A stretch of 64,000 nt of DNA, taken from assembly GCA_046050355.1 (NCBI GenBank), contig JBJOPW010000005.1, forward strand, positions 2,503 through 66,502. The letters are read 5' to 3'. Of this stretch, positions 1-64,000 are shown one piece after another. How positions within the stretch are numbered: the stretch's first letter is position 1; each line of letters opens with the position of its first letter. The translations under genes were made by a program, and so were the position numbers. The notes below the pieces were generated by a model, which was not told where the DNA came from, ran no database searches, and saw only the letters and a program-made list of their open reading frames with translations. Source of the stretch: Candidatus Parcubacteria bacterium (GTDB lineage Bacteria; Patescibacteriota; Minisyncoccia; Phycocordibacterales; UBA918).

Positions 1-844
1 CAATCAATAACTGATTCTGAGTGATGCTTGATAGCCCCGTCCCTCCTCTTGTGGCGCCGAGGATACCAACGGTGTTGGCGAGGTCGAGGTTGAGGGTGGA
101 GGTGGCGACGGCAGAGACAAGGCCATTTGTCCCGAGCAGTAAGCCTGAAAGAGAACCAACTGATAGTGTCCCGGTAGCGGTCAAGTCCCCGCCAATGACC
201 GCGTTCCCCGCTACCGCAAAGCGACTCGAGGGTGTTGAAGTACCAACACCAACATTACCATTATTCAAAATGGTAAATACTTCAGTTACCCCACTAAAGA
301 AACTAGCAACTTTGCCCAATCCTTGTTGGATCACCGTCAGAATCGCTGACGACGAAGACGCTGACATTGTATCCGCATCATCTGAACGCAATAGTGATGA
401 AGACGCCACTCCCCCAACCGCATTGGCATCAAGTGCCTCTTTCGCCACAAAAGCAGCCGGGACCGCTCCTAAAATCTTGCGCGGGGTCATCTCACTATCT
501 GATTCAATAGTGACACCTAGGTACAATGTTTGATTAAAATCAACACCGGTCAAGGGCGAGGTCGAACCAAGCATGACCGAAAAGAGACCATCGATAACGG
601 TGACTTCATTGACACCCGATAGTGTCTCAGTCCAAATGGCACTACCACTCGTCGCTACGGTATAGAGTCTAAACGACATGGCATATGTCCCATCAACTAC
701 TGCTGACCCAGTCGCATCAAGTAATCTGCCTTGGTAATTTATTTGTTCATTAAATTGAGCTCGCGCTGGCATGGCCCACAAGAAAACCAGGGTAAGGATG
801 ACCCCGAAACAAATAAAGTATCGCTGATAATATAACTGCCTCAT
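1..844 (-). CDS. Secreted repetitive Gly/Ser/Thr/Val-rich protein, partial (C-terminus runs off the window start)
   Basis: ATG at 844-842. N-terminal signal peptide (MRQLYYQRYFICFGVILTLVFLWAMPARA). Manual reverse-complement translation stays open to position 1. Not in the ORF track because there is no stop in the window. Confidence 0.55.
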   Translation of the reverse strand, partial: MRQLYYQRYFICFGVILTLVFLWAMPARAQFNEQINYQGRLLDATGSAVVDGTYAMSFRLYTVATSGSAIWTETLSGVNEVTVIDGLFSVMLGSTSPLTGVDFNQTLYLGVTIESDSEMTPRKILGAVPAAFVAKEALDANAVGGVASSSLLRSDDADTMSASSSSAILTVIQQGLGKVASFFSGVTEVFTILNNGNVGVGTSTPSSRFAVAGNAVIGGDLTATGTLSVGSLSGLLLGTNGLVSAVATSTLNLDLANTVGILGATRGGTGLSSITQNQLLI

Positions 845-848
845 ACGA

Positions 849-1565
849 TTATGGTGATACATCACCCGATTGAGTGGGACTGACTGAATCAGTGCCAATG
901 CGAATGAAAGGCACTGCTGATGACGAAACGTTACTTTCTATGAGACCACTATTTGGACCAGTCTCGATGACCGACACTTCATCGGAGAAGAATGTTATTG
1001 GGTCCTCAGATACACCCTGAGGCAACAACAAAATTCCTACCGGATTCATCAATGATCGCTCTTCCGTAATCACCTCTCCCGTCTCGTACCAATGTGCTGT
1101 GTCTTGTTTCTCTTCAGGGAGTGTCATCAGGGAGGCGGTCTGTTGATCAATGACCAAGGACGCCAATACTGCCGGATCTCCGAGTGGTGCCAAGCGCGTC
1201 ACTAACAATCCCACAAACAGCCCGAGCAAAATAATCACTATAGATTTTTTTACCGCTTGTGTTGATCGCGTCTGTTGTCTCTCACGTTGTGCTTGCACAA
1301 AAGCTGACCACCATTCGTGGAGATCAAGCTCCTGCTTTCGTAACTCTCGCAAATAATCCCCCCGGGCCTGAATCTCAAGTTGTGCCTGTTCAAAAAAATT
1401 TTTTAATGATTCAGGATCAATGTACCACTGTCGATTTATTTGGGCGGCAGCCACTCGTCCATCACGAGCCAAACGAGCGACATACTCGCGCGAGTAAGGT
1501 ACGACTTTGGCGACATCCTTTAGTGGCAGGAGTCGACGTTTACCGATGTAAAAGTATTCAGACAT
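849..1565 (-). CDS. Membrane protein with an N-terminal excisionase/MerR-like HTH domain
   Basis: ORF track 238 aa. The N-terminus (VAKVVPYSREYVARLARDGRVAAAQINRQWYIDPESL) resembles HTH_17/excisionase-type DNA-binding domains. One central hydrophobic helix (IVIILLGLFVGLLVTRL). Confidence 0.55.
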   Translation of the reverse strand: MSEYFYIGKRRLLPLKDVAKVVPYSREYVARLARDGRVAAAQINRQWYIDPESLKNFFEQAQLEIQARGDYLRELRKQELDLHEWWSAFVQAQRERQQTRSTQAVKKSIVIILLGLFVGLLVTRLAPLGDPAVLASLVIDQQTASLMTLPEEKQDTAHWYETGEVITEERSLMNPVGILLLPQGVSEDPITFFSDEVSVIETGPNSGLIESNVSSSAVPFIRIGTDSVSPTQSGDVSP

Positions 1566-1631
1566 GAATTAAAATAGCTAATAATATTATAGCTATTGCA
1601 TGCCAGTTAACCGACAGTTACATGTTAATAA

Positions 1632-2510
1632 CTATGGCTGAAATAGGAGTTGATCAACGGTCTCAAAAATTTCCAAAATTACCGCTGAAGACACGCCCTG
1701 TGCCCGTATGGTCAAAAGAGTTGTAGCTGTAGCAATAAAGAAGAATAGAGCTAGACTGGCCAGAAGTGAACAAAGATACAAAAACCAAGGATTGATTACT
1801 CTTACTTCAGTCGAAACCGTGGTTGGACGGTAGACAATCGCTCGCGGATTAACCTTATGTAATTCTGCTGGCACAGACTTAATTGTTTGTGAAGCAGTCG
1901 GTTCGCTCAAAGCTGTCGCGGTCGGAGGAACAACTACAGACACCGGTACCGAAGGTGAATTATCCGGTTCTATGTCTTTCACTTTCAAAGAACCAGTTAA
2001 GGAAACACTAGGTATTTCAGTGAACTCAAGACTTTGCTTCGATTCCTTAGCGACCACTTTTATAGCCACCGCTTCAGCTGGTAGCACTGGTAGGACTTTG
2101 GGAATTTCTGGTTTGATCCGCTCGGCACGTTTAGTGGTCAGCGGGACTAAATCGGCTTCGTCAGCATAATACTTTGACTCGCGAGGTATGAGCCGCTCAG
2201 TAAAATGTGATTTGGGCGTAACCCTGGTAGTGGTCTTTAACAAACGTGGATAAACCGGGGTTGCCTCTTTACTAACAAATGAAATACTATTGCTTTTTAT
2301 AGTTTTCTCGTCTAGACGAGCTTCTTTATAACGAGCATCTTTGTGAGCCAAAAGAGAGGCTTCAGTGACATACCAAGACCGCCCAACAAACTGACAATCA
2401 ACTTTCTTCTGGCGACAGAGCTGGCCAATATAGTCGGTGGTATAACGAAATTCCTTGGCCAAAACGGTGGCTTTTTTGTAGAGCTTGCCATTGACGGTAA
2501 CTGAGTCCAT
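1632..2510 (-). CDS. Paralogous HTH-domain membrane protein (C-terminal TM anchor)
   Basis: ORF track 292 aa. The N-terminus (ATVLAKEFRYTTDYIGQLCRQKKVDCQFVGRSWYVTEASL) has the same HTH-like architecture as the 849-1565 product. C-terminal TM (LYLCSLLASLALFFFIATATTLL). Confidence 0.55.
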   Translation of the reverse strand: MDSVTVNGKLYKKATVLAKEFRYTTDYIGQLCRQKKVDCQFVGRSWYVTEASLLAHKDARYKEARLDEKTIKSNSISFVSKEATPVYPRLLKTTTRVTPKSHFTERLIPRESKYYADEADLVPLTTKRAERIKPEIPKVLPVLPAEAVAIKVVAKESKQSLEFTEIPSVSLTGSLKVKDIEPDNSPSVPVSVVVPPTATALSEPTASQTIKSVPAELHKVNPRAIVYRPTTVSTEVRVINPWFLYLCSLLASLALFFFIATATTLLTIRAQGVSSAVILEIFETVDQLLFQP

Positions 2511-2596
2511 ATCGTACTTCCATCAGTATACGCACAGAGCACACAAAAGGCCACAGGAATGTGGCCGAGATATGTTTATAACTATAGATTTCTCGT

Positions 2597-4009
2597 CTAC
2601 TGCCGGAGGGCGGCTTCGAGAGCTTCACGGACTGCCAGCGGGTCAGAAGCTCCCTTGGTCTGCTTCATTACTTGTCCAACGAGGAACTGCAGGACACTCA
2701 CTTTACCGGCTTGGTATTCTGCGACCACAGCTGTATGCTCCGCTATAATCGCTGCGATGATCCGCGCAAGATCTGCGCTATGGTTGGCAGCTAAAAGACC
2801 TCTCTCCTGTACTACCGCTACCAAGTCCTTATCAGCCATAGCAAACTCAATAAGGAGGTCTTTGGCGACTCGAGAGGTGATCTGCCGTGATGCCAGCAAG
2901 TGTATCATTCCGGCAAAATGTTCGGCAGATAGCTTTTCGGTTGCCAAGGTGGCATCACTCCAGAGCGGGACGAGGTCTGTGAGGAGATAATTTACAGCCA
3001 ATCCAACAGTGGCTGACACCTTGTCACCCATCACCGTAATGACAGTGGTGAGGTAACTATCAATGGCATAGTCTGCGATAATTGTTTCAATCTGTGAGTT
3101 CGTCAATCCGAGAAGACTATATTTTGAGCGTTTTTCCTCTGGTAGTTCTGGCATTATCTCGGCTAATGCTGTCTTCTGCAGGTCGTCTCTTTCGGTTAAT
3201 TCGTACTTTGGGATATCAGGATCTGGGAAGTAGCGGTAGTCCTTAGCCGTTTCTTTACTCCGCTGTACAAAGGTCTCACTTTTGTTTTCATCCCATCCAC
3301 GCGTCTCCTGACTAATCTCGCCTCCGGCTTCAAGTACTGCGATCTGGCGCTTGATTTCAAAGTTAATGGCATCCTCTACTGAACGGAATGAGTTTAAATT
3401 CTTGACTTCAACTTTAGTCCCAAACGTACTTGTCTGGCTGACCGAAATATTTGCCTCGACACGCATCTCCCCTTTCTCCATATTGGCATCACTAATGCCA
3501 ATAGTTCGCAATAAGAGTTGTAGTTCGCGAGCGAACTTACCGGCAGTTTCAGCATCATGAATGACTGGTTCGGTGACCAGTTCCATGAGGGGTACCCCGG
3601 CACGATTGTAATCAACGAGACTACCCTCCCCTTTGTCATGCTGACTACGAGCAGTGTCTTCTTCGAGGTGCACCCGAGTGAGCTCTACTCCAGCGAGCAC
3701 TCCCCCCTTCACAAAGGGAAAAGCGTACTGACTGAGTTGGTAGGCTTTTGGGATATCAGGGTAAAAATAATTTTTGCGATCAAATTCTGAGTAGGTAGCG
3801 AGGTTGCCATCAACTGCCACTCCAAACATGAGCACCGATTTTATCGCGGCCTCGTTTGGTACCGGGAGTGTGCCCGGATGCCCCATACAAACCGGACAGA
3901 TATTTGTGTTCGGTTGATCATGATGTGGGTTGTTAGCACACCCACAGAACATTTTACTTTTGGTTTTTAATTCGGCATGAACTTCAAGCCCAATTGTTGG
4001 CGTATACAT
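2597..4009 (-). CDS. gatB: Asp-tRNA(Asn)/Glu-tRNA(Gln) amidotransferase subunit B
   Basis: The 470-aa ORF begins MYTPTIGLEVHAELKTKSKMFCGC, and the GatB family is conserved along the full length. Confidence 0.93.
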   Translation of the reverse strand: MYTPTIGLEVHAELKTKSKMFCGCANNPHHDQPNTNICPVCMGHPGTLPVPNEAAIKSVLMFGVAVDGNLATYSEFDRKNYFYPDIPKAYQLSQYAFPFVKGGVLAGVELTRVHLEEDTARSQHDKGEGSLVDYNRAGVPLMELVTEPVIHDAETAGKFARELQLLLRTIGISDANMEKGEMRVEANISVSQTSTFGTKVEVKNLNSFRSVEDAINFEIKRQIAVLEAGGEISQETRGWDENKSETFVQRSKETAKDYRYFPDPDIPKYELTERDDLQKTALAEIMPELPEEKRSKYSLLGLTNSQIETIIADYAIDSYLTTVITVMGDKVSATVGLAVNYLLTDLVPLWSDATLATEKLSAEHFAGMIHLLASRQITSRVAKDLLIEFAMADKDLVAVVQERGLLAANHSADLARIIAAIIAEHTAVVAEYQAGKVSVLQFLVGQVMKQTKGASDPLAVREALEAALRQ

Positions 4010-4018
4010 GGGGGTATT

Positions 4019-4993
4019 TTACGTCGCTCGCAGGTACTCGACAAGGGTATCTTGGAGGTTTTTGACTCCTTCCCCACTTTCTGTAGAGATAATAAAGACA
4101 CGTTTCTTGGTCTTGTCAATAAACTCTTGTACTGCCTCTAATTGTTCTTTATTTGCAAGGTCTTTTTTGGTGAAAATAATCCATTCTTCCTTTTCTTCTA
4201 AGTCTTTACTGTATGAAGACAGCTCATTTCGAATGATATAATACTGCTCTATCGGGTCTGTATGCTCAAAGGAGACGAGGTGGAGGAGCATTTTGGTTTT
4301 GGTCACATGGCGAAGGAAGGTATGTCCTAGTCCCTTCCCGGTATGCGCCCCCTCAATGAGGCCAGGAATGTCAGCGAGCACATAGCCAAAAAGATCGCCG
4401 AGGTGGGGTACGAGGGTAGTGAAGGGGTATGCTCCAACCGTGCTCTTCGCGTTAGTGAAGGTATTGAGAAGCGTCGACTTACCGGCATTTGGCAAACCAA
4501 TTAACCCAACATCAACCACTAGGGTGAGTTCGATTTTAAGATCTCCAGACTCACCGGGCTTGCCCTTGGTATTTTCTTCGGGTGAGCGGTTGGTTGAGGA
4601 CTTGAAGTGCTCGTTACCCAAGCCCCCGCGACCACCTTTGAAGACCCGCTCTTTATGACCTTCGGTAAAAAACTCGTAGACTCGTTCGCGACTGACATCA
4701 GTGACAATAGAACCAACCGGAACTTTGATAATGAGATCTTCTCCGTGGCGTCCGGCTTTACTGCCGGTCTGTCCCGGTACGCCTGCGGCCGCACTAAAGC
4801 GTGGATTGCCGAGGTACTTTGAAAGCAGCCCAAGGTCACGTACGGCCTCAATATAGACATCCCCGCCGTCTCCGCCGTCTCCGCCTGATGGTCCGGCATT
4901 AGGGACAAACTTCTCGTGGCGCCAGCGTGTTACGCCGTCTCCTCCTGCTCCAGCCTCGGCATAGATAGTGATTTGATCTGTAAACATCTGCAT
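4019..4993 (-). CDS. obg: GTPase Obg/CgtA
   Basis: 324 aa. Gly-rich Obg fold N-domain (AGAGGDGVTRWRHEKFVPNAGPSGGDGGDGGDV) and G1 motif GLIGLPNAGKSTLLN. Confidence 0.93.
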   Translation of the reverse strand: MQMFTDQITIYAEAGAGGDGVTRWRHEKFVPNAGPSGGDGGDGGDVYIEAVRDLGLLSKYLGNPRFSAAAGVPGQTGSKAGRHGEDLIIKVPVGSIVTDVSRERVYEFFTEGHKERVFKGGRGGLGNEHFKSSTNRSPEENTKGKPGESGDLKIELTLVVDVGLIGLPNAGKSTLLNTFTNAKSTVGAYPFTTLVPHLGDLFGYVLADIPGLIEGAHTGKGLGHTFLRHVTKTKMLLHLVSFEHTDPIEQYYIIRNELSSYSKDLEEKEEWIIFTKKDLANKEQLEAVQEFIDKTKKRVFIISTESGEGVKNLQDTLVEYLRAT

Positions 4994-5110
4994 GTCATAC
5001 CATAAATACTTCTCTCCGTCAAAAGATAGATAGTCGTTTATACCCCTTTAAAGTTCAAAAAACGCAATAGTCGGCCTGGTCTCATCAAGAGAGTGGGTGG
5101 TAACCGAGAG

Positions 5111-5190
5111 ACGTGGACAAAGGCATTAGGGATGGCCTTTGCTCACGGAAATTCGCAATAGTCGGCGCAAGCGCCTCGTTTGCTCATTTC
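5111..5190. repeat. Copy A of an approximately 80-nt intergenic structured repeat (a partial extra core lies at 5062-5078)
   Basis: The sequence ACGTGGACAAAGGCATTAGGGATGGCCTTTGCTCACGGAAATTCGCAATAGTCGGCGCAAGCGCC is about 80% identical to copies at 32975-33036 and 33063-33145. The 7-bp stem CAAAGGC/GCCTTTG covaries between copies. Confidence 0.6.
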
Positions 5191-5199
5191 TTAGTCTGC

Positions 5200-5535
5200 C
5201 TATTTGGCTTTTCCGATAAATAAATTGACTAGACTGACCAGGAGTGTGCCGAGGGCCGCTGGGATAAATCCAGTCACGGTAAAGCCTGGTAATAACCAAG
5301 CCGCGACCATAAACAAGAGAACATTTATAACGAGGATAAATAGACCAAGAGTTAGGAGTGTAATGGGTAAGGTTAAAAACACCAATATCGGTTTAACAAA
5401 ACTATTAAGGACACCTAGAATGACAGCCGCAAACACAGCTGTTTGCCACGTATCAATTGAAAGACCGGGAACGATTTCGTTAGCAATGAGTAGGGCTACT
5501 GCACTGGTGGCAATATAGATAATGATGCGATACAT
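5200..5535 (-). CDS. DUF360 / phage-holin-4_2 (YvlD-like) family membrane protein
   Basis: 111 aa with four predicted TM helices. The sequence pattern (VPGLSIDTW...ILGVLNSFVKPILVFLTLPITLLTLGLFILVINVLL) is typical of YvlD/holin superfamily IV. Confidence 0.6.
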   Translation of the reverse strand: MYRIIIYIATSAVALLIANEIVPGLSIDTWQTAVFAAVILGVLNSFVKPILVFLTLPITLLTLGLFILVINVLLFMVAAWLLPGFTVTGFIPAALGTLLVSLVNLFIGKAK

Positions 5536-5598
5536 ACCCTCAGTATACCAAAAACAACCCTGTTTGTCGGGCTGTTCGTGGTAGTTTATGCATCAGTC

Positions 5599-8112
5599 CT
5601 ACTTTATGAGCATTTGCCAACCTTGTGCTAAAAGTGGCTCTGCCTTTTTATACTTCATCGTCTCCGTGGTAACCCCATCAGTAATAGTGACCATATCATT
5701 ACGACCTGGCAGTGCCGACACAACCCGAGGGGCAGCCTTTGCCACTTCCCCCTCACTCGCTTTAAGTGCTGCTTCGGCGGCTTTTTGGTGGCTCATTTCT
5801 TCTTTGGCAATTACGGCTGGCTGCATCATCGGCAGTACCTCAGCGATACGCTGCAGTATCGTTGCTTGCAGATCAGCAAAGGCGCCGGTCCCCTCTCGTC
5901 GATACTCAATCAGCGGATCACGCTGTCCGTACGCTCTTAAGTTCACACTGGCACGGATATGTCCCATCATCTCAAGATGATCAACCCATAAGGCATCAAT
6001 AATCTGGAGGCATAGTTGCGAAAACATAATGTTTGTTTGATCTGCCCCAAATTCTTCATCTTTCTGAATCAAGACTTGCTCGCTCGATGGCACTGTTGCT
6101 ATGACCTCAGCTTTAATAATGGCCAATTCCGCTTCATCACGATGGAGGAGCTTATGTCGGCGATTATAGATAGCAATACGCTGCAGGTTAAGCACATCGT
6201 CATACGCCAATACTTGTTTTCGTGAATCAAAGTGAAATCCCTCAATGCGGGTCTGGGCTGCCTCTAATTGGCGCGAAATAAGTTTCATCTCTATGGGTTG
6301 ATCTTCCGGAATACCAAAGGTACCCATAAGGTTTTTCACTCGCTCACCACCAAATACGCGCATAAGGGAATCTTCCATTGATACATAAAATTGGGTGGCC
6401 CCGGGGTCTCCCTGACGACCGGCTCGACCGCGGAGCTGATTATCAATCCGCCTCGCTTCATGGCGTTCAGTACCAAGCACAAAGAGACCACCGAGCGCCT
6501 TCACCGCTTCCATATCTGCGGGTGTCGCCTGTGGTCCACCAAGTTTTATATCAACACCTCGACCCGCCATATTAGTGGCGAGAGTAACCGCCCCCTTTAC
6601 TCCGGCAGCTGCTATAATTTCTCCTTCACGCTCATGATTTTTAGCATTAAGTACTTGATGGTTGACTCCAGCTTGGGTGAGCGCTTGAGATAAACGCTCA
6701 TTCACCTCAATTGAAGCCGTACCAATTAATATTGGCTGTCCCGTTGCATTAATTTCTTGTACGCGTTTAATGATGGCTTTAAATTTCCCTGCTTCATTTT
6801 GAAAGATAAGATCATTGTGATCAATACGCGCAATCGTTTTATGAGTTGGGACGGGTATGACTTCAAGTCGATAGACTGTATAAAACTCTTCTTGCGATGT
6901 CAGGGCTGTTCCAGTCATACCAGACAGCTTTTCGTACATGCGGAAATAGTTTTGGTAGGTAATCGAAGCGTAGGTACGCGACTCCCTTTGTATAGACACA
7001 CCTTCCTTGGCTTCAATTGCTTGATGAAGACCATCTGACCAACGCCGACCAGGTTGCATTCGGCCAGTAAACTCATCAACAATCACCACCTCACCGTCAC
7101 GAACAACATACTCTTTATCTCTCGTATAAAGTGATTTAGCTCGCACTGCTGTTTCGAGATGATGAACATATTTAATACCTTTGTCGGTGTAGATGTTATC
7201 AATGCCAAGCATTTTTTCGGCGGCTTCAATACCATCATTGGTAAGGGTGGCACTCCGCAGTTTCTCATCAACAGTATAGTGCTGATCTGCTTGTAGCCGC
7301 TCAGCAATGCCCGCAAACAGCGTATAGAGATTTTCCGAATCTTGCGCTGGTGCTGAAATAATCAATGGCGTTCGCGCTTCATCAATTAAGATTGAATCAA
7401 TCTCATCAATGATGGCATATTGGTGCCCACGTTGTCGTAAGCGATTGGTATCAAACTCAATATTATCCCGAAGGTAATCAAAACCAAATTCGCTATTGGT
7501 ACCATAGGTAATATCAGCGGCATAGGCTTCGTCACGAGTGCAAGGACGCAAAAATTCGTAAACAATTTTATATGATCCAACATCATCACGTTCTGCGTCT
7601 TTTTCTACATGAGAAGCATCATACACGTATGATCCCGTACTATTAATAATGCCGACTGAGAGTCCTAGGAGATCGTAGACTTGACCCATCCATGCCGCAT
7701 CACGACGAGCGAGGTAATCGTTTACCGTTACCACATGAACACCCCGATCATTAAGCGCATTAAGAAATGCCGGGAGCGTCCCGACGAGGGTTTTCCCTTC
7801 GCCGGTTCGCATTTCAGTAATTTTGCCGCGGTGCAACAGTATCCCGCCAATCAGTTGTACATCATAATGCCGCAAACCAAGTGTCCGTTTACTCGCTTCG
7901 CGTACCAGGGCAAAGGCGGTTGGTAGTGCGTCGTCAAGGGTGAGCAAGCCAGTAGAGATTTTTGTCTTCAGGTCTGCTGTTGCCAAACGCAATGCATCCA
8001 CCGACATATCAGCAAACGTGGCTTCCAAATTATTAATCTCCGCTACTACAGGAGCTACGGTTGTGAGTTCTTTTTGATAACTCGGGCCAAAAAATCTATC
8101 CAAAAATGACAT
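5599..8112 (-). CDS. secA: Preprotein translocase ATPase SecA
   Basis: 837 aa. SecA DEAD motor motifs and family-wide similarity (MSFLDRFFG...GKITEMRTGEGKTLV). Confidence 0.95.
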   Translation of the reverse strand: MSFLDRFFGPSYQKELTTVAPVVAEINNLEATFADMSVDALRLATADLKTKISTGLLTLDDALPTAFALVREASKRTLGLRHYDVQLIGGILLHRGKITEMRTGEGKTLVGTLPAFLNALNDRGVHVVTVNDYLARRDAAWMGQVYDLLGLSVGIINSTGSYVYDASHVEKDAERDDVGSYKIVYEFLRPCTRDEAYAADITYGTNSEFGFDYLRDNIEFDTNRLRQRGHQYAIIDEIDSILIDEARTPLIISAPAQDSENLYTLFAGIAERLQADQHYTVDEKLRSATLTNDGIEAAEKMLGIDNIYTDKGIKYVHHLETAVRAKSLYTRDKEYVVRDGEVVIVDEFTGRMQPGRRWSDGLHQAIEAKEGVSIQRESRTYASITYQNYFRMYEKLSGMTGTALTSQEEFYTVYRLEVIPVPTHKTIARIDHNDLIFQNEAGKFKAIIKRVQEINATGQPILIGTASIEVNERLSQALTQAGVNHQVLNAKNHEREGEIIAAAGVKGAVTLATNMAGRGVDIKLGGPQATPADMEAVKALGGLFVLGTERHEARRIDNQLRGRAGRQGDPGATQFYVSMEDSLMRVFGGERVKNLMGTFGIPEDQPIEMKLISRQLEAAQTRIEGFHFDSRKQVLAYDDVLNLQRIAIYNRRHKLLHRDEAELAIIKAEVIATVPSSEQVLIQKDEEFGADQTNIMFSQLCLQIIDALWVDHLEMMGHIRASVNLRAYGQRDPLIEYRREGTGAFADLQATILQRIAEVLPMMQPAVIAKEEMSHQKAAEAALKASEGEVAKAAPRVVSALPGRNDMVTITDGVTTETMKYKKAEPLLAQGWQMLIK

Positions 8113-8157
8113 AGTTTGCCAAGTATACCGTTTTTTACAATAAAAACAAAGACAACA

Positions 8158-8182
8158 TAAAACCGCCAGTGGCGGTTTTATG
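8158..8182 (-). terminator. Rho-independent terminator (palindrome AAAACCGCCAGTGGCGGTTTT) downstream of the small basic-protein gene
   Basis: A GC stem of 8 bp or more flanked by an A-run and a T-run. It lies just 3' of the stop at 8207-8209 on the minus strand. Confidence 0.5.
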
Positions 8183-8206
8183 CGATTAGTTCGACACGGA
8201 GGTGTC

Positions 8207-8362
8207 TTACTTCTTCTTGGCTACTTTTTTTGCGGCCTTCTTTGGGGCAGCCTTCTTAGCAACCTTCTTTACAGCTTTCTTGGCTACCTTCTTCTTTGCT
8301 GGAGCCTTCTTCACTGCTTTCTTGGCTACCTTCTTAGCGGCCTTCTTTTTTGCTACTGCCAT
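8207..8362 (-). CDS. Histone H1-like Lys/Ala-repeat basic protein (51 aa)
   Basis: Manual translation gives MAVAKKKAAKKVAKKAVKKAPAKKKVAKKAVKKVAKKAAPKKAAKKVAKKK. It is below the ORF-track length cut-off. The + strand ORF 8180-8371 is its antisense artefact. Confidence 0.55.
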   Translation of the reverse strand: MAVAKKKAAKKVAKKAVKKAPAKKKVAKKAVKKVAKKAAPKKAAKKVAKKK

Positions 8363-8558
8363 AGTATGTGATGAGAGTTAGTTGAATAAATTTCGACCGC
8401 ATGACTCTCTCGCAATAAAGAACGAACTGTTTGAGAGAATGTCTGCTTACATCTATTATCACGTGTATTTTTTTTTCACACAATTTCTTTTCAATCATTT
8501 GTGTGGATAAGAAAAAATTATAAAAAAATTTAATTAATCAAAATTTTTATCACTATCT

Positions 8559-9590
8559 TCAAGAAAGCAAAACTACTTCCCACTCAATTGAAATATGTGT
8601 GGCCAAAAAAACAGCCTCGGTAATTTTTTTTGCAAAATCTATGACCGCTTGTGCGTCCGTGTGCGGTACTACACAAAGTACTAATGCTTGGTGCTCATAC
8701 AGAGATACATTTCCCTCTTGATACCCTCTACGGTGACATATCTTATCGAGAACGAAACCAAGTGAAATTTTCTTTTTATCAATTGCATCAGTTTCATAAA
8801 TCGGCAAGTCAGCATATTGTTGTTTGAGCGATTCTGCTTCTTCCGCCGAAATAATTGGGTTTTTAAAAAACGAACCAGCCGTCCCTATCGCTCGCCAATC
8901 AGGAAATTTCTTACTTCGAATAGAAATAACAGCGTCACGAATTTCTTTTTGAGTCGGTGTCGTTGACCCAAAATAGTCAAGCAGATCCTTATACGTCAAA
9001 CGTGGGGTTGGGGTGGTCGATAGTGCAAAGGTGACAGACAGTACGATTGCCTGGCAACCAGGGATATGTTTGAAGATTGAATCACGATACGCAAACTGGC
9101 ACTGTTCACGCGACCACAGTTCAATACTATTAGTTCCCCGATTAAAAACGCGCACCGCCACAATCAGTTGACTCGCCTCAACCCCGTAAGCGCCGACGTT
9201 TTGCACCGGCACGGCGCCAATAGAACTTGGAATCGCTGAAAGATTTTCCATCCCCCACCAACCTTGTTCGATAGTATCAGCAATAACTGTATCCAAATCT
9301 TCACCAGCACCAACAGTGTATAAGATTGTGTCTCCTGATACCTTATCAATGGTCCTCGTGTTGGTTATAAGTACTCGCAGTACTACACCAGCATATTCCC
9401 CATCAGCCACCAACACATTTGAGCCAGCTCCCAGTATAAAGAGTGGCAGTTGTCGCTCATGAGCAAATTCTACCGCTGCCACCACTTCCTCTTCGGTATG
9501 GGCGTCAATCAAGTAGCGCGCTGTACCACCGACTTTAAGGGTTGTGTACGGCCTCAGTGAAATGTGCTCTCGTACAACTAAATCAGCCAT
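8559..9590 (-). CDS. murB: UDP-N-acetylenolpyruvoylglucosamine reductase
   Basis: 343 aa. FAD-binding MurB N-terminus (LKVGGTARYLIDAHTEEEVVAAVEFAHERQLPLFILGAGSNVLV). Confidence 0.9.
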   Translation of the reverse strand: MADLVVREHISLRPYTTLKVGGTARYLIDAHTEEEVVAAVEFAHERQLPLFILGAGSNVLVADGEYAGVVLRVLITNTRTIDKVSGDTILYTVGAGEDLDTVIADTIEQGWWGMENLSAIPSSIGAVPVQNVGAYGVEASQLIVAVRVFNRGTNSIELWSREQCQFAYRDSIFKHIPGCQAIVLSVTFALSTTPTPRLTYKDLLDYFGSTTPTQKEIRDAVISIRSKKFPDWRAIGTAGSFFKNPIISAEEAESLKQQYADLPIYETDAIDKKKISLGFVLDKICHRRGYQEGNVSLYEHQALVLCVVPHTDAQAVIDFAKKITEAVFLATHISIEWEVVLLS

Positions 9591-9604
9591 GACATAAAAG
9601 GTAA

Positions 9605-11824
9605 CTACTGGCAGCCTACCTCAGGCGCACGACCGGCTTTGAGGTTGCCCGCGACACACTCGGCAGTAGGAGCAAAACTTGGTACCGCCTTTGCCCCTCT
9701 CGCCAATGTCTCAATTGCCTTATCATTCATGATTCGACGTCGTTCGGTATTAGTAGTTGATGCTTGTTGACTCAGTTGGTAGTACAAGTATGCCAAACTT
9801 GCCCACTGTTGCGCATTATCGGGAGTCTTAAGCACACGTTGTTCGTAGAGTGCAGCAAGTTGTTCGTATTGTTTTGCCTGGTTCAGTGCTGAAAAAACAA
9901 AATCACTGTTTATGAGACGATCTTTAAATTCGGGTGTTGTCGATGCAATAAGGGTCTCAGCTTGAGTTGATTCACCAGTAAACAACAACGCAGCATAATA
10001 ATATTCACGAGCTTCGTCATTTGTCTCATCAAGCTCAAAGGCGGTCTTGAAAAAATCACGAGCAGCCGCTGTATTACCAAGCGCGATTTCAACTGCGCCT
10101 TGCTGCAGGATTATTGCCTGTTTCTGTGGAGACAACGAACGAGCTATCGCCAGCTCAGCTTGTGCCTTATTTTGGTCTCCCGTAGCACGATAATAACTTG
10201 ATAAAAAGACATGGAGCCGAGCGTCACCTGGCTTTTTTACCACCATCTCCTTAAGTTCTCTTTCAGTAGTAGCAAGAAACTTGTCGCGCACGGCTGGATC
10301 AATCGATCCAGGATTCTGCGCAATGCCCATTGCTTGTTGCGCCAGCTGTTCGACAATCTCTTGTTCCGCAAAGGAATTGAGCGCTAGGATTTTTTCAAAG
10401 GTCGCCAAACGCTCAGCAATATCCTGGGTACGAAACGCATCAATAATACCTGAAGCTGCACGCATGCCGGGTACATTGACAACGTACACAACAACAATTG
10501 TCAGTACGAGCATCATCGGTGCGGCAATTTGTAGCACGAGTGGTTTTGGTATTGAACGCTTCATAAAGCCTCCCCAATCAACGCTATAGTAACTATGTAC
10601 AAGAGCTAAGAGGACCGCAAAGAAGATATAACTGATAATGTTGTCAAACACCACCAGGTTGTGCGTTAAGTACCCTACGGTGAGTCCAACCAGAATGCCT
10701 CGTTCGAGGACCGGAATCGTACTTTCTTGGCGCCAGGCGACAATAACCAGGTAATAAAAGAGTGCAGCAAAAATACTCCCATAGGCCAGAAGACCAATCA
10801 CCCCTCCCGCAATGAGCCAATCAAAGACAATATTGTGGACTCGATCAAACCACTGTTCTTGCCCATAGAGACGAGGATCATATTGTTCATTGAACACATA
10901 ATTAAAGTTACCGTTCCCCCACCCAAAGAATGGTCGCTCCTTTACTCCTTCGACTGACATTCCCCAAATGATTGAACGCACTCGGAGGTCATTACCAAGG
11001 TCAATATTCGCAATACGAGCTAGCGCTGGTGTGCTTTGGATATACGCTGAATCACGCACCGCAAAAAATCCAGCAAACACCGTGACCAGAACTACTGTCG
11101 CCATCACCGCATAACGACGAATCTGCGGGTTTTTGGTCGCAAAAAGCACCATATACGCTACCATCGACAAGGAACCGGTAGCTAACCCAATAGCTGTACC
11201 ACGCGTACCGGTCTGTAAGAGTACAAACACAAACAAAACGAGGAGTAGACCGTAAATAATACGGTACGGGAGTACTTTCGTACGAGCAAATAAGAGAGCG
11301 GTAATGAAGATATGAAAGAGCATATAGACAGCCATATATGCCGCGTTGCCGAGTGTACTATCAACACGGGTTGTCGTTCCCGATAGTTGCGACACCCCTT
11401 GCAGAGCTACCAAAGCGGCCACACCAACCGTCGTATTTAAGAAGTAGGTCCACACCGTACGACTCTTAAACATACCCGCCAACACAAAGAAATATAAGAA
11501 TACGTGCACGAGGGTTACGTATCCATCCATCCGTTCAAAATTACTCCATAGAGCCGTCGTTATATGTTCTGCTTGCAACGTAGCGATCAACATTACCCCG
11601 AGTAATCCGGCAAAAGTCGCAAGCAACCAAGAGAATCGTGGTCGGAAGGTTGTATCAAGGAGCGCTAATAGTACATACGCGCCTAACACAATTTCGACAA
11701 TGATACGAAACCAGAAATTTTTACCCGTAATGTATGGGAAAAAATTTTCGTTTGCGACATAGAGTGTTAAAAAAGGAACCGCAAACAAACCAATATAAAT
11801 AATGCCTTGCAAAATATCTTTCAT
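9605..11824 (-). CDS. O-antigen ligase (Wzy_C)-like polytopic membrane protein with C-terminal TPR repeats
   Basis: 739 aa. The N-terminal approximately 450 aa has 10 or more TM helices. The C-terminal approximately 280 aa is TPR-like (AIARSLSPQKQAIILQQGAVEIALGNTAAARDFFKTAFELDETNDEAREYYY). Confidence 0.75.
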   Translation of the reverse strand: MKDILQGIIYIGLFAVPFLTLYVANENFFPYITGKNFWFRIIVEIVLGAYVLLALLDTTFRPRFSWLLATFAGLLGVMLIATLQAEHITTALWSNFERMDGYVTLVHVFLYFFVLAGMFKSRTVWTYFLNTTVGVAALVALQGVSQLSGTTTRVDSTLGNAAYMAVYMLFHIFITALLFARTKVLPYRIIYGLLLVLFVFVLLQTGTRGTAIGLATGSLSMVAYMVLFATKNPQIRRYAVMATVVLVTVFAGFFAVRDSAYIQSTPALARIANIDLGNDLRVRSIIWGMSVEGVKERPFFGWGNGNFNYVFNEQYDPRLYGQEQWFDRVHNIVFDWLIAGGVIGLLAYGSIFAALFYYLVIVAWRQESTIPVLERGILVGLTVGYLTHNLVVFDNIISYIFFAVLLALVHSYYSVDWGGFMKRSIPKPLVLQIAAPMMLVLTIVVVYVVNVPGMRAASGIIDAFRTQDIAERLATFEKILALNSFAEQEIVEQLAQQAMGIAQNPGSIDPAVRDKFLATTERELKEMVVKKPGDARLHVFLSSYYRATGDQNKAQAELAIARSLSPQKQAIILQQGAVEIALGNTAAARDFFKTAFELDETNDEAREYYYAALLFTGESTQAETLIASTTPEFKDRLINSDFVFSALNQAKQYEQLAALYEQRVLKTPDNAQQWASLAYLYYQLSQQASTTNTERRRIMNDKAIETLARGAKAVPSFAPTAECVAGNLKAGRAPEVGCQ

Positions 11825-11982
11825 ATGGCTATTACTATACCATAGGCAAAATTGGGCCGGTCTCTAGACGAAATACCATTCCTAATGTGTTGCATCAGCC
11901 TCCCTGAGCCGATATCGGAACACAGGACTCATTGTAGTCTTTATAGACTCTACTAAGAAACTTGCTGTTTCAGTGGTAATCA

Positions 11983-12810
11983 CTAGCGCAATTCCCAAAA
12001 TGCCACCATATCGCGTCCCAGCAGATGGGACAAGCGATCAGTAGCTGGGTACATACTTTGTAAGAACAGCGTACGCTCCGCTTCGGTAAGTAATGTCGAG
12101 AGATCGGGGTCATCATCAAACAATGGACCAACTGGACGCACGGTTAATTTTTTGTAGATTTTTTTGCTCCGCATGATGGCGCGCTTGATAAGCCCTGGAT
12201 GCTTCGGGGGTTCTGGTGGAGGTGCCAGATGTCGCAGACTTTTTGGTATAAAGTTTTTATCAACTTCTAGATAGGCGTACAGTTCTGATATGGTTTTAAG
12301 TGGGTCAGCTACCAAATCTTCATAAACAACTACATGTAGATTAACGGGTGCATAATACTCATAATAGTGAGCAAGGTGGTCGGCATAACAACTTTCAAGC
12401 TGTAGCGCTGGCTCTGCCGATAAGTAGGCAGCCGCATTCAGTGTTTGGGCTTTTTTGTCAATTTTTTGCCGTGCGATATAGGCTGCTAAAGCACGCTTGA
12501 GTGGGTGTCGCACCACTACAAACAGTTTAGTGTTACTGTAACTCGAAGCAATCCGATTTGGTGTCTCACTACTCACCAAGTAGCCAGCCGAGACATCACC
12601 ACAAAGACGGCCAGATTGACTGTGTCCATGACTGACGGTAGCTTCATACCAATCTAGTCCTTTCTTCGTATACACTTCAGTGTTAAAGAAATTAACCGCT
12701 GGTATAGTATCGGCAACGGCTTCATGTTCAGAGAGCCACTTGGTAATCTGTGTCAGTCCAGCGTGTGATGCACCAATCCCAATAAAAGATGGTCCTTGTC
12801 GCATTTTCAT
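11983..12810 (-). CDS. Sulfotransferase-family protein
   Basis: 275 aa. 5'-PSB-like motif FIGIGASHAGLTQI and 3'-PB-like motif VVVRHPLKRALAAYIA. Confidence 0.65.
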   Translation of the reverse strand: MKMRQGPSFIGIGASHAGLTQITKWLSEHEAVADTIPAVNFFNTEVYTKKGLDWYEATVSHGHSQSGRLCGDVSAGYLVSSETPNRIASSYSNTKLFVVVRHPLKRALAAYIARQKIDKKAQTLNAAAYLSAEPALQLESCYADHLAHYYEYYAPVNLHVVVYEDLVADPLKTISELYAYLEVDKNFIPKSLRHLAPPPEPPKHPGLIKRAIMRSKKIYKKLTVRPVGPLFDDDPDLSTLLTEAERTLFLQSMYPATDRLSHLLGRDMVAFWELR

Positions 12811-12836
12811 AATGATATATCTAGTGTAGCACGAAT

Positions 12837-14222
12837 TTAATTGGCTTCGTAAAATAGTGCCCGCTCAATACTCCCACGATATTCATCCACATAAGATCGT
12901 TCACTTTGTTCTAAGTTTTTCATGAGCGCAGTGCGACTCCGTTCTCGTAATTGCAGACGACCACCGTTATCATTAAGCAAACGGCCAAGGAGTTCACTAA
13001 TCCGTGGTGAATGAGCTTCCGAAACAAGATATGCCGATTCTCCATCAACAAAAATGTCTTCACGGAGTGGTGTCGTGCTCATAATAGTGGGGACACCAGC
13101 CGCTGCGCCATACAGCACAATCTCATCAGCAAGACTATTAGTATCGATTACCAACAATGCATCAGCGCTGCCCATGTATGCTTGAATATCAATCGCACGT
13201 CGCTCAATAATCACCTGATCTTTGATCCCCAGCAGCGCCGCCCGTCGCTCACACTCTATTACTCCCCGTCCGCTACCGATCATCAAAAACCCAACTCGTG
13301 GATTTCGTAAAATGGACCGAGCAGCATCAATAGCACTAAAAGCATTTGTGGTGGTTTGCAAATCCCCCACGTACAAAATTATGAAATTAAATTGCGGATA
13401 CTTCGTTTTTAAAAAGGTACTCTGTTGCCCAGTAAAATCACTGAGGTACCCACGATACCGGGGTAATACAGCAATATCATAACCATCACCCAATCGCTGG
13501 TTATAAGCTGACGCTGCTTCGTCAGTAGTTACCCGAATACTTGGAAACTGTCTTATTAACCAGGAATCAAACCACCGCTCCCACCGAGCACTTGATTGAT
13601 AATAGCGCTCAGGGATATGCAGCTGGATCGATCGCCTATAAAACCTACCTACTCCGTAAGCACAAAAGGCACTGACGCCAACCTCGCGCGCAATCACAAT
13701 ATCAGGACGAAAACCATCAGCAAAAGTTAACTCTTTGGCCATCATTGACCACGCGACAAAAGGCAACTGCCAGCGGTGTTTGGCGGTGACTGTATACAAC
13801 CAGGTGTTCGTGTCAACCCGTAAAATTGGATGCCTCGCTGCGATACCAGTGCGCAACACGATAATATGCACCTCATGGAACAAACGAGCTATCGCCGTAA
13901 ATCCATCAAGAGATTTGGTGGCTTGATTTAGCATATTCGTATCTGTCGTAATAAAGAGCACTCGCGTTTTTGTTCGAGCACTGTCAGTTTCAACAATCGG
14001 AGTACTCCTCGCTTCGGCGACTGAGACCAGTGGTTCGGTAGCAGTCGCACGCTTTTCCTTACTCGTACGGAGAATCGATTCAAGTGATTGTTGCGCGTCT
14101 TCTATATAATTACCGTCGGCCATACTGCCATTAGTATACGTTGTTTGTAGGAGAATAATGCTCATGACTGTGGAGCAACCACAATATTGATGTCTCAAAA
14201 TACCGGTACCTTCACTAGGCAA
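12837..14222 (-). CDS. Glycosyltransferase (GT4-like C-terminal domain); true start may be an internal Met
   Basis: 461 aa. The C-terminal GT-B donor-binding region (LLVIDTNSLADEIVLYGAAAGVPTIMSTTPLREDIFVDGESAYLV) is present. Confidence 0.7.
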   Translation of the reverse strand: MPSEGTGILRHQYCGCSTVMSIILLQTTYTNGSMADGNYIEDAQQSLESILRTSKEKRATATEPLVSVAEARSTPIVETDSARTKTRVLFITTDTNMLNQATKSLDGFTAIARLFHEVHIIVLRTGIAARHPILRVDTNTWLYTVTAKHRWQLPFVAWSMMAKELTFADGFRPDIVIAREVGVSAFCAYGVGRFYRRSIQLHIPERYYQSSARWERWFDSWLIRQFPSIRVTTDEAASAYNQRLGDGYDIAVLPRYRGYLSDFTGQQSTFLKTKYPQFNFIILYVGDLQTTTNAFSAIDAARSILRNPRVGFLMIGSGRGVIECERRAALLGIKDQVIIERRAIDIQAYMGSADALLVIDTNSLADEIVLYGAAAGVPTIMSTTPLREDIFVDGESAYLVSEAHSPRISELLGRLLNDNGGRLQLRERSRTALMKNLEQSERSYVDEYRGSIERALFYEAN

Positions 14223-14272
14223 ACTAATAGTTGCCCGTGACGGGTGTTATGAGAGTAACGAGCAATAATTGA

Positions 14273-15136
14273 CTATGCGCCGTATATACCAGCTACTAGA
14301 TCAAGATCTTTTTTACTCGCTCGTAACAGCGTGGTGTTTTTTGTCTCAATCGCCGTCAGCATCGCCTGACCAGAAATATCATGTGGTACCGTAGACTCAT
14401 ACCAGTCGGCAAAGGCGGCCCAGTCTTTCGGAAAACAATGACCACCTGCACCACGTCCTGGCAAACTACCGGCATGTCCACTTTGACTGACCACCTCCAT
14501 ATGACTGGAGCCAATACGCGGATCAGCCTTCATAGCATTAACTATCGTTGCGTAGTCGGCCTCGACCGCTTGCGCAGCATCAAAGATGATATTCATGAAC
14601 ACCACTTTAAGCGCCAAGAAATTATTCCCCGCATACTTAATCAGTTCCGCTTCATTGGAACCAGTGATGCATGTATACGGACTTTTTGGCAACAGCGCGA
14701 CCACTCGTTGTGCAGCAGCTTCATGGGCGTTGTCTTGAACCGGTAGACCAATGATCGTCCGTGGTGGCATTACCGTATCTTCGCGTGCACTTTTTTCTCG
14801 CAAAAACTCAGGGCTATGCAGCACGATGATTTGTGGGAACAGCGCTTGCAGCCGCTTGGTCGTACCTGGCAGAATTGTCGATTTGATCACTGCCACCCGT
14901 CCCACCCCTACCAAAGGGAGCACTGATTCCAAAATCGAAACATCAAATCCACTGGGAGTGGTAGGTGTTGGTACCGCAATAAAGACGACATCACAAGTAG
15001 CGATACTATCTTTATGCTGAGCATACTCTGGCTCAAGCGCATAGCGCACTACAAAAAAGCCTCGACTCTCAAAGTCATCAGCTAGATGACGTCCAATAAA
15101 ACCTTGACCAATAAAGCCGATTCGTGTTGTTTGCAT
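14273..15136 (-). CDS. UDP-glucose/GDP-mannose dehydrogenase-family protein, short form lacking the C-terminal UDP-binding domain
   Basis: 287 aa. Rossmann N-terminus GFIGQGFIGRHLA and catalytic-Cys region GHCFPKDW. It is about 100-150 aa shorter than canonical UGDH. Confidence 0.7.
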   Translation of the reverse strand: MQTTRIGFIGQGFIGRHLADDFESRGFFVVRYALEPEYAQHKDSIATCDVVFIAVPTPTTPSGFDVSILESVLPLVGVGRVAVIKSTILPGTTKRLQALFPQIIVLHSPEFLREKSAREDTVMPPRTIIGLPVQDNAHEAAAQRVVALLPKSPYTCITGSNEAELIKYAGNNFLALKVVFMNIIFDAAQAVEADYATIVNAMKADPRIGSSHMEVVSQSGHAGSLPGRGAGGHCFPKDWAAFADWYESTVPHDISGQAMLTAIETKNTTLLRASKKDLDLVAGIYGA

Positions 15137-15175
15137 ATTTGTGTAACCACTACAACTACGAATCGCCGGACTTGG

Positions 15176-16036
15176 TTATTTTTTCTTAAAGATAGCGATG
15201 AATTCTGGATACAAGTTAAGACCGAGTAGCGCATTGACCTGATACCCAAGCCATCGCCACCAATGCTGCTTTTTGAATTGTTGCTTGTATGGATATACGT
15301 ACTCAAATGACTCTAGCGTAAAACCGGCTTTTTCTAGGGTTTTGATTGAACGGTAATTCCAATAGTTTAAGTGTCCACCAGGTTCTTGGTAGATATAACG
15401 TGGCACTTTATGATTCCACCCGAGCATCAGGGCTACTTTATATTTGAGGTAGGCCCAGCGAGCATTCGGCAACTTGAGGAGTAAGCGTCCATCTGGAGTT
15501 AAGGCATTATGGATATGTGCTAACGCATCCCAAAACTTATGTACATGCTCAAGTACATCAAACATACAAATGAGATTGAATTGCCGACCAGGTTTGTAGG
15601 TCTCAATATTTTCGATATCTCCACCATACCCAAAATACTCTTCGGTCATAGCCTGATACATCTTATCTACTTCAAGAATACGTAGATTTTCGGCTTTGGC
15701 ACCGCGCTTCTCTAACTCATTAAGAAAGAAACCACCACTGGCACCCACATCAAGGGCACTCATAGCTTGACCATACCAAACCATCGCTCGATCAGCATAC
15801 TGCTCGTAGAGCTTCTTTTTGACGTGATTATCTTTAGGATACTTTATTTTTAATTTTGCAAGCGCTGCTGGATCAACCGAAGCATGAGTAATCAGTTGAA
15901 AACTGGCTTGTTGTCGTTCGCGCTCAGGCACGGCGACAAAAAAATAACCACAAGCCTGACATTTATTCATATTGTGTGTCAATACCGACACGCGAGGTGA
16001 CTGGCAAGACAGACAGGTGACTGTTTGATTTTCCAT
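15176..16036 (-). CDS. Class I SAM-dependent methyltransferase with N-terminal Zn-ribbon
   Basis: 286 aa. CxxC...CxxC N-terminus and motif I LDVGASGGFFLNEL, then ICMFDVLEHV. Confidence 0.7.
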   Translation of the reverse strand: MENQTVTCLSCQSPRVSVLTHNMNKCQACGYFFVAVPERERQQASFQLITHASVDPAALAKLKIKYPKDNHVKKKLYEQYADRAMVWYGQAMSALDVGASGGFFLNELEKRGAKAENLRILEVDKMYQAMTEEYFGYGGDIENIETYKPGRQFNLICMFDVLEHVHKFWDALAHIHNALTPDGRLLLKLPNARWAYLKYKVALMLGWNHKVPRYIYQEPGGHLNYWNYRSIKTLEKAGFTLESFEYVYPYKQQFKKQHWWRWLGYQVNALLGLNLYPEFIAIFKKK

Positions 16037-17392
16037 ACTGCACTAGTATACACCCCCAAAATCAAAAAAGAACAGCTGGTACCATATCGGCTTTTATCGG
16101 AGTTTGATACTATATACCAGTTATCTATGTGGTCATCGTTTATTTCTGCCATTGAACAACGCAGTCGTCTCTCACTACGCTCTCATCTTCCGAGTACGCT
16201 CTGGCTATTTGGTGGTCAGATCATTGGCAGTGTTGGTAGCCTGGTGCTTACCGTACTATTAGCCAATTATCTGACAGAAAATGACTTTGGTACCTACAAA
16301 TACCTCCTTACTATTTTTGGTTTTATTAGTGTGATTGCCCTCACTGGCTTTGCTACCTCGATCACTCGATCGGTTGCTCATGGGTTTGAGGGGGAGCTCA
16401 AGGCCGGCATCAAAACCTCGCTCCGTTATAGCGTTGGCATGATTGCCTTAGGGCTAGTCATCAGTGGCTATTACGTATGGCAAGGGAACCTCATTATTGG
16501 TCTCGGGAGTCTAGTGGCTACACTCACTGCCCCACTCCTAAACGCACTGCCCTTGTATACCGCCCTCATCAATGGTCGCCACGACCACAAAAACTACAGT
16601 ATCGTGGGTGTGCTCATTAATGTGGTGCCGGTACTTGCGTCGCTGGTCGCTCTCTATTTCACCACCGCTATACTTGCCCTCTTTACTGTCTATATGGTCA
16701 GCCAAGTAGTGCTTCATATCGTGCTTTATTATGTGGTGATATATCACTACCAACCAAACGACAAACGCGACCATCATTCAACGAGTTACGGCAAGCATTT
16801 AAGTCTTATGAACATCCTTGGCGGTATCTCATATCAGCTCGATAAGGTAGTAATCTGGCATGTGCTTGGCCCAGTGCAACTGGCGGTATACACGATAGCC
16901 ATTGCTCCCGCTCAACAGTTACGGTATCTCAACAAGATCCTGACTACCATTACCCTCCCCCGCTTTAGTCAACGAACGCTCGCGCACCTGCAAGCCACCA
17001 TGATCCCAAAGCTCCTGGCGCTCCTCGTCGTCTCAGCTGGCATTGTCCTTGGCTACGTCCTTATTGCCCCATACCTCTTCACCTATTTTGTCCCGACCTA
17101 CACCGAAGCCATTATCTACTCACAGGTATTCGCCTTTTTGATTCTCTTCTTCCCCGCTGGTCTCTTGCAGGAGGCCATCAAAGCACACGCTGATACCAAA
17201 GCGCTCTATATTATCCAAACAGTTATCCCTAGCCTCAAGATTATCCTCCTCCTCGTACTGACCCCGCTCTTTGGCATCTTCGGCGTACTGGCGGCTATGT
17301 TCATCTGCGAAATAACCCGGCTAGTCATTGTCCTCTGGTATTTCTACCGGCCACTAGGCGGCACCGGTGTAAAGGCGGAGCACATAGCCTGA
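16025..17392 (+). CDS. Oligosaccharide flippase (Wzx/MOP superfamily) membrane protein; an alternative start lies near 16127
   Basis: 455 aa with 12 or more TM segments and the polysaccharide-biosynthesis (MATE-like) fold. It is the only + strand gene in the glycan locus. Confidence 0.75.
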   Translation: MIFHTALVYTPKIKKEQLVPYRLLSEFDTIYQLSMWSSFISAIEQRSRLSLRSHLPSTLWLFGGQIIGSVGSLVLTVLLANYLTENDFGTYKYLLTIFGFISVIALTGFATSITRSVAHGFEGELKAGIKTSLRYSVGMIALGLVISGYYVWQGNLIIGLGSLVATLTAPLLNALPLYTALINGRHDHKNYSIVGVLINVVPVLASLVALYFTTAILALFTVYMVSQVVLHIVLYYVVIYHYQPNDKRDHHSTSYGKHLSLMNILGGISYQLDKVVIWHVLGPVQLAVYTIAIAPAQQLRYLNKILTTITLPRFSQRTLAHLQATMIPKLLALLVVSAGIVLGYVLIAPYLFTYFVPTYTEAIIYSQVFAFLILFFPAGLLQEAIKAHADTKALYIIQTVIPSLKIILLLVLTPLFGIFGVLAAMFICEITRLVIVLWYFYRPLGGTGVKAEHIA

Positions 17393-18262
17393 ACCGGGAA
17401 GCAACACAAAGAAAAACCATAAGGCATGCTTGAGCGACCAGTCGTACTGCATGGCCTGCCACGCATAGACGATCGCCTCTCGTTTTTTCCGCATTAATAA
17501 TAGTCCGATTGAAACACCATAGGACAATGCCCCAAACCGGTACGGTGCATTTTGTTTGAGATCTACCGCAAAATCAGCAAGGTAGCGTATCAAGTGAGGC
17601 ACCCGTTCAATCGAACGATTTGGCTTAAAAACCTTGCGATCTAACGTCAGCGAGACACCGTCTGATTCTAAATATACATCACCGAGTTCCTCCGATAGAT
17701 GGTACCAACATGTTTGTTTGGCTAGGTACCCATTAACCATAAAATCAATATTGCGGGCTTGGTAGCGCACAGTCGCAAAAAATTCCCGACGCACAACACG
17801 CACTTTTTCGTTATTGGGGACGTACTTAGAGATAATCTGCCCGAGTGTTAGATAACCAGCTGCTCGACTCGGATACGGCACAATCTCACCTCGCAGTAAT
17901 TGCCGACATGGTGCGGACACAACTCCCACGTCACTATGCTCTTGAAATATTTTCATCGCGACAGCTATAGCCTGCGGATAGAGCACATCGTCACTATCCC
18001 ACACCATAATAAAATCGCCCGTCGCGGCATCGAGACCCTTATTACGGGCAACGGTAGCACCTGCATTTTTTTTGAGCACTATGACATGTACTCGCTTGTC
18101 ACTACTGTTAATACCTGCTACTACTCGGTGTGTCTCGTCCGTAGACCCATCGTCAACGATGATTACTTCTAGATCACTCCAGGTTTGCGTCAGAACACTT
18201 TCTACAGAACGCAGCAGTGTTGATGCGCGATTATAGGTAGCAATAACAACACTAACTTTCAT
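17354..18262 (-). CDS. Family 2 glycosyltransferase
   Basis: 302 aa. N-terminal GT-A signature VSVVIATYNRASTLLRSVESVLTQTWSDLEVIIVDDGSTD and DxD motif WDSDD. Confidence 0.85.
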   Translation of the reverse strand: MKVSVVIATYNRASTLLRSVESVLTQTWSDLEVIIVDDGSTDETHRVVAGINSSDKRVHVIVLKKNAGATVARNKGLDAATGDFIMVWDSDDVLYPQAIAVAMKIFQEHSDVGVVSAPCRQLLRGEIVPYPSRAAGYLTLGQIISKYVPNNEKVRVVRREFFATVRYQARNIDFMVNGYLAKQTCWYHLSEELGDVYLESDGVSLTLDRKVFKPNRSIERVPHLIRYLADFAVDLKQNAPYRFGALSYGVSIGLLLMRKKREAIVYAWQAMQYDWSLKHALWFFFVLLPGSGYVLRLYTGAA

Positions 18263-18263
18263 G

Positions 18264-18926
18264 CTATTTTACCCGCAGTAGTACAAATACACTACTGGAG
18301 TGACGCTTCAAACCAAAACCGGTGACCATCGCTGCAATAAACGCCTGCTTCAGTTTCTTTACTAATCGAGTCTCCCCTCGGTATTGAATTGGATATTGGT
18401 AAATGACACGTTCAATTTCGTAAGTTCCCGCCTTTTCATGTCCGGTGAAGAAATCTACGATTTCAAGATACGAGAAATACCACTTATGGCGATCAACTGG
18501 TTTCTCGAGTGGCAGACCATAAAATTTGCCCGTACGATGGGTCTTATAAATCTTGTTCAAACGGTGGTACGAAATTGAGTTAGGAATAGAGATAATCATA
18601 TATTTCTTCGTCACTCGTTGAATATCATGAAATACCTCGTGGAGATTATCGATATGTTCGAGCACCTCGGTACAGATTGAAAGTTCATAACTCTTATCAG
18701 GTAAAAAACGCAGACTCTCTTTTTCAAGGTCAACCATTCTATCCGGCTTCCCACCAATATCAATACCAAAAACTTTGTCACCGTACACTTGTTTTAAGAA
18801 ATTATCATCACACCCGACATCAAGAATCGAGGTGGACTCGCGAATCTCCTTGTCGAAATGTCGTTTAAGAAATTCATACCGGTCAGCTCGGTTTTTGATG
18901 GCAGTAGTATCGTGGACAATGTTCAT
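18264..18926 (-). CDS. Class I SAM-dependent methyltransferase
   Basis: 220 aa. Motif I ILDVGCDDNF and post-I motif ICTEVLEHIDN. Confidence 0.75.
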   Translation of the reverse strand: MNIVHDTTAIKNRADRYEFLKRHFDKEIRESTSILDVGCDDNFLKQVYGDKVFGIDIGGKPDRMVDLEKESLRFLPDKSYELSICTEVLEHIDNLHEVFHDIQRVTKKYMIISIPNSISYHRLNKIYKTHRTGKFYGLPLEKPVDRHKWYFSYLEIVDFFTGHEKAGTYEIERVIYQYPIQYRGETRLVKKLKQAFIAAMVTGFGLKRHSSSVFVLLRVK

Positions 18927-18936
18927 AGGAATAAAA

Positions 18937-19752
18937 TTATTTGTTGCGCTTCACAATAATATAGGCCGTGGCCAGAAAAGGCAAAAACCAATCAACTTTA
19001 AAACTCACAAAGAGCGACAAACGATACAACGTTGGTAAACGCTGGCGAATCGTCCCAATACCTAAAATTCGTTCAGGTAAAGTTATCCAGCACCAATGTG
19101 TAAGAAAGCTAGCCAATCCCCCCACCCGATAATACAGAGTCTCCTCATTGGCCTTGCCAAACAACTGCTTGAGGCGACGTTTATTATACTGTCGGAATCC
19201 ATGCCAAAAATACAAAAACAGGGTTGGAAACATCGGCACCACATGGATTTGTACACCTCCGCGTGTAACCAGTTGGTGCGCTACCGCTACGGCCGCCCTA
19301 TCATCAACGACATGCTCAAGTACTGTCATACTAATAACAAGATCGTATTTTTTGTCAGTGATCATGGTCGTCACATCACCTACAATCAACGTCGAATTGA
19401 AAGCCGGATGCGCAGCGTTGTACGCTGCCTCCTGCACCATATCAATACCCGTATAAGAACCACTGTATCCGTGTGAGGCTAGCACATCACGCACATACCC
19501 AGTGCCACAACCAATATCGAATACCTCGATTGTCTTCTGCGGGAGAGCCTGTACTAAAACCCGAGAGAATACCCGATCTAGGAGCTGTCTCGTCGGTGAT
19601 TCAGTATTGACCTCAGCCAACGTGAAGCGTGGTGCGACATGGGTACTTTTAAGTGACGTCGTATAGCCCCAAATACCGCGAGGGATATTTAATGCTAGAT
19701 ACTGCAATTTTTGGGTAAAGGTGAGACGAACATCACCACAAATTTCCTTCAT
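18937..19752 (-). CDS. Class I SAM-dependent methyltransferase with C-terminal hydrophobic tail
   Basis: 271 aa. Motif I VFDIGCGTGYV, then ISMTVLEHVVD. Confidence 0.7.
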   Translation of the reverse strand: MKEICGDVRLTFTQKLQYLALNIPRGIWGYTTSLKSTHVAPRFTLAEVNTESPTRQLLDRVFSRVLVQALPQKTIEVFDIGCGTGYVRDVLASHGYSGSYTGIDMVQEAAYNAAHPAFNSTLIVGDVTTMITDKKYDLVISMTVLEHVVDDRAAVAVAHQLVTRGGVQIHVVPMFPTLFLYFWHGFRQYNKRRLKQLFGKANEETLYYRVGGLASFLTHWCWITLPERILGIGTIRQRLPTLYRLSLFVSFKVDWFLPFLATAYIIVKRNK

Positions 19753-19753
19753 A

Positions 19754-20905
19754 TCATTTTCTCGCTATTAGTTCTTGAAACAAATCTTCGTACTCTTTAA
19801 CAATCCGTGTAATATCAAATTGGGCGGCCGTTGCCTTGGCATGAGTGGATACATCTTCCCATGCATCATCTGACAATCCAAAAAACCACTCAATTGTAGC
19901 ACACACCGATTCTGGCGTACGTTCGATGAGTCTCCCCTGTTGCCCGTCAACCACGATCTCATCAATTCCTGACACTAACGTCGAAGCAACCGGCACCCCA
20001 AAGGCAAAGGCTTCTATCGCTACGTTTGGAAACCCTTCGATATCAGAGGTAAGGAAAAATACCTTAGCCGTCGCAAAGAAGGTGTACACATCATTACGAT
20101 AACCCGTCAGAATCACACGATCCTCAAGACCGAGAGCTGACACATACGCCCGCAGATTCGCCTCTTCACTTCCAGCACTGACGATACATAAGACCACATC
20201 TGCGGTGGGATAAGCTTTACAGTAGAGCGCAAAACCATCAATAAGGAGACGGTGATTTTTGTGCTTTTTGAGACGAGCGACATTAAGGATAATCTTTGTC
20301 TCAGGTCGCCATCCGAATTCCGCTCGCAGTGCCGCTACTTTTGCCTCAGCATCGGTCGCCAAAAAGTCCTCCACCCGCTTGGTATCAATACCATTGTAGA
20401 TTACCGTGAACCACGACCGCGGAATCAGTGATTGTCGTGACGAAAAATCCGCCACTGTTTTGGATACGGCGACAATGCGGCTCGAAAAATAGGCGCCGAT
20501 ATGGTCACGGATTTTGTGGCGGAGACTCTTGTCTTCGTAGGTATTATGCTCACGCGCAATCACCTTGTACCCAACAAAGGGCCGTAGGTAGCGTACAAGC
20601 GTGTTGGCCGTCACCATACTTGATACCACAACCGCTGGTCGCAAACGACGCAGGAGTTGATAGAGACTCCAGATTGTCTTTATATCAAATCCGCCACGCC
20701 ATGATAACTCATGGACAGTGACGTACGACGGTAGTTGTTCATAGAGTGATTCCCTACCCGCATAGGTACAGAGTGTCACCACATGCACCATGAACTTGGT
20801 CGTATCAATCACTTTCATCTGCGCCAGAAATTGCCGTTCAATACCACCCGAGGCCACGAGACTCGGAAGTACATACACAATGACGCTACGGGTATCGGTG
20901 GTCAT
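19754..20905 (-). CDS. Family 4 (GT-B) glycosyltransferase
   Basis: 383 aa. GT4 C-terminal motif region (FFLTSDIEGFPNVAIEAFAFGVPVAST). Confidence 0.85.
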   Translation of the reverse strand: MTTDTRSVIVYVLPSLVASGGIERQFLAQMKVIDTTKFMVHVVTLCTYAGRESLYEQLPSYVTVHELSWRGGFDIKTIWSLYQLLRRLRPAVVVSSMVTANTLVRYLRPFVGYKVIAREHNTYEDKSLRHKIRDHIGAYFSSRIVAVSKTVADFSSRQSLIPRSWFTVIYNGIDTKRVEDFLATDAEAKVAALRAEFGWRPETKIILNVARLKKHKNHRLLIDGFALYCKAYPTADVVLCIVSAGSEEANLRAYVSALGLEDRVILTGYRNDVYTFFATAKVFFLTSDIEGFPNVAIEAFAFGVPVASTLVSGIDEIVVDGQQGRLIERTPESVCATIEWFFGLSDDAWEDVSTHAKATAAQFDITRIVKEYEDLFQELIARK

Positions 20906-20909
20906 ACTA

Positions 20910-21749
20910 CTAAGAAGATCGCTTCAAATACAGGAGCACATCTTGAAATTGTGGCGTGTGATTATACGGCAATGACTTCGTGTTCATTTGGTAAAGGTAT
21001 CCCGTTTCCTCAAAAGCTTTAAGGAATTCACCAAATTTTGATTCGTGGGTACCCATGAGGTGATGGTACTCAATCACGTACTGCTCCACTTTAGTCAGCC
21101 AGCCACTCTGCGTCAGGTCATGAAGGACTTGCCATTCTGCCCCTTCGATATCAATCTTAGCCAAATCAATCTGTGACCAGCCTGCCTGGTGTAGCAGTGT
21201 CGACAATCGCTCGGCTGGTACTTCTACTGCGACCGTCATCCCTTTGCGAGCATAGGTACTCATCTTGAGTGAGCCTTTTTTAGTTGGGTGCACGTAGAGG
21301 GTTAATTCACCTGGCTGGTCACCAATGGCGCCATGAAAGACAGTTACATCGGTGAGTTTATTTCGCTCAATATTTTTGCGCAGGAGTTCGACTGTGGCCG
21401 GATCGGGTTCGATAGCGAGTACCTGTGCCTCTGGATAGAGCCATTTGATAAACAAAGTCGCAATACCAATATTGGCACCAGCATCAACACAGTACGGAGT
21501 AGTACCTAGCTTCACGTTGTATTCCTGACGCAGAAATGTCTCTTCATAGAGAAATCGCAAGGTCGAGAGATCAAAGCCCTCAATCACAAATCCAGCACAG
21601 TAAATCCGACGCTGGCGCGTCAATGGCGAAAACGGTAAAGCGACCAGGATACAGAGATACCACCACAAAATGAGGATTTTTTGCCTCCTTGAAAGCGGTG
21701 CTTTAAAAAGGCTCGAAATAGAAATAAACGCATTAAAAAGAATACTCAT
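20910..21749 (-). CDS. FkbM-family methyltransferase
   Basis: 279 aa. CVDAGANIGIATLFI...LAIEPDP...IDLAKIDIEGAEWQVL is characteristic of Methyltransf_21 (FkbM). Confidence 0.8.
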   Translation of the reverse strand: MSILFNAFISISSLFKAPLSRRQKILILWWYLCILVALPFSPLTRQRRIYCAGFVIEGFDLSTLRFLYEETFLRQEYNVKLGTTPYCVDAGANIGIATLFIKWLYPEAQVLAIEPDPATVELLRKNIERNKLTDVTVFHGAIGDQPGELTLYVHPTKKGSLKMSTYARKGMTVAVEVPAERLSTLLHQAGWSQIDLAKIDIEGAEWQVLHDLTQSGWLTKVEQYVIEYHHLMGTHESKFGEFLKAFEETGYLYQMNTKSLPYNHTPQFQDVLLYLKRSS

Positions 21750-22774
21750 AGGGTGGCAAATAAATCGGTAAAAAAACGATCAGCGCGAAGTTTCGTTGTA
21801 AACGCCTGCCGGGCCTTTTGCTGCATACTCAGGAACTGCTCAGGAGAACATATATCCCAAAAATCACCAACAATTTTGTCTAACTGTGAAAGCTTATCGT
21901 GTGGCACTCGAATCATAAACGAATCATACTCAATCTCGGTGGCCCGTGGCAAGGGTGTGTCAGTATCGACAAATACTGGTATCCGACCAAGGGAGAGCAC
22001 TTCAAAGAATCGTAGCGAAAAATTTCCATCACCACGTACAACAAGCGAGAGGTCAGCCTCGGTAATTGATTCAACAAATTGCTGGCGAATCACGATTGGA
22101 TCTGCTTCCACTGTTTTGACGCTCCCGGAGTAGGATCCGCGCATGATAAAGCGTCCAGTTACGCGTTTGGCTTGATTTACATAATTTATTGCTTGTCGTC
22201 GGTAGTAGAGACCCTGCAGTGATGGCTGTGGTGCGCCCAGAAACCAGATGGCCAGTTTTGAGCACCAAATCTTTACTTGGTACTTGTATTCCTGCTTCCA
22301 ATCATTGAACCGCACCCAGCCAGCGAAGCCAATGGTTGGTACTGTCGCTACCTTCTCACGGTAGTGCACGCCAAACTGCTCACCAATATCCTCAACAAAA
22401 GCCGGCATAATGATTTCGTTTGATCGCAACTGTGACGAATAGGCTGACGAACGGATGATGATGGCATTATCAATTACAATCGGTTCTGCGCTATCCCCAT
22501 AGGCAAACACAAAGAGCTTGGCGCCAATCTGCTTGGCATAGGTCGCTGCTTCAGCTAGATAGGCAGCATCATGTTCAATCGCAAAATAATTATGCGGGAT
22601 CATTACGTATTTGGCTGACTCCCCTTCCTCCACAAAAGTAGCGAGTGCTTTAAATGGTGCTGTTTTGATCTGCTGAAAGAGACCGCCTTCGTACTCCTGT
22701 GTACTCTCCATCAATGTCAGCAGAATAGAATCTTTAATGCCGTCCTTGCGTCTAAAGATGTAAATGGGGACCAT
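21746..22774 (-). CDS. Exostosin-like (GT47-type) putative glycosyltransferase
   Basis: 342 aa. The C-terminal VVRGDGNFSLRFFEVLSLGRIPVFV resembles the exostosin RGD..S.R.FEA..GCIPV motif. Otherwise it has no recognisable family. Confidence 0.45.
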   Translation of the reverse strand: MVPIYIFRRKDGIKDSILLTLMESTQEYEGGLFQQIKTAPFKALATFVEEGESAKYVMIPHNYFAIEHDAAYLAEAATYAKQIGAKLFVFAYGDSAEPIVIDNAIIIRSSAYSSQLRSNEIIMPAFVEDIGEQFGVHYREKVATVPTIGFAGWVRFNDWKQEYKYQVKIWCSKLAIWFLGAPQPSLQGLYYRRQAINYVNQAKRVTGRFIMRGSYSGSVKTVEADPIVIRQQFVESITEADLSLVVRGDGNFSLRFFEVLSLGRIPVFVDTDTPLPRATEIEYDSFMIRVPHDKLSQLDKIVGDFWDICSPEQFLSMQQKARQAFTTKLRADRFFTDLFATL

Positions 22775-22776
22775 GT

Positions 22777-23430
22777 CTATTTTTTTACCGCCACCACCAT
22801 GTAGCCAAGCGGAAATTGTCGTGGGTAGAGCGGTCGATATTTGATCAACACACCATCAAGGACATAGGCTGGAACAAAAAACAGTGGTCGAATGATTTTT
22901 GGCATTGATAAGATGCACATATTGAGGGCGGCAATACAGACGCCACGACTGACTTCTTTGACTTCGGCCTCAAGTCCTAGCTCAACACACATTCGTTCAA
23001 GGGCGTCACGCGTATAGCGGTGGCAGTCTAAGAGTCCATCACTATGCCCCGGGTGATACATGTACAAAAATGGGACAAACATCACAAACTTTCCTTGTGG
23101 CTTTAGGATACGGACGAGTTCACCGAAGTGCCATTTGTAGTTGTAGATATGCTCAAGCACGTTCATCGAGAGTACCGTATCAAAACTCGCCGTCTCGTAC
23201 GGCAACGCATCGGTTTCAAAGTTGGTCGAGTCACCGGTGAGACGATCCATACTCACAAACTCGGCCCCTGGTTCTTTCACCATGAGCGCCTGGTAGTGTG
23301 GACTACTGCCAGCGCCAATATCAATCACCTTCCCCCGTACCGAAATCTTACGAACGGCGTTGTTAAAGAATGATCGTAGCACCGAGCGACCTTTAGTAAT
23401 TTCTTTGAGTAAAAACGTAAAATCTGACAT
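22777..23430 (-). CDS. Class I SAM-dependent methyltransferase
   Basis: 217 aa. Motif I VIDIGAGSSPH, then LSMNVLEHIYN. Confidence 0.75.
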   Translation of the reverse strand: MSDFTFLLKEITKGRSVLRSFFNNAVRKISVRGKVIDIGAGSSPHYQALMVKEPGAEFVSMDRLTGDSTNFETDALPYETASFDTVLSMNVLEHIYNYKWHFGELVRILKPQGKFVMFVPFLYMYHPGHSDGLLDCHRYTRDALERMCVELGLEAEVKEVSRGVCIAALNMCILSMPKIIRPLFFVPAYVLDGVLIKYRPLYPRQFPLGYMVVAVKK

Positions 23431-23543
23431 GGCACTATAGTAGCATAGCTAAGAAAGTAAATGTATGTTGTCAGGAATCCTCACAAACAAGTCAAAAGCT
23501 ATTGCTATACAAGGGTTAAACTACGATCGAGATAAAAAGGTAA

Positions 23544-24182
23544 CTACTTCTTTTTTATCACCACAATGTATCCAAGTGGTAAAGTTTCAACCATCTTGAG
23601 ATAACGCTTTGAAAGAGCCGAAAAGAAACGGTCCAAACCTACGGCAATTTTTTTGCCGATATACCGGAGGGTTTTGGTAGGAATACCAGTAAATATTGAT
23701 TGGTACATGACCGAAAATAGGCCTTGCCCAGTAGCTTCAATAGAAACGAGGTCACAATCATAACGCTCAGCTAGGCGCTTATACACTGATGGGGTGTATC
23801 GCAGATAATCGTCTGGAGAACCGTGGATGTGGTGCATGAACGGTGTAGTAATGACAATGGTACCCCTTTGTTTCGTCACCCGTACCATTTCACTAAATGC
23901 GTTTTCATACAGCCATACATGCTCAAGTACATTCAGACAGACACAGTGATCATAAGAGCTGTCCTCAAACGGAAATGGTTTTTCTATATCAACAATAAAA
24001 TCCGGTTGGCAGCTTTCGTCGAAATTAATGACTGTAAAGGTATGTTCTCCAGAAATGATGTGGTGGTAGGCTGTGTTCTTGCCTCCACCAACATCTAATA
24101 TCTTCCCGTTCATGGTAAGCCGTTCCAGTGCCTTGTATTCTGCAGTACGGATAATTGAGTAATGGGGGGATATTTTATGCAT
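23544..24182 (-). CDS. Class I SAM-dependent methyltransferase
   Basis: 212 aa. Motif I ILDVGGGKNT, then CLNVLEHVW. Confidence 0.75.
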   Translation of the reverse strand: MHKISPHYSIIRTAEYKALERLTMNGKILDVGGGKNTAYHHIISGEHTFTVINFDESCQPDFIVDIEKPFPFEDSSYDHCVCLNVLEHVWLYENAFSEMVRVTKQRGTIVITTPFMHHIHGSPDDYLRYTPSVYKRLAERYDCDLVSIEATGQGLFSVMYQSIFTGIPTKTLRYIGKKIAVGLDRFFSALSKRYLKMVETLPLGYIVVIKKK

Positions 24183-25005
24183 AGATGGCTCTCATTATAT
24201 ATCGTTTTGGGTGTTTTGTTTGCGAAAATGAGACAGTCGATTCTTTAAATGTATTTTTATAGCTATCGAGTGTAATTCCCTGCAAAAGGTCAAGATGAAT
24301 CTCACCTACATATGTTTGTCCAAATAGCTTCGGGTCAATATCCAAAAGTGCATCCTCTCCTCCTTCAATATCAAATTTTATAATATCAAATCTATCAACT
24401 TGAGATAGTCGGCAGATATCAGCCAATGAGAATGTTTGTATATTCTCTGTATCAATTTGTGAAGTTCTCACTTTTAATGAGTGTCCCATCGGATTCTTAG
24501 TAAGCTGCAATTCCATCTCACCGGCTTCGGTAGCGAGTGCTCCTTGAATAATCTGTACATTGATATCTGCACTAAAATTTTTGCGCAAGTATTCTAGTGT
24601 TTTTGATGACGGCTCAACAACTACAATTTTTGCGTCTGGATAACGCTTGCGCCAGTAGAGTGCAGTATCTCCGATATGCCCCCCCAAATCTAAGATACTG
24701 GTAATGTCTTTACTTGTTTTGATTTCATAATCTTTATCAACAAATGCCTCAGCTAAACCAGCCACATCAAGTACATGCTTTAGTGTGAACAATTTCCGCT
24801 TACCAGAGACAGGTATATTTAGTGTGAAATCACCAAGATTCGATACATAAAACCTTGATATATAGAAATAACAAAGCTGACTGCTAAGTATTAGTGACTT
24901 AAAAATAGAGTGGTCTGATAACTCCCATGCTAGTTTCGGTATTGTGCTGATGATTGTCTTCATGATGTAATTTATCCTTTGTATAGTAGCAATTTTTAAA
25001 GTCAC
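24175..25005 (-). CDS. FkbM-family methyltransferase
   Basis: 276 aa. ILDLGGHIGDTALYW...VVVEPS...IIKFDIEGGEDALL. Confidence 0.8.
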   Translation of the reverse strand: MTLKIATIQRINYIMKTIISTIPKLAWELSDHSIFKSLILSSQLCYFYISRFYVSNLGDFTLNIPVSGKRKLFTLKHVLDVAGLAEAFVDKDYEIKTSKDITSILDLGGHIGDTALYWRKRYPDAKIVVVEPSSKTLEYLRKNFSADINVQIIQGALATEAGEMELQLTKNPMGHSLKVRTSQIDTENIQTFSLADICRLSQVDRFDIIKFDIEGGEDALLDIDPKLFGQTYVGEIHLDLLQGITLDSYKNTFKESTVSFSQTKHPKRYIMRAIYA

Positions 25006-25035
25006 CGGCTAGGTTTTGCGTAGCAGGTGACGTGA

Positions 25036-25081
25036 AATTATAATTAAAACACCCCTATGAAAGGGTGTTTTAATTATAATT
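25036..25081 (-). terminator. Terminator-like 19-bp inverted repeat (AATTATAATTAAAACACCC...GGGTGTTTTAATTATAATT) downstream of the 25090-26751 gene
   Basis: A perfect long stem with a 7-nt loop lies immediately 3' of the stop codon on the minus strand. The flanking sequence is AT-rich. Confidence 0.5.
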
Positions 25082-25089
25082 TTCTTTAT

Positions 25090-26751
25090 CTACGGAAGTA
25101 TATACTCAATCTTCATATACGGATCAGTACTGGTTCCAGAAGCCTCGGATGATCTGAATCTAAAACCCGAATAGGTATACTGGCCGCCAGATATTTGATC
25201 ATTGCCAGCATCATGACCTTCTCGGAAACAAAGTTTTGTGTGTCCAATTTTGTCTATCCAACTTTTTCCGCTTGAATTAAGGCCGAAATTGACGTAGGCA
25301 TTGGCTGATATATTGTCTATATCAATTGTTGCAGCACCTGCGGTTGGATTATTTAAGGAATCTGAACACTGATCTATATCACCTACTACTATACTGCTCG
25401 CTGAACTCTGCATACCTTGATACAAGCCGATGTACCCAAAAGCATCATTGTCGCCGTTGTGAACTACGTTAGTATATACACTCGTTGACGCGTTGAGGAT
25501 TTCTGCATTGTCTGGAAGAGTCGACGTATCAAACACTAGAAATCCACGATAGATTGAAGTCCAAGAAGTTGGACTGCCAATGAATGAGAGCACCTCGACT
25601 TGAGAACCGGTGTAATCAACGTCTCTACCGGTTGTTGCCATCCGCTGACCGGCCCAATTATTTACTCCCCAAGGAGTGCCAAGGTGTCCGTCACCCGACG
25701 AGCCATAAATGACCGTCTGACTAGGTTGAATTCTAAATGTAGCAGTTGAGGTACTCCAATCACCTTCCACACCAAGCTGATCCCAAAACTTGATACGCCA
25801 ATAGTAATCATGACCAAAGCCAAGTGGACTGCCTGAGTAACTTATTTCTGAAGATTTGGTACCAGCTGATGTACTAGCCATAGTGGTTTTACCACTATCC
25901 CACAATAAAGCACCCGAAAAATTGGTAGATGAACTAACTTGAATTTGATAGTTTACAGCTTGATCAGATGGACTGTCACCGTAGTAAGCACTAAATTCGG
26001 GAGTCTTTTCATTTATTGTTGGATTCGTTTGATTTTCAACCTGAAGATTGTAAGCGGTTGGTTTTAAGGAATACTCAATTGTCATGTATGGATCAGTACT
26101 CGTCCCAGCGGCATCAGCTGATTTGAATCTAATACCTGAAAATGTAAATTGGCCCCCAGAGATTTGATCATTACTGACATCATGTCCTTCCCGTAGGCAA
26201 AGTTTTGTATACCCTGTTTTGTCAATCCAATTTTTTCCAGTTGAATTCAAATTGAAAGTGCCGTAAGTATTAACCGAGAAATTGTCTATATCAATGGTTG
26301 CAGCACCTGCGGTTGGGCTGTTTAGAGAATCTGAGCATTGATCAATGTCACCAACATCGATACTGCTCGCAGAGTTTTGCATTCCCTGATACAAGCCCAT
26401 ATATGCATTAGCATCATTGTCATCGTTATGGACAACATTAGTGTATACGCTTGTTGAAGCATTTAAGATTATAGCGTTGTCTGGTATCACGGAAGTATCA
26501 AACACTAGAAATCCTCGATAAATTGAGGTCCAGGATGATGGGCTGCCGATGAATGAGAGTACCTCGACTTGAGAACCGGTATAATCCACGTCTCTACCGG
26601 TTGTTGCCATCCGCTGCCCCACCCAATCATTGACACCCCAAGGAGTGCCGAGGTGACCATCGCCGGTTGAACCGTAGATGGTTATAGTCTCTGCGCTTAC
26701 ATGATTTATGAATAGAAAGAAAAAACAAAATATTATTAATATATTCTTCAT
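25090..26751 (-). CDS. Secreted protein with two tandem approximately 230-aa homologous domains separated by an FN3-like segment
   Basis: 553 aa. Signal peptide MKNILIIFCFFFLFINHVSA. The domains at about aa 20-230 and 335-553 are about 75-80% identical (TIYGSTGDGHLGTPWGVNDW... twice). The underlying DNA repeats are 26062-26694 and 25093-25749. Confidence 0.7.
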   Translation of the reverse strand: MKNILIIFCFFFLFINHVSAETITIYGSTGDGHLGTPWGVNDWVGQRMATTGRDVDYTGSQVEVLSFIGSPSSWTSIYRGFLVFDTSVIPDNAIILNASTSVYTNVVHNDDNDANAYMGLYQGMQNSASSIDVGDIDQCSDSLNSPTAGAATIDIDNFSVNTYGTFNLNSTGKNWIDKTGYTKLCLREGHDVSNDQISGGQFTFSGIRFKSADAAGTSTDPYMTIEYSLKPTAYNLQVENQTNPTINEKTPEFSAYYGDSPSDQAVNYQIQVSSSTNFSGALLWDSGKTTMASTSAGTKSSEISYSGSPLGFGHDYYWRIKFWDQLGVEGDWSTSTATFRIQPSQTVIYGSSGDGHLGTPWGVNNWAGQRMATTGRDVDYTGSQVEVLSFIGSPTSWTSIYRGFLVFDTSTLPDNAEILNASTSVYTNVVHNGDNDAFGYIGLYQGMQSSASSIVVGDIDQCSDSLNNPTAGAATIDIDNISANAYVNFGLNSSGKSWIDKIGHTKLCFREGHDAGNDQISGGQYTYSGFRFRSSEASGTSTDPYMKIEYILP

Positions 26752-26862
26752 AGGGTAAAGATAATCTAATAACTTTTACATCATTATAATAATCCTATTC
26801 TACCCCCCCCTACATAAATTCCACAATGAATACATCTGTATAGTCAATGAAATCAATATGCA

Positions 26863-27915
26863 TTAATAACTCCGCAAAATCTTTGCAATCAAATTTAAAA
26901 GGCTATGCTTCTGTTGCACCCTATCAGCAGCAACACGGGTAAAATTATTCTTGTCAAACAATGGTCGTTTGGTGAGCTCGAGGATATTGGCAACCAGTGC
27001 CTCACTGTCACCAGGGGCAAAAAAGAGTGGCCAATCGGTCTCTGTACCCATGATGTAGCGGTAGGAAGGGTTTGAGGAAACCACCGGCACCCCACAAGCC
27101 ACCGCTTCGACCAATACTTTATCAAGACTGTTAGTAACACCATCGTGAATAAATATATCGGTGCTAGCCAACAGTGCTGGTAATTCTGCCTGTGACGCTG
27201 GTCCATACCAGACTATATGACCAGAAAGACCAGAAGCAATCACCTGTTGTCGGAGCATTGCCTCGTACTGCTTTTCGCTTGGCGTGGTCGCTGCGCCCAC
27301 AATACGAAATGTAAATGGCACCCGTGCCTCTGCGAGCTTCGCGCAGGCGGCGATGAGTGTCTCAATTTGTTTTGACTGTGCAATGCGACCAACGATACAA
27401 AGGCGCAGGACCGGAGATGCAGTGCGTGGCGTATACACAAAGCGGCTCATATCAATTCCCTGCCCGGTCACCACCACTTTTTTTGACGGTAAACGAAAGC
27501 CTTGTGGCGTCGAGGTAAAGACAATATGCGTCAACTGTGTCGCGACCCGGAGTGATAGGGGCACCGCACCATGTGCATACCACAGACCAATACGCTTGCC
27601 CCAGAGTCGCCAAAGGAGGCCCCCAAGGACAACGTACAGCTGGTTCATATGGACAAACACCCCATCGTATTCGTGTCGAAGCGCAAAGATAGAGCGGTAG
27701 AACCGCCAGAGGTATTTGAGGCGGTTCTCACCGGCTTCTTTACCGAGTGAATGCACAGTGACATTCGCGGGCAGCTGGTACTCGCCTACTGACAGCGCGA
27801 TGACATGTACCTGTTCGCAGTTTTTGGCGAACTCCTCTATCCAACGATGAAAGAAACCAAGAATCGGATGATTGGTGTCGACCACCTGCGTGATAATGAG
27901 AAGTCTTTTTTGCAT
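26863..27915 (-). CDS. Family 4 glycosyltransferase
   Basis: 350 aa with a GT4/GT-B architecture. A -10-like TATAAT sits about 40 nt upstream on the minus strand. Confidence 0.85.
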   Translation of the reverse strand: MQKRLLIITQVVDTNHPILGFFHRWIEEFAKNCEQVHVIALSVGEYQLPANVTVHSLGKEAGENRLKYLWRFYRSIFALRHEYDGVFVHMNQLYVVLGGLLWRLWGKRIGLWYAHGAVPLSLRVATQLTHIVFTSTPQGFRLPSKKVVVTGQGIDMSRFVYTPRTASPVLRLCIVGRIAQSKQIETLIAACAKLAEARVPFTFRIVGAATTPSEKQYEAMLRQQVIASGLSGHIVWYGPASQAELPALLASTDIFIHDGVTNSLDKVLVEAVACGVPVVSSNPSYRYIMGTETDWPLFFAPGDSEALVANILELTKRPLFDKNNFTRVAADRVQQKHSLLNLIAKILRSY

Positions 27916-27968
27916 ACATTAATGTTGACAATGAGTGGCTTTTTGCTATTATATAGATATCACAACAA

Positions 27969-28012
27969 AAAGTCCCCTGCCGGGTTCCGTCCCGTCAGGG
28001 TCCTTTTTATTT
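27969..28012 (-). terminator. Intrinsic terminator (GGACCCTGACGGGACGGAACCCGGCAGGGGAC + TTTTTGTTG) overlapping the NYN gene stop
   Basis: An approximately 10-bp GC stem is followed by a T-run on the minus strand. It is also flanked by an A-run, so it is potentially bidirectional. Confidence 0.6.
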
Positions 28013-28498
28013 TCTCCCAATTTTATTTCGTAAACCATTCATAAACATAATATGTTTCTGTGCAAATCTTTTTAAAAGCGCAGAGTAGCGATGTTGATTA
28101 GGTACCAAAACCGCCAGCAATTTTGATTGAGAAAGCAAGTGTTGTACTAAGCAGTAAAAGTCTCCATCACCCGTAACAATGATTGCCTGATCAAAATTGT
28201 TATATTGCAGCATAGTATGGAGTACTAATTCTGCATCACAATTTCCTTTTGTGGTGCCATTTTTGTACTGAAGCGTGGGTTTAAAAATGCAAACAAACCC
28301 AGCTTCTTGTAATCTGGTATAGACAGCATTGTTACCTTCTATATACCCGATGAACAAAAAGGCTTTTTCTATATTGTATTTTTCTTTGAGGTACACTCTG
28401 AACCTCGCCCAGTCAAGAGACCATCCTTGGGCAGTAATGGCCAAATGTACATTCTGTGCATCAATGAACGCATAGTTATTTTTTGTAACTGATTGCAT
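28007..28498 (-). CDS. NYN-domain (LabA/PIN-like) putative ribonuclease
   Basis: 163 aa. NYN motifs FIDAQNV, GNCDAELVL and IIVTGDGDF. Confidence 0.8.
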   Translation of the reverse strand: MQSVTKNNYAFIDAQNVHLAITAQGWSLDWARFRVYLKEKYNIEKAFLFIGYIEGNNAVYTRLQEAGFVCIFKPTLQYKNGTTKGNCDAELVLHTMLQYNNFDQAIIVTGDGDFYCLVQHLLSQSKLLAVLVPNQHRYSALLKRFAQKHIMFMNGLRNKIGRK

Positions 28499-28511
28499 AT
28501 TCTATATACTA

Positions 28512-29642
28512 TCACTTTGAAGTGGTGATAAGTCGCCAAAGCTCGACAATACGATTGGCGTACGCTTCGTCACTGGTAGCGAGGGTGGAGGCCGTAGTGA
28601 GTCCAGCCGTACTGAGGCGCTGCCGTAGGTCAGCATCGGCCACGAGCCTCGTGAGCGCTGCGACGAGGGCGGCTTCGTCTCGTGGCGGCACCACGAGCGC
28701 TTCTTTATCAGGCAGACAGAGTTCTCCGACACATCCTACGTCAGTCGTCACAATGGCGAGTCCCGCCGCCATCGCTTCGCCGAGGACCATCGCATACCCT
28801 TCGTAGTCGGAAGTGAGGGCAAAGATATCAGCGGCTTTCATCACCGAAGCAATATCGGCCTGCCAGGGATAAAATAGTACCGGAGCAGCGCTTGGCCAAA
28901 GTCTTGCCACTTGTGCACGCAGCGAGGTTTCTTCACTCCCCTCACCGACGAGGATCAACTGACTCTGCGGCTGCTGTTGGTGGACTTGCTTAAAAGCATT
29001 AATAAGCAGGGGGAGATTTTTCTCGCGAGAAAAGCGAGCGACCGCGATAATCGTGACCTTATTCTGGTCAGGCCAAAGTGGTCGGGGGCTCGCGGTTTGA
29101 AAGGCCTCAAGCGACGTCACAATCGGCAGTACCGTGAGACGATGACGAGACACACCACGCGTAATGAGCGAACTAGCGATACGCTTTGAGACCACCCGCA
29201 CACCCGTCGCTCGACGGAGAACAAACAGTCCCAGTCCCGCTCGTAATCGATTCCCCCAGGATTCGAGTCGCCAATAATCTCGACTATAAAAATCGCCGTG
29301 TACTTGGACTTCAAGTGGGACACCCGTGAGTAATCGGACCACGAGTCCAATGAGCCCAAACTCAAACGGGCTCTGGACGGTGAGCAGGGTCGGTCCAGCT
29401 TTTTGGCTCTGCTTGACTTGCCGGAGCGTCGCCAAGAATAGACGCCAGAATCGCAGGAGCGGGCTCGTCGCAGAGATCGGTAGTACCGAGAGTCCAGACA
29501 CTTGTACCGGCACCAATGGTTCTTTGACTGGTATCAGAATCGTGAGCTGCTGTATCATTGTGGCATACGAAAGTTGCCGCGCGTACGGGCGCGAGGTGGT
29601 ATCAAGTATCTTTGTATCGTGACCGAGGGAGACAACGTACAT
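28512..29642 (-). CDS. Family 4 glycosyltransferase
   Basis: 376 aa. GT4 C-terminal region (IFALTSDYEGYAMVLGEAMAAGLAIVTTDVG). Confidence 0.85.
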   Translation of the reverse strand: MYVVSLGHDTKILDTTSRPYARQLSYATMIQQLTILIPVKEPLVPVQVSGLSVLPISATSPLLRFWRLFLATLRQVKQSQKAGPTLLTVQSPFEFGLIGLVVRLLTGVPLEVQVHGDFYSRDYWRLESWGNRLRAGLGLFVLRRATGVRVVSKRIASSLITRGVSRHRLTVLPIVTSLEAFQTASPRPLWPDQNKVTIIAVARFSREKNLPLLINAFKQVHQQQPQSQLILVGEGSEETSLRAQVARLWPSAAPVLFYPWQADIASVMKAADIFALTSDYEGYAMVLGEAMAAGLAIVTTDVGCVGELCLPDKEALVVPPRDEAALVAALTRLVADADLRQRLSTAGLTTASTLATSDEAYANRIVELWRLITTSK

Positions 29643-29647
29643 ACTGG

Positions 29648-30775
29648 TTATGCCTTAGTACTAACGACCGCTTCTAAAAGTTGTTTGATGGATGGAATGG
29701 CGTCCGCGGCCCCGAACTGCGCCGCTTTGGCTTTGCCGGCCGTGACGAGTTGTTCCCGTAGTGTACGGTCGGTCAGTATGCGAGTGATGGTCTGATCGAG
29801 TGCCAAGGTATCATCAACCGGCACGAGGAGTCCTTCGACGCCATCCGTGATCAGTTCGGGGTTGCCGCCGACCGGTGTCGTGACGACCGGAGCCCCGAGC
29901 GCCAGCGCTTCAATGAGGTGGTGCGAGAGTCCTTCGTACGCTGTATTAAGCACAAAGACATCGGCGGCAGTAACATAGCGAAAGACATCATGAAATGACA
30001 ATGCCCCCACCATCGTCACCGACGACTCGAGTCCGAGGGTTTTAATTTTTGCTTCAAGCGGTACTCGCTCCGGCCCATCACCACCAATCACGAGTCTGGT
30101 CGCTTCGCCTCGTGCTTTGCGCAGAAGCATCACGTCAAGGAGCGCACTCATACCTTTCCATGGTGTTAGGCGACTAATACTGACGATGGTTTGATCGGCA
30201 AAACCTAATTGAGCTCGCAGGTCATTGCGACTGTCTGTCAGCGGCGCTACCGTGTGTGCACTATAGATGACATGGAGTCGCTCTCCGGACACTCCCCAGG
30301 TTGCGACAATTTCTTTGAGGTACTGACTTGGAACCACAACTGCAGCGGCTCGCTTCACAACCGTTTGTTGGATACCAGCGAGCAAGCGCACCGGTAGTCG
30401 CTCTGCACGCGGATCTTTGGTGTACGCATCAAGAGTCTTTTCTACACCAAAGCGTTGTACCCCCTGCTCCCAAGCGTAGTCACCACCGAGGCGGACCACC
30501 AGTGGTAGCCCGCGGAGAAATGACACTATCGCAGCTGGTACACCGACACTGACGGGATCAAGGGCATAGACCAAAGATACTCCCCGACTAGCTCGCCAGA
30601 GCCGCCAGGTATAAGCGAGGTGCCGAAAGACTTTTGGGACAGTCCTGACCTCTCGGTACGGCACCACCGTGACCGCCATTCCTTCCGCTGGTAGTCTTGT
30701 GGCGATCATCTCCGCATAGCGAGCCGGCCCACCAATATCAGGAGGATATAAGCCCGCAGCCAAAAGTACCTTCAT
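29648..30775 (-). CDS. Family 4 glycosyltransferase
   Basis: 375 aa. GT4 motifs (VFVLNTAYEGLSHHLIEALALGAPVVTTPVGG). Confidence 0.85.
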   Translation of the reverse strand: MKVLLAAGLYPPDIGGPARYAEMIATRLPAEGMAVTVVPYREVRTVPKVFRHLAYTWRLWRASRGVSLVYALDPVSVGVPAAIVSFLRGLPLVVRLGGDYAWEQGVQRFGVEKTLDAYTKDPRAERLPVRLLAGIQQTVVKRAAAVVVPSQYLKEIVATWGVSGERLHVIYSAHTVAPLTDSRNDLRAQLGFADQTIVSISRLTPWKGMSALLDVMLLRKARGEATRLVIGGDGPERVPLEAKIKTLGLESSVTMVGALSFHDVFRYVTAADVFVLNTAYEGLSHHLIEALALGAPVVTTPVGGNPELITDGVEGLLVPVDDTLALDQTITRILTDRTLREQLVTAGKAKAAQFGAADAIPSIKQLLEAVVSTKA

Positions 30776-30790
30776 AATAATCTGAGTATA

Positions 30791-32032
30791 CTAGTCAGCC
30801 CACAGAGGCGCAAACACCTCATCATGCATGCGTTTCGTGATTAGATTCCAGTCATAATCACGCACTGCCATCGCTTTGGCGGTCGCGACGACGTTAGCGA
30901 CGAACTCCGGGTTCGCCATAATCTCGCGCACAACAGTAGCAATATCCTCAGGACTATCTTTACGCACCACAAAGCCAGTTGTTTCTTTATCTGGATTGAG
31001 ATGGCGATCAAACAGAAAATCGGCAATCCCACCCTCCCTCGTCGCGATAACCGGTAGCTCAGCGGCCATGGCCTCCACAAATGAGTTCCCCATCCCCTCA
31101 CTCCGTGACGGACGGATAAAGATATCGCAGGCTTTGAGGTAACTTGGCATCACGTCATGCCCAATCTGGCCGCGGAGCAAGACCCGGTCGCTAAGCTTCA
31201 ATTCGGCAATAAGCGCTTTGAGTTTCTCCTCGTCTGGCCCAAGCCCGAACACCACAAACTTCACGTTTTTCGGCAGGCTCGGTAGTGCCTTAATGACATC
31301 ATCCACGGCGTTTTTGTGCACGAGTCGTGAGGTAGTCACCAGCGCCACGTCACCCGTAACAAGACCAAGTTCCGCACGTATCACCGACCGCTTCTCCGGT
31401 GAGAGTGGTACCATAAACTTCTTCGTATCGACGGCATTTGGGATCACCACTGACTTACCTGTAAAACCCATCCTGGTCGCCCAGGCCTGGAGAAATGTGG
31501 AAATTGATTGAATGACATCAGCTCGGGAGAAAGCTTCCGGGAAGCGCTTACCAAACACCCGCATTTTTTGTTCAATGTACTCTGGCGGATCGCCTTCTTG
31601 GAGCGTCAGTACATACGGTACATGAGGGAACCGTTTTTTGAACATACCGGCCGGCACGCCACAGCTATGGGCCATCATCGCCCAAATGGCATCAAAGTGA
31701 TACTGCTTATGAAGCCGCTGCGCGGCGTAGTAAGCCGAGTACTGGTAGATAATTTTATTGAGATGGAGCGGGAACTTCCGCAAATCACCCATAGTAGGAT
31801 TCTTCTTCACGAGCCCAATACGGTGCACCACCACCTTCCCAATCATCTCCGTTTTTGGCAAGGTACTATCGTAGCGGTTACAAAGCACATGAAACTCATA
31901 CTCCTCATCCGGCAGTCTATCGGTGATTTCTTTGATGGCGACCTCCGCTCCGCCAATATGTTTGGGATAATACCCCAGACTAAAGATGAGTATGCGCTTC
32001 ATGTTGATCAACAATAGTTTTAATATAATCAC
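30791..32032 (-). CDS. Family 4 glycosyltransferase (likely start at internal Met near 32002)
   Basis: 413 aa. KRILIFSLGYYPKHIGGAEV, and the C-terminal IRPSRSEGMGNSFVEAMAAELPVIATREGG. Confidence 0.85.
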   Translation of the reverse strand: MIILKLLLINMKRILIFSLGYYPKHIGGAEVAIKEITDRLPDEEYEFHVLCNRYDSTLPKTEMIGKVVVHRIGLVKKNPTMGDLRKFPLHLNKIIYQYSAYYAAQRLHKQYHFDAIWAMMAHSCGVPAGMFKKRFPHVPYVLTLQEGDPPEYIEQKMRVFGKRFPEAFSRADVIQSISTFLQAWATRMGFTGKSVVIPNAVDTKKFMVPLSPEKRSVIRAELGLVTGDVALVTTSRLVHKNAVDDVIKALPSLPKNVKFVVFGLGPDEEKLKALIAELKLSDRVLLRGQIGHDVMPSYLKACDIFIRPSRSEGMGNSFVEAMAAELPVIATREGGIADFLFDRHLNPDKETTGFVVRKDSPEDIATVVREIMANPEFVANVVATAKAMAVRDYDWNLITKRMHDEVFAPLWAD

Positions 32033-32858
32033 TGAGCAGATGGGTAGCCTGCCATCCCAACTCTAAACGACTGCGTCGAGTATCAGCTTCTGAATACATG
32101 CGATTGCCCGGTCTTTCTTCTAGCCATTCTATCGGTGCACCAAACAGCTGTGCCACCGCTTCAATCGAGTAGGATAGTTCGTGACCGAGACCATACTCGT
32201 CACCCTCGCCGTGCTCGCCCACTCGTACCAACCCTTCAATGATATCAAAAACATGGGTAAAGTTGCGTTTTTGGGTACCTGGTCGCCTGACTGGCAGTGA
32301 CAAGCCGTGAATATACCGGTCTTTAAAAATACCAATGACGGTACCTGAATTCGCATCCGAGCGCTCTCGAGGACCATACACATTATAGAAATAAGTGATG
32401 GCGTAGGAAATACCAAACCACTCACCATACCGTCGGACCAAATCAGTGTTTGAGGCTTTCGTCCACGCATACGGACTCTGGTCACGACCCATACCACCAT
32501 CAGCAAATTTCGTTGATGAACCAGCGTAAATAAGTTTTGGGTTTTTTTGACGCACGAACTCAAGGACCGCTGCGGTTCCTTGTTGATTAAAATCAAGTAC
32601 GGTAGCCACGTCAGCAAAACTCTGTTCTACCCGGGCATATTCACCGAGATGGAAGACCATATCGGGTGCCTCTGGTATATGTTTCGCAATATCTTTTGTG
32701 TGACCTGTTCGGTATGTCACACCAGCCACATGATTACTCACTGAACCGGTAAAATAGTTATCGAGAGAAATTACCTGGTGACCTTCCTGTACCAAACGTT
32801 CACACAGATGTGAACCAACAAAGCCTGCCCCGCCAGTAACCACAATGAGCTTTGACAT
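31980..32858 (-). CDS. NAD-dependent epimerase/dehydratase (UDP-sugar 4-epimerase/decarboxylase-like SDR)
   Basis: 292 aa. Rossmann motif VVTGGAGFVGSHLCERL. Catalytic YxxxK within YAWTKASNTDLVRRY. Confidence 0.85.
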   Translation of the reverse strand: MSKLIVVTGGAGFVGSHLCERLVQEGHQVISLDNYFTGSVSNHVAGVTYRTGHTKDIAKHIPEAPDMVFHLGEYARVEQSFADVATVLDFNQQGTAAVLEFVRQKNPKLIYAGSSTKFADGGMGRDQSPYAWTKASNTDLVRRYGEWFGISYAITYFYNVYGPRERSDANSGTVIGIFKDRYIHGLSLPVRRPGTQKRNFTHVFDIIEGLVRVGEHGEGDEYGLGHELSYSIEAVAQLFGAPIEWLEERPGNRMYSEADTRRSRLELGWQATHLLSDYIKTIVDQHEAHTHL

Positions 32859-32974
32859 ATGCGCTATAGTACCAGAAATTGAACAGAATAGTTACAGCGA
32901 AACAGGTAGAATTCCTAAATGAATTCCGCCCGTTTTATTAACTGTAAGAGTAAAACTAAAAAGAAAGTGAGTCG

Positions 32975-33145
32975 GCGTGGACAAAGCCATTATAAATAGG
33001 CTTTGCTCGCGAAAATTCGCCATAGTCGGCCTGCGGAAAAGTGATTCAAGAAACAGAATGGTCGTGCGCGGATGAGGGCATTAAGGATAGCCCTCACTCG
33101 CGAAAATTCGCCATAGTCGGCCTGCGGCCTCGTTGGCTCATTTTA
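32975..33145. repeat. Copies B (32975-33036) and C (33063-33145) of the approximately 80-nt structured repeat, in tandem
   Basis: They share the conserved core GCTCRCGRAAATTCGCMATAGTCGGC with copy A at 5111-5190. The hairpin stems differ but remain fully paired (CAAAGCC/GGCTTTG and TGAGGGC/GCCCTCA). Confidence 0.6.
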
Positions 33146-33394
33146 CCCTTCGCAAGCGACGCAGACGTTCCCACCGATGTGTACCCGTGGTGCCGCTGGT
33201 GCGTTACTCACGACAGTTGGTAAATCGAAGTCAAAATTTTGTTCGTTGTTTCCCATATGAGTCTATTGTAACGCGTCAAAAATCCGCACAAACTCACTAT
33301 CGCGCAAACCTGTGTATAGCTGAGTGTCACACATTGATTTCACCCACAAAAGAACCTAGGTTGCGCTCTTTGGCAAGGGTGAAGCAACTCACCC

Positions 33395-35230
33395 TCAAAA
33401 AGGCGACTTTACTTTTGCGTCATTGTTTAAGATTTTTTTGAGTACTTTAATATCTGGATCAGCGAGGTCAGTACCGTACGCACCGTCAGATGTCTTTGGA
33501 ACTGTTGGTGTCGGCGCACTTACAGCCGAAACCTCTGTTGGTATGGTTGTTTTAGTATCAAGAACACTACCGAGGGCTGACCGCAAGGCCGTGCGATGAT
33601 CACCGGTTGAAACTGGGGTTGATTCATGCTTTGTAGCCTGAGACGGTTCTTCGCTCTTTTTTGTGTCTTCCACTTTGGCGGTGGCGGCAATTCGAGCCAG
33701 TACCGCTTTGAGTCCATCGGTAGTTGGAGCTGGTGGAATCGCTGGGGGTTTTGGTTTGGGCGTGGTGTTTGGTTGTGTTGAACGGTTAACTGCCTTTGTC
33801 TTGGTAGCAGATTTATGCTCGGTTCGGGTCGGGGGAGCTATTTCATTACTCTTTGGTACTGCTGGTGTCACTACTACCACTGGTTTATTATCTGCTTTTT
33901 GTCCTTCGGCCTTCGGTGGCTTGGGTGGTGGCTCAACCGGCGCATGGAGATCAACCACCAATTGCTCAATCTGAGCACGTGGTTTGGTATAGTTCGCCCG
34001 ACTCGCGGCGAGCACCATGTCTCGGCAAGACACACGCGGTGGCGCAATTGGTGGTAATGTAATCGCCGAAAACGGTTGCGAGCCGATACCGTCAATCATT
34101 AGTGTAAGATAAATTTGAGCAAAGCCAAGATTAACAAGATCAGCCGCTAAAAAACGTGGCGTGAAGATGGTCTCAAGCACTTCAGCATCAAACGGGCCCA
34201 CGCGAAAGGCTACCGTTGTCCCTACGTTACCAAACACCGCGTTACGTACATCCTCTTCCATTTGTTCGATATACTGGTGCGCAATAATGAGGTTGAGGTG
34301 ATATTTGCGTGCTTCAGAGAGGATATTCGCAAAGGTGGCATTGGCAAAACTCTGAAACTCATCAACATAAAAGTAGAAGTTCGGCATCTGCTTCATTTGT
34401 TCTACTGGCAAATCGGCACGACTCATCGCCGCCAAGTAGATACGGGTTGTCAACATAGAACCAAGGAGATTTGCATTACTCTCTCCCACCAACCCTTTCG
34501 AGAGGTTCATGATGAGAATTTTTTTCTCATCCATAATTTTTCGAATATCAAAACTGGAATGCGGCTGCCCGATAATATTACGAATGAGAGGATTCCCCGT
34601 GAACTGTCCAATCTTGTTTTGAATAGCGGGCAAAGCTTCCGCTGCAAAACGGTCAGTATAGGCAGCAAACTCTTCAGTCCAGAAGGCTTTAACAGCAGGA
34701 TCTTTCACATAATCAACCACGCGATTACGGAAGTGTTTGTCTGAGAACAAGCGATTGACCGACAGCAGTGTCGTGTCAGGGTACTCAATGAGAGCGAGAA
34801 GAGCATTCGTGAGAATATACTCCATACGAGCACTCCACGCATCAACCCAAATCTTCTTGAAGGTAGACATGAGTCCTGAGACGACCAAGTGCCGTTTGTC
34901 CGGCCCGACATCTTCCATGACGTTAAATGAGACAGGATGATCAAGGTCAAATGGCGCGAAGTAAACCACATCATTGACACGATGCTCGGGTACGTATTGA
35001 AGCAGTGTCTCAGCGGCCGATCCATGTGGGTCAATAAAAGCCATACCTTCACCGTTTTGGATGTCTTGCACCGCCATATTCTCTAAGAGCGTCGACTTCC
35101 CCATACCAGTCTTACCAATGACATACATGTGTCGTTGTCGGTCTTTGGCCTTGATACCAAACGGTATTTCTCGACCACGAGCATCGGTCTTGGCAAAGAA
35201 AGTAATTTTTTCTGGGTCGAACTGCGTCAT
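33395..35230 (-). CDS. Soluble TraG/VirD4/TrwB-like P-loop ATPase with long Pro/Thr/Lys-rich disordered C-terminal tail
   Basis: 611 aa. Walker A YVIGKTGMGKSTLLEN and Walker B FYVDEF. The coupling-protein-like block LNLIIAHQYIEQ...VFGNVGTTVAFRVGPFDAEVL is present. There is no N-terminal TM. Confidence 0.55.
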   Translation of the reverse strand: MTQFDPEKITFFAKTDARGREIPFGIKAKDRQRHMYVIGKTGMGKSTLLENMAVQDIQNGEGMAFIDPHGSAAETLLQYVPEHRVNDVVYFAPFDLDHPVSFNVMEDVGPDKRHLVVSGLMSTFKKIWVDAWSARMEYILTNALLALIEYPDTTLLSVNRLFSDKHFRNRVVDYVKDPAVKAFWTEEFAAYTDRFAAEALPAIQNKIGQFTGNPLIRNIIGQPHSSFDIRKIMDEKKILIMNLSKGLVGESNANLLGSMLTTRIYLAAMSRADLPVEQMKQMPNFYFYVDEFQSFANATFANILSEARKYHLNLIIAHQYIEQMEEDVRNAVFGNVGTTVAFRVGPFDAEVLETIFTPRFLAADLVNLGFAQIYLTLMIDGIGSQPFSAITLPPIAPPRVSCRDMVLAASRANYTKPRAQIEQLVVDLHAPVEPPPKPPKAEGQKADNKPVVVVTPAVPKSNEIAPPTRTEHKSATKTKAVNRSTQPNTTPKPKPPAIPPAPTTDGLKAVLARIAATAKVEDTKKSEEPSQATKHESTPVSTGDHRTALRSALGSVLDTKTTIPTEVSAVSAPTPTVPKTSDGAYGTDLADPDIKVLKKILNNDAKVKSPF

Positions 35231-35311
35231 AATGCCATCATTATACTATATTAGCTGCTTCATTTCTGGTCCGCACCAACGCTCGTAACACGAATCGCCA
35301 CTAGGCACCAA

Positions 35312-36862
35312 TTACTCGGCGTCTGATTCTTCTCCAAAGCGCTCCTTGGCATACTGCAAGAGTGCCGTCACATCCGCATCACGACTTTTTGATCCGAGAA
35401 TAATAATAGCGACAACTCGTTCTTCTCCTTTAACGCTGAGCTGATGAAGCGTGACTGATGTCTGACCAGCGGCGGTAGTTTCACCAATCTTACCTCCCAT
35501 GAAGTTATCGAGACCGTCAACGGTATTAAAGTTGGAAAGCCCACTAAATTCACCCGTTATGTAGATATCCGGCAGCTTGGCGCCAGTACTCATATCAATT
35601 ATAAAGTGCCGTTTTTTGTATATGTATTGTATCAGGCGCAGAAGATCGCCAACCGAAGAAACATTGCCGTTATCGAGCCCGGAAGGATCCGTAAAATGAG
35701 TTTGTGTCATCCCGAGCGATTTGGCCCGGTCATTCATATAGTGAATAAATTGTGTTCTGCCCACTTCCGCCGCAATCACCTCCGCTGCTTCATTTGAGGA
35801 CTCAAGCAATAATAACTCCAGGAGTGAATAAAATGATACTGAGCTGCGCTCACCAAGACGTGGGATGAGTGACTGTACAAACGTCGGTTCACTAATAGCA
35901 ACACGGGTATCAAGGTTGATATACTCAGCCGCCACCACCGCTGTCATCAGTTTTGTTAACGACGCGATCGGTACTGCGTCATCAAGATCACGCGCAGCCA
36001 AGACAGTACTCGATTCAACATCCGCGATCAGATAGTGCGGTGTTGCTAGTTCAGGTACTTTTGGCTCATACAGGAAGCTGTCTCGATCCACTGCCCGCTC
36101 ATAGACCAAAACCGGTGTATTGCGTGTGACGGTGGTATACAATGTCTCGGCATCAGCAGTACTCAGTTCTATGCCACCTTGGGCTGTACTGGTGGGAACA
36201 TCACCCGTTTCATAATACGGAGTACCATGGATATAAAAGTTGCCTTGGAAAGCCATGCTAAATGGCAAGTATACTTGTCCAAATGAAGCAAAGTGGGATC
36301 GTTGTTTTTGTTCAATTTCATAGAGACCAGCCGGAGTCTCCCAGAAAGTACCTTCTTCGCCTTTTTTTACAATCGGGAACTCAAAACGAAGTACTCCTGC
36401 TTCAAAATACCGCAGGCGCATTGCTGCCAAATCAGCTTCGATAAATGTTCGTTCATCTTCAATAAACGCATCCCTGGCCGCCGCAAAAAAATCCGGCTCA
36501 GAGAATGCCACCTCAATACCATAAGAAAGTGGTGTTGTTGCTTTAGTGTACGGATGCTCAATCACCACGGGCGCAGTTCCTATCTTGATACTAGAAAAAG
36601 CGTTGGCAAGGAGTGTCTGCCCACGATCCACCGCCAAAGGAGCAACGAAGACCGCCCCATAGACACAGAGAACCAGTGTGGCGATAAGCACAAACGTTCG
36701 TGAAGCAATCAGCAGCCGAGTCGGTCGAGGTGGCAATCCCACCGTTGACGGATGAAACGTGAGGGTTTTACGCGGAATAAGCGTGCCCTTCGTAACGGTC
36801 GGCTCATCATCAGCAAATGAAATCGCATAAAAACGGCGAGGTGTTTCCTCTTCGTTGTACAT
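35312..36862 (-). CDS. Fusion of an L,D-transpeptidase-like domain and a D-alanyl-D-alanine carboxypeptidase (S11)
   Basis: 516 aa. N-terminal TM. A YkuD-like segment FYIHGTPYYE...AQGGIEL has Gly where the catalytic Cys is expected. The C-terminal domain has S11 motifs ASLTKLMTA (SxxK), SSN and KIGET. Confidence 0.65.
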   Translation of the reverse strand: MYNEEETPRRFYAISFADDEPTVTKGTLIPRKTLTFHPSTVGLPPRPTRLLIASRTFVLIATLVLCVYGAVFVAPLAVDRGQTLLANAFSSIKIGTAPVVIEHPYTKATTPLSYGIEVAFSEPDFFAAARDAFIEDERTFIEADLAAMRLRYFEAGVLRFEFPIVKKGEEGTFWETPAGLYEIEQKQRSHFASFGQVYLPFSMAFQGNFYIHGTPYYETGDVPTSTAQGGIELSTADAETLYTTVTRNTPVLVYERAVDRDSFLYEPKVPELATPHYLIADVESSTVLAARDLDDAVPIASLTKLMTAVVAAEYINLDTRVAISEPTFVQSLIPRLGERSSVSFYSLLELLLLESSNEAAEVIAAEVGRTQFIHYMNDRAKSLGMTQTHFTDPSGLDNGNVSSVGDLLRLIQYIYKKRHFIIDMSTGAKLPDIYITGEFSGLSNFNTVDGLDNFMGGKIGETTAAGQTSVTLHQLSVKGEERVVAIIILGSKSRDADVTALLQYAKERFGEESDAE

Positions 36863-36910
36863 ACCATTATTGTACCGTATCGAACTACACTATGGCGGGT
36901 TTTCTATCCC

Positions 36911-38215
36911 CTATTCTGGCTGCAGGGCGGCTTCGGTATACCGATTACTTGGTGCCCAGATCATCCACGAGTCGACCCCAGCATCATAGCTGGCTTGGAT
37001 TTGGGCTCGAACGTCAGCCGCATCGTAGTCTCCCCCATAATCAAAGTCTTGAATCCAGGTACGAAGCCGATTGCCATCGTAGGCTGGCTTTTGGTACAGC
37101 GCTGGAGTACTCGTGCCGAGGCGAGTATGAAGAAATCCAGCCATCGGTGTGGTAGACGCCCGCATGCGATCGGCACCACTTTTCATGGCGTGATAGACCA
37201 CTTTGTAGGGATAGTCATTTGGATTACCGAGTCCTAAAAAACTCTTTGGGTAGTGGGATGGATACACCATTGGTGCAATGGCGTCAAAGTATGGTGCCGC
37301 CCGCTCTTGCACTTGACCAATGGAAAGATCGTCGTAGTTAGTTGTTGTCATGCCAAAGAGATCGGCTGAGGTATACGGTGTACTCGTCGCTCGTCCGGTA
37401 TGTTCATGACGTACCGCCACAAACTTTTCCGGTTTATCAAGTTCAGCATTAAGGTAGCGGAAGAAGGCTTCGAGATTTGCTTGTTTATCGTGTGGCCAGT
37501 CACTAACCGCTGTATGTTCAAAATATGTATCGACCATGTTGCCATCGGACGGATACCGCACGTAGTCATAATTAAGTTCATCAAAGCCCAGGTTGTACGC
37601 ATCAACCGACAGGTCAACGACCATATCCCAATATTCTTTAGCTGCGACATCAATAAAGGCCAACCCTTTATGGTCATGCCACACACTCGTCCTATCAGCC
37701 CGCTTCACCGCCAAATGTGGTGATTGTTCAGCCCGAAACGGATCTTGAAAGACCGTCACGCGCCCAATGACGTATATGTTCGCATCATGGAGCGTCGTAA
37801 TAAACTCCTTCATATCACGAGCCCCACAACGCGAGGCCTCCCACGCCGGTTTCCAAACCGGTGCCGTCGGTGGAAACGATAACGTACCTGAATAATCCTT
37901 GATATCAATAACAATCGCATTAACTTCAGTTCGCTTTGCGAGCGCCAAGAGTTCGTTACGAAACGAGGGGGTTCCCGCTACACACGAACTCATATAAATT
38001 GCCTTGAGCGACTCGGGGAGTGGTACGTGTTTCACTACGGGTCGGGTATCGGCAATGGTCGTACCTCTAACATCTGCTTTGGCGGTACTTGAGGCCACCA
38101 GTGTACTTGAGGCTGCCGACTGATACGAAACGGCAAATAGGTTTGGTAACAGTAACATCCATCCAGCCGTCACGAGTAGGAAGGCAGATGCTATGGCCGT
38201 ATACCAGTAGTGCAT
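36911..38215 (-). CDS. Putative glycoside hydrolase-like TIM-barrel protein (GHL/DUF4015-like), secreted or membrane-anchored
   Basis: 434 aa with an N-terminal TM/signal. The sequence has no recognisable catalytic motifs, so the family assignment is tentative. Confidence 0.45.
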   Translation of the reverse strand: MHYWYTAIASAFLLVTAGWMLLLPNLFAVSYQSAASSTLVASSTAKADVRGTTIADTRPVVKHVPLPESLKAIYMSSCVAGTPSFRNELLALAKRTEVNAIVIDIKDYSGTLSFPPTAPVWKPAWEASRCGARDMKEFITTLHDANIYVIGRVTVFQDPFRAEQSPHLAVKRADRTSVWHDHKGLAFIDVAAKEYWDMVVDLSVDAYNLGFDELNYDYVRYPSDGNMVDTYFEHTAVSDWPHDKQANLEAFFRYLNAELDKPEKFVAVRHEHTGRATSTPYTSADLFGMTTTNYDDLSIGQVQERAAPYFDAIAPMVYPSHYPKSFLGLGNPNDYPYKVVYHAMKSGADRMRASTTPMAGFLHTRLGTSTPALYQKPAYDGNRLRTWIQDFDYGGDYDAADVRAQIQASYDAGVDSWMIWAPSNRYTEAALQPE

Positions 38216-38227
38216 TATGTATATAGT

Positions 38228-38464
38228 TTACCGCGTTGTATCAAAAAGTGGTTCAGTGGTCTCCACAAAGGTCTCAGCAGTGCGCACCACGCCATCGTGC
38301 TCGAGAGTAGCAAGGTACTGCGATCGGCGGATACTATACCCAATCCCGACAAATATCACACCCATCACCGCAAAAAGAATTTGTTTCCATACCATCGGTA
38401 TCCCGAGTGATGGCAAAACAATCGTTACTAACCCTAACAGAAATACCAGTGTGCCTTTAGTCAT
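38228..38464 (-). CDS. Small two-TM membrane protein (78 aa)
   Basis: ORF track. There are two clear hydrophobic helices, and the gene is co-directional and tightly spaced with the upstream gene. Confidence 0.4.
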   Translation of the reverse strand: MTKGTLVFLLGLVTIVLPSLGIPMVWKQILFAVMGVIFVGIGYSIRRSQYLATLEHDGVVRTAETFVETTEPLFDTTR

Positions 38465-38526
38465 TACAGAAGAGTATACCGTAGAGTCAGCTACGATACA
38501 AAAATAACCCTAAACTGTGGAAAACT

Positions 38527-39213
38527 TTAGTTGGCTGACTGAGTCAAGATAAGTACAAACTCCCCTTTTTGCTTGACTGGGGTATTGGTGAGTGTGGCCA
38601 AAATCTCACCCGGTGTCCCAACGAGCATTTCTTCATGGAACTTTGTCAGTTCTCGCCCAAGGTGGAGCGTGGCGTGCGGGTACGCGGTCGTGAGGGTTTC
38701 AAGTGTCTTGACGATACGATGTGTCGCTTCGAGAAACACGACCGGATGATCGTAGAGTTCGAGGTCGGCAAAAAATGTATCGCGTCCTTTTTTACTCGGC
38801 ACAAAACCCAAAAAACTAAATTGATTACCATTGATACCCGCAATCGAGATAGCAGCCGTAATCGCCGACGCTCCCGGTATCGCATCAATGCGGCAGCCAG
38901 CGGCCCTGGTCAGCCGCACGAGGATCACCCCCGGGTCTGAGACGCCCGGGGTGCCAGCGTCTGAAACAAGGGCAATTGACTGTCCAGCTATCAGGTCAGC
39001 CACAATTGCCTCGTGGGCGGCGACACTCGCATGCGCATCGTAGCGCTTGAGTTTGGCCTTGACGCCATGATGCTTCAGGAGATTCCCCGTCGTCCGGGTA
39101 TCCTCACAAAGGATATAGTCCGCCTCACGAAAGATCCGCAGAGCGCGCAGGGTAATATCCTCCATATTCCCAATGGGGGTAGCGACCACTGATAATGTAC
39201 CAGTTTTTTGCAT
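38527..39213 (-). CDS. rsmI: 16S rRNA (cytidine1402-2'-O)-methyltransferase
   Basis: RsmI N-terminus LSVVATPIGNMEDITLRALRIFREADYILCEDTR. The start is assigned to the internal Met (MQKTG) rather than the ORF-track start at 39294. Confidence 0.85.
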   Translation of the reverse strand: MQKTGTLSVVATPIGNMEDITLRALRIFREADYILCEDTRTTGNLLKHHGVKAKLKRYDAHASVAAHEAIVADLIAGQSIALVSDAGTPGVSDPGVILVRLTRAAGCRIDAIPGASAITAAISIAGINGNQFSFLGFVPSKKGRDTFFADLELYDHPVVFLEATHRIVKTLETLTTAYPHATLHLGRELTKFHEEMLVGTPGEILATLTNTPVKQKGEFVLILTQSAN

Positions 39214-39296
39214 AGGTAGTTGCCATACCGTACCACGATTCACAAAAAAGGAAAGTGGCAACAACAAGGGGCAGGCATTCTCAGCCTGCCCCACTT

Positions 39297-39797
39297 TTAT
39301 TTCTGCAAAGGGTCTTTGTACCGCTCCGTATCGACTCCCTGCCTCTGCAAGGCTACTTCCCCATAAAGGTCAAGGAGATACCACGCGCCTGCAAGAACTT
39401 GCCTCAGTCTCACGATCACACTCGAGAACCACGTACCTTCAGCCGTAAATAGCGGCTCAGGGTAGTATTCTATAGAACAGTATTTACAATCGTGGAACTC
39501 CAGCACAGTGCCGCCACGATACCACTGACCATAGTACCAATCGCAAGCCAGCATGAGAGCTAACTTGTGACGGGCAATAAAATGAATATGGAGATTGGTA
39601 AAATCGTTATCAAAAAACAGTTTACCCCCATGGTTTTTTACATACCATGCCTTGATTTCATTTATGATATGCCACATCGATCGCAAAGACCACTGAGCAA
39701 TCGGCAAATTCACTACTTCATCGTGTACAGTGACAGACCGTGTGATGAAGTTCACCGTCACCAGCACGTTCGAGGTATTGGTATCAACCTTGCTCAT
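39297..39797 (-). CDS. Hypothetical protein (possible degenerate HIT-like motif LHIHFIARH)
   Basis: 166 aa ORF; no confident family. Confidence 0.45.
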   Translation of the reverse strand: MSKVDTNTSNVLVTVNFITRSVTVHDEVVNLPIAQWSLRSMWHIINEIKAWYVKNHGGKLFFDNDFTNLHIHFIARHKLALMLACDWYYGQWYRGGTVLEFHDCKYCSIEYYPEPLFTAEGTWFSSVIVRLRQVLAGAWYLLDLYGEVALQRQGVDTERYKDPLQK

Positions 39798-39854
39798 TTT
39801 CCGCCCCTTTACAAAAACCGCCTGCTGGCGCCCATCTAAAAATACCGAGAAATA

Positions 39855-41156
39855 CTATTGTGTCAAGAGTGTTGCCACTTCTGTTACTGCTCCGGCCCCT
39901 ATGACTAAAACCACTTCTTTCTTCTCGTACGAGAGAGAATCTTTGACTGCTTGGGCACAGGCGGGGATAGTTTGATAGACAGTACAAGGGATACCCTTGG
40001 TCACTATTGCAGCGGCAAGTTTTTCGCTCGTCACTCCCCAGGTGTTTTCTTCGCGGGCCGCATAAATTGGTAGTAGTGATACCTCATCAGCGGTCGCGAG
40101 CACGGTCACAAAATCATCAAATAATTCAGCGGTGCGAGAGTACGTATGTGATTGAAAAACCACCTTAAGTCGATGATCTGGGTAGAGCTCACGCACACCG
40201 GCAAAGGTAGCCCGAAGCTCAGTTGGGTGGTGTCCGTAGTCATCGTACACGGGAGCGCCATTCACTTCCCCTTTGTATTCAAAGCGGCGCCAGGTTCCCG
40301 CAAACCACTCGAGCGCCTCGTTCACCTTCGCGGTCTCTACTCCCACGAACTCAGCGGCCGTACGCGCTGCGGCTGCATTCATACGATTATGCATGCCCGG
40401 GTGACGGAGTTTAAGACCGAGGTCTATCTGTGGACGGTAATCGATAATGTTGGTCTGAAGCCCGGCGAGTACCGGCGCAATATTCGGATCAGTCACGTTC
40501 GCTACAATCGCTCCATTTTCGGGAACCTTGAGCGCGAGCTCGCGAAAGGCACTCTGCACATCAGCGAGGTCCTTGTAGTAATCAACATGCTCATACTCGA
40601 TGTTGGTGATGATGAGCACATCCGGCTCGAGGTGGAGATAATCTCGTTTGTACTCACACGCTTCGACCACCGCATACTTACTCTTCCCTGCTCTAAAGTT
40701 ACTCTTCGTTTTACTCCGGAGTGAACCAACAATCCCTGTTGGATCAAGTCCAGCCTCTTCGAGGATATCAATGGTCATCGCCGTTGTGGTGGTCTTACCA
40801 TGACTCCCCGCTATCGCAATGAGGTAGTATTCGTTTGCTACCTGACCAAGCGCCTCGAAATAATTCATCATTGGCACCCCAAGCGCCCGCGCTGCCACCA
40901 TCTCTGGATGGTCATGCGGCATCGCTTCAGTATATACAACAATATCAATCGGATACTCAGAATCTAAATTACTACTATATATCGTAGTATTTTCCTGATT
41001 GTAATTAATCACAATACCGAGCTCCTCAAGACCATGTGTAATAAGACTGGCTTCCCGATCACTGCCGGTCACGACCGCACCCTCATGGTGCCAAAACCGA
41101 GCCAAGGCACTCATGCCAATCCCGCCAATACCGATAAAGTGAATATGTTTACTCAT
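39855..41156 (-). CDS. murC: UDP-N-acetylmuramate--L-alanine ligase
   Basis: 433 aa. HFIGIGGIGMSALA and IAIAGSHGKTTTTAM. Confidence 0.9.
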   Translation of the reverse strand: MSKHIHFIGIGGIGMSALARFWHHEGAVVTGSDREASLITHGLEELGIVINYNQENTTIYSSNLDSEYPIDIVVYTEAMPHDHPEMVAARALGVPMMNYFEALGQVANEYYLIAIAGSHGKTTTTAMTIDILEEAGLDPTGIVGSLRSKTKSNFRAGKSKYAVVEACEYKRDYLHLEPDVLIITNIEYEHVDYYKDLADVQSAFRELALKVPENGAIVANVTDPNIAPVLAGLQTNIIDYRPQIDLGLKLRHPGMHNRMNAAAARTAAEFVGVETAKVNEALEWFAGTWRRFEYKGEVNGAPVYDDYGHHPTELRATFAGVRELYPDHRLKVVFQSHTYSRTAELFDDFVTVLATADEVSLLPIYAAREENTWGVTSEKLAAAIVTKGIPCTVYQTIPACAQAVKDSLSYEKKEVVLVIGAGAVTEVATLLTQ

Positions 41157-41179
41157 AGTGTCATATTATAGCATATATG

Positions 41180-41518
41180 CTATATATCATCATATACCTT
41201 CTTAATATAGAAACGTAAGGTGCGTTCTTTTAATAATTCTTCGTTGGTCAGTTCAGGATCATCCATGATAACCCAAGCGAGCGCTTCCGCTTTAGTATAA
41301 CCAGCGCATTTCAATAACAAAAAAGTTTCTATAGCCCAAGATTCTGAGCCGTATTCCGCTTTTATCATTGCTGCAACACGCTTGTCATTTACTTCGATGT
41401 CTTCGTTACATATTACCTCTTCAAGCTCCCCAATCATTGCCATTGCTTGCTGACAAATAGTTTGCTCATCAAAACCATCAGCTTGTAATTCTGTCCGGTA
41501 GTCGGTTAAAACCCCCAC
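41180..41518 (-). CDS. Small acidic hypothetical protein inserted between murC and murD
   Basis: 112 aa ORF; no recognisable domain. Confidence 0.45.
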   Translation of the reverse strand: MGVLTDYRTELQADGFDEQTICQQAMAMIGELEEVICNEDIEVNDKRVAAMIKAEYGSESWAIETFLLLKCAGYTKAEALAWVIMDDPELTNEELLKERTLRFYIKKVYDDI

Positions 41519-41611
41519 TGGATTACTAGCAAATTCTAATGCAAAAAAATACCCTGACTCACGGTCGATAAGAAATTTTTGCTCAGCACTTACAAAGTTG
41601 ATTTGAAGTAT

Positions 41612-43006
41612 TCATTCATACCATTTTTTAATCAACTGCATAAACTCATCATTCCGTTCATATTCATTTTTATACTGTGAGAACGAAGCGAAAGCTGGAC
41701 TAAATAGGATGATGTCGCCGTTTTGCGCAAGACGGGTCGCTTCAGCAAACGCGGTCTTGAGGTCAGGCAGTACTGAGACGCCAACTTCCCCGCCATCGAG
41801 GTACGAGAGGAGGTTATCGGTACCAGAGCCGGGAATCAATAAGACAATTTTGCAGTGCTGAGTAACTGCGTACGCCAGATTGGTCACGTCGATATTTTTG
41901 TCGGCACCACCAGCAATCAGGATGATATTGCGGTTTCCGAGATCAAGCGCCTCAAGCGCTGCAGTCGTCGCCTGCGGTGTGGTCGCATTATTATCGTTGT
42001 AGATACGAACATTGTCTTTGGTCGCAACGAGTTGTAAGCGTCCTTCAACCCCCGGGAAGGTAGCGAGGCCGTCGAATATTGCTTCGTCATCGAGTCCTAC
42101 CGCTTTAAGGGCTTCATACGCGAGCGCCGCATTGAGACGATTATGTTCACCCGGCATTGAGAGGAGCATGTCCTCGGGCAATACTGAGGTATCCGCGAGC
42201 ACGAGCTCCTGACCAATCGTTTCGTTTGGCAAGACCTGCTTCACCCATTCAAAGACCTCGGGTGTGGTCACAAAGGTTCCACTCTCCTCCTGGTGCAAAA
42301 ATATCTGCGCCTTATCGGTGAAATAGGCGGCCATCGCTCGATCTCTCTTCTCCCCCTCACTCATACCTAGGACATCGGATGTCCTAGGTAGGTAGTAGTT
42401 GAGGTGATCTTCCATAAAGCTCGTGAAGACAGCGATTTGCGGGCTGATACCGGCCCACCCCCAGCCCTGGAGCTGCCAAGAGTCGAGCTCCATCACACAA
42501 AGTGAATCTTCTTTGACTTCATTGAGGAGCTGTAGGTTTGATACACCCCGGATGTTGCCACCAAGCAAAATCTTTTCGCCCGTGACATACGTGAGTACGT
42601 GGTGAATCATCATCGTGACCGTACTCTTCCCCCGCGTACCGGTGACGCCAATCACCGGCACGCCGGAGAGTTCGGCGAACAACGCCGCACTTTGTACCAA
42701 ACGTACGCCCGCTTTCTGGCACTCAAGCAGTACCGGTTCATCAAGTGGTGCCCCGGCACCAACGAGCACGAAGTCCGCATCTTTAAAATCAGCAAAATCA
42801 TACGGGCCAAATTTCCAGGAAATATTTGGATACCGGCTCAGCTGATCAACCGCTGGCTGCATTACCTCCTGAGTGGCTGCGTCCACGACGAGCACCTCAG
42901 CCCCAGCTTCCGCCAGGTACGCCGTGTCCCCAATCCCTCGCCCGAGCAAACCGATACGCATCACGGTCACCCGTTTACCCTTGAAGTAATCACTGAAACT
43001 TTTCAT
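41612..43006 (-). CDS. murD: UDP-N-acetylmuramoylalanine--D-glutamate ligase
   Basis: The ORF track gives a start at 43060. The start is moved to the internal Met MKSFSDYFKGKRVTVMRIGLLGRGIG. GVTGTRGKSTV P-loop. Confidence 0.9.
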   Translation of the reverse strand: MKSFSDYFKGKRVTVMRIGLLGRGIGDTAYLAEAGAEVLVVDAATQEVMQPAVDQLSRYPNISWKFGPYDFADFKDADFVLVGAGAPLDEPVLLECQKAGVRLVQSAALFAELSGVPVIGVTGTRGKSTVTMMIHHVLTYVTGEKILLGGNIRGVSNLQLLNEVKEDSLCVMELDSWQLQGWGWAGISPQIAVFTSFMEDHLNYYLPRTSDVLGMSEGEKRDRAMAAYFTDKAQIFLHQEESGTFVTTPEVFEWVKQVLPNETIGQELVLADTSVLPEDMLLSMPGEHNRLNAALAYEALKAVGLDDEAIFDGLATFPGVEGRLQLVATKDNVRIYNDNNATTPQATTAALEALDLGNRNIILIAGGADKNIDVTNLAYAVTQHCKIVLLIPGSGTDNLLSYLDGGEVGVSVLPDLKTAFAEATRLAQNGDIILFSPAFASFSQYKNEYERNDEFMQLIKKWYE

Positions 43007-43078
43007 ACGAATATCCACTAGAGTACTCAAAAAAATGAAGGGTGTCGAGCATGTGCTCAACCCCTTCAGTAGCGCTTA

Positions 43079-43372
43079 TCACGGAGTAACTCCCAAATGC
43101 GCCAGAGCGATCTCATGTCTTGACACAAACGAGACGCGGTCGAGCATTTGCTCCAATAGCATGCGCATGGTCGATTGCACGGTAGTAGCTCCACAATCGT
43201 GGAGAACAACCGCACTCCGTCCTTTAATTGCTGCACTCAACTGTTCGAGCGCACAAGACAAGTCCTTATCTACTTCCCATATCGCCGCCACGATGAGATA
43301 CTCAGCGAGACTCACTTGACGATGTGCGATACAAATCAGCATCTCTCCCTCCTGCGTGACATCAACCTGCAT
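43079..43372 (-). CDS. Hypothetical protein (possibly STAS-like)
   Basis: 97 aa ORF with only weak resemblance to anti-sigma antagonists. Confidence 0.4.
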   Translation of the reverse strand: MQVDVTQEGEMLICIAHRQVSLAEYLIVAAIWEVDKDLSCALEQLSAAIKGRSAVVLHDCGATTVQSTMRMLLEQMLDRVSFVSRHEIALAHLGVTP

Positions 43373-43420
43373 GTAAGAACTTCCAAATAGACAAAAAAGT
43401 AACTATGATACACTAGGAGT

Positions 43421-43615
43421 ATGGCAAAACGTTCACTCGAACAATACCGCGTCTTCCCATATATTGCTTGGACACTCGTAGGAGCGTTCGCTTTTTTTGT
43501 GTATACGCTCACCCTTGAACTCACGACTACGACGAGTAATCTGGCTACTACCCAAAATCACCTTGAAGCAAGAGCTAATCAAGATCCTGCTACTATTACC
43601 GACTTCTCACGGTAG
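43421..43615 (+). CDS. Small single-TM protein (64 aa)
   Basis: ORF with one hydrophobic helix. GGAG lies 4 nt upstream of the ATG. Confidence 0.35.
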   Translation: MAKRSLEQYRVFPYIAWTLVGAFAFFVYTLTLELTTTTSNLATTQNHLEARANQDPATITDFSR

Positions 43616-43635
43616 CACATGGTACACTACCAATA

Positions 43636-44211
43636 ATGGCCAAACGACAGAGACAAGTCTTCTCCCTCGTCGCACTACTCACCGTGCTTATGAGTGTCGG
43701 CATCGGTGCGCTTTTTTTTGCCGAATATTTACTCCGTCACCCTGATCTCCAAGCACAGATCGCCTCGCTCGGGTACGCAGGCGTGGTTGTCATCGCCACC
43801 ATCGCTGGTCTCAATATTATTCTCCCTATCCCCGCGGTAACCTTTACTCCTATTTTTGTAGCGGCTGGCCTCAGCCTCCCAGGAATCATTTTTGCATTGA
43901 CTATTGGCACATTACTCGCTGACTTTCTCGGGTACTTATTTGGTCGCATTAGTCGTGATACCCTTACGACAAAATATCCAAAAATAATTCACCGCCTGAG
44001 AGACATACACAAACACCATCGCCAGTGGCTACTCCCAATAATTTTTTTGTTTGCCGCTTTTGTGCCACTACCAAATGAAGCGCTCATATTGCCACTGGCA
44101 GTACTTGGCATCTCGTGGAAAAAAATGGCACTGCCGCTATTTCTTGGTAACCTAGTCAACCAAACTATTTACGCGTACGGCATGCACACTGTCTTTCGAC
44201 TGTTGTTTTAA
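43636..44211 (+). CDS. DedA/VTT (SNARE-associated) family membrane protein
   Basis: 191 aa. NIILPIPAVTFTPIFVAAG is typical of the VTT domain. Confidence 0.65.
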   Translation: MAKRQRQVFSLVALLTVLMSVGIGALFFAEYLLRHPDLQAQIASLGYAGVVVIATIAGLNIILPIPAVTFTPIFVAAGLSLPGIIFALTIGTLLADFLGYLFGRISRDTLTTKYPKIIHRLRDIHKHHRQWLLPIIFLFAAFVPLPNEALILPLAVLGISWKKMALPLFLGNLVNQTIYAYGMHTVFRLLF

Positions 44212-44233
44212 TAATAGGCACTGTAAAAGCCCC

Positions 44234-44248
44234 TGTCCGCGCTCTAGG
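44234..44248. repeat. 15-bp direct repeat (TGTCCGCGCTCTAGG) of the tRNA-Ile 3' end; partner copy at 44589-44603 lies inside the tRNA
   Basis: The exact 15/15 match lies 355 bp from the tRNA copy. The geometry is att-site-like. Confidence 0.7.
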
Positions 44249-44590
44249 TTAAAACAGTTTGGGAAACTGTTTCAAAACCTTGACTACCGTTTCAGGAATA
44301 CTTGAACTGAAACGGTGACAAGGTGTACTGCGACTGTAAGTCGGCGAACCTATCTCCTTACAGGAGCAGTACACCATTTGGACTTTTCTGTTCGCACTCT
44401 CCAGAAAATTCTCAAATGGTCCTAAAACAGTTTCCCAAACTGTTTTAGCCTTTCGAGTGAGCCAGTTTGGGAAACTGGCGCAAGACTCGTCTAGTATCTT
44501 TTGAGCCGAGCGAAAAAAGAGACAGACGAGTAGACAGCTCCTGTAAGGAGTCAGTCGAATGCTCTTGAAAATGTTCTTTTGCGTTTTTTG

Positions 44591-44664
44591 TCCGCGCTCT
44601 AGGATTCGAACCTAGGACCTTTCGAGTATCAGTCGAATGCTCTAGCCAACTGAGCTAAGCGCGG
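44591..44664 (-). tRNA. tRNA-Ile (anticodon GAT)
   Basis: Manual fold. Acceptor CCGCGCT/AGCGCGG. D-arm GCTC-AGTTGGCTA-GAGC. Anticodon stem TTCGA/TCGAA with loop CTGATAC. T-arm CTAGG-TTCGAAT-CCTAG. Discriminator A. Confidence 0.85.
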
Positions 44665-44847
44665 ACAAAAGAAACAAAAAGAACATTTTAGCCAACCCTA
44701 TCATCTCATAAATATCGATGATTCGCTTCGCGACCGGAAAAATTGCTATCCGCAATTTTTAGCTCGCACATACAGGGGCTTCTAATTCCCTCTGTTTGTG
44801 TGCGGTACTATAGCAGATAATAATAAAAAATGTAAGGGTGCTGAGGC

Positions 44848-45170
44848 GCGGACTTGGTCACGAATAATTTTCTGGTAGAAAATTTTCTCGACCCCGCCTC
44901 ATAGTCGCAGAGCGACATATTCCGGCTTTCAAGTCCTCACGAAAGCAAAGCAGTTTGCTTTCTTCCTCGTCCCAACTTTCGCTTTGCTCAATTTGTGCCC
45001 AGGAGAGGACTTGGTCACGAATAATTTTCTGGTAGAAAATTTTCTCGACTCCGCCTCATAGTCGCAGAGCGACATATTCCGGCTTTCAAGTCCTCACGAA
45101 AGCAAAGCAGTTTGCTTTCTTCCTCGTCCCAACTTTCGCTTTGCTCAATTTGTGCCCAGGAGAGGACTTG
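44848..45170. repeat. Two tandem 158-bp direct repeats, each beginning with a tRNA-Leu 3'-end fragment (GAGAGGACTTG) and containing three hairpins
   Basis: The units (approximately 44848-45006 and 45007-45164) are about 99% identical. A third partial unit merges into the tRNA-Leu 3' end. Confidence 0.8.
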
Positions 45171-45218
45171 AACATTACATGTTCAGTACAGGTTACTGGT
45201 ATTTTATTGAATACATAG

Positions 45219-45300
45219 TGCTGGAGAGAGGACTTGAACCTCCACACCTTGCGGCATACGCACCTGAAGCGCACGTGGCTACCAATTACACCACTCCAGC
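45219..45300 (-). tRNA. tRNA-Leu (anticodon CAG), long variable arm
   Basis: Manual fold. Acceptor GCTGGAG/CTCCAGC. D-arm GGTG...CCAC. Anticodon loop TTCAGGT. Long variable arm TGCCGCAAGGTGTGG. T-loop TTCAAGT. Confidence 0.8.
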
Positions 45301-45339
45301 ACTATATCTTCAATTTATAAAATACCGATTAACCTCCTG

Positions 45340-45450
45340 CCATAATCTCCCAGATTATGGCAGCCTCCACACCTTGCGGTATACGCACCTGAAGCGCCGT
45401 TCGACAATATCCCATACTGTCTCACCTACCAATTACACCACCTAGGCAAT
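45340..45450 (-). pseudogene. Degenerate tRNA-Leu copy with two insertions
   Basis: The D-arm, anticodon arm and variable arm are near-identical to tRNA-Leu(CAG). The acceptor no longer pairs. An approximately 22-nt insert lies after the D-arm, and a 27-nt palindrome (CTGCCATAATC...GATTATGGCAG) replaces the T-arm. Confidence 0.5.
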
Positions 45451-45788
45451 GTCCGAGATTGTACAATAAAGATGTAATAAAACAAAGTACACCATAGAAA
45501 ATTCGCTTGAACGCCAGCTTTTTAATGCGATATATCGCACTAAAAAGCTGGCAATAGTAGGTGATTTAGTAACAAAAAAGCTGCCGGGACCAGATATCCA
45601 GGCAGCGGGAAGCGGCAGATTCCGCCTCCTTACATCAATGTGTATGTACCCCATACTAGACACATGAGCACAAAAGCCCAAAAGCCCAAGTGTGCCAGGG
45701 ATAGTGGCGGGCGAGATCAATCACCCGCCAGTGGAGAGGTTCGCGGTTCAACCGCTCCCTCCCCTCCACCAAACTCCCACGCTCTGGT

Positions 45789-46060
45789 CTACCTTTCGGC
45801 AAGGTAGACCTCCTCGCTGATCGCAAAGCGCGTCGGGAGGGAACCGCAGGGCAGTACCTCCTCCCCGTTCAAGCCGGTCGGCTGGATTTCGTAGAGGCAC
45901 TCCCCACGATGCATGACCGCGTAAGGCTGCATCACCAAGAAATAGAACCCGCCAAACGGCAGAACGGCGCACAGAGCGCTCCAGGCCAGTGCCGAGCGGA
46001 TGCGTCCACGCTGCGACCGAGGGATGTTCAACCTGTACGGGCCATTATCAAACTTTTCCA
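45789..46060 (-). CDS. Small single-TM protein (about 90 aa) on a GC-rich (about 60%) island; start at MEKFDNG preceded by GAGGAG
   Basis: ORF track 45789-46076. The start is trimmed to the Met that has a strong SD 8 nt upstream. A minus-strand terminator lies at 45578-45604 plus a T-run. Confidence 0.5.
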
Positions 46061-46159
46061 TACTCTGTCTCCTCAATACTGCTCACTCTTTGGTGAGTCA
46101 GTGTTGTGCGACACCATGTCACACCTGGTAAAATTATACACAAAAATGGCTAAAAGTCA

Positions 46160-46675
46160 ATGATTCCCCAATTCGCACGTGAAAAAAGCCCGAAAATGCG
46201 CTATAGTATGCGCATGTCAATGGGACTTGCATTACTCACGGTTTTGGTGATTGTTATCGGCATCAGTATGGCGTCGAGCCCAAGCGGTCTACAGGATGTC
46301 TTGCCGGCCTTGCTTGGCTTTTTTAACTCATACCTCATACCATTCCTCCTTGGTATAGCATTTCTCGTTTTTATCTGGAATGCGATTCGCTTCTTTGTCA
46401 TTAATGGCGCCACGGACGAAGGTCGCGAGAATGCCAAAAACCTTGCCCTCTATAGTCTTGGTGCTTTTATTTTTGTACTTTCGTTTTGGGGTATCATCAA
46501 TATTTTCACAAACGGTCTCGGCCTCGATAATTGTAGTAATGATGTCGTACCGGACTATCTGAGCGACGATTATAAGAGCCTAGCCCCCTGTACTTCTCCA
46601 CGCCCACAGCCAAACCCAAACAATACCAATAACTCAGGTTCTTCCGGTGGTCTTCCACCGCTCATTGATACATAA
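46160..46675 (+). CDS. Small membrane protein with TrbC/VirB2-pilin-like topology and Pro/Asn/Gly-rich tail
   Basis: 171 aa with a signal-like TM and two further hydrophobic helices. Family assignment is tentative. Confidence 0.45.
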   Translation: MIPQFAREKSPKMRYSMRMSMGLALLTVLVIVIGISMASSPSGLQDVLPALLGFFNSYLIPFLLGIAFLVFIWNAIRFFVINGATDEGRENAKNLALYSLGAFIFVLSFWGIINIFTNGLGLDNCSNDVVPDYLSDDYKSLAPCTSPRPQPNPNNTNNSGSSGGLPPLIDT

Positions 46676-46919
46676 TCAGCCAGACACAACAAAACCACCA
46701 AATGATCTTGTCCTTTGGTGGTTTTGTATCATCACAGCACATATTTATATGTATACAAAAAGCAATCGCTTCGTCTGCTCTTTTGTCTTATCCTTTGGCC
46801 TAGGTCTTTCCCTAGTTGTCTGATACCACTTCAGAGTGTTCTGTATCGTCTACTCATTAGGTAGTCAATTGAGCTACCTAATATCGACCAATTAGCCGTT
46901 ATGTGCAATCTTGTTACCA

Positions 46920-48396
46920 AGATGCAACGACGTGTCCAATTGGAATTAATCCACGACCAGCTTCCGCTAGCCGTGCCTTGTTACGACTTACTCCCTGTCA
47001 TCGAGCTTACCGTAGGACCAGATAAACTGGCACTTCGGGCACTCCCGACTCCCTTGAGTTGACGGGCGGTGAGTACAAGGCTCGGGAACGTATTCACCGT
47101 GACGATGCTGATTCACGATTACTAGCGATTCCGACTTCATGAGGTCGAGTTGCAGACCTCAATCCGAATTGAGGATGGTTTTGGGGATTTGCTCCACCTT
47201 ACGGTATTGCGTCCCATTGTACCACCCATTGTATCACGTGTGCAGCCCAAGGCATCAAGGGACATGCTGACCTGGCGTCATCCTCACCTTCCTCTCCCGT
47301 GAGGGAGCAGTCTCGCCTGACACTTGTAACAGGCAACGAGGGTTGCGTTCGTTTCCCCACTTAAGGGAACAGCTCAAGCCACGAACTGACGACGGCCATG
47401 CATCACCTGCTATACACCCTCGAAGGCTTCCCGAGTTTCCCCGGGCGTGCAGTATAGTTTCTAGCCTTGGTAAGGTTTTTCGCTTAGCTACGAATTAAGC
47501 CACATGATCCACCGCTTGTGCGAGCCCCCGTCTATTCCTTTGAGTTTTAAGCTTGCGCTCGTACTACCCAGGCGGTCTGTTTAACGTGTTAACTTCGCCA
47601 CAGAGAGGGTCGATACTCCCTATAGCCAACAGACAGCGTTTAGGGCGTGGACTACGCGGGTATCTAATCCGCTTCGCTACCCACGCTTTCGTGCCTCAGC
47701 GTCAATAGAGTCCCAGCAAGCTGCCTTCGCATTTGGTATTCCCCTCGATATCAACGGATTTCACCCCTACACCGAGAGTTCTGCTTGCCTCTGACTTATT
47801 CTAGTTATACCGTTTCGGATGCGATTCCGGGGTTGAGCCCCGGGATTTAACACCCGACTAATATAACCGCCTACGCACCCTTTACGCCCAGTAAATCCGG
47901 ATAATGCTTGGGGCCTCTGTATTACCGCTCCTGCTGGCACAGAGTTGGGAGCCCCTTATTCATGAGGTAACGTCAATAAACTTCCTCCCTCATAAAAGGT
48001 GTTTACGTCCCGAGGGACTTCATCCACCACGCGGCGTCGCTCCGTCAGACTTTCGTCCATTGCGGAAGATTCTCGACTGCAGCCTCCCGTAGGAGTATGG
48101 ACCGTGTCGCAGTTCCATCGGTGGGGGTCAGGCTCTCACCTCCCCTAGCCGTCGTAGCCTTGGTAAGCCGTTACCTTACCAACAAGCTGATAGCCCGCAG
48201 GCCGTTCCAAGAGCGATAAATCTTTACCCCGAAGGGACCATCAAGTATTATTCGACCTTTCGGCCGGTTATCCCTGACTCTTGGGTACGTACCTACGTGT
48301 TCCTACCTCGTCTGCCATGAATCTAAATTCATTCGACTTGCATGCCTCATCCACGCCGCCAGCATTCATCCTGAGCTAGGATCAAACTCTAATTAA
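46920..48396 (-). rRNA. rrs: 16S ribosomal RNA (complete, about 1.47 kb), not followed by 23S within the window
   Basis: 5' end TTAATTAGAGTTTGATCCTAGCTCAGGATGAATGCTGGCGGCGTG (reverse complement of 48350-48396). 3' region AAGTCGTAACAAGG...GGATTAATTCC near 46920. Confidence 0.9.
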
Positions 48397-48932
48397 AGAC
48401 AGGTACTAGATGTAAACATCTATGTATCTGCGCCGGAGAATATAGTGTCGCGTGTACTTATGTCGCGACGATTCAACCGACTATTTACCTAAGGATAAGA
48501 CAAAAGAATATTCGATATTCGATTGCCTTATTGTGCTGACCCCGTTAGAAGATAATGTCGAAAGTAACTAAGTTACCAGATAACCACGCAATGATGCGTA
48601 TGCCCTTCTAACGGGGCTGATGCATACCATTGTTCACATTTTAAAAAACATGAAAAATAATATACGTACCTACTACTGTTTGGGACAGTAGTAAGTGATA
48701 TTGACCAACCGTATTTCAGACTGATGCTCACAAACAAATCCCCGAACCAGAGGTTCAGATGCTTCTTCGTGAGGTTGTCAACAAACAGTGTCCCCTTTGA
48801 AAGCGCTAGCCTTCAAAGAAGGCTTAGAATTACTTCCAACGAACAGTGCGAGCATTATACAGATATTGAAAATAAATGCAAGCGTTTCATGGGCAATACC
48901 CTAACTAGCCACAAGGACTAGCGTATCTCCAG

Positions 48933-48966
48933 ACAAAAAATCCCCCCGAGTGGTGTTTCGGGGGAA
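48933..48966 (-). terminator. Intrinsic terminator (CCCCCGAAACACCACTCGGGGGG + ATTTTTTGT) for the GC-rich lipoprotein gene
   Basis: A 7-bp GC stem plus a T-run on the minus strand, 45 nt 3' of the stop at 49012. Confidence 0.6.
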
Positions 48967-49011
48967 TCTCATTATTATCCGGAGTGCGAATTATTCGCGC
49001 CGCTGAATAGA

Positions 49012-49533
49012 TCAGTAACCGCCGCAGCCCGGGAACCAGACCTTCTTGCCACCATGCCGCACGCCGGCCTGGCAGTTCTTGATCTGCGTCCACTGGTTGA
49101 CGTCCACCGACTGCTCGATCTCGTTCCAGTTGATCGCGGTGGCGTCGCCACCTTCGGCAATCGCCACACCTCCCTGACCGCCCTCGGCCACATTGGTGTT
49201 GTTGATATTGGTGACGGCAGGCTTCGTCGCCTTGGCCGCGCTGATCATGCCGCTGGCGGTCACACCCGCTTCACCGAGCGGCACCAGTTGCTCGACCGGC
49301 GTTGCCCCTGCCGCATAGGCCACGATCTCCACTTCTCCGGTCTGCGGGTTGTAGTTGAAGACCATCGTCGACGAAGGCGCCATCGGATTTGACGCATCAG
49401 TGACAATCGTAGCCCTGTCGACAGTCTGGCCGCTGTTCGGGTCCTCGAAATCGATCGTATGTGCCTGTGGTCCGCAGGCGCTGAGACCTGCGACCAGCAT
49501 CAGGCCCAAAACCCACTTGAAAACTTTCATCAT
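49012..49533 (-). CDS. Lipoprotein (lipobox LSAC) on a GC-rich (about 60%) island
   Basis: 173 aa. MKVFKWVLGLMLVAGLSACG signal. GGAGAAG SD 8 nt upstream. Confidence 0.65.
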   Translation of the reverse strand: MMKVFKWVLGLMLVAGLSACGPQAHTIDFEDPNSGQTVDRATIVTDASNPMAPSSTMVFNYNPQTGEVEIVAYAAGATPVEQLVPLGEAGVTASGMISAAKATKPAVTNINNTNVAEGGQGGVAIAEGGDATAINWNEIEQSVDVNQWTQIKNCQAGVRHGGKKVWFPGCGGY

Positions 49534-49732
49534 TGTACTTCTCCATGTTTGAGCCCCGGTGGGGCTCGGTTTATGCCCCCAGGCTCGCCGACCAGCGTCA
49601 GTGCGGGTCGGGAACTGTCTTGTATTTTACATAAAATATTATAAATGTCAATACCACATGATACAATGCTTATACACCCCAATCGACTGCGAGAGCCTTG
49701 GTATGACCTAGTACTGTTTGACCTGATTTGGC

Positions 49733-50344
49733 ATGTGGTACGATAGATACCGTATGGTACAAACCTCCCTCCTCTTTTTGCTCGAGTGCTTACCGATGGT
49801 TGTTTTTTATCTTGCTAGCTATGCTTATGATTTCATCACCTCCACTCTCTTGTACGTCTGCGCTACCATCCTCGTAACCGCCATAATGATTTTTTACCAC
49901 CGCCGGTTACCTGCCTTATCCCTCATTTTTGGCTTTTTTGTGATTGTTGCCGGTATCTTGACGTACCTGACCGACAATCCAGACATCATTATTCTATCCG
50001 ATACAATTTACTTCTTTTTTGGAGCGTGGCTCTTCTACCGGAGTTTAGGCTGGTCACGACCACTTCTTCACCGCCTCTTTGGGCACACCTTTGATCTGCT
50101 GCCCGCTGGTTGGCGCCTCCTTACGTGGTGTTGGATTACGATTTTTTTGGTCGCTGGTATCTCAAATGAGATCGTCCGTCACACCATGACCCCAGAGTGG
50201 TGGATTGGCTTCCAGTTTTGGCGGTCAGTACTCATTACGCTATTTGCCTTTTGTCTCTTCCCAATTTGTCGACGCTTCCGCAATCCGCACACAACTAGCG
50301 ACTGGGGTATTCTCGTCACGCCAGATACGGCCAAGAATAATTAA
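49733..50344 (+). CDS. YciB/IspZ-family inner-membrane (septation-associated) protein
   Basis: 203 aa with five TM helices. The arrangement resembles YciB (LPMVVFYLASYAYD...). Confidence 0.6.
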   Translation: MWYDRYRMVQTSLLFLLECLPMVVFYLASYAYDFITSTLLYVCATILVTAIMIFYHRRLPALSLIFGFFVIVAGILTYLTDNPDIIILSDTIYFFFGAWLFYRSLGWSRPLLHRLFGHTFDLLPAGWRLLTWCWITIFLVAGISNEIVRHTMTPEWWIGFQFWRSVLITLFAFCLFPICRRFRNPHTTSDWGILVTPDTAKNN

Positions 50345-50542
50345 TGGTGGTCAAGCACACCAGACAACCAGCGACTATAACCAAACCGTCTCTTAAGTAT
50401 GAGTCTTTTTGGTTTATCCGGCCCGGTATAGTCATTAAGAATGACTACTGTGCCTATGATATTGAATTTATTTGGGTAGACCTGTTCCCACAAACAGTGG
50501 CTGGGTTTACAAGCCCCATCAGTCCCGTACAATAGGAGAGTT

Positions 50543-51241
50543 ATGATCACAACCGAAACTGTAGTTATGTCTGTGGGCGGATCATTAATTGTTCCAGAGA
50601 CCATCGACACCAAGTTCCTCACTGAACTCAAATCCCTTATTACTAATGAAGCGGCCCAGAGTGGTCGTCGTTTTATTATCATTGCTGGCGGTGGCAAGAC
50701 GGCTCGGCGCTACCAAGAGGCGGCAGCTGAAGTGACCGACCTCACTCGCGACGACCTTGATTGGCTCGGTATTCACTCGACTCACCTCAATGGTCACCTC
50801 CTGCGTACTATCTTCCGTGATATTGCCTACCACATCATGATTAAGAACCCAGACGAAGTCCTTGATGTGCCCGAGCAGTACCGGGTGATTATTGCCGCTG
50901 GCTACCGCCCGGGCTGCTCGACCGACCTCCGGGCGGTGCAGATCGCCGAGAAGATTGGCGCCAAGACCGTCATCAACCTTTCAAATACTGACTACGTCTA
51001 CACCGACAACCCACACACAAACCCAGACGCCAAGAAGATCGAGGACATCACCTGGGCCGAATTCCGCCAGATTATTCCTGAAGAATGGGCACCAGGCTTA
51101 TCGACCCCGTTTGACCCAGTCGCTGCCAAAGTCGCCGAACGTGATGGGATTGAGGTCGCGCAGCTCAATGGCCTTTCGCTCGACTGTCTCAGTGATTATC
51201 TCGCCGGCCGACCATTCATCGGCACCCGGATTCACAATTAG
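50543..51241 (+). CDS. pyrH: Amino-acid-kinase family protein, probable UMP kinase (short/archaeal type)
   Basis: 232 aa. VMSVGGSLIVPE...FIIIAGGGKTARRY. Confidence 0.6.
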   Translation: MITTETVVMSVGGSLIVPETIDTKFLTELKSLITNEAAQSGRRFIIIAGGGKTARRYQEAAAEVTDLTRDDLDWLGIHSTHLNGHLLRTIFRDIAYHIMIKNPDEVLDVPEQYRVIIAAGYRPGCSTDLRAVQIAEKIGAKTVINLSNTDYVYTDNPHTNPDAKKIEDITWAEFRQIIPEEWAPGLSTPFDPVAAKVAERDGIEVAQLNGLSLDCLSDYLAGRPFIGTRIHN

Positions 51242-51295
51242 AGATTGTAAAACAAAAGACCGGCGCCAAAGGCGCCGGTCTTTTGTATCTTCGTA

Positions 51296-51778
51296 TTAGT
51301 TACTACTACCGTCTGCTGAACTTCCGTCAGTTGATGCAGCGTCAGGAGTCTTCTCTGCAGCAGGCGCGGTATCAGTCGCAACTGGTGCCGCAGCAGCCGC
51401 TGCTGGTGCAGTAGCAGCTGGAGCTGTTGGAGCTACACCAACCACCTTTGGTACAGCAGGAACACCATACTGATTGACGACAGGATCAGTCTTTGTCGCG
51501 AGCCAGACAATCAAGATAATCCACCCAACGATTGGAATAAAGCCGAGGAGCAACCACCAACCACTCTTCCCCGTATCATGCAGTCGACGAGCGCCCAAGC
51601 CAAGACTCGGCAACAAGAGACCAAGGGACACGAGCATCGAAATCATATCAAGACGCACGATATCAAGCGCTATTTGAATCAAGACTGAAATAAGCACAAA
51701 CATCCAGTACTCCTGCCGTCCCACTCGTCCTTCAAAATCAGCATAGTGCTTTGTAATTGGATCTAAAAACCAGTGCAT
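51296..51778 (-). CDS. DUF805 (YhaH-like) membrane protein with Ala/Pro-rich tail
   Basis: 160 aa. GRVGRQEYWMFVL motif and three TM helices. Confidence 0.7.
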   Translation of the reverse strand: MHWFLDPITKHYADFEGRVGRQEYWMFVLISVLIQIALDIVRLDMISMLVSLGLLLPSLGLGARRLHDTGKSGWWLLLGFIPIVGWIILIVWLATKTDPVVNQYGVPAVPKVVGVAPTAPAATAPAAAAAAPVATDTAPAAEKTPDAASTDGSSADGSSN

Positions 51779-51782
51779 ATCA

Positions 51783-52334
51783 CTAAATATATTTTTGTAT
51801 AAATACGTCCACCGCTGCCTCTAATTCCTCTATTGTACCATCGTTCATGATGGTGTAATCGGCCGTTGCCATGACTTTGGCTTTTTGTTGTGCGCCAGGA
51901 TCTGTATTCTCCATTTCAGCCGCTTCTTGCACTTTAAACTGCTCAAAGGTGACATAATCACTGACCGAACGACGGGCTTGTACTCGCTCATATCGCACAA
52001 GTACATCAGCATCGACTGCCAGGAGTATACCCCCAACACTTCGCAAATAGTCTGCTTCTGCTGGTACACGAACCGATTCAATGACAATTTTGTTTTTGTT
52101 TTCATCACAGGCACGTTCGTAGGCAATCCGAACCATAGCTTCATTTCCATATTGCGCTCGGAGCGCATTGCCAGTTAAACGCATTTGATTACGATCGACT
52201 GGTAGCCCAAGTCGTTCTATTTCTCTAACTATTGAATCCCTGACTGAATAATGTGTGAAGCCGTGTTTTTCAACCAGACAGGTTACTACCGAACCCTTTC
52301 CTGACCCATCAGTACCCGTGATACCAATAATCAT
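51783..52334 (-). CDS. P-loop nucleotide/nucleoside kinase (dephospho-CoA kinase/dNMP kinase-like)
   Basis: 183 aa. IIGITGTDGSGKGSV Walker A. Confidence 0.5.
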   Translation of the reverse strand: MIIGITGTDGSGKGSVVTCLVEKHGFTHYSVRDSIVREIERLGLPVDRNQMRLTGNALRAQYGNEAMVRIAYERACDENKNKIVIESVRVPAEADYLRSVGGILLAVDADVLVRYERVQARRSVSDYVTFEQFKVQEAAEMENTDPGAQQKAKVMATADYTIMNDGTIEELEAAVDVFIQKYI

Positions 52335-52337
52335 AAA

Positions 52338-53318
52338 CTATTTTGGATTAACTACTTCCCGCTTCGCCTGCCAATCAGCGTAGGCGACCAAGAGTGGACT
52401 CGCAATAAAGATTGACGAGTAGGCACCGGCAAACACACCCGCAATAAGGACGAGGGCAAAGGTCTGCGTCACCACACTCCCAAAGAAGTAGAGTGCAAGC
52501 AATGCAAAGAGTACCGTCAGTGACGTATTGATAGAACGAGGCATGGTCTCAGACACCGCTTCACCCACCAAGTCGGCAAACGGTCGATTGAGGGTGTAGG
52601 TCACCTCATCATGTTCAATCCCGCCCGGCTCGACAATCTTCTTACGATACTCGGTACGGTTACCGACCAGTTTTTCTCGGACGCGGTCAAAGATCACAAT
52701 CGTATCATTCACCGAGTACCCTAGAATCGTGAGGAGTGCGGTCACAAACAGTACATCGACCTCGAGCCCCATAAAGTGCCCAAGAAGAGACATCACCGCA
52801 ATTGGGACGAGGATGTCGTGAAAAAGTACCAAAACTGTCATCGTCCCGTAAATCCAAGAACTAACCGGCATCCCAATTCCCACAAACGCAAAGGCCACAT
52901 ACACAATAGTCACTATAAGGACCGCACCAATCGCCCAATACGCCTTACTCTTCATTTCTTCACCGATCACTGGACCAACTGAGGTGGTACGGATGACTGA
53001 AGCATCGCTACCAATCTTTGTTAGCTTTTCGCTTAGGTCTTTTTGCTCCGCTACCGAAAGTGTCCGAGTAGTCACAATGTAGCTACTACCAAACTCCCCT
53101 GCTGATTCACGGATAGCACTATTTGGTAGTCCAGTTTCACCAAGCACCCCTTCAACCGCGCTCTTCTCCGGCATGGTACCGTAGCGAACTTCAGTCAAGG
53201 TACCGCCGGTAAAGTCGATACTCGGTTTGAGTCCAAAAGTAGCAACGATGAGACCCGCGGTCAGCACAATGAGCGCCCCAATAGCGAGGAACAACTTTCG
53301 ATTTCGAATGATTGGCAT
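52338..53318 (-). CDS. secF: Protein translocase subunit SecF
   Basis: 326 aa. SecF TM topology and conserved C-terminal half. Confidence 0.9.
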   Translation of the reverse strand: MPIIRNRKLFLAIGALIVLTAGLIVATFGLKPSIDFTGGTLTEVRYGTMPEKSAVEGVLGETGLPNSAIRESAGEFGSSYIVTTRTLSVAEQKDLSEKLTKIGSDASVIRTTSVGPVIGEEMKSKAYWAIGAVLIVTIVYVAFAFVGIGMPVSSWIYGTMTVLVLFHDILVPIAVMSLLGHFMGLEVDVLFVTALLTILGYSVNDTIVIFDRVREKLVGNRTEYRKKIVEPGGIEHDEVTYTLNRPFADLVGEAVSETMPRSINTSLTVLFALLALYFFGSVVTQTFALVLIAGVFAGAYSSIFIASPLLVAYADWQAKREVVNPK

Positions 53319-53319
53319 A

Positions 53320-54771
53320 TTATTTTTTGATTAAACCAGTACCGAGTAATAATGGCCAGATACCTTTGTCTGCTCGCTTCACATCAGGGAGTGCGATGAG
53401 AAAGGTACGCGTAAGGACAATCGCAGACATCACTGAGATGATGATACCGATACCAAGTACCAAGGCAAAACCTTTGATCATCGCTGTACCAAACCAAAAC
53501 AGAATCACGGCTGAAATGAGCCCAGTGACGTTACCATCACGAATCGCTCCCCACGCCCGAGTGAAGCCTTCAGTCGCCGCTTCGCGACTACCCTTACCGC
53601 TGCGGAATTCTTCTTTCATACGTTCAAACACGAGCACGTTCGCATCCACCGCCATACCAAGTGAAAGTACAAAGCCGGCGAGACCAGCCGCCGTGAGGGT
53701 GACGGGGATGAGCTGGAAGATAGCGAGGTTCATAAGGATATAGAGGAGAAGGGCGACCGCTGCAATTAACCCTGGCACGCGATACCAGGCCACCAAGAAG
53801 AGAGCAATGATAGCAAAGCCGGCGAGACCAGCGGTAATACTCTGATTAATGACCCCAGCGCCAAGAGTAGCGTCGATAGTCTGTGTGCTCTCAAGATTAA
53901 TCGGGACAGGTAAAGCACCAAAATTAAGATTCTGAGCCAATTCCCGAGCTTCATCTGGAGTAAATCCACCAGAGATTGTTGCTCGTCCACCAGAGATGGC
54001 TTCATTAATACGCGGAGCGGAAATAATTTCCCCATCGAGGAAAATCGCCAATTGTTCACCAACATTATCGCGGGTGATTTCTTCAAAGAGCTTGCCTCCC
54101 TCATCAGTAAAAGTAATAGCGACAAGCGGTTCATTCGCGAGCTGGCCCGACTGACCACCAGCAAATTCAAGAGCGGCACTCGCAAGGTAGCGTCCAGTCA
54201 AGCCTGTATCCGTGTACGGATTCATCGCATCAACCGATTCACCATTGAGTTTTACATTATCAATCATGACACCAGTACCAGAAGCATTCTGCCGCAAAGT
54301 CTCCGCCTGTTCGGCTGCAATGACCGCTTTGGCATCCATAAGCTTAAATTCCAGGAGTGGTGTACGACCGATTTCCGCTACGGCCGCCTCGACATCAGTC
54401 ACCCCAGGGAGTTCAACCACCAGTCGATGACTCTTTTCTTCGGCAGCAAAACTACTCTCTTCAACCTGAATAATTGGTTCTGATACACCAAAGACGTTGA
54501 TACGACGCTCAATCACATCGCGGAGAACCGCCATGAGCTCTGGCACTTCAGCGGGATCAATTTTGCTCACGTCTGCCTCGTAGACGAGATGACTACCTCC
54601 GGCCAGATCAAGCCCGAGTTTGAATGGAAACTTAGCCTCTGGTGCGGTGGCATTGTGCCATACGAAGTAGCCAATGAGTGCACCAAGCACCAGCACAATC
54701 ACTGCTCGAAATACCCGAATGAAGGCTTCAACTTGGGGTGAAGTCTCTTTTGTTTCTGTCTGTGAAGCCAT
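53320..54771 (-). CDS. secD: Protein translocase subunit SecD
   Basis: 483 aa. LGLDLAGGSHLVYEAD and the SecD periplasmic domain. A 2-bp gap separates it from secF. Confidence 0.9.
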   Translation of the reverse strand: MASQTETKETSPQVEAFIRVFRAVIVLVLGALIGYFVWHNATAPEAKFPFKLGLDLAGGSHLVYEADVSKIDPAEVPELMAVLRDVIERRINVFGVSEPIIQVEESSFAAEEKSHRLVVELPGVTDVEAAVAEIGRTPLLEFKLMDAKAVIAAEQAETLRQNASGTGVMIDNVKLNGESVDAMNPYTDTGLTGRYLASAALEFAGGQSGQLANEPLVAITFTDEGGKLFEEITRDNVGEQLAIFLDGEIISAPRINEAISGGRATISGGFTPDEARELAQNLNFGALPVPINLESTQTIDATLGAGVINQSITAGLAGFAIIALFLVAWYRVPGLIAAVALLLYILMNLAIFQLIPVTLTAAGLAGFVLSLGMAVDANVLVFERMKEEFRSGKGSREAATEGFTRAWGAIRDGNVTGLISAVILFWFGTAMIKGFALVLGIGIIISVMSAIVLTRTFLIALPDVKRADKGIWPLLLGTGLIKK

Positions 54772-54815
54772 AAATCAACCTTACAAAATAATAGATGTTA
54801 TAGCACGAAATTACC

Positions 54816-55613
54816 TTAACTTCTATGCTGTTTGGCTAAATAGAGCACGTTTTTAAGGAGTATGGCAATAGTAAGTGGTCCAATGCCACCTGGGACCGGA
54901 GTAAAAATAGCAGCTTTATCGGCGACACCCTGATCAGCATCCCCAACGAGCATGCCCCCTTCTTCTGAAGTCCCCCCATCAAATACTACCACTCCCGTTT
55001 TCACCATCGCTGGTGTCAACAGCCCGGGCGAGCCAGCGCCCAGTACGATAATATCGGCGTCTTTAGTAGCATCAAGATTATTCGACTCCTTAGTCACAAC
55101 TGTAACCGTAGCACCGAGTGCTTCTGCATACATCGCTACCGGCGCTCCCACCAGACGTCCTTTGCCAATGATGACAACTGATTTTCCTTTCCAATCAATA
55201 TCATGAACACGACTGATTTCGGCAATAGCTCCAACTACCGGTGGCAACATGCCATCAACATGACCGTCGTAATGCGTCACATCAACATCCAAATCAGCTG
55301 GAATCAATGGGATTAAGTCGGCAGTGGCGAGATGAGGGAACGGGAACTGAATAATAATCCCGTCACTCTCGTTCGCATATTGGTTGATAGCCGCTGCCAC
55401 CTGATCGAGCGTTACCTCACGTGACAGCTCAATTACGCGGATTGAGACACCGGCTTCTTTCGCTCGCTTCACCTTGAGATCAAGAAACTTCTTAGTTTCA
55501 AAATTGGGGGCACAGGTAAAAACGGTCAAAAGTGGCATTTCTGACATGGTTGCTGTGTGTCGTTTGATGTCAGCTACAATCGAGGTTGCGAGTGCCCGGC
55601 CGTCTACATACAT
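54816..55613 (-). CDS. folD: Bifunctional methylenetetrahydrofolate dehydrogenase/cyclohydrolase
   Basis: The start is trimmed to MYVDGRALA (the ORF-track N-terminal extension is implausible). GKSVVIIGKGRLVGAPVA Rossmann and PVPGGIGPLT. Confidence 0.88.
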   Translation of the reverse strand: MYVDGRALATSIVADIKRHTATMSEMPLLTVFTCAPNFETKKFLDLKVKRAKEAGVSIRVIELSREVTLDQVAAAINQYANESDGIIIQFPFPHLATADLIPLIPADLDVDVTHYDGHVDGMLPPVVGAIAEISRVHDIDWKGKSVVIIGKGRLVGAPVAMYAEALGATVTVVTKESNNLDATKDADIIVLGAGSPGLLTPAMVKTGVVVFDGGTSEEGGMLVGDADQGVADKAAIFTPVPGGIGPLTIAILLKNVLYLAKQHRS

Positions 55614-55637
55614 ATGCCGGTGAGTATACCACAAAAT

Positions 55638-55670
55638 CAAAACCGACCAGCTGGTCGGTTTTGATTTTTT
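55638..55670 (-). terminator. Intrinsic terminator (AAAACCGACCAGCTGGTCGGTTTT + GATTTTGT) after the 55669-56742 gene
   Basis: A 9-bp stem plus a T-rich tail on the minus strand. It overlaps the stop codon. Confidence 0.6.
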
Positions 55671-56742
55671 ATTGGGGTTTAGAACGTCGCAACGTCTCTG
55701 GCACATACGACTCGTAACGACCGTCAGTGTACTGAAAGGCATCTTTGCTCGTGTACTTACATTCATACACAGTTGCCAGTTTCGCCCCACTCATGACAAC
55801 TGGATACGAGTAGAAACGCCATGAACCAGGACAAGTTGGGACCTTACCACGCGTCGTATGCCAGAAAAAGAAGAAAGCAATGCGCGCCATCCATGGGTGG
55901 ATAGGTAAGATACGCTTCCCTACCGCTGCGGCCATATCTCGAGCAAACACGGGTTCACTTTCTGGCGTAATGTTGAACACCACATAATCCTGACTAAACG
56001 GCTCAAAGGTGAACTTGGTGACGATATCATTCACATCGTCTTCGTGAATAAATTGACGGACCCAGAGCTTCGTCGCTGGTACAAAAGCGGTGAGCGAGGT
56101 TACAAGCCGGTACGCAAAACCACCCTTAAGGTTGCCCTGAAGCGCAGACTGGAGACCGAAGCGATTACGCATGTAGCGACCGCGCGGTCCGGTTATGGCC
56201 GCCGGCCTGACCACAAATACTTGCGGCACTGGCTTCCCTCCTGCTTTACGTTCATCAAATAAGGTCTTAAGGCGTTCTTCGGTAACCTTCTTTTCTTTGG
56301 CATAGATGTAGTCGTCATCACGGAAGCCTTCGAGCTCAGTGAAGCGATGCTCGGTGGTGTTGTTCGATCGAGCACTGTACGAAGAAGCGGTTGAAAAATA
56401 GATGAGTTTTTCCACCGAATCAGTATTCATCGCAAATTGAAAGATTTTGTCTGATCCTTCGACGTTCCAACGCCATTCTTCTTTGGCCTGGCCATACATG
56501 GCGCGAATCTGCCAAGCAGTATGTATAACCGTAGTTGGCTTCATGGCCGCCACTTGTTCTTGCCAACCATCATCGGCCATGTTGTGTTGAATATAGGTGA
56601 CTTTGGGAATTGATTTTGAAAACTCTGACTGTGGTTCTTTGTCCAAAGTGACAATCGCCGCGACATCGTCGCGCTTACTCATCTGATCACAGAGCATCTC
56701 GCCGACATATCCGGCACCGCCAACAATAAAAATGGTTTGCAT
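55669..56742 (-). CDS. NAD-dependent epimerase/dehydratase-family SDR
   Basis: 357 aa. IFIVGGAGYVGEML Rossmann and YAKEK catalytic dyad. Confidence 0.75.
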   Translation of the reverse strand: MQTIFIVGGAGYVGEMLCDQMSKRDDVAAIVTLDKEPQSEFSKSIPKVTYIQHNMADDGWQEQVAAMKPTTVIHTAWQIRAMYGQAKEEWRWNVEGSDKIFQFAMNTDSVEKLIYFSTASSYSARSNNTTEHRFTELEGFRDDDYIYAKEKKVTEERLKTLFDERKAGGKPVPQVFVVRPAAITGPRGRYMRNRFGLQSALQGNLKGGFAYRLVTSLTAFVPATKLWVRQFIHEDDVNDIVTKFTFEPFSQDYVVFNITPESEPVFARDMAAAVGKRILPIHPWMARIAFFFFWHTTRGKVPTCPGSWRFYSYPVVMSGAKLATVYECKYTSKDAFQYTDGRYESYVPETLRRSKPQ

Positions 56743-56791
56743 ACGTATGAGCTACAGTATAGCAAACTACCGGAAGAACTGAATAGTTACA

Positions 56792-58060
56792 TCAGTCTGT
56801 GAATGATTTATTAAATATCCCTTTATCTGCGCCTAGTGACAAAGCAGCCCGAATACCGCTCCACACTCCATCTTCATGGAATCCATGACGCCAATAGGCG
56901 CCACAATAGTAAAAATTCTGCACTCCATTAATCTGCTTCCAGACTGACTGGAGCGTCAGCATATGTTTGTCGTACTGTGGGTGCAGATACTGAGTCTCAA
57001 ATAATACCTTCGTAGAATCAATATATGACTGACCATCGAGAGTAACTAAAAAATTTACCGGGGCGGTAATATGTTGAAGTTTATTCATATGATACGAAAA
57101 AACAGGTTCGCTATCGGTGCTTTTTTGGTAAATATTCCACGCTTCGGTCACGTATGTTTCTTTAGGAAGAATATTTTCATCAACATGTAATTGGATTACA
57201 TGGTCAGTAAATTGTACTGGTTTCATATAATCAAACACCGCTTCAGGGAGATCAGCGATTTTAAGAATCTCTGGCACTGGAATAGCAAATAAAACTTTAT
57301 CAAAAACCTCTTCCTTACCATTAACCTGTATTAATACATTATTTCCCTGAGCCACAACACGTTTAATCTCAGCACCAGTCCTAACCCTATCAGTAAATGT
57401 CTCAGTCAATGGTTTGAGATACGCTGATGAAAATGGTGCTACCACATACCACTGTAAGATATCTGACTTACTCAATAATCCATGATTCTTAAAAAAGCCA
57501 ATGAAGAAATGCAATGGTATATCAAGCACGGAGTCTTTTGGTTGTGACCAAATTATAGCTGCGAGCGGTATTAAATAGACTTCTACAAAAAAATTGGAAA
57601 AATTGAAGCGTCGTACAAAATCGCCGAGCGTCTCTCTATCGTCGGCTATCAGCGCATACCGTTTCACTTTGTAGTTAAAACGAAGAATCTCATACATAAG
57701 CTTCCATCGTTTGTAAGAAAAAACCTGACGGAAAGACACGAAGAATCCCTGTAAAGTTGATATATTATAGGCGATATTCATTTCGTCATTACGAACACTA
57801 AAGCCCATATCAGTCTTGACTTTATTAATGCCAAGTTTTTCTAGTAACGTAATAAAATTAGGGTACGTTACCTCGTTAAAAACAATAAATGCCGTATCTA
57901 TAGCATACTTCTTTTCTCGATAAGATATTGATACGGTTGCGGTATGGCCACCTATCTGATCGGCTTTTTCATAGACAATAACATCATATGTATCTTTAAG
58001 AAGATAGGCTGCTGTTAACCCCGATACGCCCGAACCAATCACCGCCAAACGCTCTCTCAT
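56792..58060 (-). CDS. FAD-dependent oxidoreductase (amine-oxidase-like)
   Basis: 422 aa. LAVIGSGVSGLTAAYLL dinucleotide fold. Confidence 0.7.
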   Translation of the reverse strand: MRERLAVIGSGVSGLTAAYLLKDTYDVIVYEKADQIGGHTATVSISYREKKYAIDTAFIVFNEVTYPNFITLLEKLGINKVKTDMGFSVRNDEMNIAYNISTLQGFFVSFRQVFSYKRWKLMYEILRFNYKVKRYALIADDRETLGDFVRRFNFSNFFVEVYLIPLAAIIWSQPKDSVLDIPLHFFIGFFKNHGLLSKSDILQWYVVAPFSSAYLKPLTETFTDRVRTGAEIKRVVAQGNNVLIQVNGKEEVFDKVLFAIPVPEILKIADLPEAVFDYMKPVQFTDHVIQLHVDENILPKETYVTEAWNIYQKSTDSEPVFSYHMNKLQHITAPVNFLVTLDGQSYIDSTKVLFETQYLHPQYDKHMLTLQSVWKQINGVQNFYYCGAYWRHGFHEDGVWSGIRAALSLGADKGIFNKSFTD

Positions 58061-58065
58061 GTTGC

Positions 58066-59457
58066 TTAATAAGGAAAATGAATCGATACCCCAAACCGTG
58101 ACAGTACCGTCTTAATAGTGCGCAGGAAAATCGCCATATCAAGCCAAAACGACCGATTTTTGACATAGTACAAATCGTAAGAAAAGCGAATTCTCGATTC
58201 TTCAATTGATTGTGGGCTAATATTACCCGGAATATACCGTTGGTTTGTCTGCGCCCAACCAGTCACTCCCGGCTTTACAAAGTAGCGGATCTTATAGTAC
58301 GGGATTTCATTGGCTAATCGTTCACCTAATCCTGCAATATCATTCCGTGGCCCAATGAGAGACATATCGCCTTTGAGGATTGACCAGATCTGGGGAATCT
58401 CGTCGATACTGAGTTTGCGTAAGATAGCACCCACTTTGGTGACGACGTTATTTTGCTTCGCATCTTCACCGGTCCAAGTACTACTCGCAGCGAGATTTTT
58501 AGTCATGGTCCGAATTTTATACACCTTCACCGACCGATTGAATTGGCCGATGCGATCTTGAGTGATAAAGATTGGTCCCGGCCCCTCTAGCCGCATGGCT
58601 AGGTAAATGAATGGTAATAGCAAGAGGAAGCCAATACCCAGTCCGATACTCGTTATGATGTCAATGAGTCGTTTTGAGACGTCGTAGACGAGACTCCGTG
58701 ATTGTGAGACATGCGCTAAAAACCAATCGTACCGCAAAGCGGAAAGTGGCACCCGATCAAACGTATCTTCGTACACTTTATAAAAATCAAGAAAAGTAAA
58801 ATGAAAATCAATAAACGCTTTATCAAAGAGCGCTGGCATCACTTGCTCGAGGTACGGATTGTGGGCGTCAGCCACGATAATATCAATCCGTTCTTTCTCG
58901 ATAAGGGTTAACAATTTCTCTTTAAAATCGGTAGTAGTGGTTGCTACCTTACTGTCAATAATCCGGACAAATGAATATGAGTAACGATCGTTGTTATTGA
59001 TTTCATCAACCAATTCAATCGCCTCTTCCCCATCTGCGAGGAGAATCGCCCGTTTGTGTACCACTGGCGCAAAGCGTGGGTACAGGTACATACGCCAGTA
59101 CGTAATTAATGCCACCGATACAAAGAGATAAATAATGAGGTTGGTTTTTGGTGTAATCCCGAAGGGAACAATCAAAAAGACAAAAAAGGCTACAACAATA
59201 TTGACGACTTGAGTGTTAAGAATCCGACTAAACAAAAAAGTTTTTAGTATTGTCGTGTGTTTATCATACAAACCACCGATATAAAAAATAAATAGCCATA
59301 AACCAGACAACAGTAAAAATGGTCCAAAATGACTTGCCAATAAATCACTACTTGGCCAAGCCATATAACGCACCAACAACGTCAACCAAAGTGCACTCAA
59401 AAAAGCGATACTATCGCCGATAACGAGTATGGTTAATTCTCGGGTTCGTTCTCCCAT
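58066..59457 (-). CDS. Undecaprenyl-phosphate sugar phosphotransferase (WbaP/EPS initiating transferase family)
   Basis: 463 aa. N-terminal TMs. The C-terminal bacterial sugar-transferase domain (LIGPRNDI...KPGVTGWAQ) is present. Confidence 0.85.
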   Translation of the reverse strand: MGERTRELTILVIGDSIAFLSALWLTLLVRYMAWPSSDLLASHFGPFLLLSGLWLFIFYIGGLYDKHTTILKTFLFSRILNTQVVNIVVAFFVFLIVPFGITPKTNLIIYLFVSVALITYWRMYLYPRFAPVVHKRAILLADGEEAIELVDEINNNDRYSYSFVRIIDSKVATTTTDFKEKLLTLIEKERIDIIVADAHNPYLEQVMPALFDKAFIDFHFTFLDFYKVYEDTFDRVPLSALRYDWFLAHVSQSRSLVYDVSKRLIDIITSIGLGIGFLLLLPFIYLAMRLEGPGPIFITQDRIGQFNRSVKVYKIRTMTKNLAASSTWTGEDAKQNNVVTKVGAILRKLSIDEIPQIWSILKGDMSLIGPRNDIAGLGERLANEIPYYKIRYFVKPGVTGWAQTNQRYIPGNISPQSIEESRIRFSYDLYYVKNRSFWLDMAIFLRTIKTVLSRFGVSIHFPY

Positions 59458-59616
59458 AAATAATGTTCTTATCGTACCAGAGCTAAAAACCCTGGCAAGG
59501 CTTTGTGATCGCTATTATAACTAAAGTACGGTATGCTTAGTTGTATTGAGTGCAACATGATCAAAATAGCCATATTTTTGAACCTATAATTATACTTTAC
59601 GACCTATCTGATTGTA

Positions 59617-59700
59617 TGACACATCTACCACCAAAGAAGGTTTTATTTTTGATCACGAGGAGCTACTGGGGTGAGAAATGGGGTGGGGTAAAGAATAATG
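59617..59700 (+). pseudogene. Relic N-terminal fragment of a GT4 gene
   Basis: It encodes MTHLPPKKVLFLITRSYWG, matching MENKPPKKVLFLITKSNWGG of the downstream GT4. The reading frame then decays. Confidence 0.4.
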
Positions 59701-59961
59701 GGTATTATTCTTTACGAGGTTGCCAGCTACTTTTGAAAAAAGTAGCGACAACCTGTACTGGTCCTGTAAGGACCCATTTCGCAAGACTTGCCCAGCTATC
59801 TTGTAAATACTTGAAACAAAATAGCGAGCGAGTGAACAGCGTCTGTAAACAAGTTTGCTTTTACTGCACTCGTTCGATATCTGTATGCCAGCATCCAGAT
59901 ACGAACATCGTTTGTAAAAGTAAGACGGGGAAAGCCGCCCCACAACTAAACTCTCTATCGT

Positions 59962-61107
59962 ATGGAAAATAAACCACCTAAAAAAGTACTTTTTCTCATC
60001 ACTAAAAGTAACTGGGGCGGGGCGCAACGTTACGTCTACGACCTTGCGACGAGCCTTGATCGTAGACAGTTTGAGCCGGTAGTAGCGCTAGGTGGTACTG
60101 GCACACTTGTCGATATGCTCCATCACGCCGGTATTCGCACGATTACAATCACGAGTCTAGAACGAGATGTGAACGCCAAAAAAGAACTGGCGTTGGCACG
60201 CGAGCTATATCATATCTACCGTACCGAACAACCCGATATACTTCATCTCAATAGCTCAAAAGCTGGCGCGATGGGGGCTCTTATCGGTCGCCTCGCTCGT
60301 GTACCGCGAATTATTTTTACCGCACATGGCTGGGCTTTCAATGAAGATCGACCATATTGGCAACGACTGATCATTAAGGTAATACATTACCTTACCGTAT
60401 TCCTCGCACACCACACTATCGCTGTCTCTTCCGGAATGAAGGCAGAAATGGGCTGGTTTGGGATACAGTCGAAAATGTCGGTTATCAATCCCGGCCGATC
60501 AATCGGCGCCATGTTTACACACACTGAAGCGCGGGACAAAATTGTCGAACTCTTCCCAGTCCTATCGCCGTATCGCCATGACCCGTGGATAGTGTGTGTA
60601 GCAGAGCTTCACCCAATCAAACGACACCAGGGTTTATTTGAGGCAATTCGTAGTCTTACTGCCATCAATCCACATATTCGACTCCTCTGTTTTGGTGACG
60701 GTCAATTGCGTGAATCACTCTCAGCGTGGGTTACTGCTCATGGCATGTCTGAACATATATTTATACTCGGCAGTCTCCATGAGGCGGCCCGCTTCCTCAA
60801 AGCATTTGATATGTTTGTGCTCGCCTCCAAATCTGAATCATATGGTTATGTGCTTCATGAAGCTGGATTAGCTGGCATACCAATAGTAGCCACCAATGTG
60901 GGCGGTATTACAGACATTATTACACCCCATAAAACTGGCTTGTTGGTACCCGTTGATGATGCCCGCGCACTGGCACAAGCCGTAGCAACGTTACTGAGCG
61001 ATCAGACACTAGCCCAAGCTTTACGTGCAGCCAGTTATACCGCACTGGCAGAACGAACTGTTGCCAATATGACTGCGGCCACGACACGACTCTATCTCCA
61101 GCACTAG
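59962..61107 (+). CDS. Family 4 glycosyltransferase
   Basis: 381 aa. FVLASKSESYGYVLHEAGLAGIPIVATNVGG. Confidence 0.85.
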   Translation: MENKPPKKVLFLITKSNWGGAQRYVYDLATSLDRRQFEPVVALGGTGTLVDMLHHAGIRTITITSLERDVNAKKELALARELYHIYRTEQPDILHLNSSKAGAMGALIGRLARVPRIIFTAHGWAFNEDRPYWQRLIIKVIHYLTVFLAHHTIAVSSGMKAEMGWFGIQSKMSVINPGRSIGAMFTHTEARDKIVELFPVLSPYRHDPWIVCVAELHPIKRHQGLFEAIRSLTAINPHIRLLCFGDGQLRESLSAWVTAHGMSEHIFILGSLHEAARFLKAFDMFVLASKSESYGYVLHEAGLAGIPIVATNVGGITDIITPHKTGLLVPVDDARALAQAVATLLSDQTLAQALRAASYTALAERTVANMTAATTRLYLQH

Positions 61108-61637
61108 ACTCCGGACACCGGACAGGCATTATAACTATAGGCCACATGCCCGGCTCCCACATTAATTTCACAGTACGTATTTTGTCTTTCCAAAAATACC
61201 ACAATCGTGTACGAAGTCAGGTCAGTATTATTATTACTATTGCCGCTATTACTACGGAGCCGATACCGAATTGCGGTTGCATTAGTTCGATCAACCCCTG
61301 GTCGAAAGTTGAGGGCTGTATGTAAGGCGGACTCGTGCGCGGTGTACGTACCCGACATATTCTTAAGCACTGCTTCCGTAGCACCGCCAGCAGCCCCTGC
61401 TGGACACGCAACGGCCGTACCTGAACACGGATAGCGACCATTCTGATTGCGATAGTACTCTAAAGTAGTCACCAATTGTCTGGCCTCCTGAATACGCTGT
61501 GCATCTTGAGCTGCTACACGCGAATTTTGCATCGAGGCCAATAGAGATGAAGCGAGAAGTCCAACAATAGTAATAACAACCATGAGCTCAATGAGCGTGA
61601 ACCCTCGGTTACGACTTGATCGGTCGGTCATACGCAT
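61104..61637 (-). CDS. Type IV pilin / pseudopilin (prepilin N-terminal cleavage/methylation domain)
   Basis: RGFTLIELMVVITIVGLLA class III signal. The start is set at MRMTDRSS (ORF-track start is 61652). Confidence 0.8.
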   Translation of the reverse strand: MRMTDRSSRNRGFTLIELMVVITIVGLLASSLLASMQNSRVAAQDAQRIQEARQLVTTLEYYRNQNGRYPCSGTAVACPAGAAGGATEAVLKNMSGTYTAHESALHTALNFRPGVDRTNATAIRYRLRSNSGNSNNNTDLTSYTIVVFLERQNTYCEINVGAGHVAYSYNACPVSGV

Positions 61638-61682
61638 AAGTATACAAAACAAACCCCGTCCTCCACAACAGAGCCATTACGA

Positions 61683-61973
61683 ATGTGGATAAAAATACCA
61701 ACCTCAACGGATGTTTCTCAGTACAATACAGTAATAATACGTATGGGTCAGATTAAATTTCACGATGAATCAACCGCTCGGAGAAATGTTCAAGGGACTT
61801 CCTCTGGTTTTACGCGCAGACTGGTCGCTTGGGGAGTTGTCAAAAATGAGCGCCAAGCTAACGCCGTCTTACTACTTCTTATTTTTCTTGCTGGTCTTAT
61901 AACTGCCTATAACGTGATGCAGGTAGTGGAGACACCCCCACCGCCAATACTTAACGAAATACCAACCCCTTAA
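61683..61973 (+). CDS. Small hypothetical single-TM protein
   Basis: 96 aa ORF with one hydrophobic helix (AVLLLLIFLAGLITAY). Confidence 0.3.
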   Translation: MWIKIPTSTDVSQYNTVIIRMGQIKFHDESTARRNVQGTSSGFTRRLVAWGVVKNERQANAVLLLLIFLAGLITAYNVMQVVETPPPPILNEIPTP

Positions 61974-61974
61974 A

Positions 61975-63117
61975 TTACGAACGGTCGTGGACCAAAAAAG
62001 CAGCTTCAGGGCTTATTGTTGAAGCGTTTTTATTGGAGGCATTACGGCGCATCGCCATCACCATCGCCACAGCCACAAATTCAGTAAGGAGATGAGAACC
62101 ACCGTATGACAAAAACGGTACGGTGGTACCCGTCACTGGCAAAAGTCCAATATTCATACCAATATGGACGAAGAAGTGAGCGGTAAACAACACTGCCACC
62201 CCGGTAGCAAACAACGTCTCAAAGTTCGTCGCCCCCGAGACCGCATGCACCATCAACCGCCAAATCACTACTCCGAATGATCCAAACAGCATGAGCACCC
62301 CTAAGAGTCCCCACTCCTCAGCGAAGGCAGCGAAGATAAAATCAGTCTCGTACTCAGGCAAGAACTGGAGCTTTGATTGCGTGCCGTAACCAATGCCCTT
62401 GCCTAATAATTGTCCCGAGCCAACTGCAACGGTGGACTGGTACGCATTGTAGCCAGCGCCCTGGATATCAGCGAGCGGATTAAGGAATGTCATAATACGC
62501 GCCTTTTGGTAGTCCATAAATACGAACTGCCACATGACGAGAAACGCGAGTGCACCTAAGGTACCTACCACGAGGAGATGACGAAACTTAATCCCAGCCA
62601 CCAAAATCATACCGGCCCAGATAAAAAAGAGAATGATGGCAGACCCAAAGTCAGGCTGAATGAATACCAGACCAAAAATCACAAAAGCATAAATGGCAGA
62701 GATAATAATATGGCGAACATCACTGATATGTTCATGGCGCTTCGCAAAATATTTGGCCAGTACAATAATGAGCACGAGCTTAGCTGGGTCAGCTGGTTGT
62801 AGCGAAAAGAAGCCGAGATTAAAACGACTCTGTGCCCCTAATGTGATCTCACCAATAAAGAGGACGAGGACGAGTAGTGCCACAATAGTGAGATACAGAA
62901 AAAAGGTGGTATTACCGGTGCGTAAAAAGCGGTAATCGGGTATAAGCGCTACAAGAAAGGCGCCGCAGGCGACGGCAATCCATAAGATTTGCCGATTAAA
63001 ATAGAGATTCTCCCCTTGGTAGGAGTACATGGTGACGAGACCGAGGGCGGTCAAAAACAGCATCGCTCCAAACAAAAGCGTGTCAAACGACCGAAAAAAG
63101 ACCCGCAACCCATGCAT
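61975..63117 (-). CDS. ftsW: SEDS-family peptidoglycan glycosyltransferase FtsW/RodA
   Basis: 380 aa with 10 TMs. Conserved GYGTQSKLQFLPE and LPVTGTTVPFLSYGGS. Confidence 0.88.
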   Translation of the reverse strand: MHGLRVFFRSFDTLLFGAMLFLTALGLVTMYSYQGENLYFNRQILWIAVACGAFLVALIPDYRFLRTGNTTFFLYLTIVALLVLVLFIGEITLGAQSRFNLGFFSLQPADPAKLVLIIVLAKYFAKRHEHISDVRHIIISAIYAFVIFGLVFIQPDFGSAIILFFIWAGMILVAGIKFRHLLVVGTLGALAFLVMWQFVFMDYQKARIMTFLNPLADIQGAGYNAYQSTVAVGSGQLLGKGIGYGTQSKLQFLPEYETDFIFAAFAEEWGLLGVLMLFGSFGVVIWRLMVHAVSGATNFETLFATGVAVLFTAHFFVHIGMNIGLLPVTGTTVPFLSYGGSHLLTEFVAVAMVMAMRRNASNKNASTISPEAAFLVHDRS

Positions 63118-63282
63118 AATGGTATCAGTCTACCAGCTACGGTCGTAGTGGCAAGTCAAAGATTCCTGGAAGTGAATCAGTTTTGTAGTCTGGCAATTTC
63201 GAGGCGTCAAGACAAAGAAATGTGAGGCGTACTGGTTGTACGTTGAGCTTTTCTTTGTTGAAGACAACAAAGAAATTGGCGA

Positions 63283-63978
63283 CTACAGAGCTGATTCCAG
63301 TGGGGCGAAGTTGTTTTTGGTTTTGGGAATAACATCGATACGAGCCGCCCCATCTTCACAAATTGCCTCAGTGATCGAGCTATAGATACTCGATAACGTT
63401 CCGGTATTAGGTGCCGCATACGCTTGTTCAGGGACAGTCGCTAGTTGGCGCAAAAAGTCCATATTAACCGAGGAGCCAAGACCAATAGTAAAGACTGTTA
63501 CATCATCAGTACGAAGCTTACCAGCTGCCTCTAGTGCAAAGGCTTCGGGTTCTTCGTCCGGTGCGGTAGCAAGGCCGTCAGTGAGGAGTACCACCACGCT
63601 GCGAGCATCGGGATTATGTCGTAATGAATTCAGTTCCGCTTGAGCTTTTATCAGCCCGTCACCCGTGTTGGTGCTTCCCTGCTCTTCTTTAGGATTAATC
63701 TCGAGACTGTTGATCTCACCTTTAGCGACAGCGGTATCAATAGTGAGCGGCAAATCAACACGGGCATCAGTCGCAAATGTCACCACACTCACCTGGTCTT
63801 GACTGCGTAACTGTCCTACAAATGACTCAGCAGCTTTGAGCACTGAACTAATCGGTTCTGGCGGATTTGTACTGTCATTATTCATACTACCGGAGAGGTC
63901 GATAGCGACCACCACATCAGTAGGCACCTCACAACTCCGGAGCGTCTTCGCGATTGGACGGGGCCAGGTAAAAGTCAC
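63283..63978 (-). CDS. von Willebrand factor type A (vWA) domain protein
   Basis: 231 aa. MIDAS motif VVAIDLSGSM and VVVLLTDG. Confidence 0.8.
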   Translation of the reverse strand: MTFTWPRPIAKTLRSCEVPTDVVVAIDLSGSMNNDSTNPPEPISSVLKAAESFVGQLRSQDQVSVVTFATDARVDLPLTIDTAVAKGEINSLEINPKEEQGSTNTGDGLIKAQAELNSLRHNPDARSVVVLLTDGLATAPDEEPEAFALEAAGKLRTDDVTVFTIGLGSSVNMDFLRQLATVPEQAYAAPNTGTLSSIYSSITEAICEDGAARIDVIPKTKNNFAPLESAL

Positions 63979-64000
63979 GTCTTTACTACTTCGTCCCTCG

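What the first reader, a model, noticed from the sequence alone, without database searches (positions are those of the whole stretch)
44234..44603. tRNA-Ile(GAT) flanked by a 15-bp direct repeat of its own 3' end enclosing a hairpin-dense 340-bp segment with three conserved palindromes
TGTCCGCGCTCTAGG occurs in the tRNA 3' end (44589-44603) and again at 44234-44248. That is the classic footprint of site-specific integration into a tRNA gene. The 340 bp in between has no ORF. It holds three copies of the palindrome AACAGTTT-NNN-AAACTGTT (44253-44271, 44422-44448 and 44461-44479) and two long stems (44288-44319 and 44321-44376). The palindrome is conserved in sequence, which is operator- or recombinase-site-like. 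A second short fragment of the tRNA (CAGTCGAATGCTCT at 44548-44561) is also present. This may be a decayed or miniature integrative element, or an unannotated structured RNA next to the tRNA.
Basis: seen in the sequence. Interest (0 to 1): 0.65.

Follow-up and report, generated by a model that had tools for sequence, protein, structure and literature searches.

The report
Broken tRNA-Ile gene packed with insertions
The 340-bp hairpin-rich stretch is the tail of an old tRNA-Ile gene. Three copies of a small, previously undescribed structured repeat have split it open, and a working tRNA-Ile copy nested inside it has replaced it. The same pattern recurs at the neighbouring tRNA-Leu gene and at a protein-coding gene.

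Summary

The 340 bp is not one element bounded by a repeat. On the minus strand, one resident tRNA-Ile(GAT) gene (the "shell", 44235-44773) is split into six colinear pieces. These cover 65 of 75 tRNA positions, 61 of them identical to the live tRNA.

The interruptions are:
- a tRNA-Ile-specific three-hairpin "D element" in the D-loop;
- the live tRNA-Ile, with 23-nt inverted flanks;
- three copies of a ~95-nt three-hairpin "E element": in the anticodon loop, inverted next to the variable loop, and in the T-loop.

The 15-mer is the shell's 3' end.

One relative (L056) has the empty site. Others have tandem or nested versions.

E is a dispersed repeat with strong covariation. It has no Rfam match and only chance hits in viral contigs. 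It also sits, polymorphically, inside a glycosyltransferase gene, next to a displaced copy of that gene's first 58 nt.

Best reading: serial insertions of small non-autonomous modules that arrive with a replacement for the gene part they displace. The enzyme is unknown.

The parts
44807..44836 (-). Promoter-like site CTTACA-18-TATAGT (TG-extended -10) that would drive the whole tRNA-Ile unit
   Evidence: The same CCCTTACA...CTGCTATAGTA block precedes the unit in all relatives.
44774..44806 (-). Outer leader, orthologous to the leader of the uninterrupted tRNA-Ile of L056. AGAAGCCCCU pairs with the outer trailer.
   Evidence: Window 44772-44856 aligns to L056 at 93%. The pairing appears in the fold.
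44761..44773 (-). Shell piece 1: 5' acceptor strand plus 5' D-stem of the broken resident tRNA-Ile gene (GTATGTGCGAGCT)
   Evidence: Relatives have GTCCGCGCGAGCT here.
44700..44760 (-). D element: three-hairpin insertion (P1, P2, P3) in the D-loop of the shell. Found only at tRNA-Ile loci.
   Evidence: Model R2 hit at 44690-44773, 105 bits. On the D-element alignment (11 sequences), 96% of cells pair, 11 of 17 pairs have double changes, and 0 of 500 shuffles reach this. Pair-type counts give 12 G-U against 1 A-C (my tally).
44690..44699 (-). Shell piece 2: D-loop (AGGGTTGGCT)
44667..44689 (-). Inner leader of the live tRNA. It is the inverted repeat of the inner trailer and extends the acceptor stem.
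   Evidence: Inverted repeats I3 and I6; helix in the fold
44591..44664 (-). Live tRNA-Ile(GAT), nested in the D-loop of the shell
44566..44589 (-). Inner trailer (AAAAAACGCAAAAGAACATTTTCA)
44551..44565 (-). Shell piece 3: 3' D-stem, 5' anticodon stem and loop up to A35 (AGAGCATTCGACTGA)
   Evidence: (D16)
44455..44550 (-). E1: E element in the anticodon loop of the shell.
   Evidence: Model R1, 91 bits; map
44449..44458 (-). Shell piece 4: A37 through the 3' anticodon stem and variable region (ACTCGAAAGG)
44354..44450 (+). E3: E element in the opposite orientation, between the variable region and the T-stem of the shell.
   Evidence: Model R1, 93 bits on the + strand. Homologous reversed copies sit at the same tRNA position in L048 and L016.
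44345..44353 (-). Shell piece 5: 5' T-stem and start of the T-loop ((A)TAGGTTCG)
44247..44343 (-). E2: E element in the T-loop of the shell, after UUCG. E2 and the inverted E3 pair with each other, which gives the long stems I1 and I2.
   Evidence: Model R1, 87 bits. Orthologous copies in L001, L005, L007, L014 and L061. Stems.
44235..44248 (-). Shell piece 6: 3' T-stem plus 3' acceptor strand (CCTAGAGCGCGGAC).
   Evidence: It is contiguous with the trailer and the DedA gene end, which align to L056.
44217..44234 (-). Outer trailer (AGGGGCTTTTACAGTGCC), shared with L056. It pairs with the outer leader. The convergent DedA-like gene stops at 44211.
59674..59853 (-). Two more E copies at a site with no tRNA. 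E_B (59686-59773) sits inside the f-hairpin loop of E_A (59774-59853, with its tail running to about 59674).
   Evidence: Model R1, 55 and 42 bits; sequence
59616..59673 (+). Displaced remnant of the first 58 nt of the glycosyltransferase CDS, abutting the 3' end of E_A. The working gene starts at 59962.

Best explanation
**What it is.** The feature is the downstream part of a resident tRNA-Ile(GAT) gene that insertions have split open, and that a working tRNA-Ile copy nested inside it has functionally replaced.

Reading the minus strand from the conserved promoter, the old gene (the 'shell') survives as six colinear pieces. Between the pieces lie, in order:
1. a tRNA-Ile-specific three-hairpin D element in the D-loop;
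2. the live tRNA-Ile, with a 23-nt leader and trailer that are inverted repeats of each other;
3. E1 in the anticodon loop, after A35;
4. E3, inverted, after the variable region;
5. E2 in the T-loop, after UUCG.

E is a ~95-nt module: hairpin d with a UUAC loop, CWGU, a long hairpin e, CUUGCG, hairpin f with a CCC loop, and a CUCAC tail. The 15-mer is the shell's 3' end.

**How it most likely works (inferred).**
- E modules are small non-autonomous insertion or integration modules, moved in trans by an enzyme not yet identified. That enzyme probably reads their folded shape, because stems covary while loops and linkers stay constant.
- They land in conserved genes. They persist because each insertion comes with an intact replacement for what it displaces: a whole tRNA, a tRNA 3' end, or the first 58 nt of a coding sequence with a new upstream region.
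- This is the same logic as integrase-mediated integration that carries a spare gene end.
- Repeated events at one hotspot gave the nested layout.

**At the RNA level (inferred).** The locus is one transcript. The live tRNA is released by the usual tRNA end-processing enzymes, perhaps helped by cleavage of the long leader-trailer helix. The hairpin array is left over and may incidentally stop read-through into the convergent DedA gene.

**Shown:** the anatomy, the colinearity, the empty and filled alleles, the dispersal of E, the covariation, and the diverged (probably foreign) origin of the replacement copies.
**Inferred:** mobility in trans, the mechanism, and the RNA processing.
For: **Colinear shell.** The six pieces rebuild 65 of 75 tRNA positions in order, 61 identical to the live tRNA.

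**Empty site.** The window's outer flanks (44146-44248 and 44772-44856) align to the two sides of an uninterrupted tRNA-Ile in L056 (sequence).

**E is a discrete repeated module.**
- Model R1 finds three copies here (87-93 bits, one on the opposite strand) and two more at 59.7 kb.
- It finds stand-alone intergenic copies in L048 (1421-1505) and L021 (6752-6841).
- It finds copies in the anticodon loop (L002, L011, L059) or the T-loop (L001, L005, L007, L014, L061) of tRNA-Ile shells in relatives.

**Covariation.**
- E: 95% of cells paired, 15 of 17 pairs with changes on both sides, 0 of 500 shuffles as high; slid controls give 34-41% paired.
- D: 96% paired, 11 of 17 pairs, 0 of 500 shuffles.

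**The 3' part is dispensable.** L010, L051 and L058 keep the D element and the live tRNA but have no E copy and no 3' shell.

**A replacement copy accompanies the insert.**
- L063 and L064 encode the identical GT4 protein. L063 carries a 398-bp E-bearing insert after CDS nt 58.
- The displaced 58 nt in L063 is identical to the L064 allele. The working copy differs at 2 synonymous sites and has an unrelated upstream region.
- In the window, the displaced and working copies differ at 19 of 58 nt, with 9 synonymous-only codon differences. They therefore diverged while both were still coding.

**Same nesting at tRNA-Leu.** The shell pieces are colinear with L005's intact gene and flanks. The live tRNA-Leu lies in the T-loop and has a different acceptor stem.

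**Fold.** An unconstrained fold of the 586-nt predicted transcript recovers the nested layout: outer stem, D hairpins, inner stalk with a cloverleaf, and the E hairpins. z = -13.6.
Against: - No recombinase, transposase or reverse transcriptase was found among the 10 ORFs tested next to the two insertion sites, nor in the gene tables of related loci.
- E has no terminal inverted repeats, no fixed-length target duplication and no common target motif. The insertion chemistry is therefore unknown.
- E copies within one genome are quite divergent, which is unlike a recent burst of a mobile element.
- E shows no clear G-U versus A-C asymmetry (8 versus 6, my tally). Whether the hairpins matter as DNA or as RNA is unresolved.
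- The D element is conserved, is specific to tRNA-Ile and is G-U rich on the tRNA strand. That fits a host-useful RNA better than a parasite.
- The short shell pieces stay identical to the live tRNA. Pure decay does not explain this.
- The presence/absence allele at the GT4 gene could spread by ordinary homologous recombination and does not by itself prove active transposition.
Confidence: 0.55

Rival explanations
1. Classic integrase footprint. One or more ordinary tRNA-targeting integrative elements, with a tyrosine integrase, integrated at the tRNA-Ile 3' end and then lost almost everything by deletion. What remains is the att arms (the E hairpins) and the displaced tRNA 3' end.
For: - A direct repeat of the tRNA 3' end is present. 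It is 27 nt long in L001 and bounds the whole unit there.
- A 38-nt repeat running from the tRNA-Leu T-loop to past the 3' end flanks an E-like unit in L013.
- The empty site exists in L056.
- The E-bearing insert in GT4 carries a spare gene end with synonymous differences. This is a hallmark of integrase-mediated integration into genes (the general principle is from my own knowledge of phage 21/e14 at icd).
Against: - Pieces of the 5' half of the tRNA lie upstream of the live tRNA, and all pieces are colinear without duplication.
- E sits at three or more different positions inside the tRNA, in both orientations, and inside another E.
- Inserts are consistently 100-400 bp in independent lineages, not random deletion remnants.
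- The hairpin stems covary, which is not expected for double-stranded arm sites.
- No integrase was found nearby, and the motif scans of viral contigs gave only chance hits.
Confidence: 0.17
2. Functional tRNA-like RNA. The shell, with its D element and expansions, is a genuine structured non-coding RNA: a tRNA-Ile mimic closed by an acceptor-like stem, in the manner of tmRNA or bacterial Y RNAs. It is co-transcribed with tRNA-Ile, and the E hairpins are tolerated or useful expansion segments.
For: - The D element is found only at tRNA-Ile loci, always at the same D-loop position, from relatives with 94% down to 38% DedA identity. It has strong covariation and a G-U bias on the tRNA strand.
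- The shell's acceptor strands follow the local tRNA-Ile sequence in each lineage.
- Short shell pieces remain identical to the tRNA.
- The whole transcript is predicted to fold into a closed nested structure.
Against: - The whole shell is missing in L056, L057, L012, L013 and L020.
- The shell's composition differs even between the window and its 94% relative L001.
- Anticodon and T arms are destroyed in different ways in different lineages.
- E also occurs at sites with no tRNA and in both orientations.
- No Rfam family matches and ARAGORN finds no tmRNA.
Confidence: 0.2
3. Intron-containing tRNA gene. The insertions are introns (group I or archaeal-type) that are removed to give a second functional tRNA-Ile.
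For: - E1 lies after position 35 of the anticodon loop. Position 35/36 is where self-splicing group I introns were recently found in Patescibacteria tRNA-Asn and tRNA-Asp (PMC13011429).
- All insertions sit in loops.
Against: - There is no group I or II intron match even at E = 10.
- E is only ~95 nt.
- The 5' exon would end in A, not U.
- Removing the model-defined element leaves a 6-nt anticodon loop lacking U36, and a 4-nt T-loop.
- I saw no bulge-helix-bulge pairing at the junctions (by eye).
- One copy is inverted.
- In many lineages the shell lacks whole arms.
Confidence: 0.03

Closest known systems
Site-specific integration with gene-end replacement (tRNA-targeting genomic islands and prophages; phage 21/e14 in icd)
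   Same: - The insert is bounded by a copy of the target gene's end.
- The gene stays functional because the insert brings its own version.
- That version differs at synonymous or compensated positions.
- Targets are conserved genes (tRNA-Ile, tRNA-Leu, a conserved NWGG motif of a glycosyltransferase).
- Empty sites exist in relatives.
   Different: - Inserts are 100-400 bp with no integrase or any other ORF.
- Several different positions inside one tRNA are used, in both orientations, and inserts nest in one another.
- A whole tRNA, not just its 3' end, can be the replacement, and it then lies inside the old gene.
- The conserved module is a set of covarying hairpins.
Intervening sequences (IVS) of bacterial rRNA genes, including the short unclassified insertions in rRNA genes of candidate-phyla-radiation (CPR) bacteria (PMC11270868)
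   Same: - ~100-200-nt extended stem-loops inserted at loops or helix tips of stable-RNA genes.
- Sporadic distribution, no ribozyme, no ORF.
- Common in reduced genomes.
   Different: - The host gene here is a tRNA and is destroyed, with function supplied by a nested copy.
- An rRNA stays functional after RNase III excision of its IVS.
- E also occurs between and inside protein-coding genes.
Small dispersed structured repeats of bacteria (MITEs, REP/REPIN, Correia, BOX, RUP elements; review PMC3184786 was listed but not read)
   Same: - ~100-nt non-coding, multi-copy, hairpin-forming.
- Found in intergenic regions in both orientations.
- Inverted pairs form long hairpins.
- Copies nest in each other.
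   Different: - No terminal inverted repeats.
- No short fixed target duplication.
- No REP-type conserved tetranucleotide.
- Copies are divergent with compensatory changes.
- Insertions are associated with duplicated or replaced gene ends.
Group I introns at position 35/36 of Patescibacteria tRNA genes (PMC13011429)
   Same: Same phylum. An insertion in the anticodon loop next to position 35. Missed by annotation tools.
   Different: No intron model match, a third of the size, wrong splice-site nucleotides, and excision would not restore the loop.
Disrupted tRNA genes of archaea (multi-intron, split and permuted tRNAs; PMC3978253 was listed but not read)
   Same: tRNA genes interrupted at several non-canonical positions (D-loop, anticodon loop, T-loop).
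   Different: This is a bacterium. No bulge-helix-bulge junctions were seen, the pieces cannot be joined into a working tRNA, and an intact copy lies alongside.

Membership tests
tRNA-targeting integrative element footprint (tyrosine-integrase att sites) | Direct repeat of the tRNA 3' end bounding the inserted DNA | tested here: met
   The 15-mer occurs at 44234-48 and 44589-603 only. The repeat is 27 nt in L001.
tRNA-targeting integrative element footprint (tyrosine-integrase att sites) | Empty site (a single intact tRNA between the same flanks) in a related genome | tested here: met
   L056. Plain arrangements also in L057, L012, L013 and L020.
tRNA-targeting integrative element footprint (tyrosine-integrase att sites) | Integrase or recombinase gene in or beside the insert | tested here: not met
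   No ORF of 50 aa or more lies in 44212-45085. Pfam on 10 flanking ORFs shows housekeeping genes only. No recombinase Pfam appears in the relatives' gene tables.
tRNA-targeting integrative element footprint (tyrosine-integrase att sites) | Only the part of the tRNA 3' of the crossover is duplicated, and nothing tRNA-derived is added upstream of the live gene | tested here: not met
   The 5' acceptor, D-stem and D-loop pieces of the shell lie upstream (44690-44773). All pieces are colinear and not duplicated.
MITE | Many dispersed copies of a short non-coding element | tested here: met
   Five clear copies in 64 kb at two loci, and copies in unrelated intergenic regions of L048 and L021.
MITE | Terminal inverted repeats and a short target-site duplication of fixed length | tested here: not met
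   The element's ends (CUCCUUACAG... and ...CUCAC) are not inverted repeats. Flanks show no common short duplication. Where duplications occur they are 15-58 nt gene ends.
REP/REPIN | A 20-40-nt imperfect palindrome with a conserved 5' tetranucleotide, often as inverted doublets | tested here: inconclusive
   The inverted doublet E3/E2 forms a long hairpin. However, the unit is a 95-nt three-hairpin module and no REP-type motif was seen.
REP/REPIN | A cognate RAYT (Y1 HUH) transposase gene in the genome | not tested
   Only 64 kb of the genome is available, and only 10 ORFs were scanned.
rRNA-type intervening sequence (IVS) | Insertion at a loop or helix tip of a stable-RNA gene that forms an extended stem-loop | tested here: met
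   The insertions lie in the D-loop, anticodon loop, variable region and T-loop.
rRNA-type intervening sequence (IVS) | Excised by RNase III without ligation, with the host RNA staying functional | not testable with these tools
   Needs RNA end mapping. A tRNA cut in the anticodon loop would not be functional (established knowledge).
Group I intron in a tRNA anticodon loop | Match to the group I intron covariance model | tested here: not met
   No Intron_gpI hit at the gathering threshold or at E <= 10.
Group I intron in a tRNA anticodon loop | Precise removal restores a 7-nt anticodon loop, and the 5' exon ends in U | tested here: not met
   The junction is CUGA|...|ACUCGAA. U36 is missing and the 5' exon would end in A35.
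tmRNA or other described tRNA-like RNA (Rfam) | Detection by ARAGORN (tmRNA) or by any Rfam family | tested here: not met
TIGR arrays / IS110 bridge RNA | Tandem ~36-nt or stem-loop units with box C/D motifs next to a Nop-domain (Tas) or IS110 recombinase gene | tested here: not met
   There is no periodic array and no adjacent protein gene. The GAUGAG-like strings are not conserved between E copies.

The most novel reading that the evidence does not exclude
E (and perhaps D) are the recognition structures of a so far undescribed class of trans-mobilised mini-cassettes in candidate-phyla-radiation (CPR) bacteria, recognised by their structure. They would home into essential, conserved genes (tRNA loops, conserved codons of enzymes). 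They would make themselves hard to lose because the only working copy of the gene, or of the gene end, is the one they bring. In effect this is gene replacement as an addiction strategy, and it produces 'tRNA inside tRNA' genes.
Probability: 0.25. Interest if true: 0.8.

Novelty: new variant of a known kind. Interest (0 to 1): 0.6.

Why it matters
- It explains a puzzling hairpin-dense spacer as a layered record of insertions.
- It defines two structured sequence families (E and D) that are absent from Rfam and have strong covariation.
- Within one 64-kb window of a candidate-phyla-radiation (CPR) genome, two tRNA genes and one protein-coding gene have been overwritten in the same way: the old gene is broken and a diverged copy is supplied.
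- If E modules are truly mobile, they are a new handle on how genes are exchanged and replaced in these tiny genomes, which carry few classical mobile elements. They also point to an unidentified recombination activity that may read nucleic-acid shape.
- Practically, such shells can confuse tRNA and gene callers and inflate 'intergenic' space in CPR assemblies.

Tried and rejected
- **Rfam.** Gathering threshold on the whole window, E <= 10 on 44150-46950, and gathering threshold on seven related loci. Only tRNAs and 16S were found.
- **Viral contigs.** Scans for the shell-specific junction AGAGCATTCGACTGAV, the D-loop motif, the f-hairpin plus tRNA piece, and the E3 d-hairpin gave only chance hits in coding regions, or nothing. 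No phage link was found.
- **Group I intron.** Considered because of PMC13011429. Rejected on model, size and junctions.
- **Archaeal bulge-helix-bulge introns.** I could write no such pairing at the junctions (by eye).
- **Hammerhead-like cores (CUGAUGA...GAAA).** The similar-looking strings are not conserved between copies.
- **T-box-like specifier in the D-element P3 loop.** Rejected because loop positions 4 and 9 covary (A-U, G-C, C-G), so they form an apical pair and not a codon.
- **tmRNA-like reading.** No ARAGORN tmRNA and no G3-U70 pair.
- **TIGR arrays / bridge RNA.** Rejected.
- **IS200/IS605-type insertion next to a fixed tetranucleotide.** The left flanks differ (CTGA, TTCG, CTAT, GGGT and others).
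- **Long target-site duplication as the origin of the 58-nt repeat.** Rejected because the two copies differ mostly at synonymous sites and the repeat starts exactly at the ATG.
- **Integron attC.** Considered only by eye. No R'-box-like GTTRRRY end was seen, and this was not formally tested.
- **Literature.** Six searches found no description of nested or shattered tRNA genes, or of such repeats, in CPR bacteria.
Full report
**1. The observation**

The tRNA-Ile(GAT) gene lies at 44591-44664 on the minus strand (ARAGORN; Rfam tRNA 72 bits). A tRNA-Leu(CAG) gene lies at 45219-45300 and a 16S rRNA gene at 46939-48397, both also on the minus strand.

- The 15-mer TGTCCGCGCTCTAGG occurs only at 44234-48 and 44589-603, even with two mismatches allowed. 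Shuffles expect 0.05.
- The palindrome AACAGTTTNNNAAACTGTT occurs only at 44253-71 and 44426-44. A variant lies at 44461-79.
- The long stems exist (inverted repeats I1 and I2).
- The 378-nt spacer folds far better than shuffles, z about -10.6 and -11.2 on the two strands.
- There is no ORF of 50 aa or more between 44212 and 45085, and no Rfam family even at E = 10.

**2.

Read on the tRNA's strand, the spacer holds these pieces in tRNA order:
- AGAGCATTCGACTGA: 3' D-stem to A35 (44565-51);
- ACTCGAAAGG: A37 to the variable region (44458-49);
- (A)TAGGTTCG: 5' T-stem and the start of the T-loop (44353-45);
- CCTAGAGCGCGGAC: 3' T-stem and 3' acceptor strand (44248-35).

The missing 5' part lies upstream of the live tRNA:
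- GTATGTGCGAGCT: 5' acceptor strand and 5' D-stem (44773-61);
- AGGGTTGGCT: D-loop (44699-90).

Joined together, the six pieces align to 65 of the 75 tRNA positions in order, with 61 identities. The live tRNA, flanked by a 23-nt leader and a 24-nt trailer that are inverted repeats of each other (I3 and I6), sits between pieces 2 and 3. That places it inside the D-loop of a second, broken tRNA-Ile gene, which I call the shell.

**3. Relatives: same neighbourhood, different states**

The neighbouring DedA-like membrane protein (43636-44211, + strand) has homologues at 94-34% identity in MAGs whose source names include Ca. Pacebacteria and Ca. Parcubacteria. The related loci fetched with them are labelled Ca. 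Paceibacteria, Parcubacteria, Kaiserbacteria and 'Patescibacteria group'. The window itself is 100% identical to a MAG protein labelled 'RLZZ360, Candidatus Parcubacteria'.

Contigs around these homologues, together with nine contigs found by a D-element motif in metagenomes, keep tRNA-Ile next to the DedA gene. In most of the loci that extend far enough, tRNA-Leu, a T4SS pilin gene and 16S follow. Three states occur.

- **Plain.** A single tRNA-Ile with no extra pieces: L056 (DedA 75% identical), L057, L012, L013, L020.
- **Tandem.** The tRNA-Ile is followed directly by a shell: L001 (94%), L002-4, L005/6, L007/8, L059, L062, L021.
- **Nested.** The live tRNA lies inside the shell, as in the window: L011, L014, L023, L046-L048, L050, L052. 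L010, L051 and L058 are also nested but have lost the shell's 3' part.

The decisive comparison is with L056. The window's 44146-44248 (the DedA gene end, the trailer and the 15-mer) and 44772-44856 (the leader and the promoter, 93% identical) align to the two sides of L056's uninterrupted tRNA-Ile. The shell is therefore the gene that occupies this position in L056. About 520 bp in the window separate its two ends.

**4. What fills the shell: two kinds of structured module**

*E element*

Alignment of the inserted stretches from many loci gives a ~95-nt E element (alignment A3) with this layout:
- hairpin d, N4-5 with loop UUAC;
- linker CWGU;
- long hairpin e;
- CUUGCG;
- hairpin f, usually with CCC in the loop;
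- tail CUCAC.

In the 17 aligned copies, 95% of cells in d and e form pairs. Fifteen of 17 pairs show changes on both sides, no shuffle of 500 reaches this, and sliding the partners drops pairing to 34-41%.

- E1 at 44455-44550 (minus strand), in the anticodon loop after A35;
- E3 at 44354-44450 on the plus strand, that is inverted, between the variable region and the T-stem;
- E2 at 44247-44343 (minus strand), in the T-loop after UUCG.

The GGG centre of the first and the CCC centre of the second follow from E3 being inverted. The long stems I1 and I2 are E3 pairing with E2.

Relatives carry E at several places:
- in the anticodon loop (L002, L011, L059);
- in the T-loop (L001, L005, L007, L014, L061);
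- inverted after the variable region (L048, L016);
- with the live tRNA at the tip of hairpin e (L052, L048, L014, L023).

*D element*

The insertion in the D-loop is a different module (alignment A2). Hairpins P1 and P3 flank a small P2, and P2 and P3 are closed by a short CC/GG helix.

- 96% of cells pair, 11 of 17 pairs have double changes, and 0 of 500 shuffles reach this.
- G-U pairs outnumber A-C 12 to 1 on the tRNA's strand (my tally of the pair types). This points to selection at the RNA level on that strand.
- Its model (R2) hits once per tRNA-Ile shell (twice in L052) and nowhere else convincingly in 277 kb.
- It is retained even where the shell's 3' half has been lost (L010, L051, L058).

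**5. E is a dispersed repeat and not a tRNA-specific structure**

- R1 also finds two copies at 59686-59853 in the window. One sits inside the f-hairpin loop of the other, in the spacer between divergent sugar-transferase and glycosyltransferase genes.
- It finds stand-alone copies in ordinary intergenic regions of L048 (1421-1505) and L021 (6752-6841).
- E-like units abut the tRNA-Leu 3' end in L013, L005, L059 and L062.
- With all filters off, the window has five clear copies.

**6. E-bearing inserts come with a spare copy of what they displace**

The 59.7-kb site gave a clean filled/empty pair. Contigs L063 and L064/L065 encode the identical glycosyltransferase (protein P0048). Their upstream spacers are 567 bp and 169 bp.

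- L063 has a 398-bp insert after nucleotide 58 of the coding sequence (TGGGGTG^G).
- On one side of the insert, the original first 58 nt, identical to the L064 allele, remain as a remnant joined to the 3' end of an E element (R1 88 bits).
- On the other side, a second copy of the 58 nt, with two synonymous differences and an unrelated upstream region, is fused in frame to the rest of the gene.
- The window carries the same insertion. There the remnant (59616-59673) and the working copy differ at 19 of 58 nt. Nine codons differ only synonymously and five differ by amino acid.

The two copies therefore diverged while both were coding. The simplest reading is that one came from another lineage. 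The repeat is not a target-site duplication.

The same logic holds at tRNA-Leu. The window's shell pieces (45463-26, 45397-64, 45173-12) are colinear with L005's intact GCCCAGG-type tRNA-Leu and its flanks. The live tRNA-Leu (45219-45300), which has a different acceptor stem (GCUGGAG), lies inside the shell's T-loop.

**7. Explanation**

*Shown:*
Three of them are copies of a dispersed structured repeat.
- A working tRNA-Ile is nested in it.
- Relatives show empty, tandem and nested states.
- The 3' part is dispensable.

*Inferred:*
- E modules are small non-autonomous insertion modules moved by an enzyme supplied in trans.
- Their stems covary while their loops and linkers stay fixed, so the folded shape is probably what is recognised.
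- They survive in essential genes because each event supplies a replacement (a whole tRNA, a tRNA end or a coding-sequence start). This is the principle known from integrases that target tRNA genes or icd (established knowledge).
- Repeated events at a hotspot produce the nested layout.

At the RNA level, the conserved promoter at 44836-44807 would give one precursor. Its unconstrained predicted fold reproduces the nesting: outer leader/trailer and shell acceptor stem, D hairpins, an inner stalk carrying a cloverleaf, and the E hairpins (z = -13.6). Release of the tRNA by the ordinary processing enzymes is assumed, not shown.

*What does not fit neatly:*
- no mobility gene was found;
- there are no terminal repeats and no common target motif;
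- E copies within one genome are divergent;
- E shows no strand bias in wobble pairs (8 G-U against 6 A-C, my tally);
- the D element looks like a host-useful RNA;
- the short shell pieces remain identical to the live tRNA.

For these reasons I keep two serious rivals. One is decayed classic integrase footprints. The other is a functional tRNA-like RNA whose loops tolerate parasites.

**8. Comparison with known systems, and novelty**

The closest known systems are:
- integrase-mediated integration with gene-end replacement;
- rRNA intervening sequences, including the short unclassified insertions of CPR rRNA genes (PMC11270868);
- small dispersed repeats (MITE, REP).

This locus fails defining tests of each of the first and third. 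It has no integrase, and it has tRNA-derived pieces upstream of the live gene. It has no terminal inverted repeats and no fixed target duplication. For the second, RNase III excision cannot be tested here.

It is not a group I intron of the kind just described at position 35/36 in Patescibacteria (PMC13011429). Six literature searches found no description of nested or shattered tRNA genes, or of these modules.

I rate it a new variant of a known kind, with interest about 0.6. The anatomy is solid and unusual. The mechanism is open.

Noticed in passing
window 45112-45463 (minus strand): tRNA-Leu shows the same nesting. Pieces of a GCCTAGG-type tRNA-Leu lie at 45463-26, 45397-64 and 45173-12. 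They carry hairpin insertions, for example CTGCCATAATCTGGGAGATTATGGCAG. They are colinear with the intact gene of L005 and surround the live GCTGGAG-type tRNA-Leu (45219-45300), which sits in the shell's T-loop with 13-bp complementary flanks (I4).
   Followed up: partly
window 44837-45173: Two 157-bp tandem repeats lie at 44838-44994 and 44995-45151 (97% identical). Read on the minus strand, each unit starts with a tRNA-Leu T-loop-to-3'-end fragment (CAAGTCCTCTCCTGGGCAC). A last, different fragment (CCAAGTCCGCGCCTCAGCACC, 44857-44837) abuts the tRNA-Ile promoter. Related units in L005, L013, L059 and L062 score as E-like and sit antisense to tRNA-Leu.
   Followed up: partly
window 59616-59961; L063 versus L064/L065/L067: An E-bearing insert lies inside the 5' end of a GT4 glycosyltransferase gene, with a displaced 58-nt remnant of the coding sequence. 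Presence/absence alleles encode the identical protein. One E copy is nested in the f-hairpin loop of another.
   Followed up: yes
window 44566-44689 and 45206-45314; relatives: Every tRNA examined at these loci is flanked by a leader and trailer that extend the acceptor stem by 10-45 bp. In plain genes the extension is AGAAGCCCCU/AGGGGCUUUU. This suggests an unusual precursor-processing or termination signal.
   Followed up: no
L002-L004, L010, L011, L057-L059, L062, L012, L013: The whole tRNA-Ile unit, promoter included, is inverted relative to the DedA gene when compared with the window, L001, L005, L007 and L056.
   Followed up: no
L002 7170-7280, L010 4500-4620, L011, L014, L059: After a strong 21-bp terminator hairpin there is a further module: GTCCGAGACGG...GTGACGAC followed by AAAAGACGCAAAAG. 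It looks like yet another decayed tRNA-Ile shell with the usual trailer.
   Followed up: no
window 45513-45552: A near-perfect 40-bp palindrome (arms 95% complementary) with no spacer (GCCAGCTTTTTAATGCGATA/TATCGCACTAAAAAGCTGGC) lies between the tRNA-Leu shell and the pilin gene.
   Followed up: no
window 46160-48397: The 16S rRNA gene (46939-48397, minus strand) has no 23S or 5S gene anywhere in the 64-kb window. A plus-strand T4SS-pilin-like ORF (46160-46675) separates it from the tRNAs. The rRNA genes are therefore unlinked here, and in L002, L005 and L007.
   Followed up: no
L052 3760-4360: This is the cleanest example of the architecture. It reads: promoter, shell 5' end, D element, E element in the anticodon loop with the live tRNA-Ile at the tip of hairpin e, shell 3' half. 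A second complete shell with its own D element follows in tandem.
   Followed up: partly

What the first reader, a model, noticed from the sequence alone, without database searches (positions are those of the whole stretch)
48933..49625. Second GC-rich (about 60%) island: lipoprotein gene with SD, promoter hairpin and intrinsic terminator, immediately upstream of the 16S gene
This is the same compositional anomaly as at 45.6-46.1 kb. It is a self-contained unit (GGAGAAG SD, LSAC lipobox signal, terminator at 48942-48965) placed between the 16S leader and the host yciB-like gene. Two foreign mono-cistronic cassettes bracketing the rRNA/tRNA region suggest a recombination hotspot.
Basis: seen in the sequence. 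Interest (0 to 1): 0.55.

Follow-up and report, generated by a model that had tools for sequence, protein, structure and literature searches.

The report
Variable-slot lipoprotein gene beside 16S
The GC-rich patch is a real, self-contained gene for a small surface lipoprotein of an unnamed family found only in these ultra-small (CPR/Patescibacteria) bacteria; it sits in a gene-swapping slot next to the 16S rRNA promoter and was not imported from an unrelated organism.

Summary
Window 49012-49533(-) encodes a 173-aa lipoprotein (lipobox LSAC) with its own promoter, structured leader, SD and strong terminator. Its GC is 61% and GC3 0.77, against 47% and 0.47±0.08 for the window.

The "foreign cassette" reading is only partly right.
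- **Lineage-restricted family.** An exhaustive search of 1.84 billion representatives found about 11 relatives. Every one with enough flanking sequence to place lies in the same neighbourhood (AA-kinase / IspA / 16S) of related Patescibacteria contigs.
- **GC-rich everywhere.** Each family member is GC3-rich relative to its own genome, so the anomaly belongs to the family.
- **Variable slot.** The segment between the rRNA promoter and ispA (about 48890-49732) differs between relatives. A relative with 99% identical 16S carries unrelated GC-rich secreted-protein genes there; two others are empty.
- **Exchange within the lineage.** The lipoprotein tree disagrees with the neighbouring AA-kinase tree.
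- **No mobile-element marks.** There are no att/attC repeats, no integrase, and no phage or plasmid hits. Chimerism is excluded by an identical independent contig.

Function and the cause of the GC bias remain unknown.

The parts
48890..49732 (.). Variable segment (the island as defined by comparison): everything between the conserved rRNA promoter and the conserved ispA start
   Evidence: blastn and MAFFT against L002, L003 and L005: homology ends at window about 48887-48898 and resumes at about 49733-49769. L004 and L005 have only about 110-140 bp here.
49624..49651 (-). Sigma-70-like promoter TTGACA-16-TAAAAT of the lipoprotein gene, in an AT-rich stretch (17-33% GC)
   Evidence: Consensus scan, 11 of 12 matches; local GC. 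The transcription start site was not determined.
49534..49617 (-). GC-rich 5' leader: hairpin CCGACC/GGTCGG, GAGCC + G-run (49580-49576), then hairpin GAGCCCC-ACC-GGGGCTC (49567-49551)
   Evidence: Fold of -35.4 kcal/mol, z = -2.2. The same G-run / C-run / G-run leader lies upstream of family genes in L019, L017, L018, L007, L016 and L024, with looser versions in L010, L023, L006 and L022. No Rfam match.
49538..49544 (-). Shine-Dalgarno GGAGAAG, 7 nt before the ATG
   Evidence: Read from the sequence.
49012..49533 (-). CDS of the 173-aa lipoprotein, member of an unnamed Patescibacteria-restricted family
   Evidence: ORF list. Exhaustive phmmer gave 12 hits, 9 at E<=1e-10. Alignments A1 and A8 show invariant C154 and C170. 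dN/dS is 0.33 and 0.17 in two close pairs.
49474..49533 (-). Signal peptide with lipobox LSAC (Cys20 is the predicted lipidated N-terminus)
   Evidence: Read from the sequence. L17, A19 and C20 are invariant in the 13-sequence family alignment (nearly invariant in A1). Weak match to a lipoprotein signal model, NF047847, residues 1-21, E = 0.13.
48986..48998 (-). Small hairpin GCGAA-TAA-TTCGC just after the stop codon; a degenerate copy of a GGCGC..GCGCC hairpin that follows the stop in most family members
   Evidence: Fold; downstream sequences of family genes.
48935..48965 (-). Intrinsic terminator: stem TCCCCCGA/TCGGGGGA, 8-nt loop, T6 run. An A-rich tract upstream can extend the stem
   Evidence: Fold of -40.8 kcal/mol, z = -5.5; inverted repeat I4.
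48854..48881 (-). Flank, not part of the island: 16S rRNA promoter TTGCAT-16-TATAAT, invariant in L002, L003 and L005
   Evidence: Alignment A5; also matched in L004, L006 and L018.
46939..48397 (-). Flank: 16S rRNA gene
   Evidence: Rfam RF00177, 1382.8 bits.
49733..50344 (+). Flank: IspA/YciB-like septation protein gene, transcribed divergently. The conserved start is probably the ATG at about 49754
   Evidence: Pfam PF04279, E = 2.5e-26; alignment A6.

Best explanation
The island is one complete transcription unit for a small membrane-anchored surface lipoprotein. The protein belongs to a fast-evolving family restricted to one group of Patescibacteria (CPR). The 99%-16S relative is labelled Paceibacteria; other relatives carry Parcubacteria, Kaiserbacteria or Saccharibacteria labels.

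The unit occupies a hypervariable intergenic slot bounded by two conserved, divergently oriented promoters: the 16S rRNA promoter and the ispA promoter. In different lineages this slot is empty, holds this family, or holds one to five unrelated, equally GC-rich, monocistronic secreted-protein genes.

**Shown**
- The gene anatomy.
- Family membership and conserved position.
- The borders of the slot.
- Purifying selection on the coding sequence.
- The family-wide GC3 excess.
- Disagreement between the lipoprotein tree and the neighbouring genes' tree.

**Inferred**
- Alleles and whole modules are swapped between related CPR bacteria by homologous recombination in the conserved flanks, not by a site-specific element.
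- The protein is an exposed envelope component under diversifying or frequency-dependent pressure, for example contact with a host cell or with phage.
- The GC3 excess is maintained by a fixation bias linked to that recombination (GC-biased gene conversion) or by repeated re-import from a GC-richer gene pool within the lineage.
For: **Anatomy.** Promoter, leader, SD, lipobox CDS and terminator are all present.

**A real coding gene**
- A family of about 15 sequence clusters has conserved motifs and two invariant C-terminal Cys.
- dN/dS is 0.33 (L017 vs L018) and 0.17 (L006 vs L022).

**Conserved position**
- L018 has SecD-SecF-AAA-DUF805-AAkinase-IspA-FAM-16S, the same order as the window.
- L007/L008 have AAkinase-IspA-221aa-FAM-16S; L019 has AAkinase-FAM-16S.
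- L016, L006, L009-12 and L013-15 keep the same neighbourhood.

**Variable slot**
- L002 has 16S 99.0% identical over 1460 nt and AA-kinase 90%. It lacks the family and carries two GC-rich (GC3 0.77-0.80) signal-peptide ORFs unrelated to it; L003 carries one.
- L004 and L005 have only about 110-140 bp between the rRNA promoter and ispA.
- The slot genes in L002 and L006 are followed by terminator-like hairpins, and one L006 gene has a strong promoter match.

**Fast evolution and exchange**
- Window vs L018: AA-kinase 87% but family protein 53%.
- L017 vs L018: dS is 0.19 in the family gene against 0.04-0.08 in its neighbours; dN is 0.064 against 0.004-0.005.
- L018 vs L019: family protein 67%, AA-kinase 66%.
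- L016 vs L007: family protein 78% and IspA 61%, but AA-kinase 70%. L016's AA-kinase is 87% to L006, whose family protein is only 35% identical.

**Family-wide GC excess.** Family genes have GC 0.50-0.64 and GC3 0.54-0.86, against locus GC 0.39-0.53. The correlation with background GC is r = 0.58 over 11 loci.

**No mobile-element signature**.

**Not an assembly artefact**.
Against: - The function is entirely unassigned. There is no Pfam, NCBIfam, PHROG or PDB relative, and the AlphaFold models are poor (pLDDT 53 and 58).
- The tree incongruence rests on one or two short neighbouring genes and on pairwise identities, not on proper phylogenies.
- ispA appears to travel with the family gene in L016/L007 but is not GC-rich, which sits awkwardly with a purely recombination-driven GC bias.
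- Polarised changes between L017 and L018 are mostly GC->AT (18 vs 3; third positions 8 vs 2). This fits decay from a GC-richer source as well as it fits an AT-biased mutation spectrum opposed by a fixation bias. Numbers are small and the outgroup is distant.
- Surface exposure and host or phage interaction are inferences from the lipobox and the evolutionary pattern only.
Confidence: 0.55

Rival explanations
1. Ancestral, vertically inherited lineage-specific gene that simply evolves very fast and has been lost or overwritten in some lineages. Its high GC3 is kept by selection on the gene itself, such as codon bias of a highly expressed gene or mRNA structure or stability.
For: - The position is conserved across relatives whose 16S is only 91-93% identical.
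- Family GC3 tracks background GC with a constant offset, r = 0.58.
- The leader and post-stop hairpins travel with the gene.
Against: - Pairwise identities are incongruent with AA-kinase.
- dS is 2-4 times higher than in adjacent genes of the same genome pair.
- G- and C-ending codons are raised together rather than one preferred codon per amino acid, and the non-coding leader is also GC-rich.
- Two pilin-like genes in the window, which are likely to be well expressed, have ordinary GC3 of 0.44-0.47.
- Unrelated genes occupying the same slot in L002 and L003 have the same GC3 of about 0.8.
Confidence: 0.27
2. Recent horizontal acquisition from a GC-rich organism outside the lineage, for example from a high-GC host bacterium.
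For: - GC3 is 0.77 against 0.47 for the window.
- Recent substitutions show a GC->AT excess, which is compatible with amelioration.
- The gene is absent from the 99%-16S relative L002.
Against: - An exhaustive HMMER scan of 1.84 billion representatives gave about 11 family relatives (9 at E<=1e-10). All that can be placed lie in the same CPR neighbourhood.
- The one other hit, P0011 (708 aa, E = 4.5e-5 over about 40 residues), is not a family member.
- The nearest relative is only 45-53% identical, so no donor is in sight.
- The GC excess is seen in every member in genomes of 39-53% GC.
Confidence: 0.08
3. Cargo of a site-specific mobile element: an integron-like cassette, a tRNA- or rRNA-targeting island, or a prophage remnant.
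For: - The slot has a modular, monocistronic organisation.
- tRNA-Leu fragments and a 157-nt tandem duplication lie near the other island.
Against: - No direct or inverted repeats at the borders.
- Each unit has its own promoter and terminator, unlike integron cassettes.
- No integrase, transposase or IntI within about 15 kb.
- No hits in viral contigs, phage or plasmid collections, or PHROGs.
Confidence: 0.05
4. Artefact: an assembly chimera, or a spurious ORF in GC-rich non-coding DNA.
For: The compositional jump is abrupt.
Against: - An independent Logan contig is identical across both borders and was seen in 2 samples.
- Homologous genes lie at the same place in many other assemblies.
- dN/dS is below 0.35, with a conserved lipobox and conserved cysteines.
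Confidence: 0.01

Closest known systems
Bacterial lipoproteins (Lgt/LspA substrates with a lipobox signal peptide)
   Same: An N-terminal signal peptide has a basic n-region, a hydrophobic core and the lipobox L-S-A-C at residues 17-20. This is conserved across the whole family.
   Different: The mature part has no detectable relative in Pfam, NCBIfam, PHROGs or the PDB. Lipidation and the presence of Lgt/LspA in this genome were not tested.
Replacement-type flexible genomic islets or integration hotspots between conserved core genes (the known pattern for surface-structure loci in many bacteria; from general knowledge)
   Same: The same slot between the same conserved flanks holds non-homologous content in close relatives. 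No integrase or repeats are present, and the products are envelope or secreted proteins.
   Different: It is very small (0.1-4 kb, one to five monocistronic genes). It is GC-rich rather than AT-rich relative to the genome. One border is the rRNA promoter itself.
Recombining host-interacting lipoprotein loci, e.g. in Borrelia (PMC11389397, title and abstract seen)
   Same: Surface lipoprotein genes diverge far faster than their neighbours and show signs of allele exchange.
   Different: There is no sequence relationship. Only a single copy is present in the window, with no multigene family or plasmid location. The host interaction is only inferred here.
Integron gene cassettes (attC + IntI)
   Same: Short, single-gene modules sit in tandem in one orientation in some relatives (L002, L006).
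   Different: No attC-like or any border repeats, no integrase, and each module carries its own promoter and terminator.

Membership tests
Bacterial lipoprotein precursor | Signal peptide with lipobox [LVI][ASTVI][GAS]C about 15-25 residues from the N-terminus | tested here: met
   The protein begins MMKVFKWVLGLMLVAGLSAC. L17, A19 and C20 are invariant in the 13-sequence alignment.
Bacterial lipoprotein precursor | Processing by Lgt and LspA, and actual lipidation | not testable with these tools
   No lgt or lspA gene was looked for outside the window. Proteomics or globomycin treatment would be needed.
Unnamed Patescibacteria lipoprotein family (alignments A1 and A8) | Full-length similarity, the AxGxxPVxQ motif, the AAK helix, an N/G-rich linker and two C-terminal Cys | tested here: met
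   phmmer E-values of 2.5e-29 to 1.1e-11 for 8 full-length relatives. Invariant A47, P53, Q82, A99, A100, C154 and C170.
Unnamed Patescibacteria lipoprotein family (alignments A1 and A8) | Position next to AA-kinase/IspA and upstream of 16S | tested here: met
   Seen in the window, L018, L007/8 and L019, with related arrangements in L006, L016, L009-15 and L017.
Integron gene cassette | attC recombination site at the cassette end | tested here: not met
   The only inverted repeats at the 3' end are the terminator and a 5-bp hairpin, and no border repeats were found. No formal attC covariance model was available.
Integron gene cassette | Adjacent IntI integrase and promoterless cassettes | tested here: not met
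   No recombinase among the ORFs annotated from 26.9-43.0 kb and 43.6-63.9 kb. The gene has its own promoter-like site.
Integrative genomic island or prophage remnant | Flanking direct repeats (att), an integrase, and relatives on mobile elements | tested here: not met
Recent cross-phylum horizontal transfer | Closest relatives in another phylum with matching composition | tested here: not met
   All placeable relatives lie in the same CPR gene neighbourhood, and none is closer than 45-53% identity.
Rho-independent terminator | GC-rich stem-loop followed directly by a U-run | tested here: met
   8-bp stem with 6 G-C pairs, 8-nt loop, T6 run; z = -5.5.
Known cis-regulatory RNA (Rfam) | Match of the leader to any Rfam covariance model | tested here: not met
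   Nothing significant at E<=10 in 48850-49720.

The most novel reading that the evidence does not exclude
The slot between the rRNA promoter and ispA, and a second slot beside the pilin-like gene, may be a dedicated exchange site. Through it, CPR bacteria would trade a shared pool of GC-rich, self-contained genes for small secreted or lipid-anchored proteins. The uniform GC3 of about 0.8 in unrelated modules would then mark either strong GC-biased gene conversion or a common GC-rich reservoir. The family's conserved G-run / C-run / G-run leader would be a new regulatory RNA switch that controls these surface proteins.
Probability: 0.15. Interest if true: 0.6.

Novelty: new member of a known kind. 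Interest (0 to 1): 0.33.

Why it matters
For annotation, it shows that an abrupt GC jump in a CPR genome need not mean foreign DNA or misassembly. A small class of envelope-protein genes carries its own composition.

Biologically, it gives three concrete leads:
- A previously undescribed lipoprotein family confined to one CPR group.
- A tiny hypervariable locus anchored on the rRNA promoter. This could be used to type strains and to look for the proteins these episymbionts expose to hosts or phages.
- A conserved structured leader that could be tested as a regulatory RNA.

None of this is yet tied to a function, so the immediate importance is modest.

Tried and rejected
**Searches for a known protein family**
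- Pfam, NCBIfam and PHROGs scans of the protein and of all family members gave nothing meaningful.
- A PDB sequence-profile search returned only chance hits.
- Two AlphaFold2 runs on family alignments gave pLDDT 53 and 58. Only the C-terminal 40 residues exceeded 75. I judged them too poor for a fold search and did not run one.
- The word-indexed protein search found only the protein itself.

**Searches for mobile-element or outside relatives**
- The viral-contig scan found none.
- tblastn against the phage and plasmid collections found none.
A narrower alignment worked.

**Leader RNA**
- An Rfam scan at E<=10 over the island found no known leader.
- A covariance model built from six leaders recovered only its seeds. 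RNAalifold found the proximal hairpin without compensatory changes in that subset.
- The leader is therefore reported as a lead, not a demonstrated RNA element.

**Other checks**
- A search for border repeats with 7-nt seeds found nothing flanking the island. The 15-nt pair 48668/49706 (D17) is about what chance gives in 6.5 kb, and one copy lies in the conserved rRNA leader.
- hhalign of the family profile against the L002 and L003 slot ORFs showed no relation. All-against-all blastp of slot ORFs linked only L006_428 and L016_494.
- Literature searches on Saccharibacteria or Parcubacteria lipoproteins and variable regions found nothing relevant.

**Host identity**
- I first assumed the host was a Saccharibacterium.
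- The 16S does not carry the TM7 probe and primer signatures as I recall them (recalled sequences, so only a lead).
- The 99%-identical relative is labelled Paceibacteria (class Minisyncoccia).
- The class is left open within Patescibacteria.
Full report
**1. The observation**

- An ORF on the minus strand (49012-49533, 173 aa) starts MMKVFKWVLGLMLVAGLSAC, a textbook lipoprotein signal with lipobox LSAC.
- It is preceded by GGAGAAG 7 nt before the ATG, by two GC-rich hairpins in a leader of about 84 nt, and by a TTGACA-16-TAAAAT promoter-like site in a very AT-rich stretch.
- It is followed by a strong intrinsic terminator: stem 48965-48942, T6 at 48940-48935, z = -5.5 against shuffles.
- The CDS has GC 0.611 and GC3 0.770. 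The window averages GC 0.471, and 52 long ORFs average GC3 0.47 +/- 0.08.
- This island and the one at 45.6-46.1 kb are the two highest 300-nt GC peaks in the 64 kb.
- Recoding the protein with the window's codon usage would give GC 0.517 and GC3 0.485. Most of the excess is therefore synonymous, and G- and C-ending codons are both raised.

**2. Context**

- 16S rRNA lies at 46939-48397(-), with tRNA-Leu and tRNA-Ile further downstream and no 23S in the window.
- On the other side lies a divergently transcribed IspA/YciB-like gene. After it come an AA-kinase (PyrH-like) gene, DUF805, an AAA kinase and SecF/SecD.
- Between the lipoprotein terminator and the 16S gene lies TTGCAT-16-TATAAT (48881-48854). 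This site is invariant in relatives and is the likely rRNA promoter.
- The rest of the window encodes cell-envelope and housekeeping functions. No recombinase was found among the ORFs annotated from 26.9 to 63.9 kb.

*Host identity.* The host is a Patescibacteria (CPR) bacterium.
- The closest public relative, L002, has 16S 99.0% identical over 1460 nt and is labelled Candidatus Paceibacteria (class Minisyncoccia).
- Other relatives are labelled Parcubacteria, Kaiserbacteria or Saccharibacteria.
- The 16S does not match the Saccharibacteria probe signatures as I recall them, so I leave the class open.

**3. Not an artefact**

A Logan contig from run SRR35355747, seen in two samples, is 100% identical to window 48841-50669. 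It spans both compositional borders. Homologous genes occur at the same place in many independent assemblies (see point 4).

**4. What the protein is**

- No curated family or solved structure matches.
- The word-indexed search found only the protein itself.
- An exhaustive HMMER scan of 1.84 billion cluster representatives found 12 hits, 9 at E<=1e-10.
- A profile search and a metagenome scan added a few more members.
- All members are lipoproteins of 150-180 aa. They share the lipobox, an AxGxxPVxQ motif, an AAK-containing helix, a variable Asn/Gly/Ala-rich linker, and a C-terminal module with two invariant cysteines.
- AlphaFold models are poor overall (pLDDT 53-58). They suggest a four-stranded N-terminal sheet, a disordered linker and a small C-terminal helix-hairpin module. 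I did not run a fold search on them.
- The gene is under purifying selection in the two close pairs available, with dN/dS 0.33 and 0.17.

**5. Where the family lives**

Every member with enough flanking sequence lies in the same neighbourhood as in the window.

| Locus | Arrangement |
|---|---|
| L018 | SecD-SecF-AAA-DUF805-AAkinase-IspA-FAM-16S (identical order to the window) |
| L007/L008 | AAkinase-IspA-221aa-FAM-16S |
| L019 | AAkinase-FAM-16S |
| L016 | AAkinase-IspA-FAM |
| L006 | 16S, four other secreted-protein genes, FAM, IspA |
| L009-12 | DUF805-FAM-AAkinase |
| L013-15 | AAkinase-328aa-FAM |

Short contigs (L020-L024) show nothing contradictory.

No member was found on viral contigs, phages or plasmids. 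The family is therefore native to this lineage.

**6. The slot is hypervariable**

- Against L002, L003 and L005, DNA homology runs through the 16S gene, its leader and its promoter. It stops about 10 nt upstream of the -35 (window about 48890) and resumes at the ispA start (about 49733-49769).
- In L002, the intervening segment is about 2.5 kb. It holds two signal-peptide ORFs (139 and 250 aa; GC 0.62-0.65, GC3 0.77-0.80) and a 95-aa ORF.
- In L003, it is about 1.8 kb and holds a different 183-aa signal-peptide ORF (GC3 0.80) and a 97-aa ORF.
- In L004 and L005, only about 110-140 bp separate the rRNA promoter from ispA.
- None of these ORFs is related to the family or to each other by blastp or hhalign or to Pfam.
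- The genes in the L002 and L006 slots are followed by terminator-like hairpins, and one L006 gene has an 11-of-12 promoter match.
- No direct or inverted repeats mark the borders in the window.

**7. Evidence for exchange within the lineage**

The family protein diverges much faster than its neighbours.
- Window vs L018: AA-kinase 87%, family protein 53%.
- L017 vs L018: AA-kinase and IspA 99%, family protein 88%. dS is 0.19 against 0.04-0.08, and dN is 0.064 against about 0.005.

Against that background, some pairs are too similar.
- L018 vs L019: family protein 67%, AA-kinase 66%.
- L016 vs L007: family protein 78% and IspA 61%. Yet L016's AA-kinase is closest to L006 (87%), whose family protein is only 35% identical.

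This points to a breakpoint between AA-kinase and ispA, and to movement of alleles or blocks between lineages. These are pairwise identities on short genes, not tested phylogenies.

**8. The GC anomaly belongs to the family**

- In every locus, the family gene is GC-richer than its surroundings. Family GC is 0.50-0.64 and GC3 0.54-0.86, against locus GC 0.39-0.53.
- Family GC3 rises with background GC (r = 0.58, 11 loci). This argues for long residence with a gene-specific upward bias rather than a single recent import.
- The unrelated slot genes of L002 and L003, and the island-1 gene, share the same GC3 of about 0.77-0.80.
- Polarised differences between L017 and L018 are mostly GC->AT (18 vs 3). 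That is expected either if the gene is decaying from a GC-richer state, or if AT-biased mutation is normally countered by a GC-favouring fixation bias. The data are too few to decide.
- The cause of the bias is unresolved. Recombination-linked GC-biased conversion or a GC-rich intra-lineage gene pool seem more likely to me than expression-linked codon selection. Two pilin-like genes in the window have ordinary GC3, and the non-coding leader is GC-rich too.

**9. The leader**

- Family genes of several sub-lineages share a leader with GAGCC, a G-run (GGTGGGGAA or GGGGGCA), a spacer often ending in AAAC, then a hairpin (GA)GCCCC-loop-GGGGC(TC)AA a few nucleotides before the SD.
- An nhmmer profile of seven leaders finds only family leaders in 160 kb of held sequence.
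- The C-run can pair either with the proximal G-run (local hairpin) or with the distal G-run, with GAGCC pairing to GGCTC. The minimum-energy folds of L019 and L007 take the distal form.
- L017 and L018 have GGTGG with CCACC where others have GGGG with CCCC. L006 and L022 keep the local hairpin with three doubly changed pairs (CTTCCC/GGGAAG).
- This resembles a two-state RNA. However, a covariance model from six sequences recovered only its seeds, and RNAalifold found no compensatory pairs in that subset. No Rfam family matches. I report it as a lead only.
- A second shared feature is a GGCGC..GCGCC hairpin right after the stop codon, followed by the terminator. The window has a degenerate copy of that hairpin.

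**10. The other island (45.6-46.1 kb)**

I checked this briefly because the finding leans on it.
- Its ORF really starts at 46061 (90 aa, with a central transmembrane segment and two Cys) and has its own TTGACT-17-TATAAT promoter.
- A 64%-identical homologue sits next to a T4SS-pilin-like gene in four other metagenome contigs. There too it is GC3-rich (0.72 vs 0.50-0.57).
- In L002, the segment is replaced by about 530 bp of unrelated DNA.
- It therefore behaves like island 2: a lineage-native, GC3-rich small envelope-protein gene in a variable slot.

**11. Verdict**

It is wrong on the key point, because the gene is not foreign to the lineage, and no cassette or att machinery is present.

It is best described as a new member of a known kind: an accessory, fast-evolving surface lipoprotein gene in a small flexible locus. 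Two features are unusual and unexplained: the family-wide GC3 excess and the conserved structured leader. The function is unknown. A role at the cell surface in host or phage contact is my inference from the lipobox, the linker variability and the evolutionary pattern.

Noticed in passing
window 44838-45486: A truncated pseudo-tRNA-Leu copy lies at 45356-45486(-), upstream of the real tRNA-Leu(CAG) at 45218-45300(-). tRNA T-arm-like fragments (GAGAGGACTTGAAC) recur at 45160-45173 and 45003-45016, inside a 157-nt tandem duplication (44838-45151). These look like scars of repeated integration or duplication at the tRNA-Leu 3' end.
   Followed up: partly
window 45559-46134 (ORF 45789-46061, minus strand): The first GC-rich island encodes a 90-aa membrane protein with its own promoter. 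A 64%-identical homologue lies beside a T4SS-pilin-like gene in four other contigs and is also GC3-rich there. In L002 the segment is replaced by unrelated DNA.
   Followed up: partly
window 46129-48887 vs L002 722-3475: The 16S gene is 99.0% identical to L002. Its immediate flanks are only about 74% identical (pilin-like gene side) and 81% identical (leader), and nearby protein genes are 65-79% identical at the DNA level. This could reflect unusually strong 16S conservation or recombinational homogenisation of the rRNA gene.
   Followed up: no
window 44590-48397: The 16S gene is not followed by a 23S gene. A pilin-like gene on the opposite strand, island 1 and tRNA-Leu lie between the 16S gene and tRNA-Ile(GAT). 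A 20-nt inverted repeat (46779-46798 / 48488-48507) brackets the 16S gene like a processing stem.
   Followed up: no
L016 vs L006 and L007: L016 is a mosaic. Its AA-kinase is closest to L006 (87%), but its IspA (61%) and lipoprotein (78%) are closest to L007. This implies a recombination breakpoint between AA-kinase and ispA.
   Followed up: partly
window 49534-49617 and the leaders of L006, L007, L010, L016-L019, L022-L024: The conserved G-run / C-run / G-run leader has two mutually exclusive pairings. GGTGG:CCACC in L017 and L018 stands in for GGGG:CCCC elsewhere. No Rfam family matches.
   Followed up: partly
L002, L003, L005, L006 record titles; window 16S: Public labels of close relatives disagree (Paceibacteria, Parcubacteria, Kaiserbacteria, Saccharibacteria). 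The window's 16S has AAACTCAAAGG rather than the TM7-type AAACATAAAGG at the 905 probe site, as I recall that probe.
   Followed up: partly
window 33395-35230 and 46160-46675: A TrwB/TraG-like coupling ATPase and a T4SS-pilin-like small membrane protein are present, together with a type IV pilin (N_methyl) gene at 61104-61637.
   Followed up: no
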